A stretch of DNA of 64,000 bases. It comes from Promethearchaeia archaeon (GTDB lineage: Archaea; Asgardarchaeota; Lokiarchaeia; Sigyniarchaeales; SOKP01). The position numbers and the translations under genes are program-made. The stretch's first letter is position 1. Each line of letters begins with the position of its first letter. The DNA lies in NCBI GenBank assembly GCA_046483985.1, contig JAWOCD010000057.1, positions 98,351 to 162,350 on the forward strand, given 5' to 3'. The notes beneath the pieces were generated by a model. That model did no database searches. It saw only the letters and a program-made list of their open reading frames with translations, and was not told the DNA's origin. Shown here one piece after another: positions 1 to 64,000 of the stretch.

Positions 1-865
1 TCGGAACTGCTTGTGGAAATGGAACATAAATTGCTCTTCTTTCACCAATCCCTCTGTCAAACTCGTTAGGTACCCGGATTGGACATTTGGTAGTACATAA
101 GCCACAGCCTGTACATTTATCAGTATCTACATATCTAGGGTTTTTCCGAATCTTTACCTGATAATCCCCAGTAATTCCACTAAATTCAACAACCTCACTA
201 TACGTGAGAAGTTCGATATTTGGATGTTTTGAAGTATTCACCATTATCGGGGCTAAAACTCATATCCCACAATCATCGGTTGGGAAAATGCGATCTAATT
301 GCGCCATTTTCCCCCCTATTGTAGGCTCTTTCTCTACTAAATAGACTTGTATTCCTTCACTAGCTAAGTCTAGAGCAGCATTCATTCCAGCTATTCCAGC
401 GCCAACAACGAGTACTGAATTTGTAATTGAAATCTCTTTTCTCGGGACATCTTCTAATTCTCGTGCCCGATTGATCCCCGCGAGAACTAACCGTTTCGCT
501 TTTTCGGTAGCTTTTTCCTTATCTCCTTGGTGAACAAAGGAGCATTGCTCTCGTAAATTAACCATCTGGAAATAATAGGGACTTAATCCCGCCTCTACCA
601 AAACTGACCGATAGGTCGGTTCATGAATTTTGGGGGTACAAGCAGCCACCACGACTCTATTTAAATCAAGCTCCAGAATATCATTTTTGATCATCTCTTG
701 ACCGGGATCTGAACACGTAAAGTCATTAGTTCTTGCCACGACAACGTCTGGAAGGGGTTCAACGAAATCACTCACAGCATCACAATCTACAGATGCACCA
801 ATGTTAACTCCTCAGCGACACACATAAACGCCAATTCTAATATCTTTGGTCTGATTTTCAGACAT
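1..865 (-). CDS. hdrA: Heterodisulfide reductase subunit A-like selenoprotein (5' part; runs off the window start)
   Basis: ATG at 865 gives MSENQTKDIRIGVYVCR-UGA(812-814)-GVNIGASVDC..., which joins the ORF-track 260..775 frame (ACTP, GAGIAG FAD motif). TDDCGI-UGA(260-262) then reads on as VLAPIMV...KCTGCGLCTTKCP. Both UGAs sit at conserved Cys positions (CxC and CxxC) of HdrA. Confidence 0.93.
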
Positions 866-1237
866 TTAATCCACCTTTTAGAGAACCACCATTCAATAAT
901 TTGATGTATACTTTTTATTTTCTCATATAAATTATAATAATAAATCTTAGTAAATAGAGAAATAATAGGAAAAATAAATAAATTTTGTTTAAGAAGCATA
1001 AGGTCTAATGCCTTCTCTTATAATTTGTTTAGTTCGGATGATTAGTTCCCAGATATTATTAAAATTCGAAAAAAAAGGCTAAAATTTATAGTAAATTTGT
1101 AAAAATATTTACGGAAATTGTTAGAAGTAAAAAACATCCATGTTAAACATTTTACATATTTTTGTCCTATAAAAAATTGGAAAAAAGAGAGAATAACATT
1201 TAAAAATCTTTTTTTTAAACCGATAATTTTTTTAATT

Positions 1238-1570
1238 ATGTCTGAAAATGAAGAAAAAGAACCCACTCAAGAAGAGAAATTTGTTCAAAATTTTATGGAA
1301 ACGGAGGGATTAAAAGGGCGTTCTACAGAAAACAAGATAAACGAAATTGTTGAAGATGTCGGATTAGATGAAGAGACAGTTAAGGAAAAATTTCTTCAGT
1401 TTAAAGAAAAGGAACATTTTGCCAATCAAATTATGGAGGAAGTGGGATTAAGGGGAAAGGTAAAACGCCTAAAAGTAATGAAAATTATGGACAAGGTGGG
1501 TTGGAATAAGAAAAAAATTAAAACTGCCCTTCAACGATCAACCATCGCCTCTCGAATTAACCATGAATAG
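1238..1570 (+). CDS. Hypothetical small helical protein
   Basis: ORF track 1118..1570; likely start is ATG 1238 (MSENEEKE) after an AT-rich leader. Confidence 0.7.
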   Translation: MSENEEKEPTQEEKFVQNFMETEGLKGRSTENKINEIVEDVGLDEETVKEKFLQFKEKEHFANQIMEEVGLRGKVKRLKVMKIMDKVGWNKKKIKTALQRSTIASRINHE

Positions 1571-1680
1571 TTAACTAATTCTCACCGAGTTAAGAAATCC
1601 TAAAACAATTTATTTTCAATCCAAAAATAAATTAAAAACAATTGTTTATAATAGAATAATTAAAAATTTGGACAGTTACA

Positions 1681-2973
1681 ATGCTCGATATAGAGTTATT
1701 TAGAGAAGATTTAGAAAGGATAATAGAATCCGAGAGAAATAGGTTTAAAGATCCCTCAAATGCACGAAAAGTCCTCGAATATGATAAAAAATGGCGAGAT
1801 GTTTTGGAAGAACTTCAAGAGTTACGGCATAGAAGAAACAAAATTTCGGAATCAATCGGGGAGTTAAAAAAGGCAGGTAAGGATAAAGAAGCCAAAGATG
1901 CAATTGAGAAATCAAAAGATTACAAAGCAAAAATTGAAAAATTAGAAGCCTTAAAAGATCAATATCACGAAAAGAGAGAAGAATTCCGGTATGTAGTTGG
2001 AAATATACTCCACGATTCAGTACCTATTGCAGAAACTGAGGAAGACAATGAAATCGTAAGAATTGTAGGTGATAAAACCGAGTTTAGTTTTGATCCTCTT
2101 TCACATGTTGATCTGGTTGAACTTATCAACGGAGCTGATACTGAAAAAGCTTCCAGAGTCGTGGGCTCAAGATTTTATTACCTAAAAAACGATCTTGTAT
2201 CACTCAACATCGCATTAATGAAATTTGCCTTGGAGCACTTAATAGAAAAGGGATTTACACCGATGTGGACACCTTTTTTTGTAAAGCATGAGGTGATCAA
2301 AGCAGCTGCTGAGCTCGCTGATTTTGAAGAACAATTGTATAAGATTGAGGGAGAAGATCTATATCTGATTGCAACTTCCGAACAGACCATAGCTGCTTAC
2401 CATTATGACGAGATTATCAATCCTGATGAGTTACCGTTGAAATATGCAGGGGTATCATCATGTTTTAGAAGAGAAGCGGGATCTCATGGAAGAGATACCT
2501 TAGGTATATTCAGAGTTCATCAATTTGAAAAAATTGAACAATATATTTTCTGCAAACCAGGAAATTCATGGGAGTATCATGAAGAATTAATAAAGAATGC
2601 AGAAGAATTATATAAAAAACTGGGGCTCCCATACCGAATTGTTAATATTGCTTCCGGTGATTTAAATGATAACGCTTCCAAAAAATATGATTTGGAAGCA
2701 TGGTTCCCCGGATCAAATGTATATAGAGAACTTGTTTCTTGCAGTAATTGTTTAGATTATCAAGCAAGAAAATTAAAGATACGGATGGGATTGGTGGGGG
2801 CAAAAGAGGAAAAAGAAACTCTTCATACGTTAAACTCGACCGCAATTGCAACCGAACGGACGTTATGCTGCTTGCTCGAAAACTATCAAAACGAAGATCA
2901 TTCTATAGAAATCCCAAAAGTACTCCAGAAATATTTAAACGGCAAAAAAATTATTAAACCTATGAATAATTAA
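1681..2973 (+). CDS. serS: Serine--tRNA ligase
   Basis: N-terminal coiled arm, LIATSE, FRREAG...GIFRVHQFEK, ELVSCSNCLDYQAR and TLNSTAIATER class II motifs. Confidence 0.97.
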   Translation: MLDIELFREDLERIIESERNRFKDPSNARKVLEYDKKWRDVLEELQELRHRRNKISESIGELKKAGKDKEAKDAIEKSKDYKAKIEKLEALKDQYHEKREEFRYVVGNILHDSVPIAETEEDNEIVRIVGDKTEFSFDPLSHVDLVELINGADTEKASRVVGSRFYYLKNDLVSLNIALMKFALEHLIEKGFTPMWTPFFVKHEVIKAAAELADFEEQLYKIEGEDLYLIATSEQTIAAYHYDEIINPDELPLKYAGVSSCFRREAGSHGRDTLGIFRVHQFEKIEQYIFCKPGNSWEYHEELIKNAEELYKKLGLPYRIVNIASGDLNDNASKKYDLEAWFPGSNVYRELVSCSNCLDYQARKLKIRMGLVGAKEEKETLHTLNSTAIATERTLCCLLENYQNEDHSIEIPKVLQKYLNGKKIIKPMNN

Positions 2974-2976
2974 GAT

Positions 2977-4236
2977 GTGATAATATATATGGTTGAAGTC
3001 AATTTAAAGAATTTTAAGGAATTTTATCAAAATAAGCTTAACGATATTTATTACAAAGAAAAGAAGAAAACGGGTAAAATTCTTTCTAATATTGAAGAAA
3101 ATTTGAAAAAAATTAAGTTGTGTATGGACCATTTTATCGAAGCTGGACAAGGAAAGGTAAGTAGTAAGGCAAAAAGATCTCTAAATCTTTTTACCAGCAG
3201 AGTTAAGGGAAGTATCGATGAGATCGAGATACCCAATGAAGAGAATATGAACTATGAAAATTTGATGAGATTAATGAGTTCTTTAAAAAGCTTGTTTGCT
3301 GACGTGAGTGAAATTGCACGTAAATCTTTGCCTAAATTTAAGTCAGAAGTACAATCAGAGATTAAAGAATTAAATTATTTAACGAGGAAATTGGGAAAGT
3401 ATCAAGGTGTATTAGATAAGTTCTTACGAAAAAAATACGCGGGCGGAAAATTAAGCCTAAAAGACGCCGAAGATTTAATGAAAAAAATACCGAAATTGTA
3501 TTCATTAAAAGAAAATATTGAAAATGCAAAACGCGATCTGATCGAATTTGAAGAAGAATATGAAAAATATAATAGCAAAGCAGAGAAGCTAAAAGCCCAA
3601 TTAGTTGAGTTAGAAAAGAGCAAACTATTCAAAAAATTAAAGAAAAGAAAGAAGCAAATCTTTAAACTGAAGCTTAAAATTAAAGATCAATTACATTTTA
3701 AAAAGGCATTGAAGAAACTAAAATTCGAAATAAATAAGGGGGATATTCCCATATCTGGAGTCAGTGAACGGGAGATAGATAATTTCTTGAAAAACCCAGT
3801 AAGAAATCTCGTCAACCAAAGTAAGGACTTAAGAGAGTTTTCTAGCTTACTAGTTCAAGTACGGCATGTGTTAGAAGAGAATTTGCTGAATATAAAAAAT
3901 GAAACGAAGGAAAAGACAATTGAGCAAATCAATAAATTTTTCGAGGTTAAAAAGATTCATGATGATGTTAAGAAATTACGCAATCTAAAACAAGAGGTTA
4001 AAGATATTAAAAAAGAAATAAAGGATGTGGGATTGGGCGATAAAGTGGAAAAGCTAAAAGATGAAATCTCTCACAATTCTGTTAAATTAGAAAGAGCCGA
4101 AAATAAGCTAGATCGAAAGAAGAAAGATTATTTACGATATTTAGCAAGATTAAAGAAAGAGCGGAAGATATTTCAAAAGTCGATTGAACAAGTCATAGAA
4201 GAACCCATAAAAATTTCAATTACCTTCTCATTTTAA
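2977..4236 (+). CDS. Lys/Glu-rich coiled-coil hypothetical protein
   Basis: 419-aa ORF directly after serS; heptad-rich, no catalytic motif recognised. Confidence 0.75.
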   Translation: MIIYMVEVNLKNFKEFYQNKLNDIYYKEKKKTGKILSNIEENLKKIKLCMDHFIEAGQGKVSSKAKRSLNLFTSRVKGSIDEIEIPNEENMNYENLMRLMSSLKSLFADVSEIARKSLPKFKSEVQSEIKELNYLTRKLGKYQGVLDKFLRKKYAGGKLSLKDAEDLMKKIPKLYSLKENIENAKRDLIEFEEEYEKYNSKAEKLKAQLVELEKSKLFKKLKKRKKQIFKLKLKIKDQLHFKKALKKLKFEINKGDIPISGVSEREIDNFLKNPVRNLVNQSKDLREFSSLLVQVRHVLEENLLNIKNETKEKTIEQINKFFEVKKIHDDVKKLRNLKQEVKDIKKEIKDVGLGDKVEKLKDEISHNSVKLERAENKLDRKKKDYLRYLARLKKERKIFQKSIEQVIEEPIKISITFSF

Positions 4237-4260
4237 TTTAGCGTTCTAATCCCTCATTTG

Positions 4261-5010
4261 TTACTGCTTCTGCTTATAAAGAAATTCCCGATTATTTAAG
4301 TTTTCGTTTTTACAAATTTTCTGATCCAAATTATGCTCCAAGAAGCGAAAAGTATAAGAATCGGTTAAATTAAACACCTTTAGATATTCAAAGGTTAATA
4401 TTAGGTCATCCTTTATATCTACATCAAAACTTGCTCGTAGGGAATCATAGAGAACGAAACGGTCCACTTCTTGCTGGTTTGCAGTTTTATAATGAGCAAC
4501 TAAAGAAGGGTCCGAAGGATCGTCAAATTGTGAACTAATTATATCCACGGGTCGTCTTCCTAAGACGGAAATACCTGCTGAATTAAGAGCTGGCGAGATT
4601 ACCACTTGATTTTTTTTCAAGATTGAATTTAGAGCAAGAAGATTTTCTTGAGTTATTAAAGGTAAATCCAAAAAAACCACAAGAGATGCCCCCGCATTGA
4701 AGCGATTTATTGCAATCTCATCCATTTCCATGAAAATTGCATCAAAGTTTTTAGAATTCTGAGACCGTTCCTCTTTAAGAGCAATAAGATCATATATTTC
4801 TGCTAATTTTAAAATTCGCTCATCAGGAGAATAAACCACTTTTGCTCTAAAGGCATCAAGGGAAGTTACCTTTTCTGCTAAATCCTTAAAAAGAGCTCTT
4901 GTAAAATCTTGACGTTGTTCGGGTGTAAAGCACTCAGTTAACCGAGATTTACTTTTACTTAGGTCTGCAACGGGAATAAATAGAATAGTCAATCTTAGAG
5001 CACCTTTCAC
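4261..5010 (-). CDS. cofC: CofC-like 2-phospho-L-lactate guanylyltransferase family protein
   Basis: IPV..L..SKSRL, DLPL and FDVD motifs typical of CofC. Confidence 0.75.
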   Translation of the reverse strand: MKGALRLTILFIPVADLSKSKSRLTECFTPEQRQDFTRALFKDLAEKVTSLDAFRAKVVYSPDERILKLAEIYDLIALKEERSQNSKNFDAIFMEMDEIAINRFNAGASLVVFLDLPLITQENLLALNSILKKNQVVISPALNSAGISVLGRRPVDIISSQFDDPSDPSLVAHYKTANQQEVDRFVLYDSLRASFDVDIKDDLILTFEYLKVFNLTDSYTFRFLEHNLDQKICKNENLNNREFLYKQKQ

Positions 5011-5076
5011 TCTTTTATTTATAAAAGCTCACATAATTTAATAAATTACAGTAAATAGCTTATTAGGAAGAAAACC

Positions 5077-5646
5077 TCATTCAATATTACCTAAGATTTC
5101 CATAGACAACCATTTGAAAGCCTCATCCACATGTTTGTTGTCCTTTGCAGAAGACTCAAAAGATTTTACACCGTATTTTTCTGTAACCTCTTGAATCTCC
5201 GATTTAGACACTTCCCGTTGATCTTTAAGATCTAACTTATTTCCTACAATTATAAACGGGATATCTCCGCTTAATTCCCGCATTTTCGAAATCCAAAAAT
5301 CTAACTCTTCGAAACTTTCCTTATCTGAAAGGTCAAATACCACCATTGCCCCGAGCGCTTGGAGAAAATAATATTCTGTGACGAAAAGTTTATCCGATTG
5401 CCCTCCCAGATCCCAAAAATAAAGACGAAATCCCTTTTCGATAATTTCTTCTTTTAATTCCTTATCTATGTTAAAATCATTGCTTTCCTTCAAAAGGGGT
5501 TTAAGATTCATCTCCTTAATGAGAAAATTGGCTCCAATTGTTTGATCATACTCATCACTGAACTGATCATCAACAAAACGGGCGAGGAGAGAGGTTTTTC
5601 CCACTGCTGGTGAACCTAAAATTATAACTTTTCCTCTATAACTCAT
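5077..5646 (-). CDS. Rab-like small GTPase
   Basis: G1 GSPAVGKTS, G2 TIG, G3 WDLGGQ, G4 GNKLD, G5 ESSAK. Confidence 0.93.
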   Translation of the reverse strand: MSYRGKVIILGSPAVGKTSLLARFVDDQFSDEYDQTIGANFLIKEMNLKPLLKESNDFNIDKELKEEIIEKGFRLYFWDLGGQSDKLFVTEYYFLQALGAMVVFDLSDKESFEELDFWISKMRELSGDIPFIIVGNKLDLKDQREVSKSEIQEVTEKYGVKSFESSAKDNKHVDEAFKWLSMEILGNIE

Positions 5647-5707
5647 TTTTACAAGTTCCTAATTATACAATTTTAAATTAAAATTTTATATTTATTATAT
5701 TTACTTT

Positions 5708-6544
5708 TTATTCCTTTTTTTGCTTGAGTACAGCTTCTTTTGTTTCGGTAGATATAAAATGTCTAAACAAATGCTCATATCCTTTGACTTGTTTGGACCT
5801 TCCGTTTTCTAACCACAAACCAGAAGTATATTCGGGGGCTTCTTTAACATTGTCCAATGTTGTAAGGAGAAAATCATTGTCGGCAATTAATAGACCAAAA
5901 GGAAGCACGGTATCCCCTACGATATTGTGAATTTCAATATTTACCTTGAGTAACTTTTTAATTTCCTCCTTTAAGTCTTCGAAATATTTTAGTGCAAGAA
6001 TAATACGGATATCCTCTCCGAGATTAAATTTTTTATTCCATAATTCCTTGGTAATCCATTCATAGCCTCCAAATTCTTCAATTATTAAATCGGGGGTAAT
6101 GATAAAGAAAATCCTTGATTCGGCTTTTTCAATTAAATCAGTTATTTTTTTCCTTAGCTTTTTCCGAGTATCAATTGCCCATACTTGTGCATCTTCTCGA
6201 ATTTCTTTTTCATCTTCCATTTTTTTTATGACTTTTTCTAAAAGTATCGTTTCATCTATTTTTTTCTTATATCGGTCTCTAATTGATTTAAAGATGCGCT
6301 CTATTGGGATAGCTTGATAGCGTGCGCCTCGTTTCACAGGTTCCTTTCGGATATATCCTTTTTTAATCAGTCGTTTAAGAGAATCATAAACGCGTGCTCT
6401 ATCTACTCCCGAATACTTTGCAATATCCGCAGGCGAAAGTATTTTATATTTACAGAGAGTAAGCAAGCATTTTGAGTCATTTTTAGTAAATCCTAACTTC
6501 TGTAATTTATGTGTTATGTCAGAATCATTCAAATCTGGTTCCAC
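5708..6544 (-). CDS. TrmB-family transcriptional regulator
   Basis: N-terminal wHTH (LGFT...IAKYSGVDRARVYDSLKRL) followed by a PLD-like effector domain. Confidence 0.88.
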   Translation of the reverse strand: MEPDLNDSDITHKLQKLGFTKNDSKCLLTLCKYKILSPADIAKYSGVDRARVYDSLKRLIKKGYIRKEPVKRGARYQAIPIERIFKSIRDRYKKKIDETILLEKVIKKMEDEKEIREDAQVWAIDTRKKLRKKITDLIEKAESRIFFIITPDLIIEEFGGYEWITKELWNKKFNLGEDIRIILALKYFEDLKEEIKKLLKVNIEIHNIVGDTVLPFGLLIADNDFLLTTLDNVKEAPEYTSGLWLENGRSKQVKGYEHLFRHFISTETKEAVLKQKKE

Positions 6545-7127
6545 ATCGGTTTCAGAATCTAAAATAGAAAGTTAAACCCCTTTTTGATTTTTAATACTGT
6601 ACTATACATAATCTTGAAATTACTATTTTAATTTTAGTATACCTTAGAATTTAAATATATAGATTGATTACCTTACCATCAATTCTTTTTGAATTTAATT
6701 TAAGATTATACGAATTGTAATGATTATCTTTCCATATTGCTAACAAAATGAGAATAATTTGATTCGATTAATACATACCACTTGTCTTTTTAACATTTTT
6801 TTTATGATTTTTGCTGAGGGTATTTGGAAAAATCTTATTAGATTTTATGGGTAAATAATAGACATTTTTTATTGAATCATTAATAAAATTGCTAATAAAA
6901 AAATATGGTTTTTATATTAATAGTTAATTAAATATTGGATCTTATATTTTGTCGGTTAGATAGATATTCCAATCAGATATTTCAATTTTTATTTTTCGAT
7001 TGATCAGATTACCTTAAATTAAAAACTGAATCATAAGATTTAAATATCTGTAAATCCAATATTTATTTAAATATTATAAAATCTTTTATAAAATTTTAAA
7101 AATAATGTGGAGGAATGAATTTTAAAA

Positions 7128-7337
7128 ATGGCTAAAGGTGGTTATATAGCAAAGGCTCCAATCCGAAGATTAATGAAACGTGAAGGTGCGGACCTTGTAG
7201 CGGCAGATGCCTTAGATAGATTAATTGAATTTCTTGAGAATACCGCTGCAGATGTTACAAAAGACGCTATAGATGTTACCCAAGCGGACAAAAGGAAAAG
7301 AATTACGTCTGACGATATTAGAGAAGCAACCCGATAA
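7128..7337 (+). CDS. Archaeal histone (HMf family)
   Basis: APIRRLMK..GA..V...A...L and KRKRITSDDI histone-fold signature; GGAGG RBS upstream. Confidence 0.93.
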   Translation: MAKGGYIAKAPIRRLMKREGADLVAADALDRLIEFLENTAADVTKDAIDVTQADKRKRITSDDIREATR

Positions 7338-7435
7338 TTCTAGTATTTCATTACCAAAAAAATCTATCTAAATTTCTTTTTTATTTTTTTATATCTCTCT
7401 TTTTGATTCCCTTTCAAGGCTATAAGTTTGATTAT

Positions 7436-7957
7436 CTATTCAAAATTGTTGAAAAATTCAGGATTTAAATAATCATCGATGTTCTCTTTCATTTTTTTCA
7501 ATACCGAATCCAACCCCTCAACGACGATTCGGGATTTTCCCACGATATCAATATATCCCAACTCTGCACCATACCGGGGCACTACGTGAAAATGCAAATG
7601 CCGTATACTTCCACCCGCATTCCTCCCTTGATTGATACCGATATTATATCCCTTCGGGGAATAAAGATCATTCAGCATCATTTGTACCCCTTGAATTGCT
7701 CGAAGAATTCTTAAACTTTCCGCTTTCGTCATATCTATAAGTTCGGTGCGGTGTGCATTCGGCACCACCATAGAGTGAGCCGGATTATAGGGATAAAGAT
7801 TCAGAGAGATAAAAATCAAGTCATCTTGGTAATATTTTAACGATTTTACTGCCTCATTATCATCTCTGACAGCGCATAGAACGCAGTCGACATCGGGACG
7901 GTTTTTCCCTTGGACATAGTCCAATTTTCCAAGAGCCCTTAACCATTTTTTAAACAT
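7436..7957 (-). CDS. HIT family hydrolase (Ap4A hydrolase-like)
   Basis: CxxC, NLYPYNPAH, GYNIGINQG..AG and HLHFHVVPR. Confidence 0.92.
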   Translation of the reverse strand: MFKKWLRALGKLDYVQGKNRPDVDCVLCAVRDDNEAVKSLKYYQDDLIFISLNLYPYNPAHSMVVPNAHRTELIDMTKAESLRILRAIQGVQMMLNDLYSPKGYNIGINQGRNAGGSIRHLHFHVVPRYGAELGYIDIVGKSRIVVEGLDSVLKKMKENIDDYLNPEFFNNFE

Positions 7958-8011
7958 ACTTTAATCTCAATTGGTTTCTTTTCATAAGATTAATTTTTTT
8001 TATTATATACG

Positions 8012-8557
8012 TTAGGTGTATAAGGAAAACCCAGGTCCTGACGAGAATTTTTTGTCTTTGGCCATTTCACCAGGTTTAATATCTCCAGAGCAATATTCCA
8101 TAAGTAAAATATTACTGTAGGCGGCAACGTTAAATACCTTACGAATCGCTTGAAAGAATCGATCTTTTGCGATTTCCCCATTTTTATCTATGAAAATCTG
8201 GTCTGAAATTTTATATCGGTTATTTTCCATGTCAATATTGAAAAACATATTCTTAAAGAAGAAGAATTTTCGTAATTCCATAAAAAAATTCATCTTTGCA
8301 TCATCTGTAGAATTTAGAGCTTTAATATGTGGTTTAGAAATCTGCGTGCCAAGTTCAATATAGATCGCATCTTTTGCTTTTGGTTTGAAGACTGCTATAT
8401 TCTTGCCCACAGGTCGTCCAGAGGGATCAGTTATGGGCGGAAATTTAAATCGAAAGCCAAAATCTAGTTTCTTTTGGTTTTTTATCTTCTTAATAGCAAA
8501 ATCTTCATCCATTAAGTAGTTTCTAATGAGTGTTTGAACCTTTTCATTCGATGACAT
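8012..8557 (-). CDS. DUF2299-like conserved archaeal protein
   Basis: 181-aa ORF; the general architecture resembles the DUF2299 family. Confidence 0.55.
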   Translation of the reverse strand: MSSNEKVQTLIRNYLMDEDFAIKKIKNQKKLDFGFRFKFPPITDPSGRPVGKNIAVFKPKAKDAIYIELGTQISKPHIKALNSTDDAKMNFFMELRKFFFFKNMFFNIDMENNRYKISDQIFIDKNGEIAKDRFFQAIRKVFNVAAYSNILLMEYCSGDIKPGEMAKDKKFSSGPGFSLYT

Positions 8558-8937
8558 AATATCTTATAATTAATTTAACTAAATTAATCTTCTCCAATCG
8601 TTTATGAAGTGAGAATTCACGAGAGAAAAATAAAAAATAAAAAGTTAAATTAGAGATCAGTTATTAGATTTGAAGATAAGTTCAAGAAATCGATAGAAAT
8701 CTTTTCGTATTTCATAACCGTTAATTATATCAGTACTTGACTAAAAAATTACTTCTTTTTATTGCTTTATTTGAGCGTTATTATGTATTTCTTGATCTTG
8801 TACGTCTTAGATTGGACAGTGGGAGTTATTCTCTTTATATACTTTATAATCCGAAGGAGCAAATATACGGTTATTAATATTTATTATCTATTATACCGTT
8901 GCTAAGGTTTATTATCTATTACATCCCCTCCTTGTAA

Positions 8938-8964
8938 TTGAACTACCACGCCATTAATGGTAAA
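8938..8964 (-). mobile_element. Minimal IS200/IS605 end-fusion relic
   Basis: TTGAACTACCACGCC is identical to 42353-42367 and is joined directly to TAATGGTAAA, which matches the other end of the 42353-42575 element and 15022-15031. Confidence 0.65.
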
Positions 8965-9018
8965 TACACATTTAAAAAAGGATGAAAAGAATAAGATAAG
9001 ATGGATATATAGATTAGA

Positions 9019-9375
9019 TTAGTATTTTCCTTTTGGCCTGGGTTGAGGGTCTACTCCAGCGTCTTCCAGTTTTTGAATATTTTTCTCTAATTCATCTTTA
9101 GGGGTGCAATAAAGAACCTCCAAACTATCCACATCAATAAACATTTTTCCAACAATACCTAACCCCATAAGTTGGTTATCTTTCCCCACAAAGGTATTAT
9201 CAATGCCCATTTGAATGGCTTCTTGCCCATCGTTAATTTGAACTATTTTTGGTTGACAAGCGGTATATCCACTCCCCCGGTTGTTCATAAGGAACTTCAT
9301 TAAGGCATAATCCAACTCATCGGAAATTTCCACATCATCATCAATAACCTTAACTACATTTGGAGAATCTGACAT
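9019..9375 (-). CDS. Hypothetical protein
   Basis: 118-aa ORF with typical codon usage. Confidence 0.7.
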   Translation of the reverse strand: MSDSPNVVKVIDDDVEISDELDYALMKFLMNNRGSGYTACQPKIVQINDGQEAIQMGIDNTFVGKDNQLMGLGIVGKMFIDVDSLEVLYCTPKDELEKNIQKLEDAGVDPQPRPKGKY

Positions 9376-9462
9376 ATTAAAAATAATGATTTTTCATAAA
9401 ATTAAATCTTATGTTTTTCAGATTAATTAAGCAAAAAAAAGAGAATAAAAAGCGAGGATTAA

Positions 9463-9726
9463 TTATTCTTCTTTATTAATCCTTACTTGATCCACGCTAT
9501 GTAATGAGCAATTTAACTGGTTTAATGCATCTGTTATTTTTTCTAAGGAAATCTCTTCTGTTCCACCTACTTTGATAAAGAGAGATGTTGTTTTCTGATC
9601 TATCTCATCAACTTTAATGCGAACATGATTGACTCCTTTGAGTTCAATTAAGGATCTTGCTAATACATCAGAATTCGGCTGGTGGGGTTTTAAGACATCT
9701 AAATTATAAGTGATGTTCATTTTCAT
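9463..9726 (-). CDS. DUF211 family protein
   Basis: LDVLKPHQP ... EID.KT ... SLHSVDQV signature. Confidence 0.85.
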   Translation of the reverse strand: MKMNITYNLDVLKPHQPNSDVLARSLIELKGVNHVRIKVDEIDQKTTSLFIKVGGTEEISLEKITDALNQLNCSLHSVDQVRINKEE

Positions 9727-9801
9727 TTTATATGTTCATTTACTCTTGTAGATTATATAAAAATTTCTCATTTAAAAAATTATTATTTCTCGGATTTAGA
9801 T

Positions 9802-10491
9802 TTATAATAATTCTATTAAAACCGAGATGAGACGTTGAGGGATGTCATGCTCTTCAATAACATAATCAGCTTGCAAAAAGGTCTTTTTTTTAGTGAATTT
9901 CGATATCTTAGTATTAATTGCAATTGAGATTGCTCCGGCATTCTGTGCACCTTCAATATCACGACTAGTATCTCCAAGTACAACAATCTCAGAAGGTTCA
10001 ACTTCTAACTTACTGCAGATAGTTAACAAGTGGTCTGGGTGTGGTTTAGCGTTTTTAATATTATCACGACCCACGATTACATTAAAATATCTAATTAGCC
10101 CAGCTTGTTCCAGGGAAACTTGAGCATTTTGCCGGGTATTGAAAGTATAAATGGCTTGTTTAAGATGATTATTATGAGCAAACTTAAGGACATGCTCAAT
10201 TCCATCTACTTTTGTGGCATCGAGTGCAGCTTCATATTCTATTGCTATAACAGCCTTGTCTACTTTCTCGATTACCTTTTGAATATAATCATCGTCTTTC
10301 CCTTGCACGCGTAAAATCTCCCTCGATTTTTGGATATTTTCTAGAATGCTTTTCTTTATGGTAAGATCTTCTTTGGGAATGCCGTGTTTTTTTAAAATCT
10401 TTATTGCGGCTTTTCGAGCGCGGATAAAATCGATTTTAAAATGGATAAGTGTTCCATCCAGATCCCAAACTAATGCTCTAATGTCTGCCAT
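9802..10491 (-). CDS. HAD-family hydrolase (phosphoglycolate phosphatase-like)
   Basis: WDLDGTL, KPHP and GDTSRD motifs. Confidence 0.9.
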   Translation of the reverse strand: MADIRALVWDLDGTLIHFKIDFIRARKAAIKILKKHGIPKEDLTIKKSILENIQKSREILRVQGKDDDYIQKVIEKVDKAVIAIEYEAALDATKVDGIEHVLKFAHNNHLKQAIYTFNTRQNAQVSLEQAGLIRYFNVIVGRDNIKNAKPHPDHLLTICSKLEVEPSEIVVLGDTSRDIEGAQNAGAISIAINTKISKFTKKKTFLQADYVIEEHDIPQRLISVLIELL

Positions 10492-10503
10492 AGTTTATTC
10501 GAT

Positions 10504-11082
10504 TCAATCATAGGTTAAATCGGAATAGATTGGTCCTTTTGGAGTCAACTTTGATTTTTTCAATTTAACCTTATCCATGGTAAAAGGGCCGAATTCATAG
10601 GTTCTTTTATCTTTAACTGCTTGTTTTAAATCATCAAACTTATCATAATCTATCCGTTTTTTCTTCAATCGTGCAATAGTGAGATGAGGTTTATAATCCC
10701 GATAGTTATCTTTTTTAATTTTCAACTGTGAATTGAGAGAATTCTCAATGGTGTCTTTTACTTCCTGTAAGAATTCCATGTCCCCATTTACCCTAAGCCA
10801 AATTATGCCGTAGTTTCGGAATTGACCAGTTCCCTCGACTTTATAGGTAAGTTCTTGGCCTCGGAATAGTTTTTCATTCACTTTACTTTCCAAGATTCGA
10901 TAAATTTTAGGAGCTGTTGACTCTCTGATGTTACCGAGAAATTTAACGGTGAGGTGTAAGTTTTGGGGTTCAATCGGTTTTAAACCCTGCTGAATTCCCT
11001 CCAATTTATTTTGAAAAGAGATAATATTTTGCTTGGTTGCCTTATCTTCTAAATCAATCGAAATGAAAGAGCGAATCGTCAT
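10504..11082 (-). CDS. thpR: RNA 2',3'-cyclic phosphodiesterase (2H family, 2'-5' RNA ligase)
   Basis: Two HLT motifs (NLHLTVKFLG, PHLTIAR) and C-terminal SKLTPKGPIY; likely start MTIRSFI at 11082. Confidence 0.92.
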   Translation of the reverse strand: MTIRSFISIDLEDKATKQNIISFQNKLEGIQQGLKPIEPQNLHLTVKFLGNIRESTAPKIYRILESKVNEKLFRGQELTYKVEGTGQFRNYGIIWLRVNGDMEFLQEVKDTIENSLNSQLKIKKDNYRDYKPHLTIARLKKKRIDYDKFDDLKQAVKDKRTYEFGPFTMDKVKLKKSKLTPKGPIYSDLTYD

Positions 11083-11109
11083 TTTTATTAAACACACTTA
11101 TATTTTAAA

Positions 11110-12249
11110 TTAATTTTTTGTTTTCCAATAATCTTTAATTTTCCATTCCTTTTTAGCTAATTGGTTGCGATGAGGCTTTATAATATTTATGTCCTTTAAA
11201 TCTTCAAGATTTGATGATTCTAATAGAGAAATGATGTCGTTTAAAAAAATAATGTCCATTTGGCCGCGAGTATCGGCATCGGCAGAAGCATTATGAGGCA
11301 TTAAAATAATTCGTCTCTCTGGATTCTCCTTCTTAATTTTTTTTATTCGATTCAAAATTTCCGAAGCAACCGGCTCTTCGGGATATACATCAAACGAAAG
11401 GTTAATTTGGATCTCCTTATTCTCTATAAGGGTTAATAAATCGTCAAAATCAAGAATCCCTCCTCTGGCAGTGTTAACCAACAGCGCATTTTTTTTCATT
11501 AACTTCAAGAGATCGGCATCAATTAGGTTTTCAGTAGACTTATTTAACGGAATGTGCAAGGAAACCACATCCGCCTCTTGGAAAATACTATCTAGTTCCT
11601 CTCGAAAATCTAAATTAGAATACTGCTCTTCCATGTTAAAGCGTCTTTTGATATCATAATATATTATACGCAGACCCCAAGGATGAAGTCTTTTAACCAA
11701 TTCCGTGCCAATCTCTCCCAACCCAACAATACCAATAGTCTTGTTATCGATTACGGATGATAAATTTTGATCCAAATCCCATTTATCATCCGGAGTCCAG
11801 TTTCCATTCCATACATATGCCTGCAGATCAATTAAATTCCTCAGATTTGCCATAATAAGTGCAATAGTATAATCAGCGACCGTTTTATGTAATACTCCAG
11901 GCGTGTGAGTAATAAGGATATCTTCTTTTTCTGGTCTTTCGATATGATTGAACCCGGCTGTTGAAGTGGCAACCGCAAAGACATCTGATTTTTTAAGCCA
12001 TTGTGCCTTGATAGGATGGCTTAAATGACAGCCCACTATGTGTGGATTAAAATTCTCTATATCTCCTTTAATTTGCCCTGAAAGGGGAAATCGGCCATCG
12101 AAAACCTTAACATTTGCCAATTCATCCAAATTCTGCCACAGATTTTGTATTTTCTTCCTAATTTTTACATTAATTTGTTCGTTTGCACCAAGTTCGTCGG
12201 GAGTAAACACATCTGAGGTAAAATAGACACGGGGTTTATTGGAACTCAT
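11110..12249 (-). CDS. D-2-hydroxyacid dehydrogenase (glyoxylate reductase-like)
   Basis: TPGVL, GIVGLGEIG, VNTARG, DVYPEEP and PHNAS motifs. Confidence 0.9.
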   Translation of the reverse strand: MSSNKPRVYFTSDVFTPDELGANEQINVKIRKKIQNLWQNLDELANVKVFDGRFPLSGQIKGDIENFNPHIVGCHLSHPIKAQWLKKSDVFAVATSTAGFNHIERPEKEDILITHTPGVLHKTVADYTIALIMANLRNLIDLQAYVWNGNWTPDDKWDLDQNLSSVIDNKTIGIVGLGEIGTELVKRLHPWGLRIIYYDIKRRFNMEEQYSNLDFREELDSIFQEADVVSLHIPLNKSTENLIDADLLKLMKKNALLVNTARGGILDFDDLLTLIENKEIQINLSFDVYPEEPVASEILNRIKKIKKENPERRIILMPHNASADADTRGQMDIIFLNDIISLLESSNLEDLKDINIIKPHRNQLAKKEWKIKDYWKTKN

Positions 12250-12378
12250 ATTACAATCTAAAGAAGGATGGTTATATTAATTTTATTCTTTTAAAATCTT
12301 GATAATTCTCGAAATAAAGAATTATAAACAATTATATTTATTTAAAATTAAATAGTTGGAAATAAAAGGTATAACCCT

Positions 12379-13191
12379 ATGACCCGTCCGTTATGGTTTG
12401 TCAAGCTTATTGAGATTTTCTTCCCGTATGTTAAAAAAATCGCCAAGCTAACGCGCATTCCCATTTTAAAATATCTACTTGACATCTCTCTGTTCAAGGG
12501 AGATGACATTATCTATCTACCAAAAGATAATACCATCGACACAGATGAGGATGTTCAAATACCAGACAATATGGTGTTACCTTCGGATATTGTGAAATAT
12601 TTCATAAAACGGACCGGTTATCATTGGATCATGAATTTTTGCATTTGTAGACGGTCAATGCAATGTGAAAATTATCCCATTAATTATGGTTGTCTCTTCT
12701 TAGGGAAGGGAATACTCGAAATTAATCCAAAGTTAGGGCGACGAGTCACCGAGCAAGAGGCATTGAATTACGTTGATAAATGTAGGAAGGAAGGTTTAGT
12801 TCATATGATCGGTCGAAACAGATTAGATGCTCAATGGCTCGGTGTACAAAAGGGTAAACGGTTATTAAGTATTTGTAATTGTTGTGAATGCTGCTGTCTA
12901 TGGAGAATCACTCCGAGACTTCACCCTTCTCTTGGAAGGAATATCAAAAAGATGTCCGGAGTAAGAGTTCGCGTTACTAATAAGTGTGTTGGTTGCGGCA
13001 CTTGCAGCGAGGTCTGTTTTGTAAATGCGATAAAAATTAAAAAAAATAAAGCAATAATTACAGAGGGATGCCGAGGATGTGGACGATGCGTAGAGATTTG
13101 CCCTCAAAGGGCTATTCAATTATCCATCTCAAATACAGACTATTTTAATTCCACGGTTAATGAAATTGACGAGCTTGTTAACCTAAAATAA
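12379..13191 (+). CDS. 4Fe-4S binding protein
   Basis: CICR, ICNCCECCC and two CxxCxxCxxxC ferredoxin motifs. Confidence 0.88.
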   Translation: MTRPLWFVKLIEIFFPYVKKIAKLTRIPILKYLLDISLFKGDDIIYLPKDNTIDTDEDVQIPDNMVLPSDIVKYFIKRTGYHWIMNFCICRRSMQCENYPINYGCLFLGKGILEINPKLGRRVTEQEALNYVDKCRKEGLVHMIGRNRLDAQWLGVQKGKRLLSICNCCECCCLWRITPRLHPSLGRNIKKMSGVRVRVTNKCVGCGTCSEVCFVNAIKIKKNKAIITEGCRGCGRCVEICPQRAIQLSISNTDYFNSTVNEIDELVNLK

Positions 13192-13250
13192 TGCAGAGAG
13201 AATGGAAAAAAAGCAGATTTTGGAAGGTCTAAAAGATGAGATAAAAAGTT

Positions 13251-14714
13251 TTAAGAGTCCTGTGTTTCGTCATTATTCCGCCAATAATAGTTTTCTTTCT
13301 TAAGGTTATGCACACGTGTCCTTTTCTTTACAGCAGATGCCGCTTGGACGACTTCCTTTATACTATGAAAAACGGGAATATTTGCCAGTTCCAGAGATTG
13401 AATAATCAATGAATATTTCTCTACATAGGGAACAAAGCAGATTACCGGTTTTTTATGCATGCTTACAATGTTTGAGATTCTTCTTCCGACTTGGAATGAA
13501 ATATTTGGAGGATACGGAAGCAAGAGGAGTAAAATGCATTCTATTCGTTCGATTTTAGATAAGTATTCCAGTAAATTTTCAATATCTTTATCCAATACCG
13601 ACCCCGTCAAATCAATTGGATTATTAAATGCAGCAATTTTTCTAGCTGTTGGATTCATCTGAGCCTTCATAGCCTTACGCTCTTCTTCGGTAAATTCTAC
13701 CGCATGTAACCCGTACTTCTCTATTAGGTCTGCACATATAACCCCATGTCCACCTGAAACGGAAAGGATTACCACATTTCCATATTTTATTATGTCTTCA
13801 TCGAATGGTCTTTTCTTTTGGGAGAGAACATCATAGACTTTTAGAGTTGTAAGCAACTCACCTTCAGAATGAGGTTGAATCACTAAATTTTGTTGTAAGG
13901 CGGCAGATAGGATTTTATAGTTTCCCGCCAAACTCCCCGTGTGTGACTGCGTAGCAACCCGCCCTTGTTCGGTTACTCCGCCAAAGAAACTTATGACCGT
14001 ATCGGGTGACTTTCTTGCCAACTCTAAGAATCTTCGTGCTCTATTTTCCTTAAAACCTTCTAAATAGAAGGCGATATTTTTGGTGTCTGGATCCTTTGTA
14101 CTGAAATAGTCCAAAAGCATACTTTCATCTACTACTGCTCTATTTCCTATCGATACCGCAGTACTAACACCGATATTCCGCTCCTCGAATTTCACAAAGA
14201 ATTGATCGACTAAAAATCCGCCCGATTGACTTATTAGAGCAACTGAACCTTTCGGAGGACGGGTAATTCTTTCAGTGGGAAGAAATACAGTATCAATTAG
14301 GGGTGGTTTATACACACCAATACAATTCGGTCCTAAGACTGCCAAGTCATTATCAAATGCGATTTTCTCCAGTTTATTTTGAAGTTCTATCCCCTTTCCA
14401 CCGACTTCTGCAAATCCCCCACCTATAATGATAGCGGACGGGATACCTATATCAACTGCTTGTTGGATATAATCTAATGTATCTTCAGGACCCAATGCAA
14501 TTGCTAAGACATCAGGGACTTCTGGTAAGTCCTCGAGACTCTTGTATAACTTTATCCCTTCAATTTCCCCACCATCTGGATATACTCCATAAACTTTTAC
14601 CTTCATTTCAAATTCATTCTTCAACAAAATAATCCTTCCAGGAGATAACGGATTACTTTTCGAAATACCTACAACAGCCATCGATTCCGGTCGAAATAAT
14701 CTCTCTAAATCCAT
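13251..14714 (-). CDS. Acyl-CoA synthetase (NDP-forming) alpha subunit
   Basis: GGFAE, LGPNCIG, ISQSGG, SIGN, SHTGSLAG (phospho-His) and NPIDLTG. Confidence 0.9.
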   Translation of the reverse strand: MDLERLFRPESMAVVGISKSNPLSPGRIILLKNEFEMKVKVYGVYPDGGEIEGIKLYKSLEDLPEVPDVLAIALGPEDTLDYIQQAVDIGIPSAIIIGGGFAEVGGKGIELQNKLEKIAFDNDLAVLGPNCIGVYKPPLIDTVFLPTERITRPPKGSVALISQSGGFLVDQFFVKFEERNIGVSTAVSIGNRAVVDESMLLDYFSTKDPDTKNIAFYLEGFKENRARRFLELARKSPDTVISFFGGVTEQGRVATQSHTGSLAGNYKILSAALQQNLVIQPHSEGELLTTLKVYDVLSQKKRPFDEDIIKYGNVVILSVSGGHGVICADLIEKYGLHAVEFTEEERKAMKAQMNPTARKIAAFNNPIDLTGSVLDKDIENLLEYLSKIERIECILLLLLPYPPNISFQVGRRISNIVSMHKKPVICFVPYVEKYSLIIQSLELANIPVFHSIKEVVQAASAVKKRTRVHNLKKENYYWRNNDETQDS

Positions 14715-14991
14715 TTTTCTATCTTACCTACTTTTTATAAATGAAGTTCTCTTTATAAAAAAAGCGAAAACCTTTTTTCATTTCTTTATTATTAATCATT
14801 TCATTGGTTATAAGGGGAATACCACTCCTACCCTTCGAGTACAAAATTTTATCTCGTTTCCGGGTAAAAATCTATTTTAATATCCTTCGTAAATTTCCCA
14901 AATTTGATCAAAATAATAACCACGATATTTAATATATTTCAACGGAAGCAGATACTTTAATTAATCTAATCCAACTTCAACTTCATTACGG

Positions 14992-15031
14992 CGCCCTAAA
15001 GGACGACACTTTCTCGCACTCTAATGGTAAA
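14992..15031 (-). mobile_element. Solo IS200/IS605 end relic
   Basis: CGCCCTAAAGGACGACACTTTCTCGCACTCTAATGGTAAA closely matches CGCCCTAAAGGTCGGGGCTTTCTCGCACTTTAGTGGTAAA at 42541-42580. Confidence 0.75.
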
Positions 15032-15183
15032 TGATAGACAAATCCAAGAATTTCAAGAAACAGCAGAAATTAAGAGTATAGATGAATATTACAACAAATT
15101 ACTTACAATAAAATAATAATAAAAAAAATAGAAAAATAAAAGATTTACTTCACATAAATTTTATCTGCGAACATGGGGTTACC

Positions 15184-16254
15184 TTAAAACTCATATCCAC
15201 ATTTCTTGCAGACGTGCTTCTTAGCGTACATAGGGATATGGCCTACATAAGAGAGAACTTTAGATTTGTCTTCGACAGTCTTTAGATTATCTCCCACAGC
15301 TCCGCACATCGGACATTGAACTCTCTCCTCGGATTCAAATCCTCCTTCACCAACATCTGGGGGTTTCAACTCATTCAATTCTTCGGTAACTTCGGCAAGA
15401 CTCTCTTGGGTAGTTTCAAGCTCTTCAGTGAGTTCTCCAATTTTTGCATCTTTTTCACCGAGTAATTCATTCAGATCATTAACTTTAGATTTTAATTCAC
15501 TATTTTTTTCTTCCAAGGAGGACTTCTCACTTTTTACACTTTCTAACTCAGATGCTTTCGATTCAGCGGATTCCAACTCCCCTTCTAATTCAGAAATTCT
15601 CGAATTAGCCGTCTGTAATTGATCCTCTAACTCAGATGCTTTCGATTCAGCGGATTCCAACTCCCCTTCTAATTCAGAAATTCTCGAATTAGCCGTCTGT
15701 AATTGATCCTCCAACTCAGATGCTTTCGATTCAGCGGATTCCAACTCCCCTTCTAATTCAGAAATTCTCGAATTAGCCGTCTGTAATTGATCCTCTAACT
15801 CAGATGCTTTCGATTCAGCGGATTCCAACTCCCCTTCTAATTCAGAAGATTTAGATTCTGTTTTGGCCAATTTTTGTTCTAATTCCGCAAGTTTTTGATT
15901 AGATTCTTCTGATAATTGTTGTAATGTCTGTTCCTTCTCTTGGAGGGAGGATTCTAATTCAGAAATCTTATTATTTGCTTCACTAAGTTGTTGATTTAAA
16001 TTAGAAATCTCTGCTTGGTCTTTTTGTTTTGTCGTCTCAAGTTCTTCTCGTGTATTACCCAATTTTGTTTTAGCTTCTTCAAGCTCTTGGTTAGTTGAGG
16101 TTAACTCTCCACTAGTCGAGCTGAGTTCATTTTTAGTTTCAGTTAGTTGTCTCTCAAGATCATTAACTTTGGCTCGAAGATCCAATAAAAATTTCCCTTC
16201 AATCTTTTGCTTCTTGTCTGGGGACTCTTCTGCTTTAGTCCAGTCAATACTCAT
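15184..16254 (-). CDS. Long coiled-coil protein with C-terminal Zn ribbon
   Basis: Continuous heptads ending in CPMC...CKKCGYEF. Confidence 0.85.
   Translation of the reverse strand: MSIDWTKAEESPDKKQKIEGKFLLDLRAKVNDLERQLTETKNELSSTSGELTSTNQELEEAKTKLGNTREELETTKQKDQAEISNLNQQLSEANNKISELESSLQEKEQTLQQLSEESNQKLAELEQKLAKTESKSSELEGELESAESKASELEDQLQTANSRISELEGELESAESKASELEDQLQTANSRISELEGELESAESKASELEDQLQTANSRISELEGELESAESKASELESVKSEKSSLEEKNSELKSKVNDLNELLGEKDAKIGELTEELETTQESLAEVTEELNELKPPDVGEGGFESEERVQCPMCGAVGDNLKTVEDKSKVLSYVGHIPMYAKKHVCKKCGYEF
15542..15847 (-). repeat. 84-bp (28-aa) coding tandem repeat, about 3.6 copies
   Basis: Units begin at 15542, 15626, 15710 and 15794 and are near-identical; peptide SELEGELESAESKASELEDQLQTANSRI. 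Confidence 0.95.
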
Positions 16255-16380
16255 GCTTTTTATTCACTATAAGTTTTTTTAAGATTTACATTTATATATT
16301 TATATAGATAATATTATTTTTATTATTTTTTTAACTAAAATATAATATTATAGGTTTTTAACCTTTTTCAGTTAGAAAAA

Positions 16381-16548
16381 GTCTGGATATATCGGGACAA
16401 GCCCGACGGATCCTCAGAGGATCGCTGACTAGATCGCGGTAAACGGCACATGGTACACACCGACAACTTATACATAAGCAGTCCGCAGTTGCGCTCTGGT
16501 TATGTTACGGGCAGCATCTAGGTTTGCGTCAAGCCGAATTAAATCCAT
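16381..16548 (+). ncRNA. Putative structured ncRNA (omega/HEARO-like, no partner ORF)
   Basis: GC-rich island in an AT-rich intergenic region with nested pairings: TCGGG/CCCGA, GATCCT/AGGATC, CTAGAT/ATCTAG, CAACT/AGTTG and GCGG/CCGC. Confidence 0.5.
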
Positions 16549-16589
16549 AGGTCTACATATTATAATTATCTCAAGAAAGGGATTCTCTT

Positions 16590-17402
16590 ATGAATGAAGA
16601 CTCGCAAGAAAAATTGGAATATCTCACCAGTTCGGGGGTATACCGGACATTCCATAGTGGTATGATAGTCTTAGAATTTTATTTTGGGATGATTGTGGTT
16701 ATTCTCTCCAATTTATGGTATTGGAATTACTTATATTATTATTTCACGGGAAATTTAATATATCCTATGGAAATTATTGGCGGATTATGGTTCGAGATTA
16801 TTATATTTATCTTATTACCTTTAAATATCTATGGAAATCTTTTTTTGTTTGGCATTTCGGTAATAATTTTTTCAGCAATGATATTTAAGATAATTAATCG
16901 AATCTATCCCCCACAAGAGGGAATTTTTATAAAGGGAAGTAAGGAGTGGAAGGCAATGCATCTTAGATACTGGACGGTTTATTTTCCTATATGGGTTGCC
17001 CGCGCACTACCCTTGCCATGGGCAGATATTCTCTGTTATCGGCTTTTGGGAATAAAGATAGGGAAGAACGTGGTATCTTATGAGGGGTATATTGATCCTT
17101 TATGGGTTGAAATCGGAGACCATACTATGACCTCCCTTCACATCTGTATTTTTTCACATCTGTTATACCACGATAAGGTATTTATAAAGAAAATAAAAAT
17201 AGGAAAAAACTGTATAATTGGGCCTCATACTATCGTAATGCCTGGAACTACTATTGAGGAAGAGGCAGTTTTGGGAGCAAATAGTTTTACCTCACCAGAT
17301 CAATTTTTAAAGTCAGAATTAATTCATGTGGGAACCCCGGTAAATACGAGCATGTCCTTCCAGAGCGTGGAAGATACCCGAAAAAAAATTAAAAAAACTT
17401 AA
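16590..17402 (+). CDS. Membrane protein with left-handed beta-helix (hexapeptide) acyltransferase domain
   Basis: Two TM segments followed by GIKIGKNV and IKIGKNCIIGPHTIVMPG hexapeptide repeats. Confidence 0.8.
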   Translation: MNEDSQEKLEYLTSSGVYRTFHSGMIVLEFYFGMIVVILSNLWYWNYLYYYFTGNLIYPMEIIGGLWFEIIIFILLPLNIYGNLFLFGISVIIFSAMIFKIINRIYPPQEGIFIKGSKEWKAMHLRYWTVYFPIWVARALPLPWADILCYRLLGIKIGKNVVSYEGYIDPLWVEIGDHTMTSLHICIFSHLLYHDKVFIKKIKIGKNCIIGPHTIVMPGTTIEEEAVLGANSFTSPDQFLKSELIHVGTPVNTSMSFQSVEDTRKKIKKT

Positions 17403-17448
17403 AGGAATTAAAACCTATTTTAGATTTTCTACGAAAAAGTGATGATAA

Positions 17449-18210
17449 ATGTTTCAGCCAGCAAGTTTGAAAGGTGATTCCCCGACACCAATAGATGAAA
17501 AAATCCGAAAAAAATATCTTTTCATATATTTTATTATCATCCTAATGAGTCTGATCCCCTCTGTTCTCTTCGAATATTACTATTTCATTCTACTATGGAA
17601 ACCTGATTTACGGATTTATTTTTTTCTTTTATCTCCATTGAATATCATTTCTGTAATTTATATATTGCAATGCAGTGCCCTTATTATTTCCAAGATCGCC
17701 TTAACTCTCTGTAATTTACTCCATTATCCTAAAGAAGGAGTCTTTGAACGGAATATAAAAGATAAAGATTACTTATTTTGGAATATCCGAAATATAATTA
17801 AGAAATGGCCATTATATATAAGCGCAACAAATCCGTTCCCTTGGTTAAAAAACCGGTTTACCTTAAGATTCTTTGGAGTCAAAATTGGAAAAAATTGTAT
17901 CTGTGATAATGCATGGATCTCTTCTGAATTTATAGAAGTCGGAAATAATGTAATCATCGGGATGGGGTCCACGATTTTAAGTTTTGGAATGGATCATAAC
18001 AAATTTTTTTTGAGGAAAATCACTATCGAAGATAATGTGACAATTGGAGCTAAATGCGTTATTCTACCTGGTGCCCATCTTCAAGAAAATGTTAAGGTCT
18101 CCGCCCATTCCTACGTAAATTTTGAACAAAACTTACGTGAAAATGGGATTTATAAAGGACATCCAGTAGAGCTTAAAAAAGAAGATCATACAGGTGAAGT
18201 TAATGAATAA
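17449..18210 (+). CDS. Membrane protein with hexapeptide acyltransferase domain (paralog of the upstream gene)
   Basis: TM segments, GVKIGKNC and ITIEDNVTIGAKCVILPG. Confidence 0.8.
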   Translation: MFQPASLKGDSPTPIDEKIRKKYLFIYFIIILMSLIPSVLFEYYYFILLWKPDLRIYFFLLSPLNIISVIYILQCSALIISKIALTLCNLLHYPKEGVFERNIKDKDYLFWNIRNIIKKWPLYISATNPFPWLKNRFTLRFFGVKIGKNCICDNAWISSEFIEVGNNVIIGMGSTILSFGMDHNKFFLRKITIEDNVTIGAKCVILPGAHLQENVKVSAHSYVNFEQNLRENGIYKGHPVELKKEDHTGEVNE

Positions 18211-19795
18211 TACAAAAATTAAATTGGATTCAAAAATAAAGTCTGTTAAGAAGAAAAAAATCGTTTTATTGTCGGATACTCATATTGAACGACATAATTC
18301 CGCATTTAATTTGCATGCATTTAATGAAGGAATTAAAAAATTAAATAAAATAAAGGACGTTGATTTATATCTTCATCTCGGTGATATTACCCATAATGGA
18401 ACTTTAATCGAGTATGAATATGCTCAAGAACAAATAAATAAATTAGAACTTTTACCTACCTCTCCCTTACGATTTGTTATAGGAAACCATGATGCAAAGA
18501 ATGTAGGTTATCTACTTTTTGAGGAATTCTTTGGAAATGGAAAAAGACATTTTGAATATGAAAAAGAAGATATCTATATCATTGGAATTGATTCCACCAA
18601 ACCTGATTTACCAGGAGGTGTCATCCATCACGACACAATTGATGCTGTGAGAAGAAGATTGGAACAGAGAAGAGATAAATTGCGGATTGTATGTTTCCAT
18701 CATCAACTCCTTCCAATCCCCAATACAGGAAGAGAAAGGTCCGCCATAGATGATTCGGGTAATATGCTGAAGATGCTCCTCGACCAAGAGGCAGATATCG
18801 TGATAAATGGCCATAGGCATTCCTCGAATTTATATTCTCTGAACAGCCCCCAAAAGAATTTTCACATACTCAATGCAGGAACCTTTTCTTGCAATAAGAC
18901 CCGATACCGCGAACAATTTACTTATAATGTAATAGAAATTAAAGATCATCATCTTAATTTCAAAGTGAGACCCATCTTAGAGCAGGGGATTAAGAAAGAG
19001 ATTAAAAGAGATATTAAGAGATATCGCCTAAGAAAAGTAGATGAGGAGGAAGAACCTTACTTTAAACTCATCCAAATCACAAATACATTTATTACTGAGG
19101 ATTCAAACGACAGCACTTTAAATTTTCTTAATGCAATAGATAAAATAAATGGAATGGAAAATATAGATCTTGTAATTCATAACGGCAATCTCACGGGTAA
19201 TAGTTTCAAAGAGGAATTCAAAACAGCCGCAAAATATATAGAGGACATTAAGGCTCCGTTTATAGCCTCTCCAGGATATTCAGATTCGAAACCTCCCGCG
19301 TGGGTTTATTGGAAAAATTATATCGGAGACCTCAACCCTATTTTTGAAACGGAAAACTTTTATTTTCAAGGGATCAATTCGACCACGCAAGATTCAAAAG
19401 CAGGATTTATTGGCCGCAAGAAGATGAGAAAGTTGATGAATCAAGTACTTAACTACGGATACGATAAAATATATGCCGTGGGTTTTTATCATAGTCTAAT
19501 CCCAACTCCTTTAAGTGTTTGGAGAAGTGAATTAATGGATGCGGGGGATGTTCTCTCTCAGTTTGCGCGCTCTCAAATAGCCTTAGTTTTTAATGGGTCT
19601 CCAAGTATTTCATTTAATGTAAAAATTGGAAACTCTATATTTTCAAATGGGGGAAACATCATGGGTGAACACTTTTCCCCCGTATTTAATGAAATAGAGA
19701 TATATGAGGATGGTTTGGTCCGGCTAATTGAGCATAATATAGCAAAAGATGAAAGTTCGATCATTGGAAAATATAGCATTCAGATTCCAGAATAA
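18194..19795 (+). CDS. Tandem metallophosphoesterase (second domain degenerate)
   Basis: Domain 1 has SDTH, GDIT, GNHD, HH and GHRH; domain 2 has TNTF, GNLT, GYSD and GSPS at those positions. Confidence 0.88.
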   Translation: MKLMNNTKIKLDSKIKSVKKKKIVLLSDTHIERHNSAFNLHAFNEGIKKLNKIKDVDLYLHLGDITHNGTLIEYEYAQEQINKLELLPTSPLRFVIGNHDAKNVGYLLFEEFFGNGKRHFEYEKEDIYIIGIDSTKPDLPGGVIHHDTIDAVRRRLEQRRDKLRIVCFHHQLLPIPNTGRERSAIDDSGNMLKMLLDQEADIVINGHRHSSNLYSLNSPQKNFHILNAGTFSCNKTRYREQFTYNVIEIKDHHLNFKVRPILEQGIKKEIKRDIKRYRLRKVDEEEEPYFKLIQITNTFITEDSNDSTLNFLNAIDKINGMENIDLVIHNGNLTGNSFKEEFKTAAKYIEDIKAPFIASPGYSDSKPPAWVYWKNYIGDLNPIFETENFYFQGINSTTQDSKAGFIGRKKMRKLMNQVLNYGYDKIYAVGFYHSLIPTPLSVWRSELMDAGDVLSQFARSQIALVFNGSPSISFNVKIGNSIFSNGGNIMGEHFSPVFNEIEIYEDGLVRLIEHNIAKDESSIIGKYSIQIPE

Positions 19796-19806
19796 TAAAA
19801 TAATCT

Positions 19807-21042
19807 ATGGGAAAAATTAATATGAAAAAACCTCAACTATTAGACCTATATAATCTCATTCTTATTCGTTATTCTGACGAGATCTGGTTAAAATCGATGA
19901 AGGTCAAAATGAGAATGATAAACCAATTGATGCAGAATATAAAAAACCAGTTAGAAGATGCCCAAATCAAATATCATAAGTACCAAGCCAGTAAGGACAA
20001 CTCCCGGATTTTCTTCTTTTTTAAAAATCAAGACATTCCCGAGGCAGTGAAAGTCTTAAATCAAGTATTTGGCATATATTCATTCAGTCCTGCGCTCCGA
20101 ACATCTGATAAAATAAAAAACATAATTGAGAGAAGTCTTGAAGTAGGTGAAAAAATTCTCGAAAAAGGAGACTCGTTTGCCTTAAAAGTAAAACGTTCAG
20201 GAGTCCATGATTATACGTCCCAAGATGTTGCCAGAATCGTGGGAAAAAAAGTATTGGATAATTTTCCTCATTTAGATTTGAAAGTGAATCTCTCGGAACC
20301 GGATAAAATAATCTATATCGAAGTACGAGATGATTTTAGCTACGTATTTACTGAAATCATAGAAAGTGATTGGAGCGGATTACCCATTATGGCAAGAAAA
20401 AAAATGTTGGTCATGGACATTGGAAGGATAAATGATCTCTTAGCGGCTCTCTTATTGGCTAAAAGAGGAGGAAAATTATTTTTCTTACACTTTTCTATTC
20501 ATTCTGATTCAACCAACCGAAATGTAAACCTTAAAAACCTCAAAATCTTAAGAGAATTCTTTCCATTTCCAGAGTTGCATATTTATCGTATAAACTTAAT
20601 TGAAATATTACAAACTACTTTTGAAAAAATTCAATATCCAAAATATACCTGTGCTCTTTGTAGAGTAATACGTTTTAATCTCATAGAAAAATTTAAAAGA
20701 AAAATGGGGAGAGAAGAGGTCGGAAATATCCGGGTTATAATAGACGGATTAAGTCTGAATAATGACACATACTGTGCTGATTTTGTTGATCTGCAAACAC
20801 TTGGCTTAAGTTCGGAATTTGTGGATCTCCCCATTTTTACTCCGCTAATCGGACTACATAAAGAAGATATTGGAGAACTTCTTTCAAAAATCCCCAAAAA
20901 GTTAAAACGATTTGAGTATTGTCAGTTGAAACCGAAAGATCAAGAGTTTAATACAGAAGAAGTACAAAAACTTTATAATAAATTAGATTTAGATAAATCT
21001 CTCACAAATCTATTAGAGGATATTGAAATAATCGTGCTATGA
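19807..21042 (+). CDS. thiI: THUMP-domain ThiI-like protein with degenerate PP-loop
   Basis: IRY.EIWLKS, VFGI.SFSPA, THUMP domain and GLP. The SGGxDS motif is replaced by DIGRIND; CALC is retained. Confidence 0.75.
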   Translation: MGKINMKKPQLLDLYNLILIRYSDEIWLKSMKVKMRMINQLMQNIKNQLEDAQIKYHKYQASKDNSRIFFFFKNQDIPEAVKVLNQVFGIYSFSPALRTSDKIKNIIERSLEVGEKILEKGDSFALKVKRSGVHDYTSQDVARIVGKKVLDNFPHLDLKVNLSEPDKIIYIEVRDDFSYVFTEIIESDWSGLPIMARKKMLVMDIGRINDLLAALLLAKRGGKLFFLHFSIHSDSTNRNVNLKNLKILREFFPFPELHIYRINLIEILQTTFEKIQYPKYTCALCRVIRFNLIEKFKRKMGREEVGNIRVIIDGLSLNNDTYCADFVDLQTLGLSSEFVDLPIFTPLIGLHKEDIGELLSKIPKKLKRFEYCQLKPKDQEFNTEEVQKLYNKLDLDKSLTNLLEDIEIIVL

Positions 21043-21153
21043 AATAAAAAAGAATAAATTTTCTCTTTTATGGTCTATAAGAATCAATTTTTTAAGGAGA
21101 TCCATATTTTAAATATAAGAAGTTATCGAAAAACTCATATATGTGTAAAAAAC

Positions 21154-21432
21154 ATGGCAGAAATAACATTAAATTTATTAAATATTTTTTCCCTCAAAAC
21201 CGGTGAAAAAAAACTTAAGTATAAGGGGAAAAGAGTAAAGGACATCGTAAAAAAGTTTGTAAAAGAATATGGAAATGAATTAGATGACAAATGGCTCGGG
21301 AGATGGAATAAACTCTCCAAGGATATACTAATTTTGCTAAACGGAAAAAATGTAGAAGAATTAAAAGGGTATAAGACAAAACTTAGTGAAGGCGATGAAC
21401 TCTACTTTTCGGTGCCGCTTTCTGGAGGATAA
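21154..21432 (+). CDS. MoaD/ThiS/SAMP ubiquitin-like protein
   Basis: ILLNGKNV...LSEGDE...PLSGG with C-terminal diglycine; likely start ATG 21154. Confidence 0.9.
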   Translation: MAEITLNLLNIFSLKTGEKKLKYKGKRVKDIVKKFVKEYGNELDDKWLGRWNKLSKDILILLNGKNVEELKGYKTKLSEGDELYFSVPLSGG

Positions 21433-22002
21433 AACTCCATTCATAGTCTTAAAACTTAACTTCCGATGTAGGTAAAAGTTTTCTTACATCAATTACCGAT
21501 CCTTAGCAAGATTTTAGGGCATATCCAACCGTATGTAACCGCAGATAATTGACTGTTGAATCTTAAATTAGTTTAGTTCCTCAAGCCCTCCTCAAGATTA
21601 TTTTCCTCCTTCTTTTTTTCTTCAACCGTGGGTATAACATCGATATCAAAGTAATCCCATTCTAAGTTGAGGAGATTCAAGATCCTTATCAATAGTCTAC
21701 CTACACAATATAAAAGAACTCTTCCACGGAGGGATTCGACATAATCAGGAGAAATTAGGAGGAAAGAAACAATTGGATAACAAACCTAAGATATACTATA
21801 GGTAAAATAAGTATTATGAACATTTATAAATCCTAAATGATTAGAAACTTATAGATCTTAAACTTTGGAAGTTAAGTGAAAAATACTAATCAAATCAATA
21901 ATTTAAAAAATGAAGATTGCTATTTTTTTATCAACAAAAATTATAATATGATCTTGAATATTAGTAGAATCAACTAACAATAAATAAAAGATTGGAAATA
22001 AA

Positions 22003-22938
22003 ATGCCAAAAAAGATCTCTTTTTTAGGTCTAGATGCCGCGGGTAAGACCTCAATTATTACAGCAATTCAACAAAGGTTTGGGTTCGAAGAAGATGTTTC
22101 CAAATTAAAACCCACCAGAAGAATCGCGCGGGATTCATTTAAGTTTTTAGGAATTGATTTTATACGTGGTGATTTTGGAGGGCAAAAAAAATATAGAACC
22201 GATTATTTAGAACATCCCGATAAGTACCTCGGTGGAACAGATTTAGTCTTTTATGTTATTGATATTCAAGATAATGAGCGTTATATTGAATCAATGAATT
22301 ATCTTGATAAAATCCTCCTATATTTAAAGGAACAGCAAATATATCCTCCTATTACCATAATGTTTCATAAATTAGATCCCGACATTGCAGATGATGCCGA
22401 ATTAAACCGAAGAATTTTGGTCTTAAAACAATCTTTAACGAAATATAGCCGGGATTTCGACCTATTATTTTTCGAAACCTCCATCTATGATATTAAGTCC
22501 ATAATGGATTGTTTTTCAACATCCTTATCGTTATTGTTCGATAATTTAGAAATGGTATCCAATTTACTAATGGAAATAGGAAAGAATTACGATACGCTTC
22601 TGATTGCCTTATTCGATTCGAAGGGGATCACTATTGGTGAATATTATCAACCCCATTTGCAGATAAAGGAGAAGGTTAAAATTTTCGATGTGTATCTCGA
22701 AGTTCAGAAAAGAATTATGGAACAAAATAAGAAGATATACGAGTTTGCGGACCAATTTGAGAACGGAGAACGGTTTTCTGGGGTAGTGGAAGTTTTAACC
22801 TACGATGGATTTGATTTTTATCTCTTGTTTATCATTGAGGAGAACCAGAAAAATTTAAAGGACACCATCAACCTATTAGATAAAATAGAAGCGGCACGTG
22901 AGCAAATTGAAAATTTAATCCTTCAAGTAATTCAATAG
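22003..22938 (+). CDS. Arf/Rag-like small GTPase fused to a C-terminal roadblock/longin-like domain
   Basis: GLDAAGKTS, PT, DFGGQ, HKLD and ETSI, followed by IALFDSKGITIG (roadblock-like strand-turn-strand). Confidence 0.85.
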   Translation: MPKKISFLGLDAAGKTSIITAIQQRFGFEEDVSKLKPTRRIARDSFKFLGIDFIRGDFGGQKKYRTDYLEHPDKYLGGTDLVFYVIDIQDNERYIESMNYLDKILLYLKEQQIYPPITIMFHKLDPDIADDAELNRRILVLKQSLTKYSRDFDLLFFETSIYDIKSIMDCFSTSLSLLFDNLEMVSNLLMEIGKNYDTLLIALFDSKGITIGEYYQPHLQIKEKVKIFDVYLEVQKRIMEQNKKIYEFADQFENGERFSGVVEVLTYDGFDFYLLFIIEENQKNLKDTINLLDKIEAAREQIENLILQVIQ

Positions 22939-22950
22939 CTAGGACCTCTT

Positions 22951-24033
22951 TTATATATCAAATTCTTGACCAAAACCCTCTAACTCGTCCATCGTGGGGG
23001 GCTTTTGTTTTGTAATTTTATAGATGGCGGAATAGGTGGCTAATTTCCCGCACTCTTTTAAGATCTTTTTGAGGGAATTTACCTTTTTTTCCTCCAACAA
23101 TTGATCAAGTTCAGCGTGATCCTCTACGAACTGGTAAAGTTTGGTTATAAATCCCGCAGCATAACAATCACCTGCCCCAGTCCTGTCCACCACAGCATCT
23201 ACCTCTATTCCTTCATAATGGATCTTAAAATCATCTGTTAAAATATAAGAACCCTCTTTTCCAGCGGTATATACTCGGATCTTGGCATACTTATTGAATA
23301 TGGCGTCCACCTCTTCTACAGAAATTTTCTTATCTAAGATAAAATAGGCATCTCTTAGATTAAGAAAAAAAATATGGTATCGTCTGTTGATAAGGCGATT
23401 TAATTTATCGATGCTTCTAATTTTCTGGGTTTCTATATTAAAAGCAGTAATTAATCCTTGATCTGCGGCTTTTTCAAAGATATTAATAAACTTTTTCGCA
23501 ATAGGAGTAGAAAAAATTATTTTCCCGTTAGTAAAAATATCGGCTTTTAAATCAACGCTTTGAAAGTTCATCTGATTCTTTAGATTAGGAGCGAGGTGAA
23601 TTTTAGTGGTAAAATCTGATTTGATTATGGTACTAACTGGGGTAATCTCATCAATCTTATAAATGTCGTCGGTATCGATCCCTAACTCTTCTAACTCAGG
23701 GTACATCCATTCCGAGCCTCTCCCCACAACTGAGACTAATTTTGTGGGAACACCTAAATTCGCTAAAAACTCACTCGAATTATTTCCATTTCCCCCGCGC
23801 TTGAAGTAGCTGTTACCGATTATCTTCTTTGGAGTGTCCTCAAATCCTTTCTTCACCAGACGGGTTAAGACCTTTTTACTAAAATCATCGGGATTATATC
23901 TAAAGAAGGTTCTTAACCGATCAACGATTTTACTTACCAGATTTTCGTAAAAATCCGATTCATAATATAGGTCTTGATGGAGTTCCCCGACCACAACTAC
24001 TCTATCCTTCAAAATCTTACCACTCTCTTCCAA
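22951..24033 (-). CDS. PfkB family carbohydrate kinase
   Basis: GGNGNN and DRTGAGDCYAAG. The ORF-track start at 24069 lies inside the tRNA, so TTG 24033 (or a later codon) is used. Confidence 0.88.
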   Translation of the reverse strand: MEESGKILKDRVVVVGELHQDLYYESDFYENLVSKIVDRLRTFFRYNPDDFSKKVLTRLVKKGFEDTPKKIIGNSYFKRGGNGNNSSEFLANLGVPTKLVSVVGRGSEWMYPELEELGIDTDDIYKIDEITPVSTIIKSDFTTKIHLAPNLKNQMNFQSVDLKADIFTNGKIIFSTPIAKKFINIFEKAADQGLITAFNIETQKIRSIDKLNRLINRRYHIFFLNLRDAYFILDKKISVEEVDAIFNKYAKIRVYTAGKEGSYILTDDFKIHYEGIEVDAVVDRTGAGDCYAAGFITKLYQFVEDHAELDQLLEEKKVNSLKKILKECGKLATYSAIYKITKQKPPTMDELEGFGQEFDI

Positions 24034-24044
24034 TCTTAAAAAAG

Positions 24045-24126
24045 CGGCGACGGAGGGATTTGAACCCACGAGCGCTTACGCGCACTGGCTCTCGAAGCCA
24101 GCGTCTTACCACTAGGCTACGTCGCC
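24045..24126 (-). tRNA. tRNA-Ser(CGA), no intron
   Basis: Acceptor GGCGACG/CGTCGCC with discriminator G, anticodon arm CTGGC-TTCGAGA-GCCAG, long variable arm GCGC-GTAA-GCGC, T loop TTCAAAT. Confidence 0.95.
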
Positions 24127-24284
24127 ATTAGATTACATTGCCAAATTTCGGCTAAAATGCCAAACTTTTTACTTCTAAAAAAAATAAATAAACCTTGGTT
24201 CAATATCTATTTAAATTAAGAATAAAAAATATAAATTTTTTACGAGTTTAAAATTACTAGAAATTGATTTAGAGGTAATTTAAA

Positions 24285-25340
24285 ATCAACTCACCCACCT
24301 ATAAACAACTGCCAAGTGCTTGTGGATTAAGTACTTTCTTGATGCTAATTAATCCAGAAAGATATCCGAAAATTAAAAGTTATTTAAATTCTTTATACGA
24401 AAAAATTAACTTCTTGGTTCCACGGTTCTCCTTGAAATTTGATTTATTAAAAGAATTTAAGTGGTCCATTGCTCTAAATTATATATTGTTGAAAGTACTT
24501 GACGGAAATCCCCTTTCGAAATTTTTAGAGAATAAAATGGGAGACACCTACGTAAACTATAAAATCGTCTCTACGAATAAGTTAAACAATGAAAATAATA
24601 ATATCGTAAGAAGTCTTCCCTCTTCCTTTTCGAACCTCTATTTTTCTTTTTTTGAAAGTTACAAGGTCAATCCCTATATAATGAGACAAAATCTACAATT
24701 TTTTCGAACCGATTTAGAACTCAAAGTCTTGTTTTATCTTTTTGGCGGGAAACCAGTTCAGTATAACAATGAACTAGTAGATATAACAGGAGGATTATAT
24801 TTTGAAAGAAAGGATTTTAAATTCAGAACGGATACAGCTGAGAAAAAGTTAGGATTAATAGAAAAGCATCTGAATAGAGACTCAGAGAGATTACATTTTC
24901 CTATTGCTGCAAATTTTGAAAATCACTGGGTTGCAATCAATTCAATTGAAGGAGATAGAATAAGTTTTAACGATCCGGCAGTGGGTAAAAAACGTTGGGG
25001 TAAAATTAGTAAACGAATCCCAGAATCGTACCGATTTTATTTCTTTAAATATAATCCAGAGTCAATAGAACTTTTCAAGCCAAAATATCAGACCTATATA
25101 AACTCAGAAGTGGAAGAAGAGTTAAGGAAGGTCAAAACATTTACTAAACGTTTAGTATCACCGGCAGATCAAGAATTAGAATTAGATCAAGATATTATAC
25201 CTGATAAGGTGATGAATGACGAAGGGGTAGAAAACGAAGAGGAAATAGAAGAACCAGAACTACCGAAAACAGGAGACGCATTTATGAAGGATTTAAAGAA
25301 ACGGGTTAAGGAATCCTTTACAGATTATTCTGATTTATGA
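24285..25340 (+). CDS. Papain-like (C39-type) cysteine peptidase-like protein, paralog 1
   Basis: The frame is open from 24279 and encodes YKQLPSACGLSTFLM upstream of the ORF-track start (24339), plus ENHWVAI and FNDP. It is homologous to the next gene. The start codon is uncertain. Confidence 0.65.
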   Translation: MNSPTYKQLPSACGLSTFLMLINPERYPKIKSYLNSLYEKINFLVPRFSLKFDLLKEFKWSIALNYILLKVLDGNPLSKFLENKMGDTYVNYKIVSTNKLNNENNNIVRSLPSSFSNLYFSFFESYKVNPYIMRQNLQFFRTDLELKVLFYLFGGKPVQYNNELVDITGGLYFERKDFKFRTDTAEKKLGLIEKHLNRDSERLHFPIAANFENHWVAINSIEGDRISFNDPAVGKKRWGKISKRIPESYRFYFFKYNPESIELFKPKYQTYINSEVEEELRKVKTFTKRLVSPADQELELDQDIIPDKVMNDEGVENEEEIEEPELPKTGDAFMKDLKKRVKESFTDYSDL

Positions 25341-25355
25341 AATCCTTAGCGGAGT

Positions 25356-26186
25356 ATGATGAAATTGAATTCACTTCCCTTATATTCTCAGTTGACTAAC
25401 TGCTGTGGGCTATCGACCTTTTTAATGCTGCTGAATCCCAGAGAGAATATCAAATACAAGAATTTTTTAGAAGACCTTTACGAAAAGATCCAGTTTTTAA
25501 TGCCCCAAGAGAAAAAAGAATTTCGCTGGTCAGTGGTTTTAGACTATTTACTGTTAAAAACCTTGGGAGATAATAGGCTCACTCTCTATCTGGAGGAAAA
25601 ACTAAACGAGACATTTATTAATTATCGGGCAATTATGAATTTTGAATTGAAAAAACTCATTAAGAGACCCTTTAGGAAGGTGAAAAGATCAAAAAAATTC
25701 TTTGAGGAAAATAAAGTCAATCCTTTTATCCTTCGTAAAAGTTTGTACAAAATGAGGACTGACATGGACTTAAAAATCCTGTTCTCGCTTTTCGGCGGGG
25801 ATTTTTATCCTCAGCAACAACAAAATTATGATGGAACGGGTTCTCTTTATTTTACGCCCCATGATTTCGAGGAAACAAAAAAATACAAAGAGAAATTAAG
25901 GATTATGGAAAGCCATCTCGAGACTTTAAATTCTGGTATCCCTTGCATCGCTCTGAATATGGGTTTTCATTGGGTTGCGATTACAGAGGTCAACTCCAAA
26001 AATACCCTTATTAAATATAATAACCCTCTAGGAGGGAAAGGGTTAACACGTAAAATTACAAAGTTTCTTTCGGAGGAGTATAGATTTTATCTTTTTTCCC
26101 ACAAACCAAATGATGCATTCATTTTGAAGGATAAAATAAAGGAATTCCTCTTTAGGGAATTACAAAACCGAGACAAGAAGGATTAA
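25356..26186 (+). CDS. Papain-like (C39-type) cysteine peptidase-like protein, paralog 2
   Basis: YSQLTNCCGLSTFLM, GFHWVAI and YNNP; shares LMLxNP, WS, RTDxxLKxLFxLFGG and HWVAI with the upstream gene. Confidence 0.7.
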   Translation: MMKLNSLPLYSQLTNCCGLSTFLMLLNPRENIKYKNFLEDLYEKIQFLMPQEKKEFRWSVVLDYLLLKTLGDNRLTLYLEEKLNETFINYRAIMNFELKKLIKRPFRKVKRSKKFFEENKVNPFILRKSLYKMRTDMDLKILFSLFGGDFYPQQQQNYDGTGSLYFTPHDFEETKKYKEKLRIMESHLETLNSGIPCIALNMGFHWVAITEVNSKNTLIKYNNPLGGKGLTRKITKFLSEEYRFYLFSHKPNDAFILKDKIKEFLFRELQNRDKKD

Positions 26187-26231
26187 TTTCTAAAGACCCT
26201 AAAAGGGCAAATATTTGATGAGAGAGAAAAA

Positions 26232-26537
26232 TTAAGAAGTAGGTTTATAGATCTTCATTGTTAAATCGGGATCTACTACTTTAATAAGGCCTTCACTTTC
26301 ATACTTTCTCAAGAGATCCTTAATAGTAGACACACGAATATCGAACTCCATGGCAACGTCGGTTGCGGTAACGACTTTATTTTTGGAAGTGACATATTCT
26401 TTAATTTCATCTTCTATTCCGGGAGGGACAAACGCATCGCGTTCAATAACCTCCACTCTTTTCGTTCTGCCGTATTTCCTTCTAAGACTCAAGGTATCCC
26501 GACGAACCAATACTTTATCTTCTTTACTTTCTGGCAT
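26232..26537 (-). CDS. rps25e: Ribosomal protein eS25
   Basis: Start MPESKED at 26537; wHTH KVVTATDVAMEFDIRVSTIKDLLRKYESEGLIKVV...KIY. Confidence 0.8.
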   Translation of the reverse strand: MPESKEDKVLVRRDTLSLRRKYGRTKRVEVIERDAFVPPGIEDEIKEYVTSKNKVVTATDVAMEFDIRVSTIKDLLRKYESEGLIKVVDPDLTMKIYKPTS

Positions 26538-26619
26538 AGTGATATAAATGGTTAATTGTTTATAAAATAATAAATTACTGCTACTTGAGATAATAAAAGA
26601 AAGAAATAAAATAAAATTT

Positions 26620-27246
26620 ATGAATGACGAATTTGAATTTAGGGTAAAAACGCAGAGACCGGAGGAAAAATACAAATCCGTAGTGGACTACTTTAAAGGA
26701 GAAACTCTTCATAATTATGCAACTTCAAAAAGTTTAATGCGAATCCAAGAGCGTATAACAAAAAGAGCACTGGAGTTGTTAGGTATTGAAAATGAAGCAT
26801 TAGTTTTGGATGCAGGGTGTGGAGCAGGGTTCTCCTCAGTCTATCTTAAGGAAAAGGGCTATAAGGTGGTCTCCCTTGACCTTATTAAAGAATTTCTTTA
26901 TTTTTATAATCTTAAGGAGATTAATCCTTTAGCAGGAGATATGTGCAAATTACCGTTTAAGCCAGAAAGTTTAGATGCAATTATATCGATTTCGGCGCTT
27001 CAATGGATATATAGAAATCTCAAAAGTGAAAAAGGATTAAGTAATTTAGTGAGCTTAATTAAAGCATTTTACAAGTCTCTTAAACCTGATGGTAAAGTCA
27101 TTTTCCAGTTTTATCCCAAGAGTTCCACTCTCATGGATCATATTAGTTCGATCATAAAAAATAACTCTGATTTTACAGGCAAATATATAATTGATAATCC
27201 TGATTCGCCCAAGAAACGAAAAATTTATCTCATTCTTAAAAAATGA
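26620..27246 (+). CDS. Bud23/WBSCR22-like SAM-dependent rRNA methyltransferase
   Basis: RPE, IQERITKRALELL, LDAGCGAG, ISISALQW, FQFYP and DNPDSPKKRKIYLIL parallel the Bud23 motifs. Confidence 0.8.
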   Translation: MNDEFEFRVKTQRPEEKYKSVVDYFKGETLHNYATSKSLMRIQERITKRALELLGIENEALVLDAGCGAGFSSVYLKEKGYKVVSLDLIKEFLYFYNLKEINPLAGDMCKLPFKPESLDAIISISALQWIYRNLKSEKGLSNLVSLIKAFYKSLKPDGKVIFQFYPKSSTLMDHISSIIKNNSDFTGKYIIDNPDSPKKRKIYLILKK

Positions 27247-27651
27247 GAACAAAAATTTAGCTGGATTTAGTAAGCCAGAACCATTGAAACAAAAATTTAC
27301 CTTAACCTTTAACGAAACAAAAGCATTAGGAATTGACCAGCTTTTGATTGAAATTAAAGCCACCAGAACTAACTTTACTACAGTAGAAAAGAACTTTCTT
27401 TGTTGATGACAATGAGCGTTCTATTCTCATTAATAATTAATCTTTAAGAGAACGAATACAATCTGACGGATATAATTGAAGGTTATTATGAATGGCGGTA
27501 GTTTACTGTTAAAGGATGAGAAATTCATTCTCAACTTCAATACGAGCAGTCAATTTCCGAAAAATTTTTTACGACATATTAACAACTAAAAGGCCCGAAA
27601 AAATTAAATTTTTGATCAAAACATTTACTAATTACAAAATATATATATCTA

Positions 27652-30600
27652 ATGTCGTATAAAATTAAATCAAAAATAGGTAAAATAATTATGAAAAGAA
27701 TAAAGAACACAAAATTTCAAATAGCATTCTTATGTTTTTTTCTGAGTTTATTGATGTCGGGTGCGGTTTTGATGGTTTCGGTTGATAGCTCATCCCCTTT
27801 ATCCGAACAAGAGAAGGAAACCGAAAATGTAGCTTCCGATGAAAAGAAAGACTCTGATTTTGCTAACTCACTTCAGAGTGCGAATAGCAGTCACCCAGAT
27901 CCATGGTGGGATAATAATTGGCAGTATAGAGTTCCGATAGATATAAATTCAACGAGTGAAGAAAATTTAACTGATTATCAAGTCCGAATTGACATTAATC
28001 TTACAGAATGGATTGATGCGGAATATTTAAATGAAACTGGAAGCGATATCCGCTTTACAGATGTGTCGGGTCAAGAAGAGCTGGATTTTTGGATAGAAAA
28101 TTCGAATCTGACGGATGGGAACAGCACAATATGGGTAAATATACCTTCCTTAACTGAGAATACAGAAATTTATATGTATATGGGAAATCCAGATGCGATT
28201 TCTAAGTCAAATGGAATAAATACATTTATCCTTTTTGAAAATTTTGAAAACTATGATGATCAAGATGGAGAAATACCTGAAAATTGGACAGATTACGGAG
28301 CCGGTGAGGTGGAACTTGATACAGAAGAAAACGCAGATGAAAATAGAGTGTTGAAAAAAACTAGTAATAACGATCCAAATGGGGGATACAGAATTTTTTC
28401 TGAAGAGATTTCTGATTTTGAAGTTACCTTGAAAACGAATAGAATTAATGATGATGGAGGAGGTATAAATCGATATGCTATAGAAGACGGTCAGTATGAT
28501 GGTTATGGTCCGCTTATAGATAATTTTTATGGATCCGCTGATTTTGCAATAGAGCAAAGAAACGAGGGTTCTCCTTCTGCCGACTATTTAGAAAGTGAAA
28601 CTATATCAGATCCGGAGCCAGAAGATGAAACGTGGTATATTTTGAAATATAGGAAATATGGTGATACTCTTGAGGCAGAAGTATATAATAAAACTGGGGA
28701 ACTTAATAAATCTCTTTCGGTTGAGGATGATGCTCATTCTGGACCGTTCGACAGATTTGTAATCCATGGAGGGTGGGAATATTGGACAGATGACATTATT
28801 ATAAGAAAATACACCCCAGATGAGCCAGAAGTATCTATAGGTGATCTACAATATTCAGAACTTCATATTACTTGTTTCGATATTGATGGTAGAAGAGTAG
28901 AAGGAGCAGAGGTACATATCACAAATTCCTCCCAGCCATCCCTCAATCGAAATGAAAGTACAGATGAAAATGGAGAAATCTTTTTCGTTAATATACCAAC
29001 GGGAATATATAATATAACGGTAAATTATACCTTGGAGGATAATTCAAACTCAAAAACCGAAACGGTCTATTATTTAGAAGGTTATGAGAAAAAAGAACAT
29101 GAACTGGAACTTTATGTAAACTTATGGACAATTGATTTCGAAGTCGACGATGCGGATGGAGAACCCTTCGATTTTGGATACGTAAATATAAGTGCCAATG
29201 GAAATAGCGAGGTCTTAACTAAGATGGACTTGGATTCGGATGGCACGGGACAGTTTATATGGAATGCTTCAAAAGAATTTTATAATTATTCGGTCTATTA
29301 CCATAACACCGATTATAGCCCAAAAGATACTTATTTATACAGCGGGACGGTTTACCGGAATGAGACCTCTAAGACATATGCTGTAAATCAAACTGCAAAA
29401 CATAGTAGTGGTAATACCTATTACGTTGAAGAGGATAATATATATCTTTATGATAAAGAAGAATATTCGGGGCCTGACGAAATTGTTGAAATAAGACTTG
29501 ACTGCTGGGAGATGACCGATAATCTTTCAGAAATTAAAATAAGATATTCGGATACGGATTATATAACCGAATATGAGGATGAAACGTCGGTAAACATAAC
29601 TTATAGAGCATTTGAAGATGGTGAATCACTTTATCAAATTCAGGGATTAAGGGTAGATTTTGAGAATACGACCCAAAGTAATGGAACTATTCAGTTAGAT
29701 CTCACCAAAACCTATTACGAAAAAATCACGGTGAATATGTCAAAATTGAGCTTGAGAGTTCTTGATAGTGAGGAGGAAGAAGGTGTTGCGGGTATTACAA
29801 TGCAAATTGAAAATAATGCGACAAGTGATCAGGTAGTAGAGCTTGAGACAGATAGTGATGGAGACGCCTACGGAGAATTTACAAGTGACTTTAGTTTTTG
29901 GTATTTAAATGGTACTACATATAATTTTACCTTGGAGTTTCGAGAAGATATCCAAATATTTGATGTGATTCAATCAGATCAATCCTCTCCTCAAGAAACG
30001 GAGTGGTATAATTATACATTAACGAAAAACGATGAAATTGTCTTTTCCTTAACTGAGATTAATTATTCAAAACGGCTTGCAAAATTTACAAATACTCAGA
30101 TGCCAGAATCCGAAGTTACTTGGGGAGACAATATGACCTTTTCTGTGTTCTATAATGTCAGTAAAGATGGAGGAGATACATGGGAAAACGATTCAGGTTG
30201 CTCTGCTATATTTAAGCTTTATAGAGGCTCAAAAAATCTATTAGAGACGTATATGAATGATAAAAATACAGGTAATTTCACTATTGAGATTAATACAAGC
30301 GACTTTTCGGCAGGCGGAACAGGTAAAAATTACTGGATAATGATTGAGGGTCAAAAAGACCTTTGGAGCGATCCGGAGCCGGTAGATTTTGCATTTAAAA
30401 TTGATCCAATAGACATGGAGATAGGATTATATGACTATAACTCATTCGAACCCACCGATTCATATTCCCAACATTACGATGAATTGGTTAATATTACCTT
30501 GAGTTATAATCAAACCGAAGATGATGAATTGCTACCTCCAGAGACTTTGGAGTACTCTTGGACCCCCTCCGGTGAGGAAATTAACGGGGCTCTCGGTGAT

Positions 30601-31755
30601 GATATAAAAGAGCATCCAGAAGATGAGGACTATTATTATTTCCAAATTAACACATCCTCAGGAGATGAGATCGGAACATTCACATTTGATATAACCGCGA
30701 CACGAGAAAATTATACAGATGAATCTCGTACCTTTACTTTAGAAATATTAAATCGAAAAACTTCAATTAATGACTCAATAGGATTGCTGCATAATTCCAA
30801 AAATGTTTGGATAAAAGATGCGCATAATTTTACTTTCAGTTATACGGATTTCAACACCGAAGATGGAATTAGAGGAGCAGATGAACTAACATATGTGTGG
30901 TACAAACTTGATGAGGATGGAAACCCCCTTTCCGGCGAAGGGTACGAAGGAGGAGGAACTTTAATAGAAAGCGAGGGGGGGCTTTATGTGTTAGATTTTA
31001 ACACCACAACTCGTGCAACGGGGGATTACGCCATCTTTGTGACAATCGATAAAGATAATTATGAAAGGCGAGATGCATTCATCGATCTCTCGATTAAGAG
31101 ACGTACAATCGAGACGGATTTATCAGCAAACTTTGATATCTTAGACGGTCAAATCGAGGTAATTCAAGGCGAGGACATTATGTTTCAACTAGATCTGAAC
31201 GATCCCACCAAAGAAGATAATCCTCCCTTAACGAATGCCTCAGTAATGTTAAATATCGGAGAGGAGACATACGAGTTCCAAGAAAAAGAAAATGGAGAAT
31301 ATGTATATAAATTTAGCACAGAGGAGTATGATACCTTTTTCTCACAGAAGAATCTACAAGGAAATATTACTATTTCCAAGGAGAATTATATTGATCAAAA
31401 TATTCAAATTTCGATTGTAGTCGGAATGGAAGAAGGACCAATACCTGGTATACCCACCCTTTACTTTTTAATGTTAGTGGGAGCAATTGTAGCCGTGGCT
31501 GGGAGTTTAGTGGTTTACCGTGGCATTCAAAGAGCACGCATTCCAACATTCGTTAAGAAAGCACGAAAAATGAAAAGCTCGATCAAATCACGCAAAGACA
31601 TTCCGGAATCCGTGTTATATCCATCTAAAGAAGAATTAATGATAGAAAAGTTAGGTAACCGCTGGGAACGGCTGGGAATTTCCCTATCAGATATACTCGG
31701 CACAGAAATGGAAAAAGGGAAAAAGATCTCAAAAGACAAAGGAGGTGCCAAATAA
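27652..31755 (+). CDS. Large secreted/surface glycoprotein: signal/TM, DUF2341-like domain, Ig-like repeats, C-terminal TM and cytoplasmic tail
   Basis: WW..W.YRVPI...DIRF...LDFWIE...IWV.IP...YMYMGN (DUF2341-like), many NxS/T sequons, and a TM near the C-terminus. Confidence 0.8.
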   Translation: MSYKIKSKIGKIIMKRIKNTKFQIAFLCFFLSLLMSGAVLMVSVDSSSPLSEQEKETENVASDEKKDSDFANSLQSANSSHPDPWWDNNWQYRVPIDINSTSEENLTDYQVRIDINLTEWIDAEYLNETGSDIRFTDVSGQEELDFWIENSNLTDGNSTIWVNIPSLTENTEIYMYMGNPDAISKSNGINTFILFENFENYDDQDGEIPENWTDYGAGEVELDTEENADENRVLKKTSNNDPNGGYRIFSEEISDFEVTLKTNRINDDGGGINRYAIEDGQYDGYGPLIDNFYGSADFAIEQRNEGSPSADYLESETISDPEPEDETWYILKYRKYGDTLEAEVYNKTGELNKSLSVEDDAHSGPFDRFVIHGGWEYWTDDIIIRKYTPDEPEVSIGDLQYSELHITCFDIDGRRVEGAEVHITNSSQPSLNRNESTDENGEIFFVNIPTGIYNITVNYTLEDNSNSKTETVYYLEGYEKKEHELELYVNLWTIDFEVDDADGEPFDFGYVNISANGNSEVLTKMDLDSDGTGQFIWNASKEFYNYSVYYHNTDYSPKDTYLYSGTVYRNETSKTYAVNQTAKHSSGNTYYVEEDNIYLYDKEEYSGPDEIVEIRLDCWEMTDNLSEIKIRYSDTDYITEYEDETSVNITYRAFEDGESLYQIQGLRVDFENTTQSNGTIQLDLTKTYYEKITVNMSKLSLRVLDSEEEEGVAGITMQIENNATSDQVVELETDSDGDAYGEFTSDFSFWYLNGTTYNFTLEFREDIQIFDVIQSDQSSPQETEWYNYTLTKNDEIVFSLTEINYSKRLAKFTNTQMPESEVTWGDNMTFSVFYNVSKDGGDTWENDSGCSAIFKLYRGSKNLLETYMNDKNTGNFTIEINTSDFSAGGTGKNYWIMIEGQKDLWSDPEPVDFAFKIDPIDMEIGLYDYNSFEPTDSYSQHYDELVNITLSYNQTEDDELLPPETLEYSWTPSGEEINGALGDDIKEHPEDEDYYYFQINTSSGDEIGTFTFDITATRENYTDESRTFTLEILNRKTSINDSIGLLHNSKNVWIKDAHNFTFSYTDFNTEDGIRGADELTYVWYKLDEDGNPLSGEGYEGGGTLIESEGGLYVLDFNTTTRATGDYAIFVTIDKDNYERRDAFIDLSIKRRTIETDLSANFDILDGQIEVIQGEDIMFQLDLNDPTKEDNPPLTNASVMLNIGEETYEFQEKENGEYVYKFSTEEYDTFFSQKNLQGNITISKENYIDQNIQISIVVGMEEGPIPGIPTLYFLMLVGAIVAVAGSLVVYRGIQRARIPTFVKKARKMKSSIKSRKDIPESVLYPSKEELMIEKLGNRWERLGISLSDILGTEMEKGKKISKDKGGAK

Positions 31756-32859
31756 ATGCCAACCGGATTAGTTATCATGAAATGGGACGAACGTGCTGGA
31801 TCCGTGGTGGAAGCAAAATACCCCGAAGAGGTAAATATCAGCTCAAAAACATTGATGCAAGTCTATAGTACCCACGAATACAGCGAAGAGGCGGGTATGA
31901 TCAGTCTAATGGTGGGCTCGCTTAATATAGCCTCCTATTATACCGGTAGGGACAAAGAATATTATATACTTCTCTTACTTAATCTCGACGAGGATCCTGA
32001 CGCTTTTGAAGGTGGGCTTGCCGATGTGGCTCGTACCGTTCTCCAGAATCTGCAAGATGATGCCTATAAAGATCTGATCCCTTCATTATTTCAGCGGTTA
32101 TCTGTCTATCCGACATTAACCCATGAACAGCGGTTAGCAATGACTTATCAAGATGAAATTAAACGGCTGGTCATTAATCGGCTACGCGATGAGGGGCTCG
32201 TGTCAAAATCGGAACTGATGGTCTGGCTGAAGGACAAATATAAACAAGGCTTTATTGATCTTAACGGTATAATTACCCAATTGGTGAAGCGGGAAATAAT
32301 CAAAGAAGCATCGGTAAAGGGAATGGCCTCGGAGTCTGTGTTTATGACGCATGATTTAATGATGACTCGGGTACCTCCCAATAACTTAATAGAGGATCCG
32401 GCAGATCGTGGATTGCCGCAAAATCTCGTGGAGGACTATAGAATAGAATGCAAGAAATTCTTCCAGAACTACCGGCCCTCCGAGGAGGATAACTTAGGAA
32501 TCCTCAAAATCTTAATAGACCCCGCAGTATATGAGACACTCCGTCTTTTACGAACGTCCATCGTGACGCGAAATGTTTTAGAAAAGCTGAAAAAGAAGGG
32601 TGTGGATGATGTGGACGCTGTTCTGAAAAAATTATGGGATAACCAAATGATTCAAGTCTTTCAAGATGAACGAGAGAATGAATATTATGCCTTAATATCT
32701 GACTTTTACTTGGAGCGTATTTTCCCGAAATATATACTTAACAGAATCAAACGGGAATATGAACAGAGATCCAAAGCCGATGAAGTCTTAGTGGAATATC
32801 TTACCATCTTGGAAAATACTTATGAAGCACAAAAAGAAGCTGTGAAGGCAGAAGAATAA
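31756..32859 (+). CDS. uDENN/longin-like domain protein with winged-helix-like regions
   Basis: N-terminal GLVIMKWDERAGSVVEAKYP resembles the uDENN/longin start; abuts the upstream gene (TAA-ATG). Confidence 0.6.
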   Translation: MPTGLVIMKWDERAGSVVEAKYPEEVNISSKTLMQVYSTHEYSEEAGMISLMVGSLNIASYYTGRDKEYYILLLLNLDEDPDAFEGGLADVARTVLQNLQDDAYKDLIPSLFQRLSVYPTLTHEQRLAMTYQDEIKRLVINRLRDEGLVSKSELMVWLKDKYKQGFIDLNGIITQLVKREIIKEASVKGMASESVFMTHDLMMTRVPPNNLIEDPADRGLPQNLVEDYRIECKKFFQNYRPSEEDNLGILKILIDPAVYETLRLLRTSIVTRNVLEKLKKKGVDDVDAVLKKLWDNQMIQVFQDERENEYYALISDFYLERIFPKYILNRIKREYEQRSKADEVLVEYLTILENTYEAQKEAVKAEE

Positions 32860-33179
32860 GCAAGTTTCTTTAAAATTTTTTTTTTATCTTTTTTCTAATA
32901 GACAAATATAAACATCCTTGATTTATTAATAGGGTCTAAGAGGATAATACTTCAAAGTTGTATAATTGTCGTTAGCGGTATAAATTCTTTCTGAGAAGAT
33001 TGCTCTTAAATGATAGATTTCGATCAATAAAATGAGTTAAGAAACTGCTCTAATTTATTCCCTCTAAAGTCAATTAAGTATCGATATAGATTTATAAATG
33101 AATTTACGAAGGAAGCGAACACTAACTTCTCGGAACTCCTTAAGAATTAAGATTAATCCTCCTTACTATTAAATAGAGA

Positions 33180-35663
33180 TTAATGGTTGCTCGTTAAGCT
33201 AACAGAAACTTGTAATTTATCCTTAAACTGGATATCCAGTTTCCAAATGTTATCTTCCCTATTTACTAATGTATAGATAAATTCATAGTCTGCAATTTCT
33301 TTTCCCTTAGGTAGTTTCAAATAAAAAGAGCCGGAGCGCTTTCCAATCAATTCAAATTCAATATTTATTTGATCTTTTCCTTCCAAATATTCAAATTCCT
33401 CAATATCAGTACATCCTTGGGTGATATGCAAGTCAGTTGATAATAGGTATGGTTTATCAATTGTTTTGGTCGGAATGGGAATAATTGTAAGGTATCGACA
33501 AGAATGAGGGTCTAATTCTGGAATTTCTATAACCTCCTCCTTATTATATTTTCCCATAAATTTTCTATTCCAGAAATCATAAATTAAAAACTTTTCCTCA
33601 TCAATTGGCATATTCGGTATAATTTGAGAAAAGGCAAATTGTTTATCTCTCGATTTACTTTCCCAATTTATTAGTGCTACAAGGTATCTCTTTCCAATGG
33701 AGGAATTTGTTTCAAGCATATAGATATTCGGATACTTCGCATAGAGAATATCAGAAGGGATAGGATCATATCTTTCAGGATTATACGGGGGGATCAATAG
33801 TTTAGCTTCTTCAATTTCGCTCTTGCTTAATAATTCCATATCATCTGATATGAGAATCTGTCCGCCCGATAATCCAAAGATTGTCATCTGTAATTCTATC
33901 TCATTTTCATTCAGTTTTGTATCTTCCCTTCGAAGCATCAAACAATCAGGGTCATTTATCCAAAAATAATTATGCATAAACGAACGATAAATTGTATTTA
34001 GCAGACCGGCCTTTAGAGATGGAGCGGCAAACCCATAACGGCGACCCCATTTATCTAAAAATCTCCAATAAGGAGCAGTATCGGGACCAATTCTCATGGC
34101 GTCAACTAATCCAACACAAGGGCCCAAAGGAGTCCCACACCCGAGTAAGAAAGAATCTTCTGTAATACCCTCTCTTATGGCTTTTACGCCATTATAGAGG
34201 ATTTGAGCCCGTGTGAGATTTTTATTCTTATAATCACTTTCAATTCTCACAGCGGAATGAAGAAAATCTATCTTAAAATCCTCAATAACTCGTTTCTCCC
34301 CTTCGGAATAGTCTTTTTTAAGTCCGTATGATAAATCTTGAAACAGATCCTTAAGGTATTCCAAAACTTCCTCTGATGATAAATCGAGGGAATATTGAAA
34401 TCTCCCCCAATTAAAATTTGTCTTTAATAATTTATCTTTATCTGTTCTGCCTAAAAACCAATTTTTATGATTTTTAAATAATTGTGATTTCTTTTTTGCA
34501 AAGAAAGGAGCTGTCCATATTCCTCCTTTAAAGCCCGCGGATTTAATTTTTTTAAATAACCAATGTAAGCCTTTAGAAAACTTTTTATTAAGTCGATTAT
34601 AATCTCCAATAGTTTTTTGATAGCCGTCATCCAACTGGATAAAATTTACGGGAAGTTCTTTCTTATGCTTTTTAAAGAATTCGAGATTTTTAAGCATCTC
34701 TTCTTGGTTTATATCTTGATAGTAATAATACCAACTACACCAGCCCACAGGTATTTTTTCTATGCTATTTGGTCGTATTTTGGATTTCACTTCTTTCGCA
34801 TAATCTATTAATCCATAATAGCCAAGATTATCTGGTTTGAATCCAATAAGTAATTCTTCTGAAGAATTTATAGATGATTTTTGGAGGGAAACACCATCCA
34901 TACAACTGATAGCTGTCAATAATTTTAATTTAGTAGTTTTTTTATAATCGAGAATAATTCGAGAAAATTGGTCTTTAAGGGTTGTAAATCCAAGAATCAA
35001 CGAATTGGTCGAATCCAAATCAGTAATAACCCCCAAATATTCACTATAAAATCTTCCTTCAATTCCGTAATCTTGATTGTCGAATACGCTCCTAAGTAAC
35101 TTAATTGGGGGGCCTTCTCTATCCTTTTGATTTCCAAACATAGTTTTACAAGGAGACCAACTTTGCCACCCGTTTTTAAACCAAGATATTTCTTTCAAGT
35201 TTGTAGGGTTTTGAGTTCCATTTAACAGTAATCTCGAATCTTTCAAGGTGAATGGAGAGATACTGTGGATAGATGTCGAGTTTTCTGTACTAGCTTTAAT
35301 TTCAATAACTTTTACTAAGAGAAAATCAGAACCTTCCCGTAAAACGAGTCTAATTTTGAAGGAAAACATTAAATGATTGCTATTGGGTTCTAATATTACT
35401 TTTATTTGCTTCTTATCTTTATCCTCCTCAATTTCGCTAATGTATTCGGAGAGCTTTGAATTAAATTGCTCTATTTCTTGCGTTCGAGAGTTATAATAAT
35501 TAATTACGCAGAATGCAGATCGGATTTCACATAATATGGCAGAATCCTGAGAATAGGAAAGATTATAAGTTCCAGAATTTCCTCCCGTCTTAATAAACTC
35601 AACTGTAAGAATACCATTGGTAAGTTTTATAATATTTTGATCATCTTCAAGTAATTTTATCAT
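33180..35663 (-). CDS. Alpha-galactosidase (GH36)
   Basis: GWCSWYYY, IQLDDGYQ, GIWTAPF, KIDF nucleophile, MRIGPD and WINDPD. Confidence 0.9.
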   Translation of the reverse strand: MIKLLEDDQNIIKLTNGILTVEFIKTGGNSGTYNLSYSQDSAILCEIRSAFCVINYYNSRTQEIEQFNSKLSEYISEIEEDKDKKQIKVILEPNSNHLMFSFKIRLVLREGSDFLLVKVIEIKASTENSTSIHSISPFTLKDSRLLLNGTQNPTNLKEISWFKNGWQSWSPCKTMFGNQKDREGPPIKLLRSVFDNQDYGIEGRFYSEYLGVITDLDSTNSLILGFTTLKDQFSRIILDYKKTTKLKLLTAISCMDGVSLQKSSINSSEELLIGFKPDNLGYYGLIDYAKEVKSKIRPNSIEKIPVGWCSWYYYYQDINQEEMLKNLEFFKKHKKELPVNFIQLDDGYQKTIGDYNRLNKKFSKGLHWLFKKIKSAGFKGGIWTAPFFAKKKSQLFKNHKNWFLGRTDKDKLLKTNFNWGRFQYSLDLSSEEVLEYLKDLFQDLSYGLKKDYSEGEKRVIEDFKIDFLHSAVRIESDYKNKNLTRAQILYNGVKAIREGITEDSFLLGCGTPLGPCVGLVDAMRIGPDTAPYWRFLDKWGRRYGFAAPSLKAGLLNTIYRSFMHNYFWINDPDCLMLRREDTKLNENEIELQMTIFGLSGGQILISDDMELLSKSEIEEAKLLIPPYNPERYDPIPSDILYAKYPNIYMLETNSSIGKRYLVALINWESKSRDKQFAFSQIIPNMPIDEEKFLIYDFWNRKFMGKYNKEEVIEIPELDPHSCRYLTIIPIPTKTIDKPYLLSTDLHITQGCTDIEEFEYLEGKDQINIEFELIGKRSGSFYLKLPKGKEIADYEFIYTLVNREDNIWKLDIQFKDKLQVSVSLTSNH

Positions 35664-35812
35664 TCAAACACCATTTAAATTTTAAATCTACTAAATAAAT
35701 AGCAGAAAGAAAAATAGACAAAAAAAATTTTCCTTTATTTACTGAAAAAAAAGCGGTCCTCGTTTTCTTTATAAATGAGTTTAAATTTTTTCTAATTAAG
35801 ATGTGGAATTAA

Positions 35813-36106
35813 GATAGATCAACATCAGAACAAAATAGCGTAATTCTTTCATGCCTGTATTGTGAGTAGATTATTCCCGAACAGCTTATTGAACAATTAC
35901 TCCAAGAATCGGAATCAAACATCATATGTGAACAATGCGGAAATGTAATAAAAAATGAATTCTACAATCTGGACCTATTGAGAAAATATAAAGAAGGGAG
36001 ACCCATTAATTATAAAAAGTTAGTTAAGAGAGAAGGAAAAAAATTATATTCTGCTCTGAAATCTAAATATCATCAGCTTATGAAGAAAAACAAACAAAAG
36101 AAGTAA
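35813..36106 (+). pseudogene. Small Zn-ribbon protein frame interrupted by TAG and lacking a canonical start
   Basis: ...ILSCLYCE-TAG(35867-35869)-IIPEQLIEQLLQESESNIICEQCGN...KQKK-TAA. Confidence 0.5.
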
Positions 36107-36118
36107 CTTCGGTATAGG

Positions 36119-37279
36119 TTAAAATTTTCGGTTTTTACTAAAGAACTCTTTAAGGGATTTTTTTAGCCTATTGAACGGTTTAAGATTACCAGAAAAAGGC
36201 TCATCAATCACATGAGAAATATAAGGGTTTAATTTTTCTTCAAGAGTGTTTAATTTCCGTAAATTGCCTTCTGATAAGCAATAAAGGAAATAATTATTTT
36301 TATATTCTTTAAAAGTCAAAAATCGATAATTCTGAAAGCCAAGTTTAACGGCAATCCATCTTGGAACAGCGGATGTATTACCTAATGTATTTGCTGCAAT
36401 AGCTTCAATTTTAGCTGTCAGCACCGATTCTTTCATCTCCATTTCCTCTTCTTTACTATTAAAATTGCCTGGTACATCAACAGCCAAATCCTCATTCAAA
36501 AGCAAGGAGATTACTCCAATTGATTTCGAGGATAGTCCAAGATAATCTACCCGTAATTCGTCTTCCACATATGGAATTTCTTGGTCTGAAAAAACTTCTT
36601 GCATTTTCAGGTATTCTTTCAGCAAAAATTTTGTAATACTTCTAAATTTCATTTCCACTTCATGTTTTTCTATTTTCTCCAGATCTTCTGCTTTTTTCCC
36701 ATGAACTAATTCAGTGTAATGTTTTTGCATTTGCTCTAAAAACCACTTTCCCTTTTTATCCGGAAAACGGCCATACATAATATAGATAATGTCATCTTTT
36801 AGAGAAAACTGGCATTTCTCTTCTTCACCAGTTTCCTCAGATATTAAAAGCATTTTATCCAATTGCCCCTCCAAAATACTGGTAGCAATAAAATCCAAAT
36901 TATTCGTCAGTTCCAGTAAATATTCATATTCCTCATTACTACAAAAAAGGGGTGTTCTATTTACTGAAGTGATACCGACTAGTTTTATATATTCCCCTTT
37001 TTTCAGTTCAATCTTTTTCTGATCAAGATTTACTTTCTTTGATTTTTTCTTAACTTTTACCTTTCCCCTTAATTTTGAAGAGGCTTTTCTTTTTGTTGAT
37101 TTAAATTCTTTCGGTTTGGGCTTTTTCTTTTCTTCTTCTTTCGCTACCTTATCAAAAAGATTAGGGATAAACTTTTTACAGTTAGGACAAAGTTGATCTT
37201 TTGGATACGGTTTTACAATTTTATAATTACAGTGTGGACATTCTACGCTTTCCTTTTCCCTAGAAAATAAGTTTGAAAT
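36119..37279 (-). CDS. Zn-ribbon, Lys-rich linker and longin/roadblock-like domain protein
   Basis: The frame stays open 127 codons upstream of the ORF-track TTG (36898) and encodes CPHC...CPNC. Candidate ATT start at 37279 follows GAGTGA. Confidence 0.7.
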   Translation of the reverse strand: MSNLFSREKESVECPHCNYKIVKPYPKDQLCPNCKKFIPNLFDKVAKEEEKKKPKPKEFKSTKRKASSKLRGKVKVKKKSKKVNLDQKKIELKKGEYIKLVGITSVNRTPLFCSNEEYEYLLELTNNLDFIATSILEGQLDKMLLISEETGEEEKCQFSLKDDIIYIMYGRFPDKKGKWFLEQMQKHYTELVHGKKAEDLEKIEKHEVEMKFRSITKFLLKEYLKMQEVFSDQEIPYVEDELRVDYLGLSSKSIGVISLLLNEDLAVDVPGNFNSKEEEMEMKESVLTAKIEAIAANTLGNTSAVPRWIAVKLGFQNYRFLTFKEYKNNYFLYCLSEGNLRKLNTLEEKLNPYISHVIDEPFSGNLKPFNRLKKSLKEFFSKNRKF

Positions 37280-37395
37280 ACTTTTTTCACTCTTTCAAAA
37301 TTATTTAATATGTGTATTTGTGTCGAACATTATTATATACTTTTTGTAAAACCTTATTATATATTTTGCTTCTAATTAAGAAAAATAAATGATAA

Positions 37396-38481
37396 TTAAA
37401 GATATTGGCTTGCTAATTCATCAAACACTTCTAAGAACTTATCATTCTCTTCTTGAGTACCGATCGTGATCCTGATATACTCATATAATCCGGATTTACT
37501 AAAATGACGGACAAGAATTTTTTTGTCCTTTAAATCCCATACAAATTTGAGCGTTTTTGATTTTTCCTCAAATTTAACGAATAAAAAGTTTGCATCCGAA
37601 GGCAGAACTTCAATTCCTTCATATTTTGATAATTCTTCTCTTAACCTATTCCTCTCTTCGATAATCTTCTTATTTTGTTCCATCATCTTATCTTTATGCT
37701 TGATGCATGCTAAAGCGGCAACTTGCGTTAAATGACTAACATTATAGGGTAATTTCACCTTATTTAGTTCTTTTATTATCTCTGAATCTGCTAAAGCATA
37801 TCCAAAACGTAGCGAAGCCAGAGAGAAGCTTTTGGAAAAGGTACGTGAAACAATAAGATTCTTAACCCTTCTCAATAATGGCAACGCTGTCGTTTCGGAG
37901 AAATCCCCGTAGGCTTCATCCACTACAACAATCCCTGGGAAACTCTCACAAATCTTCAAAATGGCTTCATTTTCAAATGACTTTCCGTTAGGATTGTTGG
38001 GTGAGCATATAAAAAACAATTTACCTTCCGCTGAATAGGCTTCTTCGGGCATTGAAAAATCCTCTGTAAGATCGAGTTCGGTGATTTTTGCACCATAAAG
38101 TGAAGCGAGCACTTTATACATACCATAAGATGGTTTGAAAAACACAACTTCATCACCAGGATCAATAAATGTTTTACAAATTATATCGAGATTCTCATCT
38201 GATCCGTTTCCAATAAAAACTGTATTCCTATTAGTTAAGGTACTTTTGTCACTCAAGAATCGATTTAGAAGTTCTTTTCTGACTTCAAAAGCGGTCGGAT
38301 CTGGATATTTTCTTAACCGTTCGTTCACCGCCCCTTTAATTTCTTCCAATACCTCAGGGACTGGCGGATAAGGATTTTCATTCGTATTTAGTTTAACCCA
38401 TCCTTCTCCTTGCGGTTGTTCGCCTGGTTCATAAGGAGAGAATTTTTTAAGAATTTCCCTTTTTAATTGATTAACATTCAT
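37396..38481 (-). CDS. hisC: Histidinol-phosphate aminotransferase
   Basis: KLNTNENPYP, GNGSDE, CSPNNPNG, VDEAY and RTFSK. Confidence 0.95.
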   Translation of the reverse strand: MNVNQLKREILKKFSPYEPGEQPQGEGWVKLNTNENPYPPVPEVLEEIKGAVNERLRKYPDPTAFEVRKELLNRFLSDKSTLTNRNTVFIGNGSDENLDIICKTFIDPGDEVVFFKPSYGMYKVLASLYGAKITELDLTEDFSMPEEAYSAEGKLFFICSPNNPNGKSFENEAILKICESFPGIVVVDEAYGDFSETTALPLLRRVKNLIVSRTFSKSFSLASLRFGYALADSEIIKELNKVKLPYNVSHLTQVAALACIKHKDKMMEQNKKIIEERNRLREELSKYEGIEVLPSDANFLFVKFEEKSKTLKFVWDLKDKKILVRHFSKSGLYEYIRITIGTQEENDKFLEVFDELASQYL

Positions 38482-38615
38482 ATTTATTGTCCAAATTATT
38501 GATGTTAGATATGCTTTTATTATTTTTCAAAAAATTTAATTTTTCGTAAATGTGAATTATGCTTGTTTATAAAGTTGGATTCAGTAAAATGTTATCTTTC
38601 CTTATTTATTAATTT

Positions 38616-39920
38616 TTATTTCAATCGCTCGTCTATAGCCTTTTTATGAGCAAATAACTTTTCAAAGGCAGCCAATTTGGTCGCGGATTTTTTTAACGTT
38701 TTCAGGCCGTCTTTTGTACATTCGAGTACATCAATAGTTTTCATGAATTCAGAGGTATTTAATCCAGAATATCGCCTCGCATTTCCTCCAGTTGGTAAGA
38801 TATGATTTGTTCCAGCAGAATAGTCTCCCAGAGAAACAGGCGAAAAGGAACCAAGAAAAATTGCCCCTGCATTGTTTATCAATTTCAATACTTCTCTGGG
38901 CTGTTCCATCATTAATTCCAGATGTTCTGATGCAATGAGATTTGCAACTCTAATGAGTTCTTTGTGGCCTTTTGCTTTAATTAAAAGAGAGTTGTCTAAT
39001 GCTTTTTTGATTATCTCTTGCCTTTCCGATTCCCTAACATAAGTTTCTAAGTTATTCTCTATAAATTTAAGTAACTCATCCGAGGTAGTGGCGATAACAC
39101 CGATATTATCGGGGTCGTGTTCTATTTGGGATAAAAAATCCACCATAACATATTCATGGGGTGCAGATTGATCTGCGAGGATTAAAATTTCTGATGGTCC
39201 AGCGGGGATATCAATTGCAACAATATTTGAAAGTAGCTGTTTTGCTGCATTTACCCATTTATTACCTGGGCCGATGATTTTATCCACCTTCGGGATAATA
39301 TCCGTCCCATATGCCATTGCAGCGATTGCTTGAGCGCCTCCACATTTATAGACCTTATCGATCTCGAATAATTTGGCCGCAACCAAAATTTCGGGAGGGA
39401 TTGATTTATTTTCTTGGGGTGGCGAACAGATAACCAAATTTTCTACTCCCGCCACATACGCAGGGGTGGCAGCCATTAAAACCGTACTGGGATAGATCGC
39501 CCTTCCACCCGGTACGTAAAGTCCCGCAGATTCTAAAGGACGATATATCTGTCCAGCATTCACCCCCTCTTCTATGTGAATTTGCCATTCTTCTTTTAAT
39601 TGGGCTTTATGGAATTTAATAAGATTTTTTTTTGCATGTTTTAGGGCTTCTAGCAACTCCTTATCCACGTGTTCAACGGCATCGTTGATCTCCTCCTCAG
39701 GAACTTGAATCTCAGATTTGTTCAACTCAACGTTATCAAATTTTTTGGCGAACTGTACGAGTGCTGAATCTCCGTGTTTCTTCACATTCCCGATGATGTT
39801 AAGCACATCTTGCTTAATATCTTCCAGTTGTAAACTGCTCCGTGGGATAAGATGGGAGATAGATTGTTCTGTTAATTCGGTAGATGCAATTTTTCTTATT
39901 ATATTCATTTTTGAATCCAT
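38616..39920 (-). CDS. hisD: Histidinol dehydrogenase
   Basis: GLYVPGG, GGAQAIAA, GPGN, AGPSE, QIEH, EHL and GTNHILPT. Confidence 0.96.
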   Translation of the reverse strand: MDSKMNIIRKIASTELTEQSISHLIPRSSLQLEDIKQDVLNIIGNVKKHGDSALVQFAKKFDNVELNKSEIQVPEEEINDAVEHVDKELLEALKHAKKNLIKFHKAQLKEEWQIHIEEGVNAGQIYRPLESAGLYVPGGRAIYPSTVLMAATPAYVAGVENLVICSPPQENKSIPPEILVAAKLFEIDKVYKCGGAQAIAAMAYGTDIIPKVDKIIGPGNKWVNAAKQLLSNIVAIDIPAGPSEILILADQSAPHEYVMVDFLSQIEHDPDNIGVIATTSDELLKFIENNLETYVRESERQEIIKKALDNSLLIKAKGHKELIRVANLIASEHLELMMEQPREVLKLINNAGAIFLGSFSPVSLGDYSAGTNHILPTGGNARRYSGLNTSEFMKTIDVLECTKDGLKTLKKSATKLAAFEKLFAHKKAIDERLK

Positions 39921-39932
39921 AAATATGATGGT

Positions 39933-40922
39933 TTAGTCCTCATTCATTAGCTTAAGGGGAATAATTTGACGAGGTTCATGTACGACTAATCCTTGGGCAT
40001 ATTTCCTAAGAAAAGGGATGAGATTGATAAATTCGCTTTTCTTGATGATTGTATTTACAGCTAGCCAGCCATCGGAGTCACCAGCTAGTTCAGAGATGGT
40101 TGGTCGTTTTAGTGCAGGTAATTCATTGAGGATTTTCGGGAGATTTTCTTTTTTTACGTTCATGAAGATGTGAAGTTTTTTTGATGCTTCAATTACTCCT
40201 AACAAGAGGACTTTTAGATCTTTAATCTTTTCACGTTTCCAATCATCCTTTAAGGCGTTCTTATTAGCGATCAAAACCGCAGTAGAATGATCTATCACAT
40301 CCACAATCTTGAGATTATTTGCCCGAATCGTTGAGCCGGTTTGCGTGTTATCGATGATCGCGTCCACTTCCTCCGGCGGTTTCGCTTCGGTCGCTCCAAA
40401 TGATAAAAAGATTTTTACCTTCTCATTTTCCCCCCAAGTTCTCCAAGGCGTTATGACTAAAGGAGCCTTTTCACCGTATAATTCTTGGTATGTCTCATTC
40501 TCTTGAATGTAATCTAAGGAAAGAGTTAAATATTCTGTGGACAATCTTAATACTTCATTTTTTTGATTATACTCCTTGAGTAACTCATCCATTGAATCGA
40601 TGTCATTCCATGTATCGGGCACACAAAACACAATTCGAACGGCCCCGATCTCTAAATCTAAGATAACTTCCACATCCGCATTTGTCTCTTTTACCCAATC
40701 AATTCCCGAGATTCCTAAATCAAATTCATCTTCTCCAATCAAATAATTGGGAATTTCTTGGGGTCGCAGTAATTTTACTTCTAAATCATCATCATTCACA
40801 GAAGGTCGATAATCTCTACTGGATGAGAATTTGAATCTCAAACCAGCCCGTTCGAAAAAATTGACGACATCCTTTTTTAAACTTCCCTTTGGTATAGTTA
40901 ATTTCAGTTTTTTCTCGGTCAT
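39933..40922 (-). CDS. hisG: ATP phosphoribosyltransferase (long form)
   Basis: IPKGSL, RPQEIP, DLGISG.D, GATE, TQTGSTIRAN and a C-terminal regulatory domain. Confidence 0.95.
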   Translation of the reverse strand: MTEKKLKLTIPKGSLKKDVVNFFERAGLRFKFSSSRDYRPSVNDDDLEVKLLRPQEIPNYLIGEDEFDLGISGIDWVKETNADVEVILDLEIGAVRIVFCVPDTWNDIDSMDELLKEYNQKNEVLRLSTEYLTLSLDYIQENETYQELYGEKAPLVITPWRTWGENEKVKIFLSFGATEAKPPEEVDAIIDNTQTGSTIRANNLKIVDVIDHSTAVLIANKNALKDDWKREKIKDLKVLLLGVIEASKKLHIFMNVKKENLPKILNELPALKRPTISELAGDSDGWLAVNTIIKKSEFINLIPFLRKYAQGLVVHEPRQIIPLKLMNED

Positions 40923-41204
40923 TTTCTATATCTCAGTATCTATCTTCTAATTCTTATTATCTTTTTTAGTCATCTAAAGATTATGAAATTTTCGAAAATA
41001 TTTATTTTTATTTTTTTGATATCCATAAATATGAATCTTTAAATCAATGGAATAGATTTAAATGAAAGTAAACTATTTTTTATTCAAAAAATAATTTAAA
41101 TATGTGAATTTTTAAATTATTTAAAAACAAAATATTATCTAAGAATAAATTAATTTATAACAGAATTTAAGCATTTTAATTACAAATAAGTGAAGAGAAT
41201 TACG

Positions 41205-42203
41205 ATGACCGACTATGCGTTAATGTTCGATGTTTTAGATGGAGGAGTTAGTAAGCCTATATCGTGGGATAAGGATAACTTAGAACCAGATCGGTCCATT
41301 ATAATTTTGGACGAGTCTACTATGTCCTTATTTTTATGGCACGGAAAGCGACAAGGGCTGGTACAGCGAAGAACTGCTTTAAGACAAGCGCAATCTCTTA
41401 AAGGGCATGGATATAAAGTTGGTAAAAGTATAATTGGTCGAGAGATTAAAGAAATAAAAGAGATTGATTCAAGGAAAGTAGGAAGAGTTCCAGAGACCGA
41501 TGAGTTAAATGACCAATTGCAAAAAGTCCTAAATAAAGATTTTACAGAAGGGGACGGACATTTAGTTACCTTTGGTGCCTCAGAACCCGGTATTGCTAAA
41601 CCAAAAGAAAAGCCAAAAGCTGAAGAGCCAAAAGCGAAACCAGCTCCTAAAAAAGAAAAAAAAGTTGCAAAACCAAAAGCCCCAGAACTTAAAGCTAAAC
41701 CGAAGCCAAAAGCGAAACCAGCTCCCAAAAAAGAAAAAAAAGTTGCGAAACCAAAAGCCCCAGAACCTAAAGCTAAACCGAAGCCAAAACCAAAAGTGGC
41801 AGAGCCAAAAACGGCAAGTTCGGAAGGAAAAGAAAAGAAACCTAAAAAAGCTAGTGATTTAGAATTCGCTTCTGAATATGAATCTAACGAACCTCTTCCA
41901 ACTGAGGAAAAACTAAAAGAAAAGCAAAAATTGGAAGTGGAAGTAAAACCTGCAAGAAATATCGGGGCAGATGCAAGAATTGCCTTCTTAATACGTGCGG
42001 TGTTGGACTACTTTGACGATATTTGGGTAAGTAAAAAACCCGATGGAAGTTATTCCATTGAAATGATGGATGGACCCGTTTGCCAATTTTCCATTAAAGG
42101 GAGCAACAAATTGAAGTTTTCGGGCAATTCTTTTAGCGGTATTGATCCGAAAGTTAAGTCAAACATTCAAGACAAATACAAAAAGCTAACTAAGTTATTA
42201 TAA
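41205..42203 (+). CDS. Gelsolin-like domain protein with Lys/Pro/Ala-rich linker
   Basis: IIILDE...LFLWHGK...RRTALRQAQ gelsolin-type core, then a low-complexity linker and a C-terminal globular domain. Confidence 0.7.
   Translation: MTDYALMFDVLDGGVSKPISWDKDNLEPDRSIIILDESTMSLFLWHGKRQGLVQRRTALRQAQSLKGHGYKVGKSIIGREIKEIKEIDSRKVGRVPETDELNDQLQKVLNKDFTEGDGHLVTFGASEPGIAKPKEKPKAEEPKAKPAPKKEKKVAKPKAPELKAKPKPKAKPAPKKEKKVAKPKAPEPKAKPKPKPKVAEPKTASSEGKEKKPKKASDLEFASEYESNEPLPTEEKLKEKQKLEVEVKPARNIGADARIAFLIRAVLDYFDDIWVSKKPDGSYSIEMMDGPVCQFSIKGSNKLKFSGNSFSGIDPKVKSNIQDKYKKLTKLL
41627..41789 (+). repeat. 78-bp (26-aa) coding tandem duplication
   Basis: Units at 41627 and 41705 encode PKAKPAPKKEKKVAKPKAPE(L/P)KAKPK. 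Confidence 0.9.
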
Positions 42204-42352
42204 AATTCTTTATTTTTATCTTTTTTTCCTTTTAACTCCAAGCATGCCGAAAACAAATTTAATTAAGAATACAAGTATGTCGTTACGCAAAAAGGAGATC
42301 CTAAAGCCAAGAGAATATTTATATTTTCTGAAAGATACCTAATAAATAATTT

Positions 42353-42575
42353 TTGAACTACCACGCCCTAAAGAGGGAGGGATTCGTAATTCATTGCAAA
42401 CTGCTTGCCTAAGTGCACAAGTCTTACAGATGCTCCAAACGCTAACCCCGTAGTCCTTACGGTTACACGATGATCTTGGTTATCGTCCATCAATAATTTT
42501 ATAGGATCAATCGTTTATAAATGTATGTGCGATTCATTCCCGCCCTAAAGGTCGGGGCTTTCTCGCACTTTAGTG
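42353..42575 (-). mobile_element. Non-autonomous IS200/IS605-family element (MITE) carrying a TnpB-type right-end RNA scaffold
   Basis: Minus strand reads TTAC|CACTAAAGTGCGAGAAAGCCCCGACCTTTAGGGCGGGAATGAATCGCAC ... ACCGTAAGGACTACGGGGTTAGCG...GAATCCCTCCCTCTTTAGGGCGTGGTAGTTCAA. Subterminal hairpins share CGCCCTAAAG; there is no ORF. Confidence 0.8.
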
Positions 42576-42603
42576 GTAAATATTTGGCGTGTGAAAATTA
42601 AAA

Positions 42604-44679
42604 ATGACAGAGGATTCTAATAAAGCCAATTGGAAAGAACTTAAAGAATTGGAATCAGAAAAGATTGATAAAAAAGCGAAAGCGATTATTGATCAGATGA
42701 CTTTGGAAGAGAAATTACAATCTATGGCAGGAGATTGGAGAATGATCTCTCTAAAAGGGTTAAGAATGGCAATACAATACAATTGGAAACCAATACCCGC
42801 TGGTGTTAATAAAAGGCTTGGTATAGAAGGAGTTAAATTTACCGATGGCCCAAGAGGTGTTGTCATGGGGCATTCTACATGTTTTCCAGTCAGCATGGCA
42901 AGAGGAGCCTCATGGGATCCAGAATTAGAAGAGAAAATCGGTGACATTATTGGAATAGAGGGAAGAGCGCAAGGTGCGAATTTTTATGGAGGTGTATGCA
43001 TTAATTTACTTCGTCATCCAGCTTGGGGAAGGGCACAAGAAACTTACGGAGAGGACCCATATTTATTGGGAAATATGGGGGGTGCACTTACGATGGGCGT
43101 ACAGAACCATTTAATGGCATGTGCAAAACATTATGCATGTAACAGTATTGAGAATAGCAGATTTAAAGTAAATGTAAAAGTTGATGAAAGAACATTACGG
43201 GAAGTATATTTACCGCATTTTAAAAAATGTGTAGATGCGGGAGTTGCGTCTGTTATGAATGCTTATAATAAGGTGAATGGAAAATATTGCGGCCATAACC
43301 ATCATCTCTTGACAGATATTTTAAAAAATGATTGGAAGTTTCAGGGATTTGTTATAACTGATTTTATTTACGGGATCCGGGATGGAAAAAAGGCGGTTAA
43401 TGCGGGGGTCGATATAGAAATGCCGTTCAAATGGAGAATGAAGGAGAAAAAGCTTCGCAACTTATTGCATAAGGATGGGATTTCAATGAAACAAATTGAT
43501 GATTCTCTGTTAAGAATTTTGCGACAACAATTATTATTGAATAAACGAGTCACAGATAAGAATATATATGTTAAAGATAAAATTGCATGCGAAGCCCATA
43601 CACAAATTGCTCTTAAATCCGCGCGAAGGTCAATAGTTCTATTGAAAAATGAGAATCATGTATTACCTCTTCAGAGAGATGTACCACAAAAAATAGCTGT
43701 GATTGGTGAGTTAGCGGACACTCCAAATGTGGGAGATGAAGGAAGTAGCTATGTAGATCCGCCCTATATTGTTACCCCCTTAGAGGGGATTCAAAAAATT
43801 GTAGCCGAGGAAGGGGATATTATCTATAATGACGGTTCAGATATAGATGATGCTAAAAATATTGCTGAAAATGTTGACACGGTAATTATTGTGGCTGGAT
43901 ATACCCATAAAGACGAAGGAGAATATCTCTTTTTAAAAGGAGGGGATAGGGATTCAATTAGGTTAAGGAAAGAAGATGAAAATTTAATAAAATCTATAGG
44001 GAGTGTAAATTCAAACTGTATTGTACTAATTGAAAGTGGGAGTGCGGTAATCGTTGAAAATTGGAAAGATCAAGTTGCAGCAATTTTAATGGTGTGGTAT
44101 CCGGGCATGGAAGGGGGGACAGCAATAGGTGAAGTGATTTTTGGAGAAGTTAATCCCCGGGGAAAATTACCGTTCGTAGTTCCTACAGATGAGATGCATT
44201 TACCCTATTTTGATAAAACTGCCGAGGAAATAACGTATGGATACTATCATGGATATAAACTATTGGATAAAAAGGGCATCTCTCCAGCGTTTCATTTTGG
44301 ATTTGGTTTAAGTTATAATACCTATTCATATAAAAACCTCCAAATAGATCAGCAGAATCTAAATGCGGATGAAATTAGATTTAGCGTTGATATACTAAAT
44401 GAAGGGGATTACAGAGGGGAAGAAATAGTTCAAGTTTATATAGGATATCAAGATTCTACGTATGATCGCCCAGTTAGAGAATTAAAGTCATTTAAAAACG
44501 TTAAACTCGATCCCAAAGAGAAAAAAACAGTTCTCTTGACAATTAAGAAAGAAGATTTATCTGTTTTTGATCCGTATAACAAAAAATGGGTTATTGAACC
44601 AATTACCTATAATCTTTATGTAGGGCCTTCATCTAATGAAAAAAACCTCTTAAAAGGGAAATTTAGGTTATCGAATTGA
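42604..44679 (+). CDS. Beta-glucosidase (GH3)
   Basis: DGPRG, WGRAQETYGEDP, KHY, GFVITDF nucleophile, VLLKNE and a C-terminal Fn3-like domain. Confidence 0.94.
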   Translation: MTEDSNKANWKELKELESEKIDKKAKAIIDQMTLEEKLQSMAGDWRMISLKGLRMAIQYNWKPIPAGVNKRLGIEGVKFTDGPRGVVMGHSTCFPVSMARGASWDPELEEKIGDIIGIEGRAQGANFYGGVCINLLRHPAWGRAQETYGEDPYLLGNMGGALTMGVQNHLMACAKHYACNSIENSRFKVNVKVDERTLREVYLPHFKKCVDAGVASVMNAYNKVNGKYCGHNHHLLTDILKNDWKFQGFVITDFIYGIRDGKKAVNAGVDIEMPFKWRMKEKKLRNLLHKDGISMKQIDDSLLRILRQQLLLNKRVTDKNIYVKDKIACEAHTQIALKSARRSIVLLKNENHVLPLQRDVPQKIAVIGELADTPNVGDEGSSYVDPPYIVTPLEGIQKIVAEEGDIIYNDGSDIDDAKNIAENVDTVIIVAGYTHKDEGEYLFLKGGDRDSIRLRKEDENLIKSIGSVNSNCIVLIESGSAVIVENWKDQVAAILMVWYPGMEGGTAIGEVIFGEVNPRGKLPFVVPTDEMHLPYFDKTAEEITYGYYHGYKLLDKKGISPAFHFGFGLSYNTYSYKNLQIDQQNLNADEIRFSVDILNEGDYRGEEIVQVYIGYQDSTYDRPVRELKSFKNVKLDPKEKKTVLLTIKKEDLSVFDPYNKKWVIEPITYNLYVGPSSNEKNLLKGKFRLSN

Positions 44680-44827
44680 AAGTAATAAGGTTAAGTAAGT
44701 GTTAAGCACATTAAAAAGGAGATTTTCCTTGCCGAATTATAATGAATTTGATATTAGTTTAAAAAGATAAAAGCATTAATATTATTATTGATTACCAACC
44801 AAAATATTCCTTATACGGTATTCATTC

Positions 44828-46585
44828 ATGAAATTTGTAAAATTAGCTAATTTATTCTCGTCCTTGGAGGCAACTTCCAAGCGATTGGAAATGACAGATA
44901 TTTTGGCGGAATTTTTCAGTAAATTAAAAAAAGAAGGAAGGGAACAATCTGATTTAAAAGAAATTATGTATCTGCTCCAAGGTCATCTGGTGTCAAATAT
45001 TAAACAATTTCCGAAGATGGGAATTGCTGAAAAGATGATAATTGAGGCACTTTCGATTCTTTCCGGTATTAGCAATGACAAAATAAAAAATATATTGATT
45101 AAAGAAGGAGATATTGGAAAAACGGCAGAGTTTATCCTTAAGAAAAAGAAAAAACAGAAATCTCTTTCCGATTTTGGGATAAATTCACAAAAAAAACCAT
45201 CCATAGAAATTCAAGATCTTTACTCTGAACTTAAAAAAATTGCTCAAACAGAAGGGGAAGGATCCCATAACACGAAATTAGGAATTCTCCGGGGATTAAT
45301 CGAAAAAATATCCCCCTTGGAAACAAAATATCTTTTAAGAATTATTACATCAACCTTACGGGTAGGAGCATCCACCCAGACCATTATTGATGGATTAGCG
45401 CTGGGATTCACTGGCTCAAAAGAGAATCGGGATATCATCGAAGGGGCATACAATGTCCACCCAGATCTAGGAGATGTGGTTATGATTTTAGCCCAACAAG
45501 GGATAAAACAAGTAAAAAAGATTAAAATCTCTTACGGCATTCCAACTCGTATGATGTTAGCATCGCGAGTCCCATACGAAGATATTAGTTCTAAATTGGG
45601 GGAACCCTTTGTTGCGGAATATAAGCTTGATGGCGAAAGATTGCAAATCCATAAAATAGGGGATAAAATTAAACTTTTCTCCCGAAGATTATTGGAAATC
45701 TCCGACCAATACCCAGATGTTTGCGAAAGCATTAGAAAAAATGTCCAAGCAGAAAATGTCATTATTGAGGGTGAAGTTGTAGCTATGGATAAACTTTATG
45801 AAAAAATGCTTCCCTTTCAAGTATTGAGTAAACGCAGAAGAAAGTATGATGTAGAAGAAATGGTCAAGGAAGTCCCAGTTTGTCTTTTTCTTTTCGATCT
45901 ATTGAAGTTGGAAGAGGAATCATATCTTAACAGGGTTTTACCAGAGAGAAGAGCAGAATTAGAACGAATTATCAATGAAGAGGAAGATTTACAATTGGTA
46001 AAATCAGCTAAGATTCATACAACCAATGAATTGTTGGAATTTTTTGAAGAAGCACGGGACAAAGGGAATGAGGGAATAATTGCGAAATCTATCCAAGAAA
46101 ATTCGGTATACCAGGCAGGGAATCGGGGCTTTTTATGGATCAAATTAAAGGGATTAGAAGGTGGAAAACTAAAAGACACCATTGATGTAGTATTAGTTGG
46201 AGCTTTTTACGGAAAAGGAAGAAGAACAGGGGTGTATGGGACTTATATCGGTGCAGTATACGATCCAGACGAGGATGTTTTCAAGGCATTTACTCGAATA
46301 GCTTCGGGGTGGACTGACGAGATTATGGACACTTTAACAAAAAAGATGGAAGATCTTACTTTAAAAGGGAAACCCGGCAATGTGATTTGCAATGATGAGC
46401 CTGATATATGGCTTTCTCCAAATGTGGTTATCGAAATTATTGGAGATGAAATCACAAAAAGCGAAAAGTTCTCATCATTAGGTTTTTCTATGCGTTTTCC
46501 TGTTTTTCAGCGATTCAGACCCGAAAAGCATCCCAAAGATATCACCACAGTCAATGAGATAAAACGTCTATATGAAATCCAGTAA
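44828..46585 (+). CDS. lig: ATP-dependent DNA ligase
   Basis: EYKLDGERLQIH, EGE, FDLL, EGIIAK, WIKLK and SMRFP. Confidence 0.96.
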   Translation: MKFVKLANLFSSLEATSKRLEMTDILAEFFSKLKKEGREQSDLKEIMYLLQGHLVSNIKQFPKMGIAEKMIIEALSILSGISNDKIKNILIKEGDIGKTAEFILKKKKKQKSLSDFGINSQKKPSIEIQDLYSELKKIAQTEGEGSHNTKLGILRGLIEKISPLETKYLLRIITSTLRVGASTQTIIDGLALGFTGSKENRDIIEGAYNVHPDLGDVVMILAQQGIKQVKKIKISYGIPTRMMLASRVPYEDISSKLGEPFVAEYKLDGERLQIHKIGDKIKLFSRRLLEISDQYPDVCESIRKNVQAENVIIEGEVVAMDKLYEKMLPFQVLSKRRRKYDVEEMVKEVPVCLFLFDLLKLEEESYLNRVLPERRAELERIINEEEDLQLVKSAKIHTTNELLEFFEEARDKGNEGIIAKSIQENSVYQAGNRGFLWIKLKGLEGGKLKDTIDVVLVGAFYGKGRRTGVYGTYIGAVYDPDEDVFKAFTRIASGWTDEIMDTLTKKMEDLTLKGKPGNVICNDEPDIWLSPNVVIEIIGDEITKSEKFSSLGFSMRFPVFQRFRPEKHPKDITTVNEIKRLYEIQ

Positions 46586-46593
46586 CATCATCG

Positions 46594-47949
46594 TTAAATT
46601 ATTATTTTCAAACCCTCATTTTGCATTTTCTTAATTTTTTGAGGGATCTTAATCTCATCATTTCTACCTAAATGAAGGTGCTCCAAGTTAATTAAACGAC
46701 TTAAAGATTCTGGCAACATTTTTAGGGAATTATTGGAGAGATTTAAAATGCGGAGGTTTGTTATTTCCCCGACAGAGGAGGGGATTTCTTTAAGCTGATT
46801 CTCACGTAAGTTCAGTATTTCTAAAGATTTCAATCCTCCAAGATTGGAGGGAAGGGTGACCAGTTCATTTTTTTCCAGCCTAAGGTCTTCGAGCTTGACA
46901 AGATTTCCCATACTAGATGGTAATTGGGAGATATAATTCCAACTTAAATCCAAATGATTCAAATTTTCTAATCTTCCTATACTCGAAGGGAGTTTCTTCA
47001 AGTTATTATCATGACAATCTAATTTTAAAAGCGAAGATAAATTGCCGATGCTGGAGGGGAGATCTTTAATTTTATTAATACGTAATTTTAGGATTTCCAA
47101 ATTTGACAAGTTGCCTATTGTTTCCGGAAGTTCTATTAATGCATTTTTCCACATCTCTAACTTCTTTAGATTCTTAAGAGAACCGATTGATTCGGGAATG
47201 TTTTTAATATTATTCACATTCAGATTAAGTGTTTCCAATTTAGATAAAGAGGAAATCCATTCAGGGATATTCCTCAATTGATTATATCTTAAGACGAGTA
47301 TATTTAAATCACTTAAATTCTTGATAGGACGTGGAAATCCTTCAAGCCCCTTAAAAATAAATCTTAATTCTGTGATAGACAAATCATCAACGGTTATTTT
47401 AATCCTCCAGAAAGACTTTTTCAGATAAAGATAAGATAGATAATTGATAAGAATATCTTTTAATTTGGATTTGGCCATTTGACTTAACTGACCAGTCTTT
47501 TTTAACTCCAAAAACTTCACTCTAAAGTCTTGAACTTCCATCTGGGAAAGTTCTTCTAAAAGAAAATCCCTTTCATTCGGTTGGCCTGTTAAATTATTTA
47601 AAATGGAGATGAGTTTCTTATAGACGTTTTGTTTAATTTTTAATGAATCTTCATTAAGGAGAGCAAATTTGAACGGTCGATAACTCGATTCATCCGGAAA
47701 TAACTGGAAAAGGGCGTTGATCGCGCTGTTTCTCACGAGTTCATTTGCATCGGAAATTAGAACATTTTCCAAAACATTATAAACTCTTTCATCGTTCAAG
47801 CCAATTTCTGCTAAGAGATTGATACTCTTTATTCGTTTTTTAATACTTATACTTTCTTGCACGAAAAAAATGAGACGGTCAATTGCTTCACTCAATGGCA
47901 GAGCATCACTTAAATAATCCTCAAATATTTTTTTCGGTGTAATATTCAT
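46594..47949 (-). CDS. HEAT-repeat plus leucine-rich repeat protein
   Basis: N-terminal LENVLISDANELVRN and multiple LxxLxLxxNxLxxLPxxIG repeats. Confidence 0.92.
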   Translation of the reverse strand: MNITPKKIFEDYLSDALPLSEAIDRLIFFVQESISIKKRIKSINLLAEIGLNDERVYNVLENVLISDANELVRNSAINALFQLFPDESSYRPFKFALLNEDSLKIKQNVYKKLISILNNLTGQPNERDFLLEELSQMEVQDFRVKFLELKKTGQLSQMAKSKLKDILINYLSYLYLKKSFWRIKITVDDLSITELRFIFKGLEGFPRPIKNLSDLNILVLRYNQLRNIPEWISSLSKLETLNLNVNNIKNIPESIGSLKNLKKLEMWKNALIELPETIGNLSNLEILKLRINKIKDLPSSIGNLSSLLKLDCHDNNLKKLPSSIGRLENLNHLDLSWNYISQLPSSMGNLVKLEDLRLEKNELVTLPSNLGGLKSLEILNLRENQLKEIPSSVGEITNLRILNLSNNSLKMLPESLSRLINLEHLHLGRNDEIKIPQKIKKMQNEGLKIII

Positions 47950-47964
47950 TTATTTATCTCCCTC

Positions 47965-49458
47965 TTATTGATATATAGTTAAATTCTTCTTATTCCTTAA
48001 GGCATTTGGAATTTTCTCCAATTTATTGAAGTTTAGATCTAAAATTCTTAACGAGGGCATGTTAGCCACAGAATTAGGTAATCTTTTTATAGCATTCCCC
48101 CAGAGCCTCACAATTTCCAGAGATTCTAAGCTTTCAAGTGATTTTGGAAAAGAGGAAAAGCTATTCCAGTTTAAATTTAATTTTTTAAGTGAATGTAATG
48201 AAGTGACAGAAAGGGGAAGGTCATTTAAGTTATTGTTCCAAAGGGATAGTTCTTCCAAATTTTCAAGATCTTCGAAAATGTCGGGAATATGAGCAATATT
48301 ATTATTAGAAAGATTTAATTTCCTAAGATTGATAAGCTTTCCAATCCAATCGGAGACCTCTGAAATCTGATTGCCTTCTAATCCTAAAACTTCTAAATTT
48401 GGCATAGTTCCAACATTAGTGGGTAGTTCACGAATAGAATTTTTACCCAATTCTAATACTTTCAGTTTTTTTAATTTAGTAATCACTTGAGGAAAATTTC
48501 GTAATTTATTTCCCTTTAGATCCAATATTTCGAGAGTTTTTAGATTTATGAATGAATGTGGAAGGACCTTTATTTTATTTGCCCTCAAGTCGAGTCTTTT
48601 TAATGATTTAAGATCTCCCACAGATTCAGGTAATTCTCTCAGTTTATTTCTCCGAAGACTGAATTCTTCTAAATTCACGAGTTTTTTGAGTGATGCAGAA
48701 ATAGTACGAATGTCATTAGAACTCATATCTAAAAAGGTCAAGGCTTTAAGATAACTAAGTGCATCAGGAACTCGAGAAATTTTATTTAATTTCAAGTCCA
48801 ATTTCTTCAAACCTTTAAGATTTTTAATAGATAGGGGAAAAGATTTTAGTATATTCCAAGAAAATACGTGATTATTCACATTTGATAAGATTAGATTAGT
48901 TACTTTACAATTGATAAGGGTATAAGAGATATTTTCGAACCTTGCTTTTAAGTCTTTTAGAACATAATAATTAATTAGAATATCAGCCAGATATCTGGAT
49001 TCCCTTTCTACTAGGGGTTTTTTTTTCGAGATTTCTTCAACGTCTTGTTTAAACGCTTTTAATTCGATTTTTTCCAGTTCATTAATTAAAAAGTGTTTAG
49101 CATTAATATGAGGGATTGAACCTATTGAATTTATAATAGCAATTAAGGTGTCTAAAGAAGTTTCATGAGAGAAAGCATATTTTAATGGATAGATGGCATC
49201 CTCCTTAAATGTTGATATTAGAACCCGGGCAGCAGTTGCTCTTACTGTTTTCTCTGCGTCAGAGAGGAGAAGATTTTCCAAAATTTTAAAAATATTTGTT
49301 TCTTTGCTCTTTATCTTTTTTATAACGTTTAGGGATTGAACTCTAATATCATTACTCCCGCTGTTCTCAATAAGTGATATAAGTTGAGATAATGCGAACT
49401 TTTTGGTGATTATCTCGTTGGTATATTCTTCCAAAATTTTCTCCGGAGAATGCTTCAT
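47965..49458 (-). CDS. HEAT-repeat plus leucine-rich repeat protein (paralog)
   Basis: LENLLLSDAEKTVRA and about 12 LRR units. Confidence 0.92.
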   Translation of the reverse strand: MKHSPEKILEEYTNEIITKKFALSQLISLIENSGSNDIRVQSLNVIKKIKSKETNIFKILENLLLSDAEKTVRATAARVLISTFKEDAIYPLKYAFSHETSLDTLIAIINSIGSIPHINAKHFLINELEKIELKAFKQDVEEISKKKPLVERESRYLADILINYYVLKDLKARFENISYTLINCKVTNLILSNVNNHVFSWNILKSFPLSIKNLKGLKKLDLKLNKISRVPDALSYLKALTFLDMSSNDIRTISASLKKLVNLEEFSLRRNKLRELPESVGDLKSLKRLDLRANKIKVLPHSFINLKTLEILDLKGNKLRNFPQVITKLKKLKVLELGKNSIRELPTNVGTMPNLEVLGLEGNQISEVSDWIGKLINLRKLNLSNNNIAHIPDIFEDLENLEELSLWNNNLNDLPLSVTSLHSLKKLNLNWNSFSSFPKSLESLESLEIVRLWGNAIKRLPNSVANMPSLRILDLNFNKLEKIPNALRNKKNLTIYQ

Positions 49459-49555
49459 TATTTTACTTTAAAAGGCGTAATTTTTTTAGTTTTACATTTT
49501 AATTTATAAAAAGGTTAAATTTTAATATGCTAAAAATTTAGGTCTAAAAAAGTCT

Positions 49556-50064
49556 TCATTCGGAATATATTGAAACCCTCAGCAACGTATTTCCCATATT
49601 TTGATACTCTTGAAGCGTGGATTTCTTGTTGGGTAAGATTTGGATATCATCGGGAGTCAACGGATATTTATTTCCCGTTTTGGTGGTCCTTAATGTTCCA
49701 TCATAGTCAAAAATTACGGCTTTATTAACATACTGCGTTGAATCAAGTTCTCTTAGAATGGGTGGGCTGTTCTAATAATTTCCTAAATCTATAGAGAACG
49801 GCTTAGGGAGGGAAATCTGAATTGTCTTGCTCTTGAATTTCACCACCAGACAATAGTTTTCCATATTGAAGTTTCATTCGTTTGGCAATATCAAATTGAG
49901 CCTCTGAGAGTTGACCCTTTAACCATCGGCAATAAATAGCAATGTCATATTCCTGTGCTCATTCAATAAAGGGCTTTCTGATTTTGACAGCTGGGAAGGA
50001 GTTATGTATCACAAAACGTGGGGTATCTATTGTTTCCAAGATTTTTTCCCATTCGGTAAAGATG
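49556..50064 (-). pseudogene. Degraded bifunctional P-loop kinase / HAD-IIIA phosphatase (PNKP-like) remnant
   Basis: Frames give FVIHNSFP..IRKPFIE*...CRWL...RMKLQYGKLL...FPP*AVLYRFRK, then after a frameshift NKAVIFDYDGTLR....KYP...DI.ILP; several stops. Confidence 0.65.
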
Positions 50065-50065
50065 T

Positions 50066-51634
50066 TTATATCTGCTCTATTAGCATTCCGCCTAAAATAA
50101 TAGGGCCTCCCGTAGCATTATAAATCTTTTCCGCCTTTTTCAATTTAGCTTCACTTTCCGAATACATTGTGAAGATTTTATCTCCCTCTTCTACTTTAGA
50201 TCCTTGTTTTTCATAGAGTTCAACCCCCGATGGTTTAGAAAAGGGACAACCAAGCGTCTTTGCAATATCATTAATAATGGCATTATCTACCTCGGTAATG
50301 TAACCCGATTTTGAAGAGAAAAAATCCTTTTTATGAGGACCTAATTCTATATCTTCTGGCGTAATTGCTGGATCCCCGCCTTGAGCCTCAATAATTTCTT
50401 TCATTTTCTCGTATGCTTTTCCGGATTTTAAGATTTCTTTCGCAAGGGCTTGGCCAGATCCCTTCTGGGCTTTTCCTCCCATTTCTAAAAGTATACCCGC
50501 TAATCCAGTCGATTTTTCAATAAGCGAATTAGGACCTACAGAATAATCCATTAACAATTTTAAAGCCTCCTTTGCCTCAATTGCAGGTCCAACACAGTGA
50601 CCAATTGGTTGATGAGCTAATGTAGATGCACATTCTGCCTCAACACCAACACTACGGGCAATTTCTTTGAATAATAAAGCAAACTTTTTCCCTTCCTCAG
50701 GAGTAGGAAATTTTGTACCCTCTCCTACAGGTATATCAAGAACTAATTTCTTTACACCCATACTTTTCTTCTTACAAAGGATAGAAGGAATCATCAAACC
50801 CACCGGATCCATATGAAGCGGTCGTTCTACGCCAATTAAAACATTATCTGCAGGACTAATATCCAACGCTCCACCCCATACAATACAAGCTTTTACCTCA
50901 GAAACTAATTTTTTTATTTCTTCAGATTTAAAGGCAACGGGGGCAAGAACTTCCATGGAATCTGCCGTACCTGAAGGTGACGTTATCGCACGGGTTGATG
51001 TCTTCGGGATTGTTAATCCCGCCGCCGCTACGATTGGTACTATGATAAGTGAGACCTTATTTCCAGGCACTCCGCCCTTCAGCTATATTGAAGATGCTTC
51101 AATATATGTGCTGTGCTTATCATAGACATCGTATCCAAAATCAAAAACTTCTCCGGTTTTTGTTTCCGCCATCGTAAGAGAAGTCATCTCACTATTATTT
51201 AAGCCATTAATTTCAACTCCCGTGATAAAAGCTGCAAGATCAATATTTGATAAATGACCTAAAACTGCATCGTCAACAATACTATTAATCTCCTCGGCAC
51301 TTAAAACATTTCCTTTAATTTTCTTTTGAATAAATTTAAACGAATTTGGGGGATCTGCAGCTTTAACTGAGACATTTTCAATAAAATCGGTATTTGCTAT
51401 AGAACGTAAAGTATCAGAAAAAATTCCGATCTCTCCTTCAGAAATAAGATTACCAGAATAATCAATTCTGACAATTCCTACCCAATATTTCTTATCTATT
51501 GATTTAGTCTCCTTATTTTTTACAATAATCCGCTCTCCCGCTTTTTGACCTAATTTTTCGGCGTCCTTTGAATTTAGAACAACATCCTTTTGATTTCCAG
51601 TCTCAAAATCGATTTTTTTAACTGTTAATTTCAT
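50066..51634 (-). CDS. deoA: AMP phosphorylase (thymidine phosphorylase family), two exons: join 51634-51108 and 51077-50066, 512 aa
   Basis: Exon 1 ends DKHS-AC and exon 2 starts G-GGVPGNK...IPKTSTRAITSPSGTADSME. Joining them restores DKHSTGGVPGNK. Confidence 0.88.
51078..51107 (-). other. Candidate 30-nt bulge-helix-bulge (BHB) mRNA intron
   Basis: Minus strand: CAGC-AC^A-TATATTGAAG-CAT-CTTCAATATA-GCTG-AA^G. This gives a 4-bp helix, two 3-nt bulges, a perfect 10-bp intron stem and an in-frame TAG inside. Confidence 0.8.
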
Positions 51635-51757
51635 AATAATCTGAAATCTCTTTTTTTTATTAAACTATAATCATCTTTTTCTAATGTTTAACAAGGTATA
51701 AATAAAGAAATAAATGATATTTAAAATTTTATCGAAAAAACTTGTTGATTTTAAATT

Positions 51758-52582
51758 CTATTCATATGAATTTGGATCATCATCCACAACACTAAAATCC
51801 TCATTCAAATCATCTAATTGTCTCATATCTTCAGCGGTTAACTCGAAATCGAAAATTTCGGCATTTTCCTTAATATGCGATCTATTACTAGATTTAGGAA
51901 TTTCGATAATATTATGCTGCAGGCCCCACCGTAACATGATCTGAGCAGGATATTTATCATATTTTTTGGCAATAGACTGCAGAATGGGATTATCAAATTT
52001 TCGACCTCGTGCCAATGGACTATAGGCTTCTAATTGAATCTGATTATCAGCGCAAAATTCTAAAAGATCTTTATTATAGAGAAAAGGGGAAAATTCAAAT
52101 TGATTTATCGCCGGAACTGTTTCACTTTCTTTAAATAATTCTTGCAAGTGTCTAATCGTGAAATTGCTCACGCCTATTGCCCGAGTTTTACCCTCTTCGT
52201 AGAGTTTTTCTAACGCCTTCCAAGTATCTAATCGTTTTGACACGGGCCAGTGGATTAAATAAAGATCTATATAATCAGTTTGTAATTTTCGAAGACTTGA
52301 TTCAAACGCCTTGAGGGTGGAATTATATCCTTGGTCAGAATTCCAGACTTTCGTGGTAATGAAAATATCTTCTCTGGGAATTCCATATTCCTTCAGCGCT
52401 TTTCCGATTTGCCGTTCATTTCCGTAGATTGTGGCGGTATCGATCAATCGATATCCCGCATCTAAAGCCCACTTTACGGAATCTTGCACTTCTTTTCCGG
52501 TAAGCAACCATGTTCCCAATCCAAAAATTGGCATATCTACTCCATTATTTAATTCCCATTTTGACTCAATAGATAAGGTCAT
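51758..52582 (-). CDS. Aldo/keto reductase
   Basis: GLGTW, GYRLIDTA.IY, DLYLIHWP, IGVSNF and IPKS. Confidence 0.95.
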   Translation of the reverse strand: MTLSIESKWELNNGVDMPIFGLGTWLLTGKEVQDSVKWALDAGYRLIDTATIYGNERQIGKALKEYGIPREDIFITTKVWNSDQGYNSTLKAFESSLRKLQTDYIDLYLIHWPVSKRLDTWKALEKLYEEGKTRAIGVSNFTIRHLQELFKESETVPAINQFEFSPFLYNKDLLEFCADNQIQLEAYSPLARGRKFDNPILQSIAKKYDKYPAQIMLRWGLQHNIIEIPKSSNRSHIKENAEIFDFELTAEDMRQLDDLNEDFSVVDDDPNSYE

Positions 52583-52707
52583 ATTATTCTCTCTCTTTTT
52601 TTCTAAGTGTTATCTTTTGATTAATTATCTGAGCGAAAATAAATAAATTGAGATTATAATCTAAAAGCATTCTTTAAAATAAAGAAATATGAGAATAAGA
52701 AGGAGGG

Positions 52708-54024
52708 TCATAGATTGAGCGAAAACGGAAAAATCTCTGTATATTCGATAATATTTTGATCAGGGTCCTCAAATTTAATATCTAATTTAATTTCATAATC
52801 TCCCGAATCAATTGGGCGTATATTGAGCTGCCAGACCATTTCATCGTTTGAAGGAAGGGAATAAATTTGTTTTTTGGTAGTGCCGCGCATAATCCGTAAT
52901 TCTTCTGGGAATTCCACATTCATTTCCACATTCAGAGCATCTCCTTGGCTGTTATTTTCTATGGTGAATTCTAATGGAAAGGTTTTCCCGACTAACGGAG
53001 TTTTAAGAGTATCCATCGAGATATCCAAAGAAGGAGGGGGAGAAATTAATTTCGGGTGAATGGTCTTCGTTTTTAGAAAGAAAATAAACTTCTCATCAAT
53101 TTCGCAAGTTAATAACAAGGGTCCAATAAAAGGGGTGTCAATCTGAAAGTGTGGATTAACAATAAACTCAAATTCTTCTTTCTCTCCCGATTTAATGGTC
53201 TGCGGCATTTCTGGCTTTTTACCCGTGGTAAAATTATCAGAGACGGACACTCCAATATTTGAAATTTCGATCTTTTCTATCTCATAATTATGGAATTCAT
53301 AATCCGAAATAGCCAGTAAAGGAGTCGTATCAATCATTAAGTTCAACTTAATTTCATCGTTTGTGGTGTATTCATCCTTATCGAGCATTAATTTAGTTTT
53401 AAGAGTCACATGAGCTTTAGCGACAACTAAAACTTCTTTTATTAATTTCTCTTCTGCATTCCTAAATTTATATTTCTCAAAATTCTGTTCTACTTTATCG
53501 AGATATTTTTTATTTTTATCACGTATCGCGATGGTCAAGTTTTTAACTAAAAGGATAAGGGGATTTTCGTTAAAATATTCTGCATTTACCTTATTTTTTA
53601 CTTGCTTAATCATTGTTAGCCCTACATCTTGTTTTCCTTTAATAAATAGGCAGAAATAAGACAGAGAAGAGAAGAGAACATAATGAAAAAATCTATCCTC
53701 ATCTTTTCTCAGATGGGCTACATATTTCAAAGCATTCTTAAAGAATTCATTTGCCTCTTTATATTTATCAAGAAATAGACATGCATCTCCGCCTTTTCTG
53801 AGTGATTCAATAACATCATCATATCTTTCATTGTTCAAAAAAGCTTTCGCCGCTTTATAGTATGCCTCTTTTGCAACCTCAAATTCATGTAACTCATAAT
53901 AATTTTCCGCAGCGCTGGTAAAATATTTTCCCGCTTTCTTGAATTTGTCCGCTTTTAAATATAATTTACCTTTTCGTATGCCTTTTTCCGCTTCTTCTCG
54001 TGGATCCTTACTAAATAAGCCCAT
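52708..54024 (-). CDS. SNAP/TPR-like helical protein with C-terminal Ig-like domains
   Basis: Repeated A..Y..AA..F helices followed by beta-rich FPLEFTIEN...WQLNIRP...GDYEI domains. Confidence 0.65.
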   Translation of the reverse strand: MGLFSKDPREEAEKGIRKGKLYLKADKFKKAGKYFTSAAENYYELHEFEVAKEAYYKAAKAFLNNERYDDVIESLRKGGDACLFLDKYKEANEFFKNALKYVAHLRKDEDRFFHYVLFSSLSYFCLFIKGKQDVGLTMIKQVKNKVNAEYFNENPLILLVKNLTIAIRDKNKKYLDKVEQNFEKYKFRNAEEKLIKEVLVVAKAHVTLKTKLMLDKDEYTTNDEIKLNLMIDTTPLLAISDYEFHNYEIEKIEISNIGVSVSDNFTTGKKPEMPQTIKSGEKEEFEFIVNPHFQIDTPFIGPLLLTCEIDEKFIFFLKTKTIHPKLISPPPSLDISMDTLKTPLVGKTFPLEFTIENNSQGDALNVEMNVEFPEELRIMRGTTKKQIYSLPSNDEMVWQLNIRPIDSGDYEIKLDIKFEDPDQNIIEYTEIFPFSLNL

Positions 54025-54133
54025 AATAAAATCAAAACTAAATTGTTATAACTTTTTCAACAGCTTAATTCTTAGAATTAAGAGAGTAATTTAAAATTTT
54101 TAAAATATAAAAATAATGAAAAAAATAGGGAAT

Positions 54134-54201
54134 CCGAAAAGACCTCGCAAGGGTTTGTCATTTTGTGACTAGAATTTATTCACAAACTTCATCCATTTCG
54201 G
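54134..54201 (-). promoter_or_regulatory. Eukaryote-type SECIS element in the 3' UTR of hdrA-mvhD
   Basis: Minus strand: CCGAAA-tgg-ATGA-ag-TTTGTGA-ATAAATTCTAG-TCACAAA-a-TGAC-...-TTTCGG. It has an AUGA/GA core, an upper stem with an A-rich loop and a lower stem, starting 18 nt after the mvhD stop. Confidence 0.75.
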
Positions 54202-54218
54202 TTTATTTCTTTTTCTCT

Positions 54219-54668
54219 TTAAGAATCCTTACCCTTTTTCTTTTCTTCAGATAAAGACTCTTTCAGAGGGTTGCTGCCTAATTTTTCGATAATGTTCGAA
54301 ATTCGAGTAATTTCTCGTTGGAATCTTTGACCTTCCGCGGCGGAGCAATGAAACATCTGGACTCTGTCTGGAGAAATTCCCGTTGTTTTGAGAATCTCTC
54401 TAACATATTTTGTATTTCGCTCAGCAATATAATTTCCCGTTTCATAATCGCATTCTCCAGGATATCATCCCGCAATAGCAATGCCATCAGCACCTTTTCC
54501 AATAGCACGTAAAATTAAACTGGGAGTAACTCTGCCAGTACAATTAATTCGGATTGGTCTTAATGTGGTCGGGTACTGAGCTCGTATTGTTCCAGCCATA
54601 TCTCCAGCAGCGTAACCTCATTTCCAACACATAAAACCCAAGATTTTAAGATCTTCTTTTTCTGTCAT
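54219..54668 (-). CDS. mvhD: MvhD/VhuD [2Fe-2S] hydrogenase delta subunit, selenoprotein (149 aa; missed by the ORF track)
   Basis: MTEKEDLKILGFMCWK-UGA(54618-54620)-GYAAGD...INCTGRV...GADGIAIAG-UGA(54465-54467)-YPGECDY.TGN...CSAAEG...KDS-TAA. Confidence 0.93.
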
Positions 54669-54681
54669 ATACCTTACCTCT

Positions 54682-56643
54682 TTAAATTTCCTCCAAAATT
54701 GCATCAATTTGTTTTTCGTATTGTTCTTCTTCATAATATCGTAAAGTGATCGCTTCGGATGGACATTGAGCTAAGCATGATCCACAGCCTCGACATAGTA
54801 CTTCATTTACTTGCGCTCCACCTTTCTTTAATGTAATTGCGGTATAGGGGCAGTTCAGTTCACATAAGCCGCATTCTGCGCATTTTTCTTTATTGACTTT
54901 TGCTCGTATTAGTTTTATATCGTACGTGTCTTTTGACATTAGACGAGCTAAAGAGGAGGCGGCTGCTCGACCTTGAGAAATTGAATCGTTAATTGCCTTT
55001 GGACCTTGAGCAGCCCCCGCAAGAACTACTCCCGGTATTTTAGTATCAATAGGATTTAGGCGTGAATGAAATTCTTTGAAAAATCCATCTTGGCTTGTCT
55101 CCAATTTTAAGATATTCGCAAGCTCTTCAGTACCTTCAGAGGGAACCATTGCACATGAAAGGACAACTAACTCATACTCTTCTTCTCGCAATCCTTCAGC
55201 CGAGTCGAGAGTATTCTGCATAATAACTTTAAGATTATGTGTTTCTGGATCCTCTTCAATTTGTGAAATGTTAGTGCGAATATATCGAACTCCTTCCGTT
55301 CTCGATGCTGTAAAATACTCTTCATAGTCTTTTCCAGCTGCTCGAATATCTATATAAGCAACATCGATTTCCGTATCGGGGTAATGTTGTTTGATTAGTT
55401 TCGAGTTTTTAATAGTGACCATACAACACACTCCAGAGCTACAATAGGTTTTTTTATTGAGATCTCGGGAACCGACACACTGAATGAAAAGTATCTTTTT
55501 CGGACGTTTTCCATCCGAAGGGCGAACTAAGTGTCCCACAGTTGGTCCGTTAGGAGCGAGCATCCGTTCGAGTTTCATTTGAGTTAACACGTTAGGATAT
55601 TTATTAAAACCCAAATATCCAGTTTCAGGCTCGTATTCATCCCACCCAGTTGCCACGATGATGGAGCCGACCGTTAGATTCATAATTTCATCTTTTTGAT
55701 CGAAATCAAGTGCATCCAAATCGCATGCCTCTTCACAGAGACCGCATCGAATACAGCGATCTATATCTACTTGAGCAACCATCGGGACAGCTTGAGTAAA
55801 CGAAATATAGATAGCCTTTCGTGCATCCAATTTTTCATCAAATTCGTTATAACCATATGCAGGACAAACTTCCACACATGCACCACATCCATTACATTCA
55901 TCAGTTACATATCGAGCCTTCTTCCTCACTCGCACCATAAAATTTCCCACAAATCCATCTACATCCTCAACTTCACTATAGGTATGGATATGAAGTCCTT
56001 CTGTTCTGGAAGCTTCAAGCATAACTGGTCCAAGGATTCATATAGAACAGTCGTCTGTTGGAAATGTTCGATCCAACATAGCCATTTTCCCGCCAATCGT
56101 TGGTTTTTTTTCCACAAGATGGACTTCATACCCTTCGTTGGCTAAATCAATAGCAGCAGTTAATCCTGCTACGCCACCACCAATTACCAGAACCTTTTTT
56201 GTGATATCTACCTCTTTCACATCTACTTTGTCTAATAAAGCCGCTCGAGCAACTGCCGAGCGAATTGCGTCTTTAGCAACTCCTTGAGCACCTTCTCGAT
56301 TTTGTCTATGCACAAAACTCGCGTGTTCCCTAATATTTACGAATTCGAGATATGATGGATCTTTACCCATAGATTCAAGTACACTTTCAAATACAGGTTC
56401 GTGTGTCTTGGGTGTACATGCTGCAACAACTAATCGATTAGAATTTGAATCCTCCATATTTTCCTTAATGAATTCTGCACCTGCTTCCGTACATAAACTA
56501 ATGTAATCTTTTGCGTTAACAACATTTGGAAGTTCATTTGCAAATTCCGCAAGCGCTTTACAGTCAATAATTTCAGCGATATTAATTCCTCATTGACAGA
56601 CAGCAACAAATATCCGTATTTCCTCGTTATCAGAATCTACCAT
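54682..56643 (-). CDS. hdrA: Heterodisulfide reductase subunit A-like selenoprotein (653 aa)
   Basis: [20 protein letters not shown](56590-56592)-GINIA... and TDDCSI-UGA(56038-56040)-ILGPVMLE join the ORF-track pieces in one frame; FAD motif, four ferredoxin motifs and QCVGSR. Confidence 0.94.
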
Positions 56644-56992
56644 TGCATACCATTCCTTTGCTATCTTTTTTTACATAACACCTTTATTTTCTTTATAATT
56701 TACTTTAGGAAGAAAATATTTATTCTAATTTTAAAATAACTATTCCTAAACTATGAAATATAAAAATTAAATAATCAAAAACTTATTTTTAATAAAAAAT
56801 AACAAAATCCTTTTTTCATGTGAATTTGGATAAGATTCCAATTTATCTAAAAGGTTTAATCAACGAAATCTAAGTATTTATGGTTACTCAATCCAAATAC
56901 CATTCAGATAAAATAAAAACTTAAATAAGACTTATCTTATATTAATTATATTCTTTATACGAGTTCTTTATTATTCTACCTCTCTTCATAAA

Positions 56993-57406
56993 ATGATGTT
57001 TATGATACTTCAAATACAAATACGACTTTTTCCAGAGTTTATTTTAGGTATATTACTGCCCATCTTCTTGATCTCAGAGATTATTGTATTTAAAATTGGA
57101 TTATATCTTGTAAAAGCGGAAGAAAGAAAGAAGTTTAAATTTGTTATTGTAAGTTTTATAATTCAAATATTGGTCCTGGCTTTTATCAATTCTCCATTTA
57201 TCTTCATGGCATTAATGGGAGCTTATGAATCAGGCTCTCCTGACCTCTCAATGGCAATAATTTTCGTTTTATTTTCCGTATTTATCGAGATAAATATTAT
57301 TAATGCAATTCATAAGGTCGGCTTTAAAGCAGCAGTATTTATTTTTATGCTAATGTTGATTCCCGTATTTATATTTGGAGGGATAATTGGTTATCTATGG
57401 TTATAG
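56993..57406 (+). CDS. Small integral membrane protein (4 TM)
   Basis: Four hydrophobic segments. Confidence 0.7.
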   Translation: MMFMILQIQIRLFPEFILGILLPIFLISEIIVFKIGLYLVKAEERKKFKFVIVSFIIQILVLAFINSPFIFMALMGAYESGSPDLSMAIIFVLFSVFIEINIINAIHKVGFKAAVFIFMLMLIPVFIFGGIIGYLWL

Positions 57407-57448
57407 CATAACATAAAGTAAAGTCATAATTTCTCTAATTAAAAACAA

Positions 57449-58369
57449 TCAAAGGTCAATATATTGGTTAATACTTTTGTTCATACAAAGAATTTCTTCC
57501 CTCGCTGCTGAGTGAAACTGATCCGCACTATATTGCTTCTTATTTTGATATGCAAACATAATCCCTCTTGAGGAATTTACTAGAGCGCCCAATCCATTAG
57601 AATGAAATCCATACTTTACATCTTCAGCCCCCGCCCCTTGCGCTCCAAATCCAGGTAACAATAAAAATGAATGCGGTATAATTTCTCTTATCTGTTCCAG
57701 CACTTGCGGAAATGTTGCGCCCACAACTGCTCCTAAATTATGGTAATTATCAACTAATTCCATGGATTTTCCCCATTCTTTGACTAATTTTGCCATTTTC
57801 ACATAATTCCGCTCTAGGCGAACGGAGTGAGCATCATATCTTATAGTTTTTGCATTTACTTGTTTCATTTTAATACTGAAGAGATCTTGAAAATCCCTAC
57901 TGCTTGGATTTGAAGTTTTTACCAAAATGTAGATCCCTTTATTCTTATATTTTGTCAGATAGGGTTTAATACCATCAATCCCGAAATACGCATTTAAAGT
58001 ACAAGCGTCCGCTCCATATACTTCAAAAGTGGATTGAGCATAGGCAGCAGAAGTACTACCAATATCATTCCGTTTAGAATCAAGTAATACAAGCAAGTCG
58101 TGCTTATGAGCATATTTTATAGTTTGTTTTAAAGCGTCAAGCGCATCATACATCTCATAAAATGCAATCTGTGGTTTTATGATGGGAATTAAATCATAAA
58201 CCTCATCAATCAATCTCTTATTAAATTCTAGGATAATCGCATTCGGATCTTGATACTCTTCAATCAAGAAACGAGGGATCTGACCTTTTTTTTCCATGCG
58301 CGGGTCAAGTCCCATACAAACTGCGCTTTTTTTTTCTCGGATGGCAGTTATTAGATGTTTAATAAACAA
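57449..58369 (-). CDS. pyrF: Orotidine-5'-phosphate decarboxylase
   Basis: CMGLDP, KPQIAFYE, DSKRNDIGST, VKTSN, GAVVGAT, LLPGFGAQG and NSSR. Confidence 0.95.
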   Translation of the reverse strand: MFIKHLITAIREKKSAVCMGLDPRMEKKGQIPRFLIEEYQDPNAIILEFNKRLIDEVYDLIPIIKPQIAFYEMYDALDALKQTIKYAHKHDLLVLLDSKRNDIGSTSAAYAQSTFEVYGADACTLNAYFGIDGIKPYLTKYKNKGIYILVKTSNPSSRDFQDLFSIKMKQVNAKTIRYDAHSVRLERNYVKMAKLVKEWGKSMELVDNYHNLGAVVGATFPQVLEQIREIIPHSFLLLPGFGAQGAGAEDVKYGFHSNGLGALVNSSRGIMFAYQNKKQYSADQFHSAAREEILCMNKSINQYIDL

Positions 58370-58502
58370 AAAATTTTTTCACCTTAAGTTTGACTCTCAT
58401 TTCTTTGAAATATTAGCAAAGATATAATGTTTTTGACCGAAAAAAATTTATCTTGATTAAGATTTTGAATTTAGAGGTTAACAAATAGAGATGATTAGGG
58501 AT

Positions 58503-60125
58503 TTATGGTTTCGAATATTGAAGCGGAAATTTAATTATAAATTCTAACTTCTTTTTATTGAAATTAATATCAAATAATCCTCCATAATGCTGGATAATCA
58601 TTGCCGCATGAGAGATTCTCAAATAATACCCGTGATAAATCCACCTCTCGGTTATTTTTTTTGTTAATTTCAAACAAGCTTCCTTTGAGATTTTGGGGGG
58701 GTTTTCACATTTAATGCTAATAACTCTATTTTTTTTGGTAGTAGAACTGTCAACGGTAATTTTAGTTACCTTTTTTGAAGTTAGTAAAAACGAGAACAAA
58801 TTCTGAAATATTTTTTTAAGATTTTCATCAGAGAGGAGTAGCCATTTCAAGCGTTCGGGGGATTCGATGACGAATTCCGTTCTATCTTTAGATTTTTGCC
58901 GAAAGTTCTCAACTTCTTTCTCAATTACTGATAATACCTCCTGCCACTCGCATTCAGTTGGTTTTTCTTCTTGTAATAAATTCATAATCTCATCTACCTT
59001 TTCGGTAATTACGGACCCAAGCATAATATTTTTAATCGAATTATTGAGAAGGTTATGATCGAACTCTTTATTAATCTTATATTTCTTTTGGAGGAGTTCT
59101 AAATTTGACACTCCTTTTTGCAGGTAGTTAAAGAGAAAATGTGAAAGCATATTGTGGTACTTTTCTTCTTGAAATTTCATATCTTTTATCTTTGACTTTG
59201 ACGATTCCTCTCTTCTTTTTAATTCTCCCATGATAATTGCAATGAGATTAAAAAAAATAATGAAAAAAGTGATTTGGTCGTAAATGTTATTAATCTCGTA
59301 TAATGAAGGAAAAAATATCTCATGGGCAATTATGATACTAGATAGTGCAGAAATGGGTAACGATCCTTTTAAACCAAACCAATAGGCTGAAAAAATAACG
59401 GGAATTAGATACAAAATTAGATAGAATCTTGTATTTTCTCTCTTGTAGCTGCCAGAATAAACAGAAATAGTAATGATGATAAGAACCCCAATGAGTAATA
59501 TTATTTTAAATGCGTCAAGGACATTCCGAAAAGGCAAAATTGTTCCTTTATCTCTTATCCATTGAAGAGATTTCCTCTCTTTTCTGGGACGATCGGAGTT
59601 ATAGAAATGTTTTTGTAAAAGAATTATTCCGAGTATTATGATACTCAAATTCAGCATAATTTCTGCAATAAATCCAATATGGACTAGTATCAGGATTATC
59701 TCTTCAAATTGAATCAATCCAAAGATTCCGTAGAATATGAGGTTAAGGAAATGACCCAGAATAATAGCTAGTGAGCTCAGTTTAGAGTTTTTCTTATTTC
59801 CTAACACTCCCGCAACATATCCCATTATTCCATGGGGGATAATTGAAGCAAATTCAAATAACAGATTTGGAGCATTGAGAAAGAATTTAAAAAGACTACT
59901 TAATCCTGTTGCTAATAGACCGATAATGAGACCAGGAACCTCCCCTTGAAGATGTCCTCCAATCACTACAACAGTCATATAAATTGCGATGATAGCCCCT
60001 GGTATGAAAGGATTTAATAGATAGTTAGAAAAAAATGATATTATTAAATAGATAATTATTGTAATTCCTATTTGTATCCAACAAGAAATGCTTCTCAAAT
60101 AGTGTCTATTGGATTGAACTCTCAC
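58503..60125 (-). CDS. ECF S-component-like membrane sensor fused to a degenerate histidine kinase-like domain
   Basis: N-terminal TMs with NPFIPG and PHGIMG..AG, a second TM bundle, a HisKA-like SHFLFNYL, and a HATPase-like region (IFQNL) with eroded G boxes. Confidence 0.6.
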   Translation of the reverse strand: MRVQSNRHYLRSISCWIQIGITIIIYLIISFFSNYLLNPFIPGAIIAIYMTVVVIGGHLQGEVPGLIIGLLATGLSSLFKFFLNAPNLLFEFASIIPHGIMGYVAGVLGNKKNSKLSSLAIILGHFLNLIFYGIFGLIQFEEIILILVHIGFIAEIMLNLSIIILGIILLQKHFYNSDRPRKERKSLQWIRDKGTILPFRNVLDAFKIILLIGVLIIITISVYSGSYKRENTRFYLILYLIPVIFSAYWFGLKGSLPISALSSIIIAHEIFFPSLYEINNIYDQITFFIIFFNLIAIIMGELKRREESSKSKIKDMKFQEEKYHNMLSHFLFNYLQKGVSNLELLQKKYKINKEFDHNLLNNSIKNIMLGSVITEKVDEIMNLLQEEKPTECEWQEVLSVIEKEVENFRQKSKDRTEFVIESPERLKWLLLSDENLKKIFQNLFSFLLTSKKVTKITVDSSTTKKNRVISIKCENPPKISKEACLKLTKKITERWIYHGYYLRISHAAMIIQHYGGLFDINFNKKKLEFIIKFPLQYSKP

Positions 60126-60227
60126 ACATTAATTATAAGAGAATTATATTTATAAATCTAGTAATTTAGTAAAATACTCGTTAAGATAAGAATAGAGCAA
60201 TTCTAAATGATTCATTATGTGAGACAT

Positions 60228-61580
60228 TCATTCTTCATCTAAAGTATTAAAAATTAATTCGATTTGGTCCAGAAGATCTGCTTTATCAATTGTTTTCTGC
60301 TCCTCATCTTTCATATTTTTAACAGTGACCGTTTCTTGTTCAATTTCATCAGGTCCAATAATGAGACAAATCAGAATATTTAAATCATTTGCCTTTGACA
60401 ATTGATTGCCTAAACCTTTAAAAGAATAATCAATAATACAAGGAAACCCGGAATCCCGAATTGTATTAGCTAATTTAAAAGCATAAGCATCCACCTCTTG
60501 ATTAACGCAAGTAATATAGACCGTGTTTGAAAATTTAGTTTCCTCTAAGTCTTTTGGGAGTAAATTATATGTTTTCAAGAATAATTTAAGCGTTAGTACC
60601 CCCATTCCGAAACCTATGCCCGAAAGTTCTTCGTCGGAAAAAAGCGTTAACAGATCATCATACCTGCCCCCACCTGTAATTGCACGTCGATTTTTCTGGC
60701 CCGTATCGAATACTTCAAATACAGTACCCGTGTAATAATCTAAACCTCGAACAACAGCAGATGAGAAAGAACAATACTCTATAATTTCCGTTTTATTAAT
60801 AAGATTCTCTAAGTTCTTCAATTCTTGATAGCCCTTGGACTGATAAAAGTCCTCAGGCACCTTATCAAACTTTTCCATCAATTCATCCAAATCATCGGCT
60901 TCTCTTAATTTATAGATCCCTTGAATTATCCATTCCTTTTGGAAGGTATCAACCACGTATTTATTAAACTCATCTTCTTCCATCTTGTCGGATTTATCCA
61001 GCACATTATATACCTCTGACATCTTTTCCTTCGGAATTTCCAACAAAATTTGGCATACCGCATCAATAAATCTCCGGTTATTATAATAGATCTGGAACTG
61101 CTTGGGGGTGGCACCAAACTCCGTTAAGATGTCTATAAGGATTTGGAACATTTCTAAGTCCCCATATAAGGTATCATCTCCCAGGATATCAAAGTTTATT
61201 TGCTTAAACTCTCTCTTTCGACCGCGTTGAGGTTGCTCATATCGATAGCAAGTGGGGATAGAAAACCAGCGAATTGGCTTTTTAAATTCTTGACTTTTTC
61301 GAGCGATCATCCTTGCAAGTGTAGGTGTTAGTTCTGGACGTAAAATAAGGCGTTTTCCTTCCTTTTTTTCCACAATAAAGGATTGGGTGTTTACTAACTC
61401 ATCCGAAGATTTAGCAGCAAAAATCTCTATGGGTTCTAATAAAGGACCTTCGTATTCTTGATAGCCATATTTTTCTGCTATCTCCCTCACTCGATCCAAG
61501 ATATAATTAATAAGCCGCAACTGTTCCGGGTAAAAATCTACCATGCCTTTTAACGGTCTTCGGCTAAATTTCTCTGGCAT
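60228..61580 (-). CDS. hisS: Histidine--tRNA ligase
   Basis: GMVDF.P, LRPELT, RYEQPQRGR.REF.Q, VRGLDYYTG and GGGRYD. Confidence 0.97.
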   Translation of the reverse strand: MPEKFSRRPLKGMVDFYPEQLRLINYILDRVREIAEKYGYQEYEGPLLEPIEIFAAKSSDELVNTQSFIVEKKEGKRLILRPELTPTLARMIARKSQEFKKPIRWFSIPTCYRYEQPQRGRKREFKQINFDILGDDTLYGDLEMFQILIDILTEFGATPKQFQIYYNNRRFIDAVCQILLEIPKEKMSEVYNVLDKSDKMEEDEFNKYVVDTFQKEWIIQGIYKLREADDLDELMEKFDKVPEDFYQSKGYQELKNLENLINKTEIIEYCSFSSAVVRGLDYYTGTVFEVFDTGQKNRRAITGGGRYDDLLTLFSDEELSGIGFGMGVLTLKLFLKTYNLLPKDLEETKFSNTVYITCVNQEVDAYAFKLANTIRDSGFPCIIDYSFKGLGNQLSKANDLNILICLIIGPDEIEQETVTVKNMKDEEQKTIDKADLLDQIELIFNTLDEE

Positions 61581-61682
61581 TTGATCACTCTAATTTAATC
61601 TGGTACTTACTTACTTACTTATTTACTTAGAATTAATTTTTTTTTTTAAAATAATTTTTTGTACTAGGAAAACAAAAACCTC

Positions 61683-62987
61683 TTATTCCTTAAATGGATT
61701 TTTCTGCTCAAATATTTTTTTCCGGTAATCTTCCAGCGGCGGGGGAGCTAATCCTTCTTCCGTGGCTTTTTTCTTCATCTCTTTCATTATTTCAGCTAAA
61801 TTGACATTTACCGGACACCAATTATAACATGCCTCACAACCAGTACAGAGAAATAGCCCATCCTTAACTGCCTCCTCTATATCTTTATGAATAAAATCAT
61901 GGATGATTGCTGTTGCGCCTAATCCGTATTTGGAAGCAAATACGTTCCCAAACGAGCGAGATGAGGGACAGATAAAGTTACAGCTTTTACAGCTTATACA
62001 ATTCAAGAAATCCTTGTAAATTAAATTCTCGGTTTTAGCTTCCATTCTCCAATCATCAACCAGAATCACTACCACTTCCTTCGCTCCATACATACCTTGC
62101 ACATTTTTCCCCTTGATATCAGAGGTATTGGAAGGTGAAGTTATGAAACTAATATAAGAAATTTCAGCATTATTGATCCTCTCTTGCATTTTAGCGACTA
62201 AAAGAGCGTCAAAAATAGTGGGGACAATTTTGGTGATTCCCACCACCACGATATGTTTATCTGTGGCTCTTGTAAGAAGACTGATATTTCCCTCGTTTTC
62301 CACCAAAACAATTGATCCGTCATCCGCAGAAATTGCATTTGCTGAGGTTAAGGACACCTTGACATCATTCAATAACTCGTTTCGATAGGTTTTCCGGAAG
62401 AAATTCACAATTTCTTGTGAAGTCGGTTCTAACTCAACATCGTACTTTTCCTTGATTTTATCAACGATATCTTGGGCATCGAAATGTACGCCAGGACCCA
62501 ATTGATAGCTGGGTAAATCATAATCAAAAAGCTGAACCAGTACATCTCCTAAATCCGTTTCCTTTAGGGTGATTTCATTTTCTCTGAGGGTTTCTAGGAT
62601 TCCAATATCTTTTGCCTCGTTGGATTTTGATTTATAGATAGTATCGTGGCTTCCTATCTCTTCTAAAAAGATTTTTTGCGCCTCCTCATTAGTTTTCGCA
62701 TAATGTACCGTAAAATTATTATTCTCTAGCGAGTCAATACATTCTTCTACATAATCCTCCATATTGGCTACAAACTCCTTTCGCATCTCGGTAAGCTTGT
62801 CCCGATACTTCTCAACGAATTCTTTCGTGGAATCTTCGTACTTATATTGAATATCATAAACGCGGAATTTTCCTTTGCAAGCAACGCGCCAAAAATCTAC
62901 AAACTTTTTATATAAGTTATTCTCTTCCTTGGTTTCTTGGATTTTTTCCTTCAGTTGTTCATATAATTGGGTTCCTTTCTCACTCAT
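61683..62987 (-). CDS. LUD-domain Fe-S protein (LutB-like lactate utilization protein)
   Basis: KSKS, ETDLG, SANAISA.DG, ENEGN and two 4Fe-4S motifs. Confidence 0.88.
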   Translation of the reverse strand: MSEKGTQLYEQLKEKIQETKEENNLYKKFVDFWRVACKGKFRVYDIQYKYEDSTKEFVEKYRDKLTEMRKEFVANMEDYVEECIDSLENNNFTVHYAKTNEEAQKIFLEEIGSHDTIYKSKSNEAKDIGILETLRENEITLKETDLGDVLVQLFDYDLPSYQLGPGVHFDAQDIVDKIKEKYDVELEPTSQEIVNFFRKTYRNELLNDVKVSLTSANAISADDGSIVLVENEGNISLLTRATDKHIVVVGITKIVPTIFDALLVAKMQERINNAEISYISFITSPSNTSDIKGKNVQGMYGAKEVVVILVDDWRMEAKTENLIYKDFLNCISCKSCNFICPSSRSFGNVFASKYGLGATAIIHDFIHKDIEEAVKDGLFLCTGCEACYNWCPVNVNLAEIMKEMKKKATEEGLAPPPLEDYRKKIFEQKNPFKE

Positions 62988-63732
62988 TTAGGATTTCCTC
63001 TCCAACTTTTAATTTCGTAAGAAAATCTTCAAACTTAAATAAAGGCATTTTAATCTTCTGATCTAACTCTTTCACTCGTTTTAAGGCAGTATAGCAGAAC
63101 GGACAAGGAGTAAGAAGTACTTTAGCTCTTTGTCGTTTCGCCTGCTGAAAAATGGATTTGGAATTAAAGTCTGCATTTTCTTTAAAAGAGGAATATACTC
63201 CACCTCCTGCTCCACAACAAAGGGAAAATTCTTTATTATTCTCCATTTCTTTTAATTTAATTTTGCCTTGTATAGAGTTTAGGATCTCCCGTGGTTCCTC
63301 AATTATTGGGGGGTCTGCTCTAATTAAATGGCATGAGTCATGGTACGCGATTTTAAGTCTTTTTCCAGAATAAGATAAGTTCAGTTTCGTCAAATTTTCC
63401 GGTTCATTTAAAAATTGAAGGAGGTGCCGAACTTGAATATCAAATTCCGGTACCCGTTTAGGATACTCATTCATAAAATAATTATAGCACCCGGCACAAA
63501 TAGTCACTAATTTGTTGATATTATTATCCTTTAACCATTCAAACACATATTGTTCATGCTTCTGTAGATGTTTGTTTACTCCGACATGATGAGTGACCGA
63601 GCCACAACAAGGAGCATCCTCTATTACCCGATATTCCGGATCCATTTCTTGAATTAAATGTATTGCGTTTTTACATGTTTCAGGATACTTTTTTTTGGAT
63701 AAACAACCTAAGAAGATTAATTTATTATCCAT
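62980..63732 (-). CDS. CCG-domain Fe-S protein (LutA/HdrB-like)
   Basis: GC, CCG, CAGC, YHDSC, CCGAGGG and CPFC. Confidence 0.88.
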   Translation of the reverse strand: MDNKLIFLGCLSKKKYPETCKNAIHLIQEMDPEYRVIEDAPCCGSVTHHVGVNKHLQKHEQYVFEWLKDNNINKLVTICAGCYNYFMNEYPKRVPEFDIQVRHLLQFLNEPENLTKLNLSYSGKRLKIAYHDSCHLIRADPPIIEEPREILNSIQGKIKLKEMENNKEFSLCCGAGGGVYSSFKENADFNSKSIFQQAKRQRAKVLLTPCPFCYTALKRVKELDQKIKMPLFKFEDFLTKLKVGEEILNE

Positions 63733-64000
63733 TATTTAATACTTATTTATATTTACCTTTATATATAAATTAATAAACAAATAAAATAAATTATTGAACC
63801 AATTCTCACAATTTGGTAGCTATAATAAGTAATTTATCTCTTATTCTTATTTTTATTTTTTAATCCTAGTTTTAGTCAATCGGGTATTCTCTTAGTGCTT
63901 TAAGCGTATCATACATAGCTAAAAAGTTTTCCACTTTTACAGCTGAGGTCGATCGCAGGAGGAAGAAGGGTCTCCCAGGTTCCTGACGCTTCTTTCACTG

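What the first reader, a model, noticed from the sequence alone, without database searches (positions are those of the whole stretch)
51071..51120. Candidate tRNA-type (bulge-helix-bulge) intron inside an Asgard protein-coding gene (AMP phosphorylase)
Seen in sequence: the gene breaks exactly within its phosphate-binding motif. The minus strand reads GAT AAG CAC AGC AC|ATATATTGAAGCATCTTCAATATAGCTGAA|G GGC GGA GTG CCT GGA AAT AAG. The segment folds as a CAGC/GCTG 4-bp helix flanked by two 3-nt bulges (ACA and AAG) on opposite strands, closed by a perfect 10-bp hairpin (TATATTGAAG/CTTCAATATA). Established: archaeal splicing endonuclease EndA cuts BHB motifs after the second base of each bulge and RtcB ligates; crenarchaeal cbf5 is the classic mRNA example. 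Cutting at those positions removes 30 nt (51078-51107), including the in-frame TAG, and creates ACG. That gives DKHS-T-GGVPGNK, the family consensus, in a 512-aa protein. The exon-side outer helix is weak (A.G, C-G, G-C), so the motif is a relaxed BHB/BHL. Inference: this Asgard lineage splices mRNA with tRNA-splicing machinery, so nucleotide salvage could be gated by splicing, as in Ire1/HAC1-type non-spliceosomal splicing. Other 'split' Asgard genes may hide similar introns.
Basis: partly seen in the sequence, partly recalled or inferred. Interest (0 to 1): 0.95.

Follow-up and report, generated by a model that had tools for sequence, protein, structure and literature searches.

The report
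tRNA-type mini-intron in Asgard AMP phosphorylase
The only AMP phosphorylase gene of this Loki-type Asgard archaeon is interrupted, inside its phosphate-binding motif, by a 30-base hairpin shaped like an archaeal tRNA intron; related genomes keep it with compensating mutations, so the mRNA almost certainly has to be cut and re-joined by the tRNA-splicing enzymes, although no spliced RNA has been seen.

Summary
On the minus strand, 30 nt (window 51107-51078) with an in-frame TAG split DKHS-T-GGVPGNK. The RNA folds as a 4-bp helix CAGC/GCUG, 3-nt bulges ACA and AAG, and a 10-bp hairpin.

- **Conservation:** 18 distinct related Promethearchaeota genes carry an insert at the same codon. Inserts are 29, 30 or 31 nt, and every one has a stop or a frameshift.
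- **Covariation:** 97% of pair cells are paired and 10 of 15 pairs show compensatory changes. These include exon wobble positions that covary with the intron and with each other.
- **Product:** cutting after the second base of each bulge gives a 512-aa protein. It is exactly colinear with intron-less orthologues.
- **Selection:** dN/dS is 0.06-0.16, the same as in intron-less genes, so this is not a pseudogene.
- **Machinery:** the genome encodes a crenarchaeal-type EndA catalytic subunit and two RtcB ligases.
- **Other introns:** I read two more 30-nt introns of this kind in the same genome, in EF-2 and in a sugar dehydrogenase.

Splicing itself is inferred; the RNA data did not cover the junction. 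Nothing supports a HAC1-like regulatory switch.

The scan had already reported this intron in several other Asgard genomes. I found no paper describing it. It is a new member of a known kind (crenarchaeal cbf5).

The parts
51108..51634 (-). Exon 1 of AMP phosphorylase (ATG 51634; 527 nt; ends with AC, the first two bases of the Thr codon)
   Evidence: ORF list and translation. Pfam Glycos_trans_3N. NCBIfam TIGR03327 profile positions 1-165. Open for at least 173 codons in all 13 intron-bearing relatives first examined.
51078..51107 (-). 30-nt BHB intron (A + 10-bp stem/CAU loop/10-bp stem + GCUG + AA); holds the in-frame TAG at 51085-51083
   Evidence: It appears as a clean 10-codon gap against an intron-less orthologue. 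Homologous inserts of 29-31 nt sit at the same codon in 18 distinct loci.
51110..51113 (-). 5' strand of the central 4-bp helix H (CAGC; exon: His third base plus Ser AGC)
   Evidence: Pairs with 51080-51083. 100% of cells are paired in 13 sequences, with UA to CG compensatory change at the His wobble position. All intron-bearing genes use Ser AGY.
51107..51109 (-). 5' bulge ACA; predicted cut between 51108 and 51107
   Evidence: ACA in 17 of 18 loci and ACU in 1. Unpaired in the MFE and RNAalifold structures.
51084..51106 (-). Intron hairpin h' (stem 51106-51097 with 51093-51084, loop 51096-51094)
   Evidence: Perfect 10-bp stem here. In relatives, 8 of 9 stem pairs show compensatory changes.
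51080..51083 (-). 3' strand of helix H (GCUG; intron)
51077..51079 (-). 3' bulge AAG; predicted cut between 51078 and 51077 (G becomes the third base of the Thr codon)
   Evidence: AA|N in 18 of 18 loci. Splicing always gives ACN = Thr, as in intron-less orthologues.
51074..51076 (-). 3' strand of the short exon-exon outer helix h (GGC): G51076 opposite A51114 (mismatch), G51075-C51115, C51074-G51116
   Evidence: The Lys wobble base pairs with the Gly wobble base in 16 of 18 intron-bearing genes (A-U 14, G-C 2) against 20 of 55 intron-less ones.
51114..51116 (-). 5' strand of the outer helix h (G of Lys AAG, then CA of His CAC)
   Evidence: As above.
50066..51077 (-). Exon 2 of AMP phosphorylase (1009 nt plus stop codon 50068-50066)
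   Evidence: Pfam Glycos_transf_3 and PYNP_C. TIGR03327 profile 170-500, 449.7 bits. Closest solved chains 4GA4/4GA5, from chain residue 169 of 513. 336 open codons in every intron-bearing relative.

Best explanation
The 30 nt at 51107-51078 (minus strand) are an archaeal bulge-helix-bulge intron inside the coding sequence of the genome's single AMP phosphorylase gene.

Proposed mechanism:
- In the pre-mRNA, the last four exon-1 bases before the Thr codon (CAGC) pair with the intron's GCUG.
- This helix is flanked by two 3-nt bulges on opposite strands. It is closed on one side by the intron's 10-bp hairpin and on the other by a short exon-exon helix.
- The tRNA-splicing endonuclease EndA cuts after the second base of each bulge.
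- RtcB joins the exons (…CAC AGC AC|G GGC GGA…) and probably circularises the intron.
- Only the spliced mRNA encodes the 512-aa enzyme with an intact DKHSTGGVPGNK phosphate-binding loop.

Splicing is most likely constitutive, and the intron a tolerated selfish or neutral passenger rather than a switch.

Shown here: the structure, its conservation and covariation, the exactness of the predicted product, selection on both exons, and the presence of the enzymes. Inferred by analogy with crenarchaeal cbf5: that EndA and RtcB actually process this RNA.
For: - **Structure:** the MFE fold equals the proposed motif. RNAalifold, given no structure, predicts the same H helix, 3-nt bulge and hairpin on 13 sequences.
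- **Covariation:** 97.4% of cells are paired and 10 of 15 pairs have compensatory changes. 0 of 500 shuffles reach the observed values, and slid controls give 26-43% paired.
- **Constraint reaches into exon wobble positions:** the His third base covaries with the intron (UA/CG). The Lys third base covaries with the Gly third base (16 of 18 paired against 20 of 55 in intron-less genes).
- **Same site in 18 distinct loci, from MAGs of many studies:** lengths are 30 (14 loci), 31 (3) and 29 (1). Each carries a stop or a frameshift.
- **Exact product:** the canonical cut rule gives DKHS-T-GGVPGNK and an open frame in every case. The spliced CDS is exactly colinear with the closest intron-less orthologues, 1539 = 1539 nt and 1542 = 1542 nt, and shows a clean 10-codon gap.
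- **Selection:** dN/dS is 0.06-0.16 among intron-bearing genes for both exons, against 0.09 for intron-less genes, with dS near saturation. Against the closest relative there are 232 synonymous and 70 non-synonymous codon differences.
- **Single copy** in this genome.
- **Gene identity:** the two exons hit TIGR03327 profile positions 1-165 and 170-500, summing to 561 bits against a cut-off of 535.
- **Machinery:** an EndA catalytic subunit best matches chain B of 3P1Z/3AJV at full length, including the N-terminal loop region. Two RtcB genes are present. [quoted passage not shown]
- **Not an isolated case:** two further 30-nt BHB introns in the same genome restore the EF-2 P-loop and a Rossmann GxGxxG motif.
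Against: No spliced RNA was observed. The only RNA-library contig found covers exon 1 (51231-51477), not the junction. Searches for a spliced form among proteins and among JGI contigs found none.

The exon-exon outer helix is only 2 bp after an A.G mismatch. RNAalifold does not predict it.

The second EndA paralogue, present in all 24 relatives searched, was not found in this assembly.

The fold energy of the single sequence is unremarkable (z = -1.28).
Confidence: 0.9

Rival explanations
1. Regulated switch. The intron is spliced only under some conditions, so AMP phosphorylase and nucleotide salvage are gated at the RNA level, like Ire1/HAC1 or XBP1.
For: The unspliced RNA cannot give active enzyme because of the TAG at 51085-51083, so any change in splicing efficiency would change enzyme output. 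No tool result speaks for regulation itself.
Against: Intron-less alleles are interleaved with intron-bearing ones throughout the family, even within genera. One intron-less allele is simply the exact spliced junction. Loss is therefore tolerated and no function depends on the intron. Loop and stem sequences are not conserved; only pairing is, so there is no sign of a binding site for a regulator. Similar introns sit in EF-2, a housekeeping gene unlikely to share regulation with salvage.
Confidence: 0.08
2. Decaying pseudogene. An insertion with a stop codon inactivated the gene.
For: There is an in-frame TAG, and public annotation calls such genes truncated or hypothetical.
Against: The insert has been kept at the same codon in 18 distinct loci whose synonymous sites are near saturation. 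Both exons remain open and dN/dS is 0.06-0.16, as in intact orthologues. Compensatory changes preserve an RNA structure. This is the only copy in a 97% complete genome.
Confidence: 0.02
3. Split gene. Two polypeptides (about 176 and 334 aa) are translated separately and assemble without any RNA splicing.
For: In this genome exon 2 happens to start with GTG (51070), which the ORF finder takes as a start codon.
Against: In relatives that codon is GTT or GTC, which are not start codons. The break lies inside the phosphate-binding loop. This model explains neither the covarying RNA structure nor the covariation between exon wobble bases and intron bases. The 29- and 31-nt inserts show the same architecture.
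Confidence: 0.03
4. Translational recoding. The ribosome hops over the hairpin (T4 gene 60 type), or the stop codons are read through.
For: In many relatives a stop codon directly follows the Thr codon ACA, and a stable hairpin follows it. This superficially resembles gene 60.
Against: No matching landing codon (ACN) precedes GGN in any of the 18 sequences. The codon before GGN is AAA, AAG or AAT. Relatives carry up to three different stop codons and frameshifting lengths, which excludes readthrough. The 3-4-3 geometry and the exon-intron covariation are not features of bypassing.
Confidence: 0.02

Closest known systems
BHB intron in the cbf5 (pseudouridine synthase) pre-mRNA of Crenarchaeota (Watanabe 2002; Yoshinari 2006; Yokobori 2009, PMC2738675)
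   Same: A short EndA-type intron lies inside a protein-coding sequence and must be removed to restore the reading frame and a conserved protein. The host has a two-subunit-type EndA. Distribution among related species is patchy, with gain and loss.
   Different: The gene (AMP phosphorylase) and the phylum (Promethearchaeota, Asgard) are both different, and the introns are not homologous. This genome carries at least three such introns in different genes. cbf5 splicing was shown experimentally, whereas here it is inferred.
Non-canonical tRNA introns of Asgard archaea (bioRxiv 10.64898/2026.10.13.758758; PMC11291895)
   Same: The same motif (3-nt bulges around a 4-bp helix), the same predicted enzymes, a similar size (26-29-nt tRNA introns called by aragorn in this genome), and the same lineages.
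   Different: The host RNA is an mRNA. [quoted passage not shown]
EndA-dependent processing of an mRNA in Haloferax volcanii (PMC7714728)
   Same: The splicing endonuclease acts on a BHB in a messenger RNA.
   Different: I know that paper only from its abstract and the search listing, and I did not read its details. It concerns a euryarchaeon, and I found no indication there of an interrupted conserved coding motif like this one.
Ire1/HAC1 (XBP1) unconventional splicing in eukaryotes
   Same: Non-spliceosomal mRNA splicing in which an endonuclease is followed by a tRNA-type ligase (RtcB in animals).
   Different: That system uses Ire1 and twin stem-loops and is stress-regulated. It also changes the C-terminus of a working protein. 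Here the motif is a BHB, the enzyme would be EndA, and there is no evidence of regulation.

Membership tests
Archaeal bulge-helix-bulge (EndA-type) intron | [quoted passage not shown] | tested here: met
   CAGC/GCUG with bulges ACA and AAG. The helix is 100% paired in 13 sequences with one compensatory pair. RNAalifold predicts it independently.
Archaeal bulge-helix-bulge (EndA-type) intron | Flanking helices: h' within the intron and h between the exons | tested here: met
   h' is 9-10 bp, and 8 of 9 pairs show compensatory changes. h is short: an A.G mismatch followed by 2 bp. Its variable pair is kept in 16 of 18 intron-bearing genes against 20 of 55 intron-less ones. RNAalifold does not predict h, so h is the weakest part.
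Archaeal bulge-helix-bulge (EndA-type) intron | Cutting after the second base of each bulge yields the functional RNA | tested here: met
   The rule gives Thr (ACN) and an open frame in all intron-bearing loci. The product is colinear with intron-less orthologues, with no base lost or gained.
Archaeal bulge-helix-bulge (EndA-type) intron | Host encodes the splicing endonuclease and the RtcB ligase | tested here: met
   The EndA catalytic subunit is at C32:38230-38829 (TIGR00324, 112.9 bits). Two RtcB genes are present. The second EndA paralogue seen in all 24 relatives was not found in this assembly.
Archaeal bulge-helix-bulge (EndA-type) intron | Excision observed in RNA (spliced junction, circular intron) | tested here: inconclusive
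   The RNA-library contig covers only exon 1. No spliced form was found among protein clusters or JGI contigs.
AMP phosphorylase (NCBIfam TIGR03327, archaeal DeoA) | Full-length match to the equivalog profile above its cut-off | tested here: met
   Exon 1 matches profile 1-165 (111.6 bits) and exon 2 matches 170-500 (449.7 bits). The simple sum, 561, exceeds the cut-off of 535, though each piece alone falls below it. The closest solved chains are 4GA4/4GA5/4GA6. RuBisCO large-subunit homologues are present in the genome. Enzyme activity was not tested.
Ire1/HAC1-type regulated unconventional splicing | Twin stem-loop sites, an Ire1 nuclease and condition-dependent splicing | not tested
   The motif here is a BHB, not twin 7-nt loops. 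I did not search for Ire1, and no expression data exist. Repeated precise loss of the intron argues against a required switch.
Programmed translational bypass (T4 gene 60 type) | Matched take-off and landing codons around a hairpin | tested here: not met
   The take-off codon would be ACA. The codon before GGN is AAA, AAG or AAT in all 18 loci.

The most novel reading that the evidence does not exclude
The deoA intron may belong to a family of about-30-nt EndA-dependent mini-introns. Such introns would move between tRNA genes and protein-coding genes in Lokiarchaeial Asgard archaea and settle in codons of invariant glycine-rich nucleotide- or phosphate-binding loops (deoA DKHST|GG, EF-2 AHID|HGKTT, dehydrogenase GMGY|VG). 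If so, routine non-spliceosomal splicing of housekeeping mRNAs is a normal part of gene expression in the closest archaeal relatives of eukaryotes.
Probability: 0.35. Interest if true: 0.85.

Novelty: new member of a known kind. Interest (0 to 1): 0.68.

Why it matters
In the papers I could search, splicing of protein-coding RNA by the tRNA-splicing enzymes was documented in archaea essentially for one gene, crenarchaeal cbf5.

A second, well-supported case lies in a different gene and in the Asgard lineage. Together with at least two more in the same genome, one of them in the essential EF-2 gene, it suggests that interrupted protein genes are a regular feature of some relatives of eukaryotes.

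There are practical consequences too. About a third of the closest database entries for this enzyme (40 of the top 120 clusters) are annotated as truncated or hypothetical proteins. Metabolic reconstructions of these genomes will therefore wrongly score the AMP pathway as broken.

The intron also gives a clean system for asking two questions: how exon sequence constrains where such introns can persist, and how they are lost precisely.

Tried and rejected
- **RNA evidence:** one metatranscriptome run holds a 247-nt contig identical to 51231-51477 (exon 1). Nothing covers the junction, and the DNA run also has a hole there. This says nothing about splicing.
- **Spliced form among proteins:** I looked for a full-length protein near-identical to a 'truncated' one in the 5.8-billion protein set. 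The best pair is 97% identical, and the long one comes from a MAG, so it is an intron-less relative and not a transcript.
- **Spliced junction in JGI contigs:** the scan gave 4 hits, none more than 84% identical to a known intron-bearing gene.
- **Genome-wide census by structure plus open frames:** the scan recovers deoA, EF-2 and the dehydrogenase intron. But exact excision gives 63 loci against 41 and 69 for excision off by 1 or 2 nt, so there is no excess and no usable count.
- **Co-conversion or recombination tract around the junction:** intron-plus and intron-minus pairs are 12-30% divergent in DNA and show no local excess of substitutions, so the test is uninformative.
- **Second intron in genus g8 orthologues (open frame about 420 aa):** rejected, because they simply lack the N-terminal domain.
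- **Second EndA subunit:** the weak hit on C18 lies in another frame of a 488-aa ORF and is spurious. A relative's paralogue finds only the catalytic subunit.
- **Repeat or mobile DNA element:** the 30 nt are unique in the genome.
- **Known RNA family:** Rfam finds none in 49500-52500.

Full report
**Observation.** The minus strand of window 51121-51071 reads GAT AAG CAC AGC AC|A TATATTGAAG CAT CTTCAATATA GCTG AA|G GGC GGA, exactly as reported. A 183-aa ORF (51634-51083) and a 334-aa ORF (51070-50066) lie in the same frame, separated by a single TAG. The first carries the Glycos_trans_3N domain, and the second carries Glycos_transf_3 and PYNP_C. Against NCBIfam the two pieces match the AMP phosphorylase equivalog TIGR03327 at profile positions 1-165 and 170-500. 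Their scores sum to 561 bits against a cut-off of 535. The closest solved chains are 4GA4/4GA5/4GA6, where exon 2 begins at chain residue 169 of 513. The minimum-free-energy fold of the 81-nt region is the proposed one: a CAGC/GCUG helix, a 3-nt bulge and a 10-bp hairpin. Its energy is not unusual for the composition (z = -1.28), so the single sequence proves little. The 30 nt occur once in the 4.06-Mb, 35% G+C genome, and no Rfam family matches there.

**Comparative evidence.** A six-frame search of 60 related genomes found the gene in 58. In 12 of them, besides this genome, the frame breaks at the same place. Reading the DNA shows an insert at exactly the same codon. Adding named MAGs gives 18 distinct intron-bearing loci, all Promethearchaeota-type Asgard archaea from many different studies. 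The inserts are 30 nt (14 loci), 31 nt (3) and 29 nt (1). Each has one to three stop codons or shifts the frame. The stems differ in sequence, while the bulges are ACA (17 of 18) and AA|N (18 of 18). Intron-less orthologues read DKHSTGGVPGNK.

On the 13-sequence alignment A1, the named structure has 97.4% of cells paired. Ten of 15 pairs show changes on both sides. None of 500 shuffles reaches the observed values, and slid controls give only 26-43% pairing. RNAalifold, given no structure, predicts the same central helix, bulge and hairpin.

The constraint reaches into the exons:
- The His wobble base covaries with the intron (UA or CG).
- Every intron-bearing gene uses Ser AGY, which helix H needs. 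Intron-less genes use TCN (34) or AGY (21).
- The Lys wobble base pairs with the Gly wobble base in 16 of 18 intron-bearing genes, against 20 of 55 intron-less ones. This last comparison is between related sequences, so the nominal p-value overstates the case.

**The predicted product.** Cutting after the second base of each bulge removes 51107-51078 and joins AC to G. This gives Thr and a 512-codon frame. The same rule restores an open frame in all relatives, including the 29- and 31-nt cases. An intron-less orthologue aligns to this locus with a clean 10-codon gap. The spliced CDS is exactly as long as that of the closest, syntenic, intron-less relative: 1539 nt each, 86% amino-acid identity. 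A closer pair (88% DNA identity) is also colinear, and there the intron-less allele reads AAA CAT AGT AC|A GGT, which is the exact spliced junction.

**Not a pseudogene.** Among the intron-bearing genes, dN/dS is 0.06-0.16 for both exons, the same as for intron-less genes (0.09), while synonymous sites are near saturation. Against the closest relative, 232 codons differ synonymously and 70 non-synonymously. The gene is single-copy here.

**Machinery.** The genome encodes an EndA catalytic subunit (C32:38230-38829). Its best solved match is chain B of 3P1Z/3AJV, over its full length and without a gap through the N-terminal KPR loop. The homotetrameric 1A79 enzyme aligns only from residue 69. 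From memory, 3P1Z and 3AJV are the Aeropyrum pernix two-subunit enzyme and that loop is the crenarchaeal-specific loop. PMC5829648 states that Asgard archaea have the (alpha-beta)2 type with this L1 loop, which gives broad substrate specificity. There are two RtcB genes. All 24 relatives searched have two EndA paralogues. In this 97% complete assembly I found only one.

**History.** On a quick maximum-likelihood tree of 76 proteins, intron-bearing rows are interleaved with intron-less ones. Well-supported branches force at least seven changes of state. The state also varies within genera. The intron was seen only in one family of the order. The simplest reading is an old intron with repeated precise losses, but repeated gain at a competent site is not excluded. 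Pairs are too divergent for a co-conversion tract to be visible.

**Other introns in this genome.** My structure-plus-ORF scan cannot give a census, because it shows no excess over off-by-one controls. It did point to two cases that I then read directly. In EF-2, a 30-nt insert restores …SIVAHID|HGKTT…. In a UDP-sugar-dehydrogenase-like gene, a 30-nt insert restores …VVIGMGY|VGIPMAA…. Earlier notes of this scan report both, and they also report the deoA intron in several other genomes. Aragorn finds only 29 tRNAs here, a few with 26-29-nt introns. That fits the heavily interrupted tRNA genes published for Asgard archaea (bioRxiv 10.64898/2026.10.13.758758; PMC11291895).

**What is not shown.** No RNA read crosses the junction, so splicing is inferred from structure, conservation and analogy with cbf5. 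Only pairing is conserved, not sequence, and the intron has been lost precisely many times.

**Literature.** Six searches of the held library found cbf5 in Crenarchaeota (PMC2738675 and its references), EndA substrates in Haloferax (PMC7714728), and Asgard tRNA introns. None describes BHB introns in Asgard protein-coding genes. Subscription journals are not covered by that library.

**Verdict.** This is a real and ordinary-looking BHB intron in an unusual place. It is a new member of a known kind, and it is of clear interest because of its host lineage and because it is not alone in the genome.

Noticed in passing
G000 contig C115, L123:243-272 (+): A 30-nt BHB intron with stop codons lies in the EF-2 gene. 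Exon 1 ends …SIVAHID and exon 2 (717 codons) starts HGKTT, so splicing restores the GTPase P-loop. The structure is helix ATTG/CAAT, bulges ATT and AAC, and a 9-bp stem.
   Followed up: partly
G000 contig C45, L124:167-196 (+): A 30-nt BHB intron lies in a UDP-sugar-dehydrogenase-like gene. Splicing joins …KIVVIGMGY to VGIPMAALLA…, restoring the Rossmann GxGxxG loop. The structure is helix GGCT/GGCT and a perfect 10-bp stem with a TAT loop.
   Followed up: partly
deoA (window 51077-51113), L123, L124: All three mRNA introns read here are 30 nt long and end in AA (3' bulge AA|N). All sit in codons of invariant glycine-rich phosphate- or nucleotide-binding loops. This may reflect where the exon half of the motif stays constant, or where imprecise loss would be lethal.
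   Followed up: no
G000 whole genome; relatives G001-G045: All 24 relatives searched have two EndA paralogues, scoring about 100 and about 60-72 bits. This 97% complete assembly shows only the catalytic one (C32:38230-38829). The other may be unassembled.
   Followed up: partly
Protein clusters P0001-P0120: 40 of the 120 closest protein clusters are 334-341-aa 'truncated' forms. Public sources name some of them 'hypothetical protein' or 'thymidine phosphorylase'. These are intron-bearing AMP phosphorylase genes called as two ORFs.
   Followed up: partly
G000 whole genome: Aragorn calls only 29 tRNA genes, several with odd geometry and three with 26-29-nt introns. This suggests many tRNA genes are too interrupted for standard finders.
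   Followed up: no
L034-L037 (genus g8 relatives): Their AMP/thymidine phosphorylase orthologues lack the N-terminal 95 or so residues that the rest of the family has. They have no intron at the DKHST site.
   Followed up: yes
window 51231-51477: A 247-nt contig of a salt-lake metatranscriptome library is identical to exon 1, and a freshwater-sediment DNA run holds identical pieces of the gene. The organism, or a very close strain, is therefore present in those samples.
   Followed up: partly
window 47965-49458 (-), 51758-52582 (-), 52708-54024 (-): The neighbours of deoA are a 497-aa leucine-rich-repeat protein, an aldo-keto reductase and a 438-aa protein. At least some of them recur beside deoA in relatives (L127, L137, L138).
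   Followed up: no
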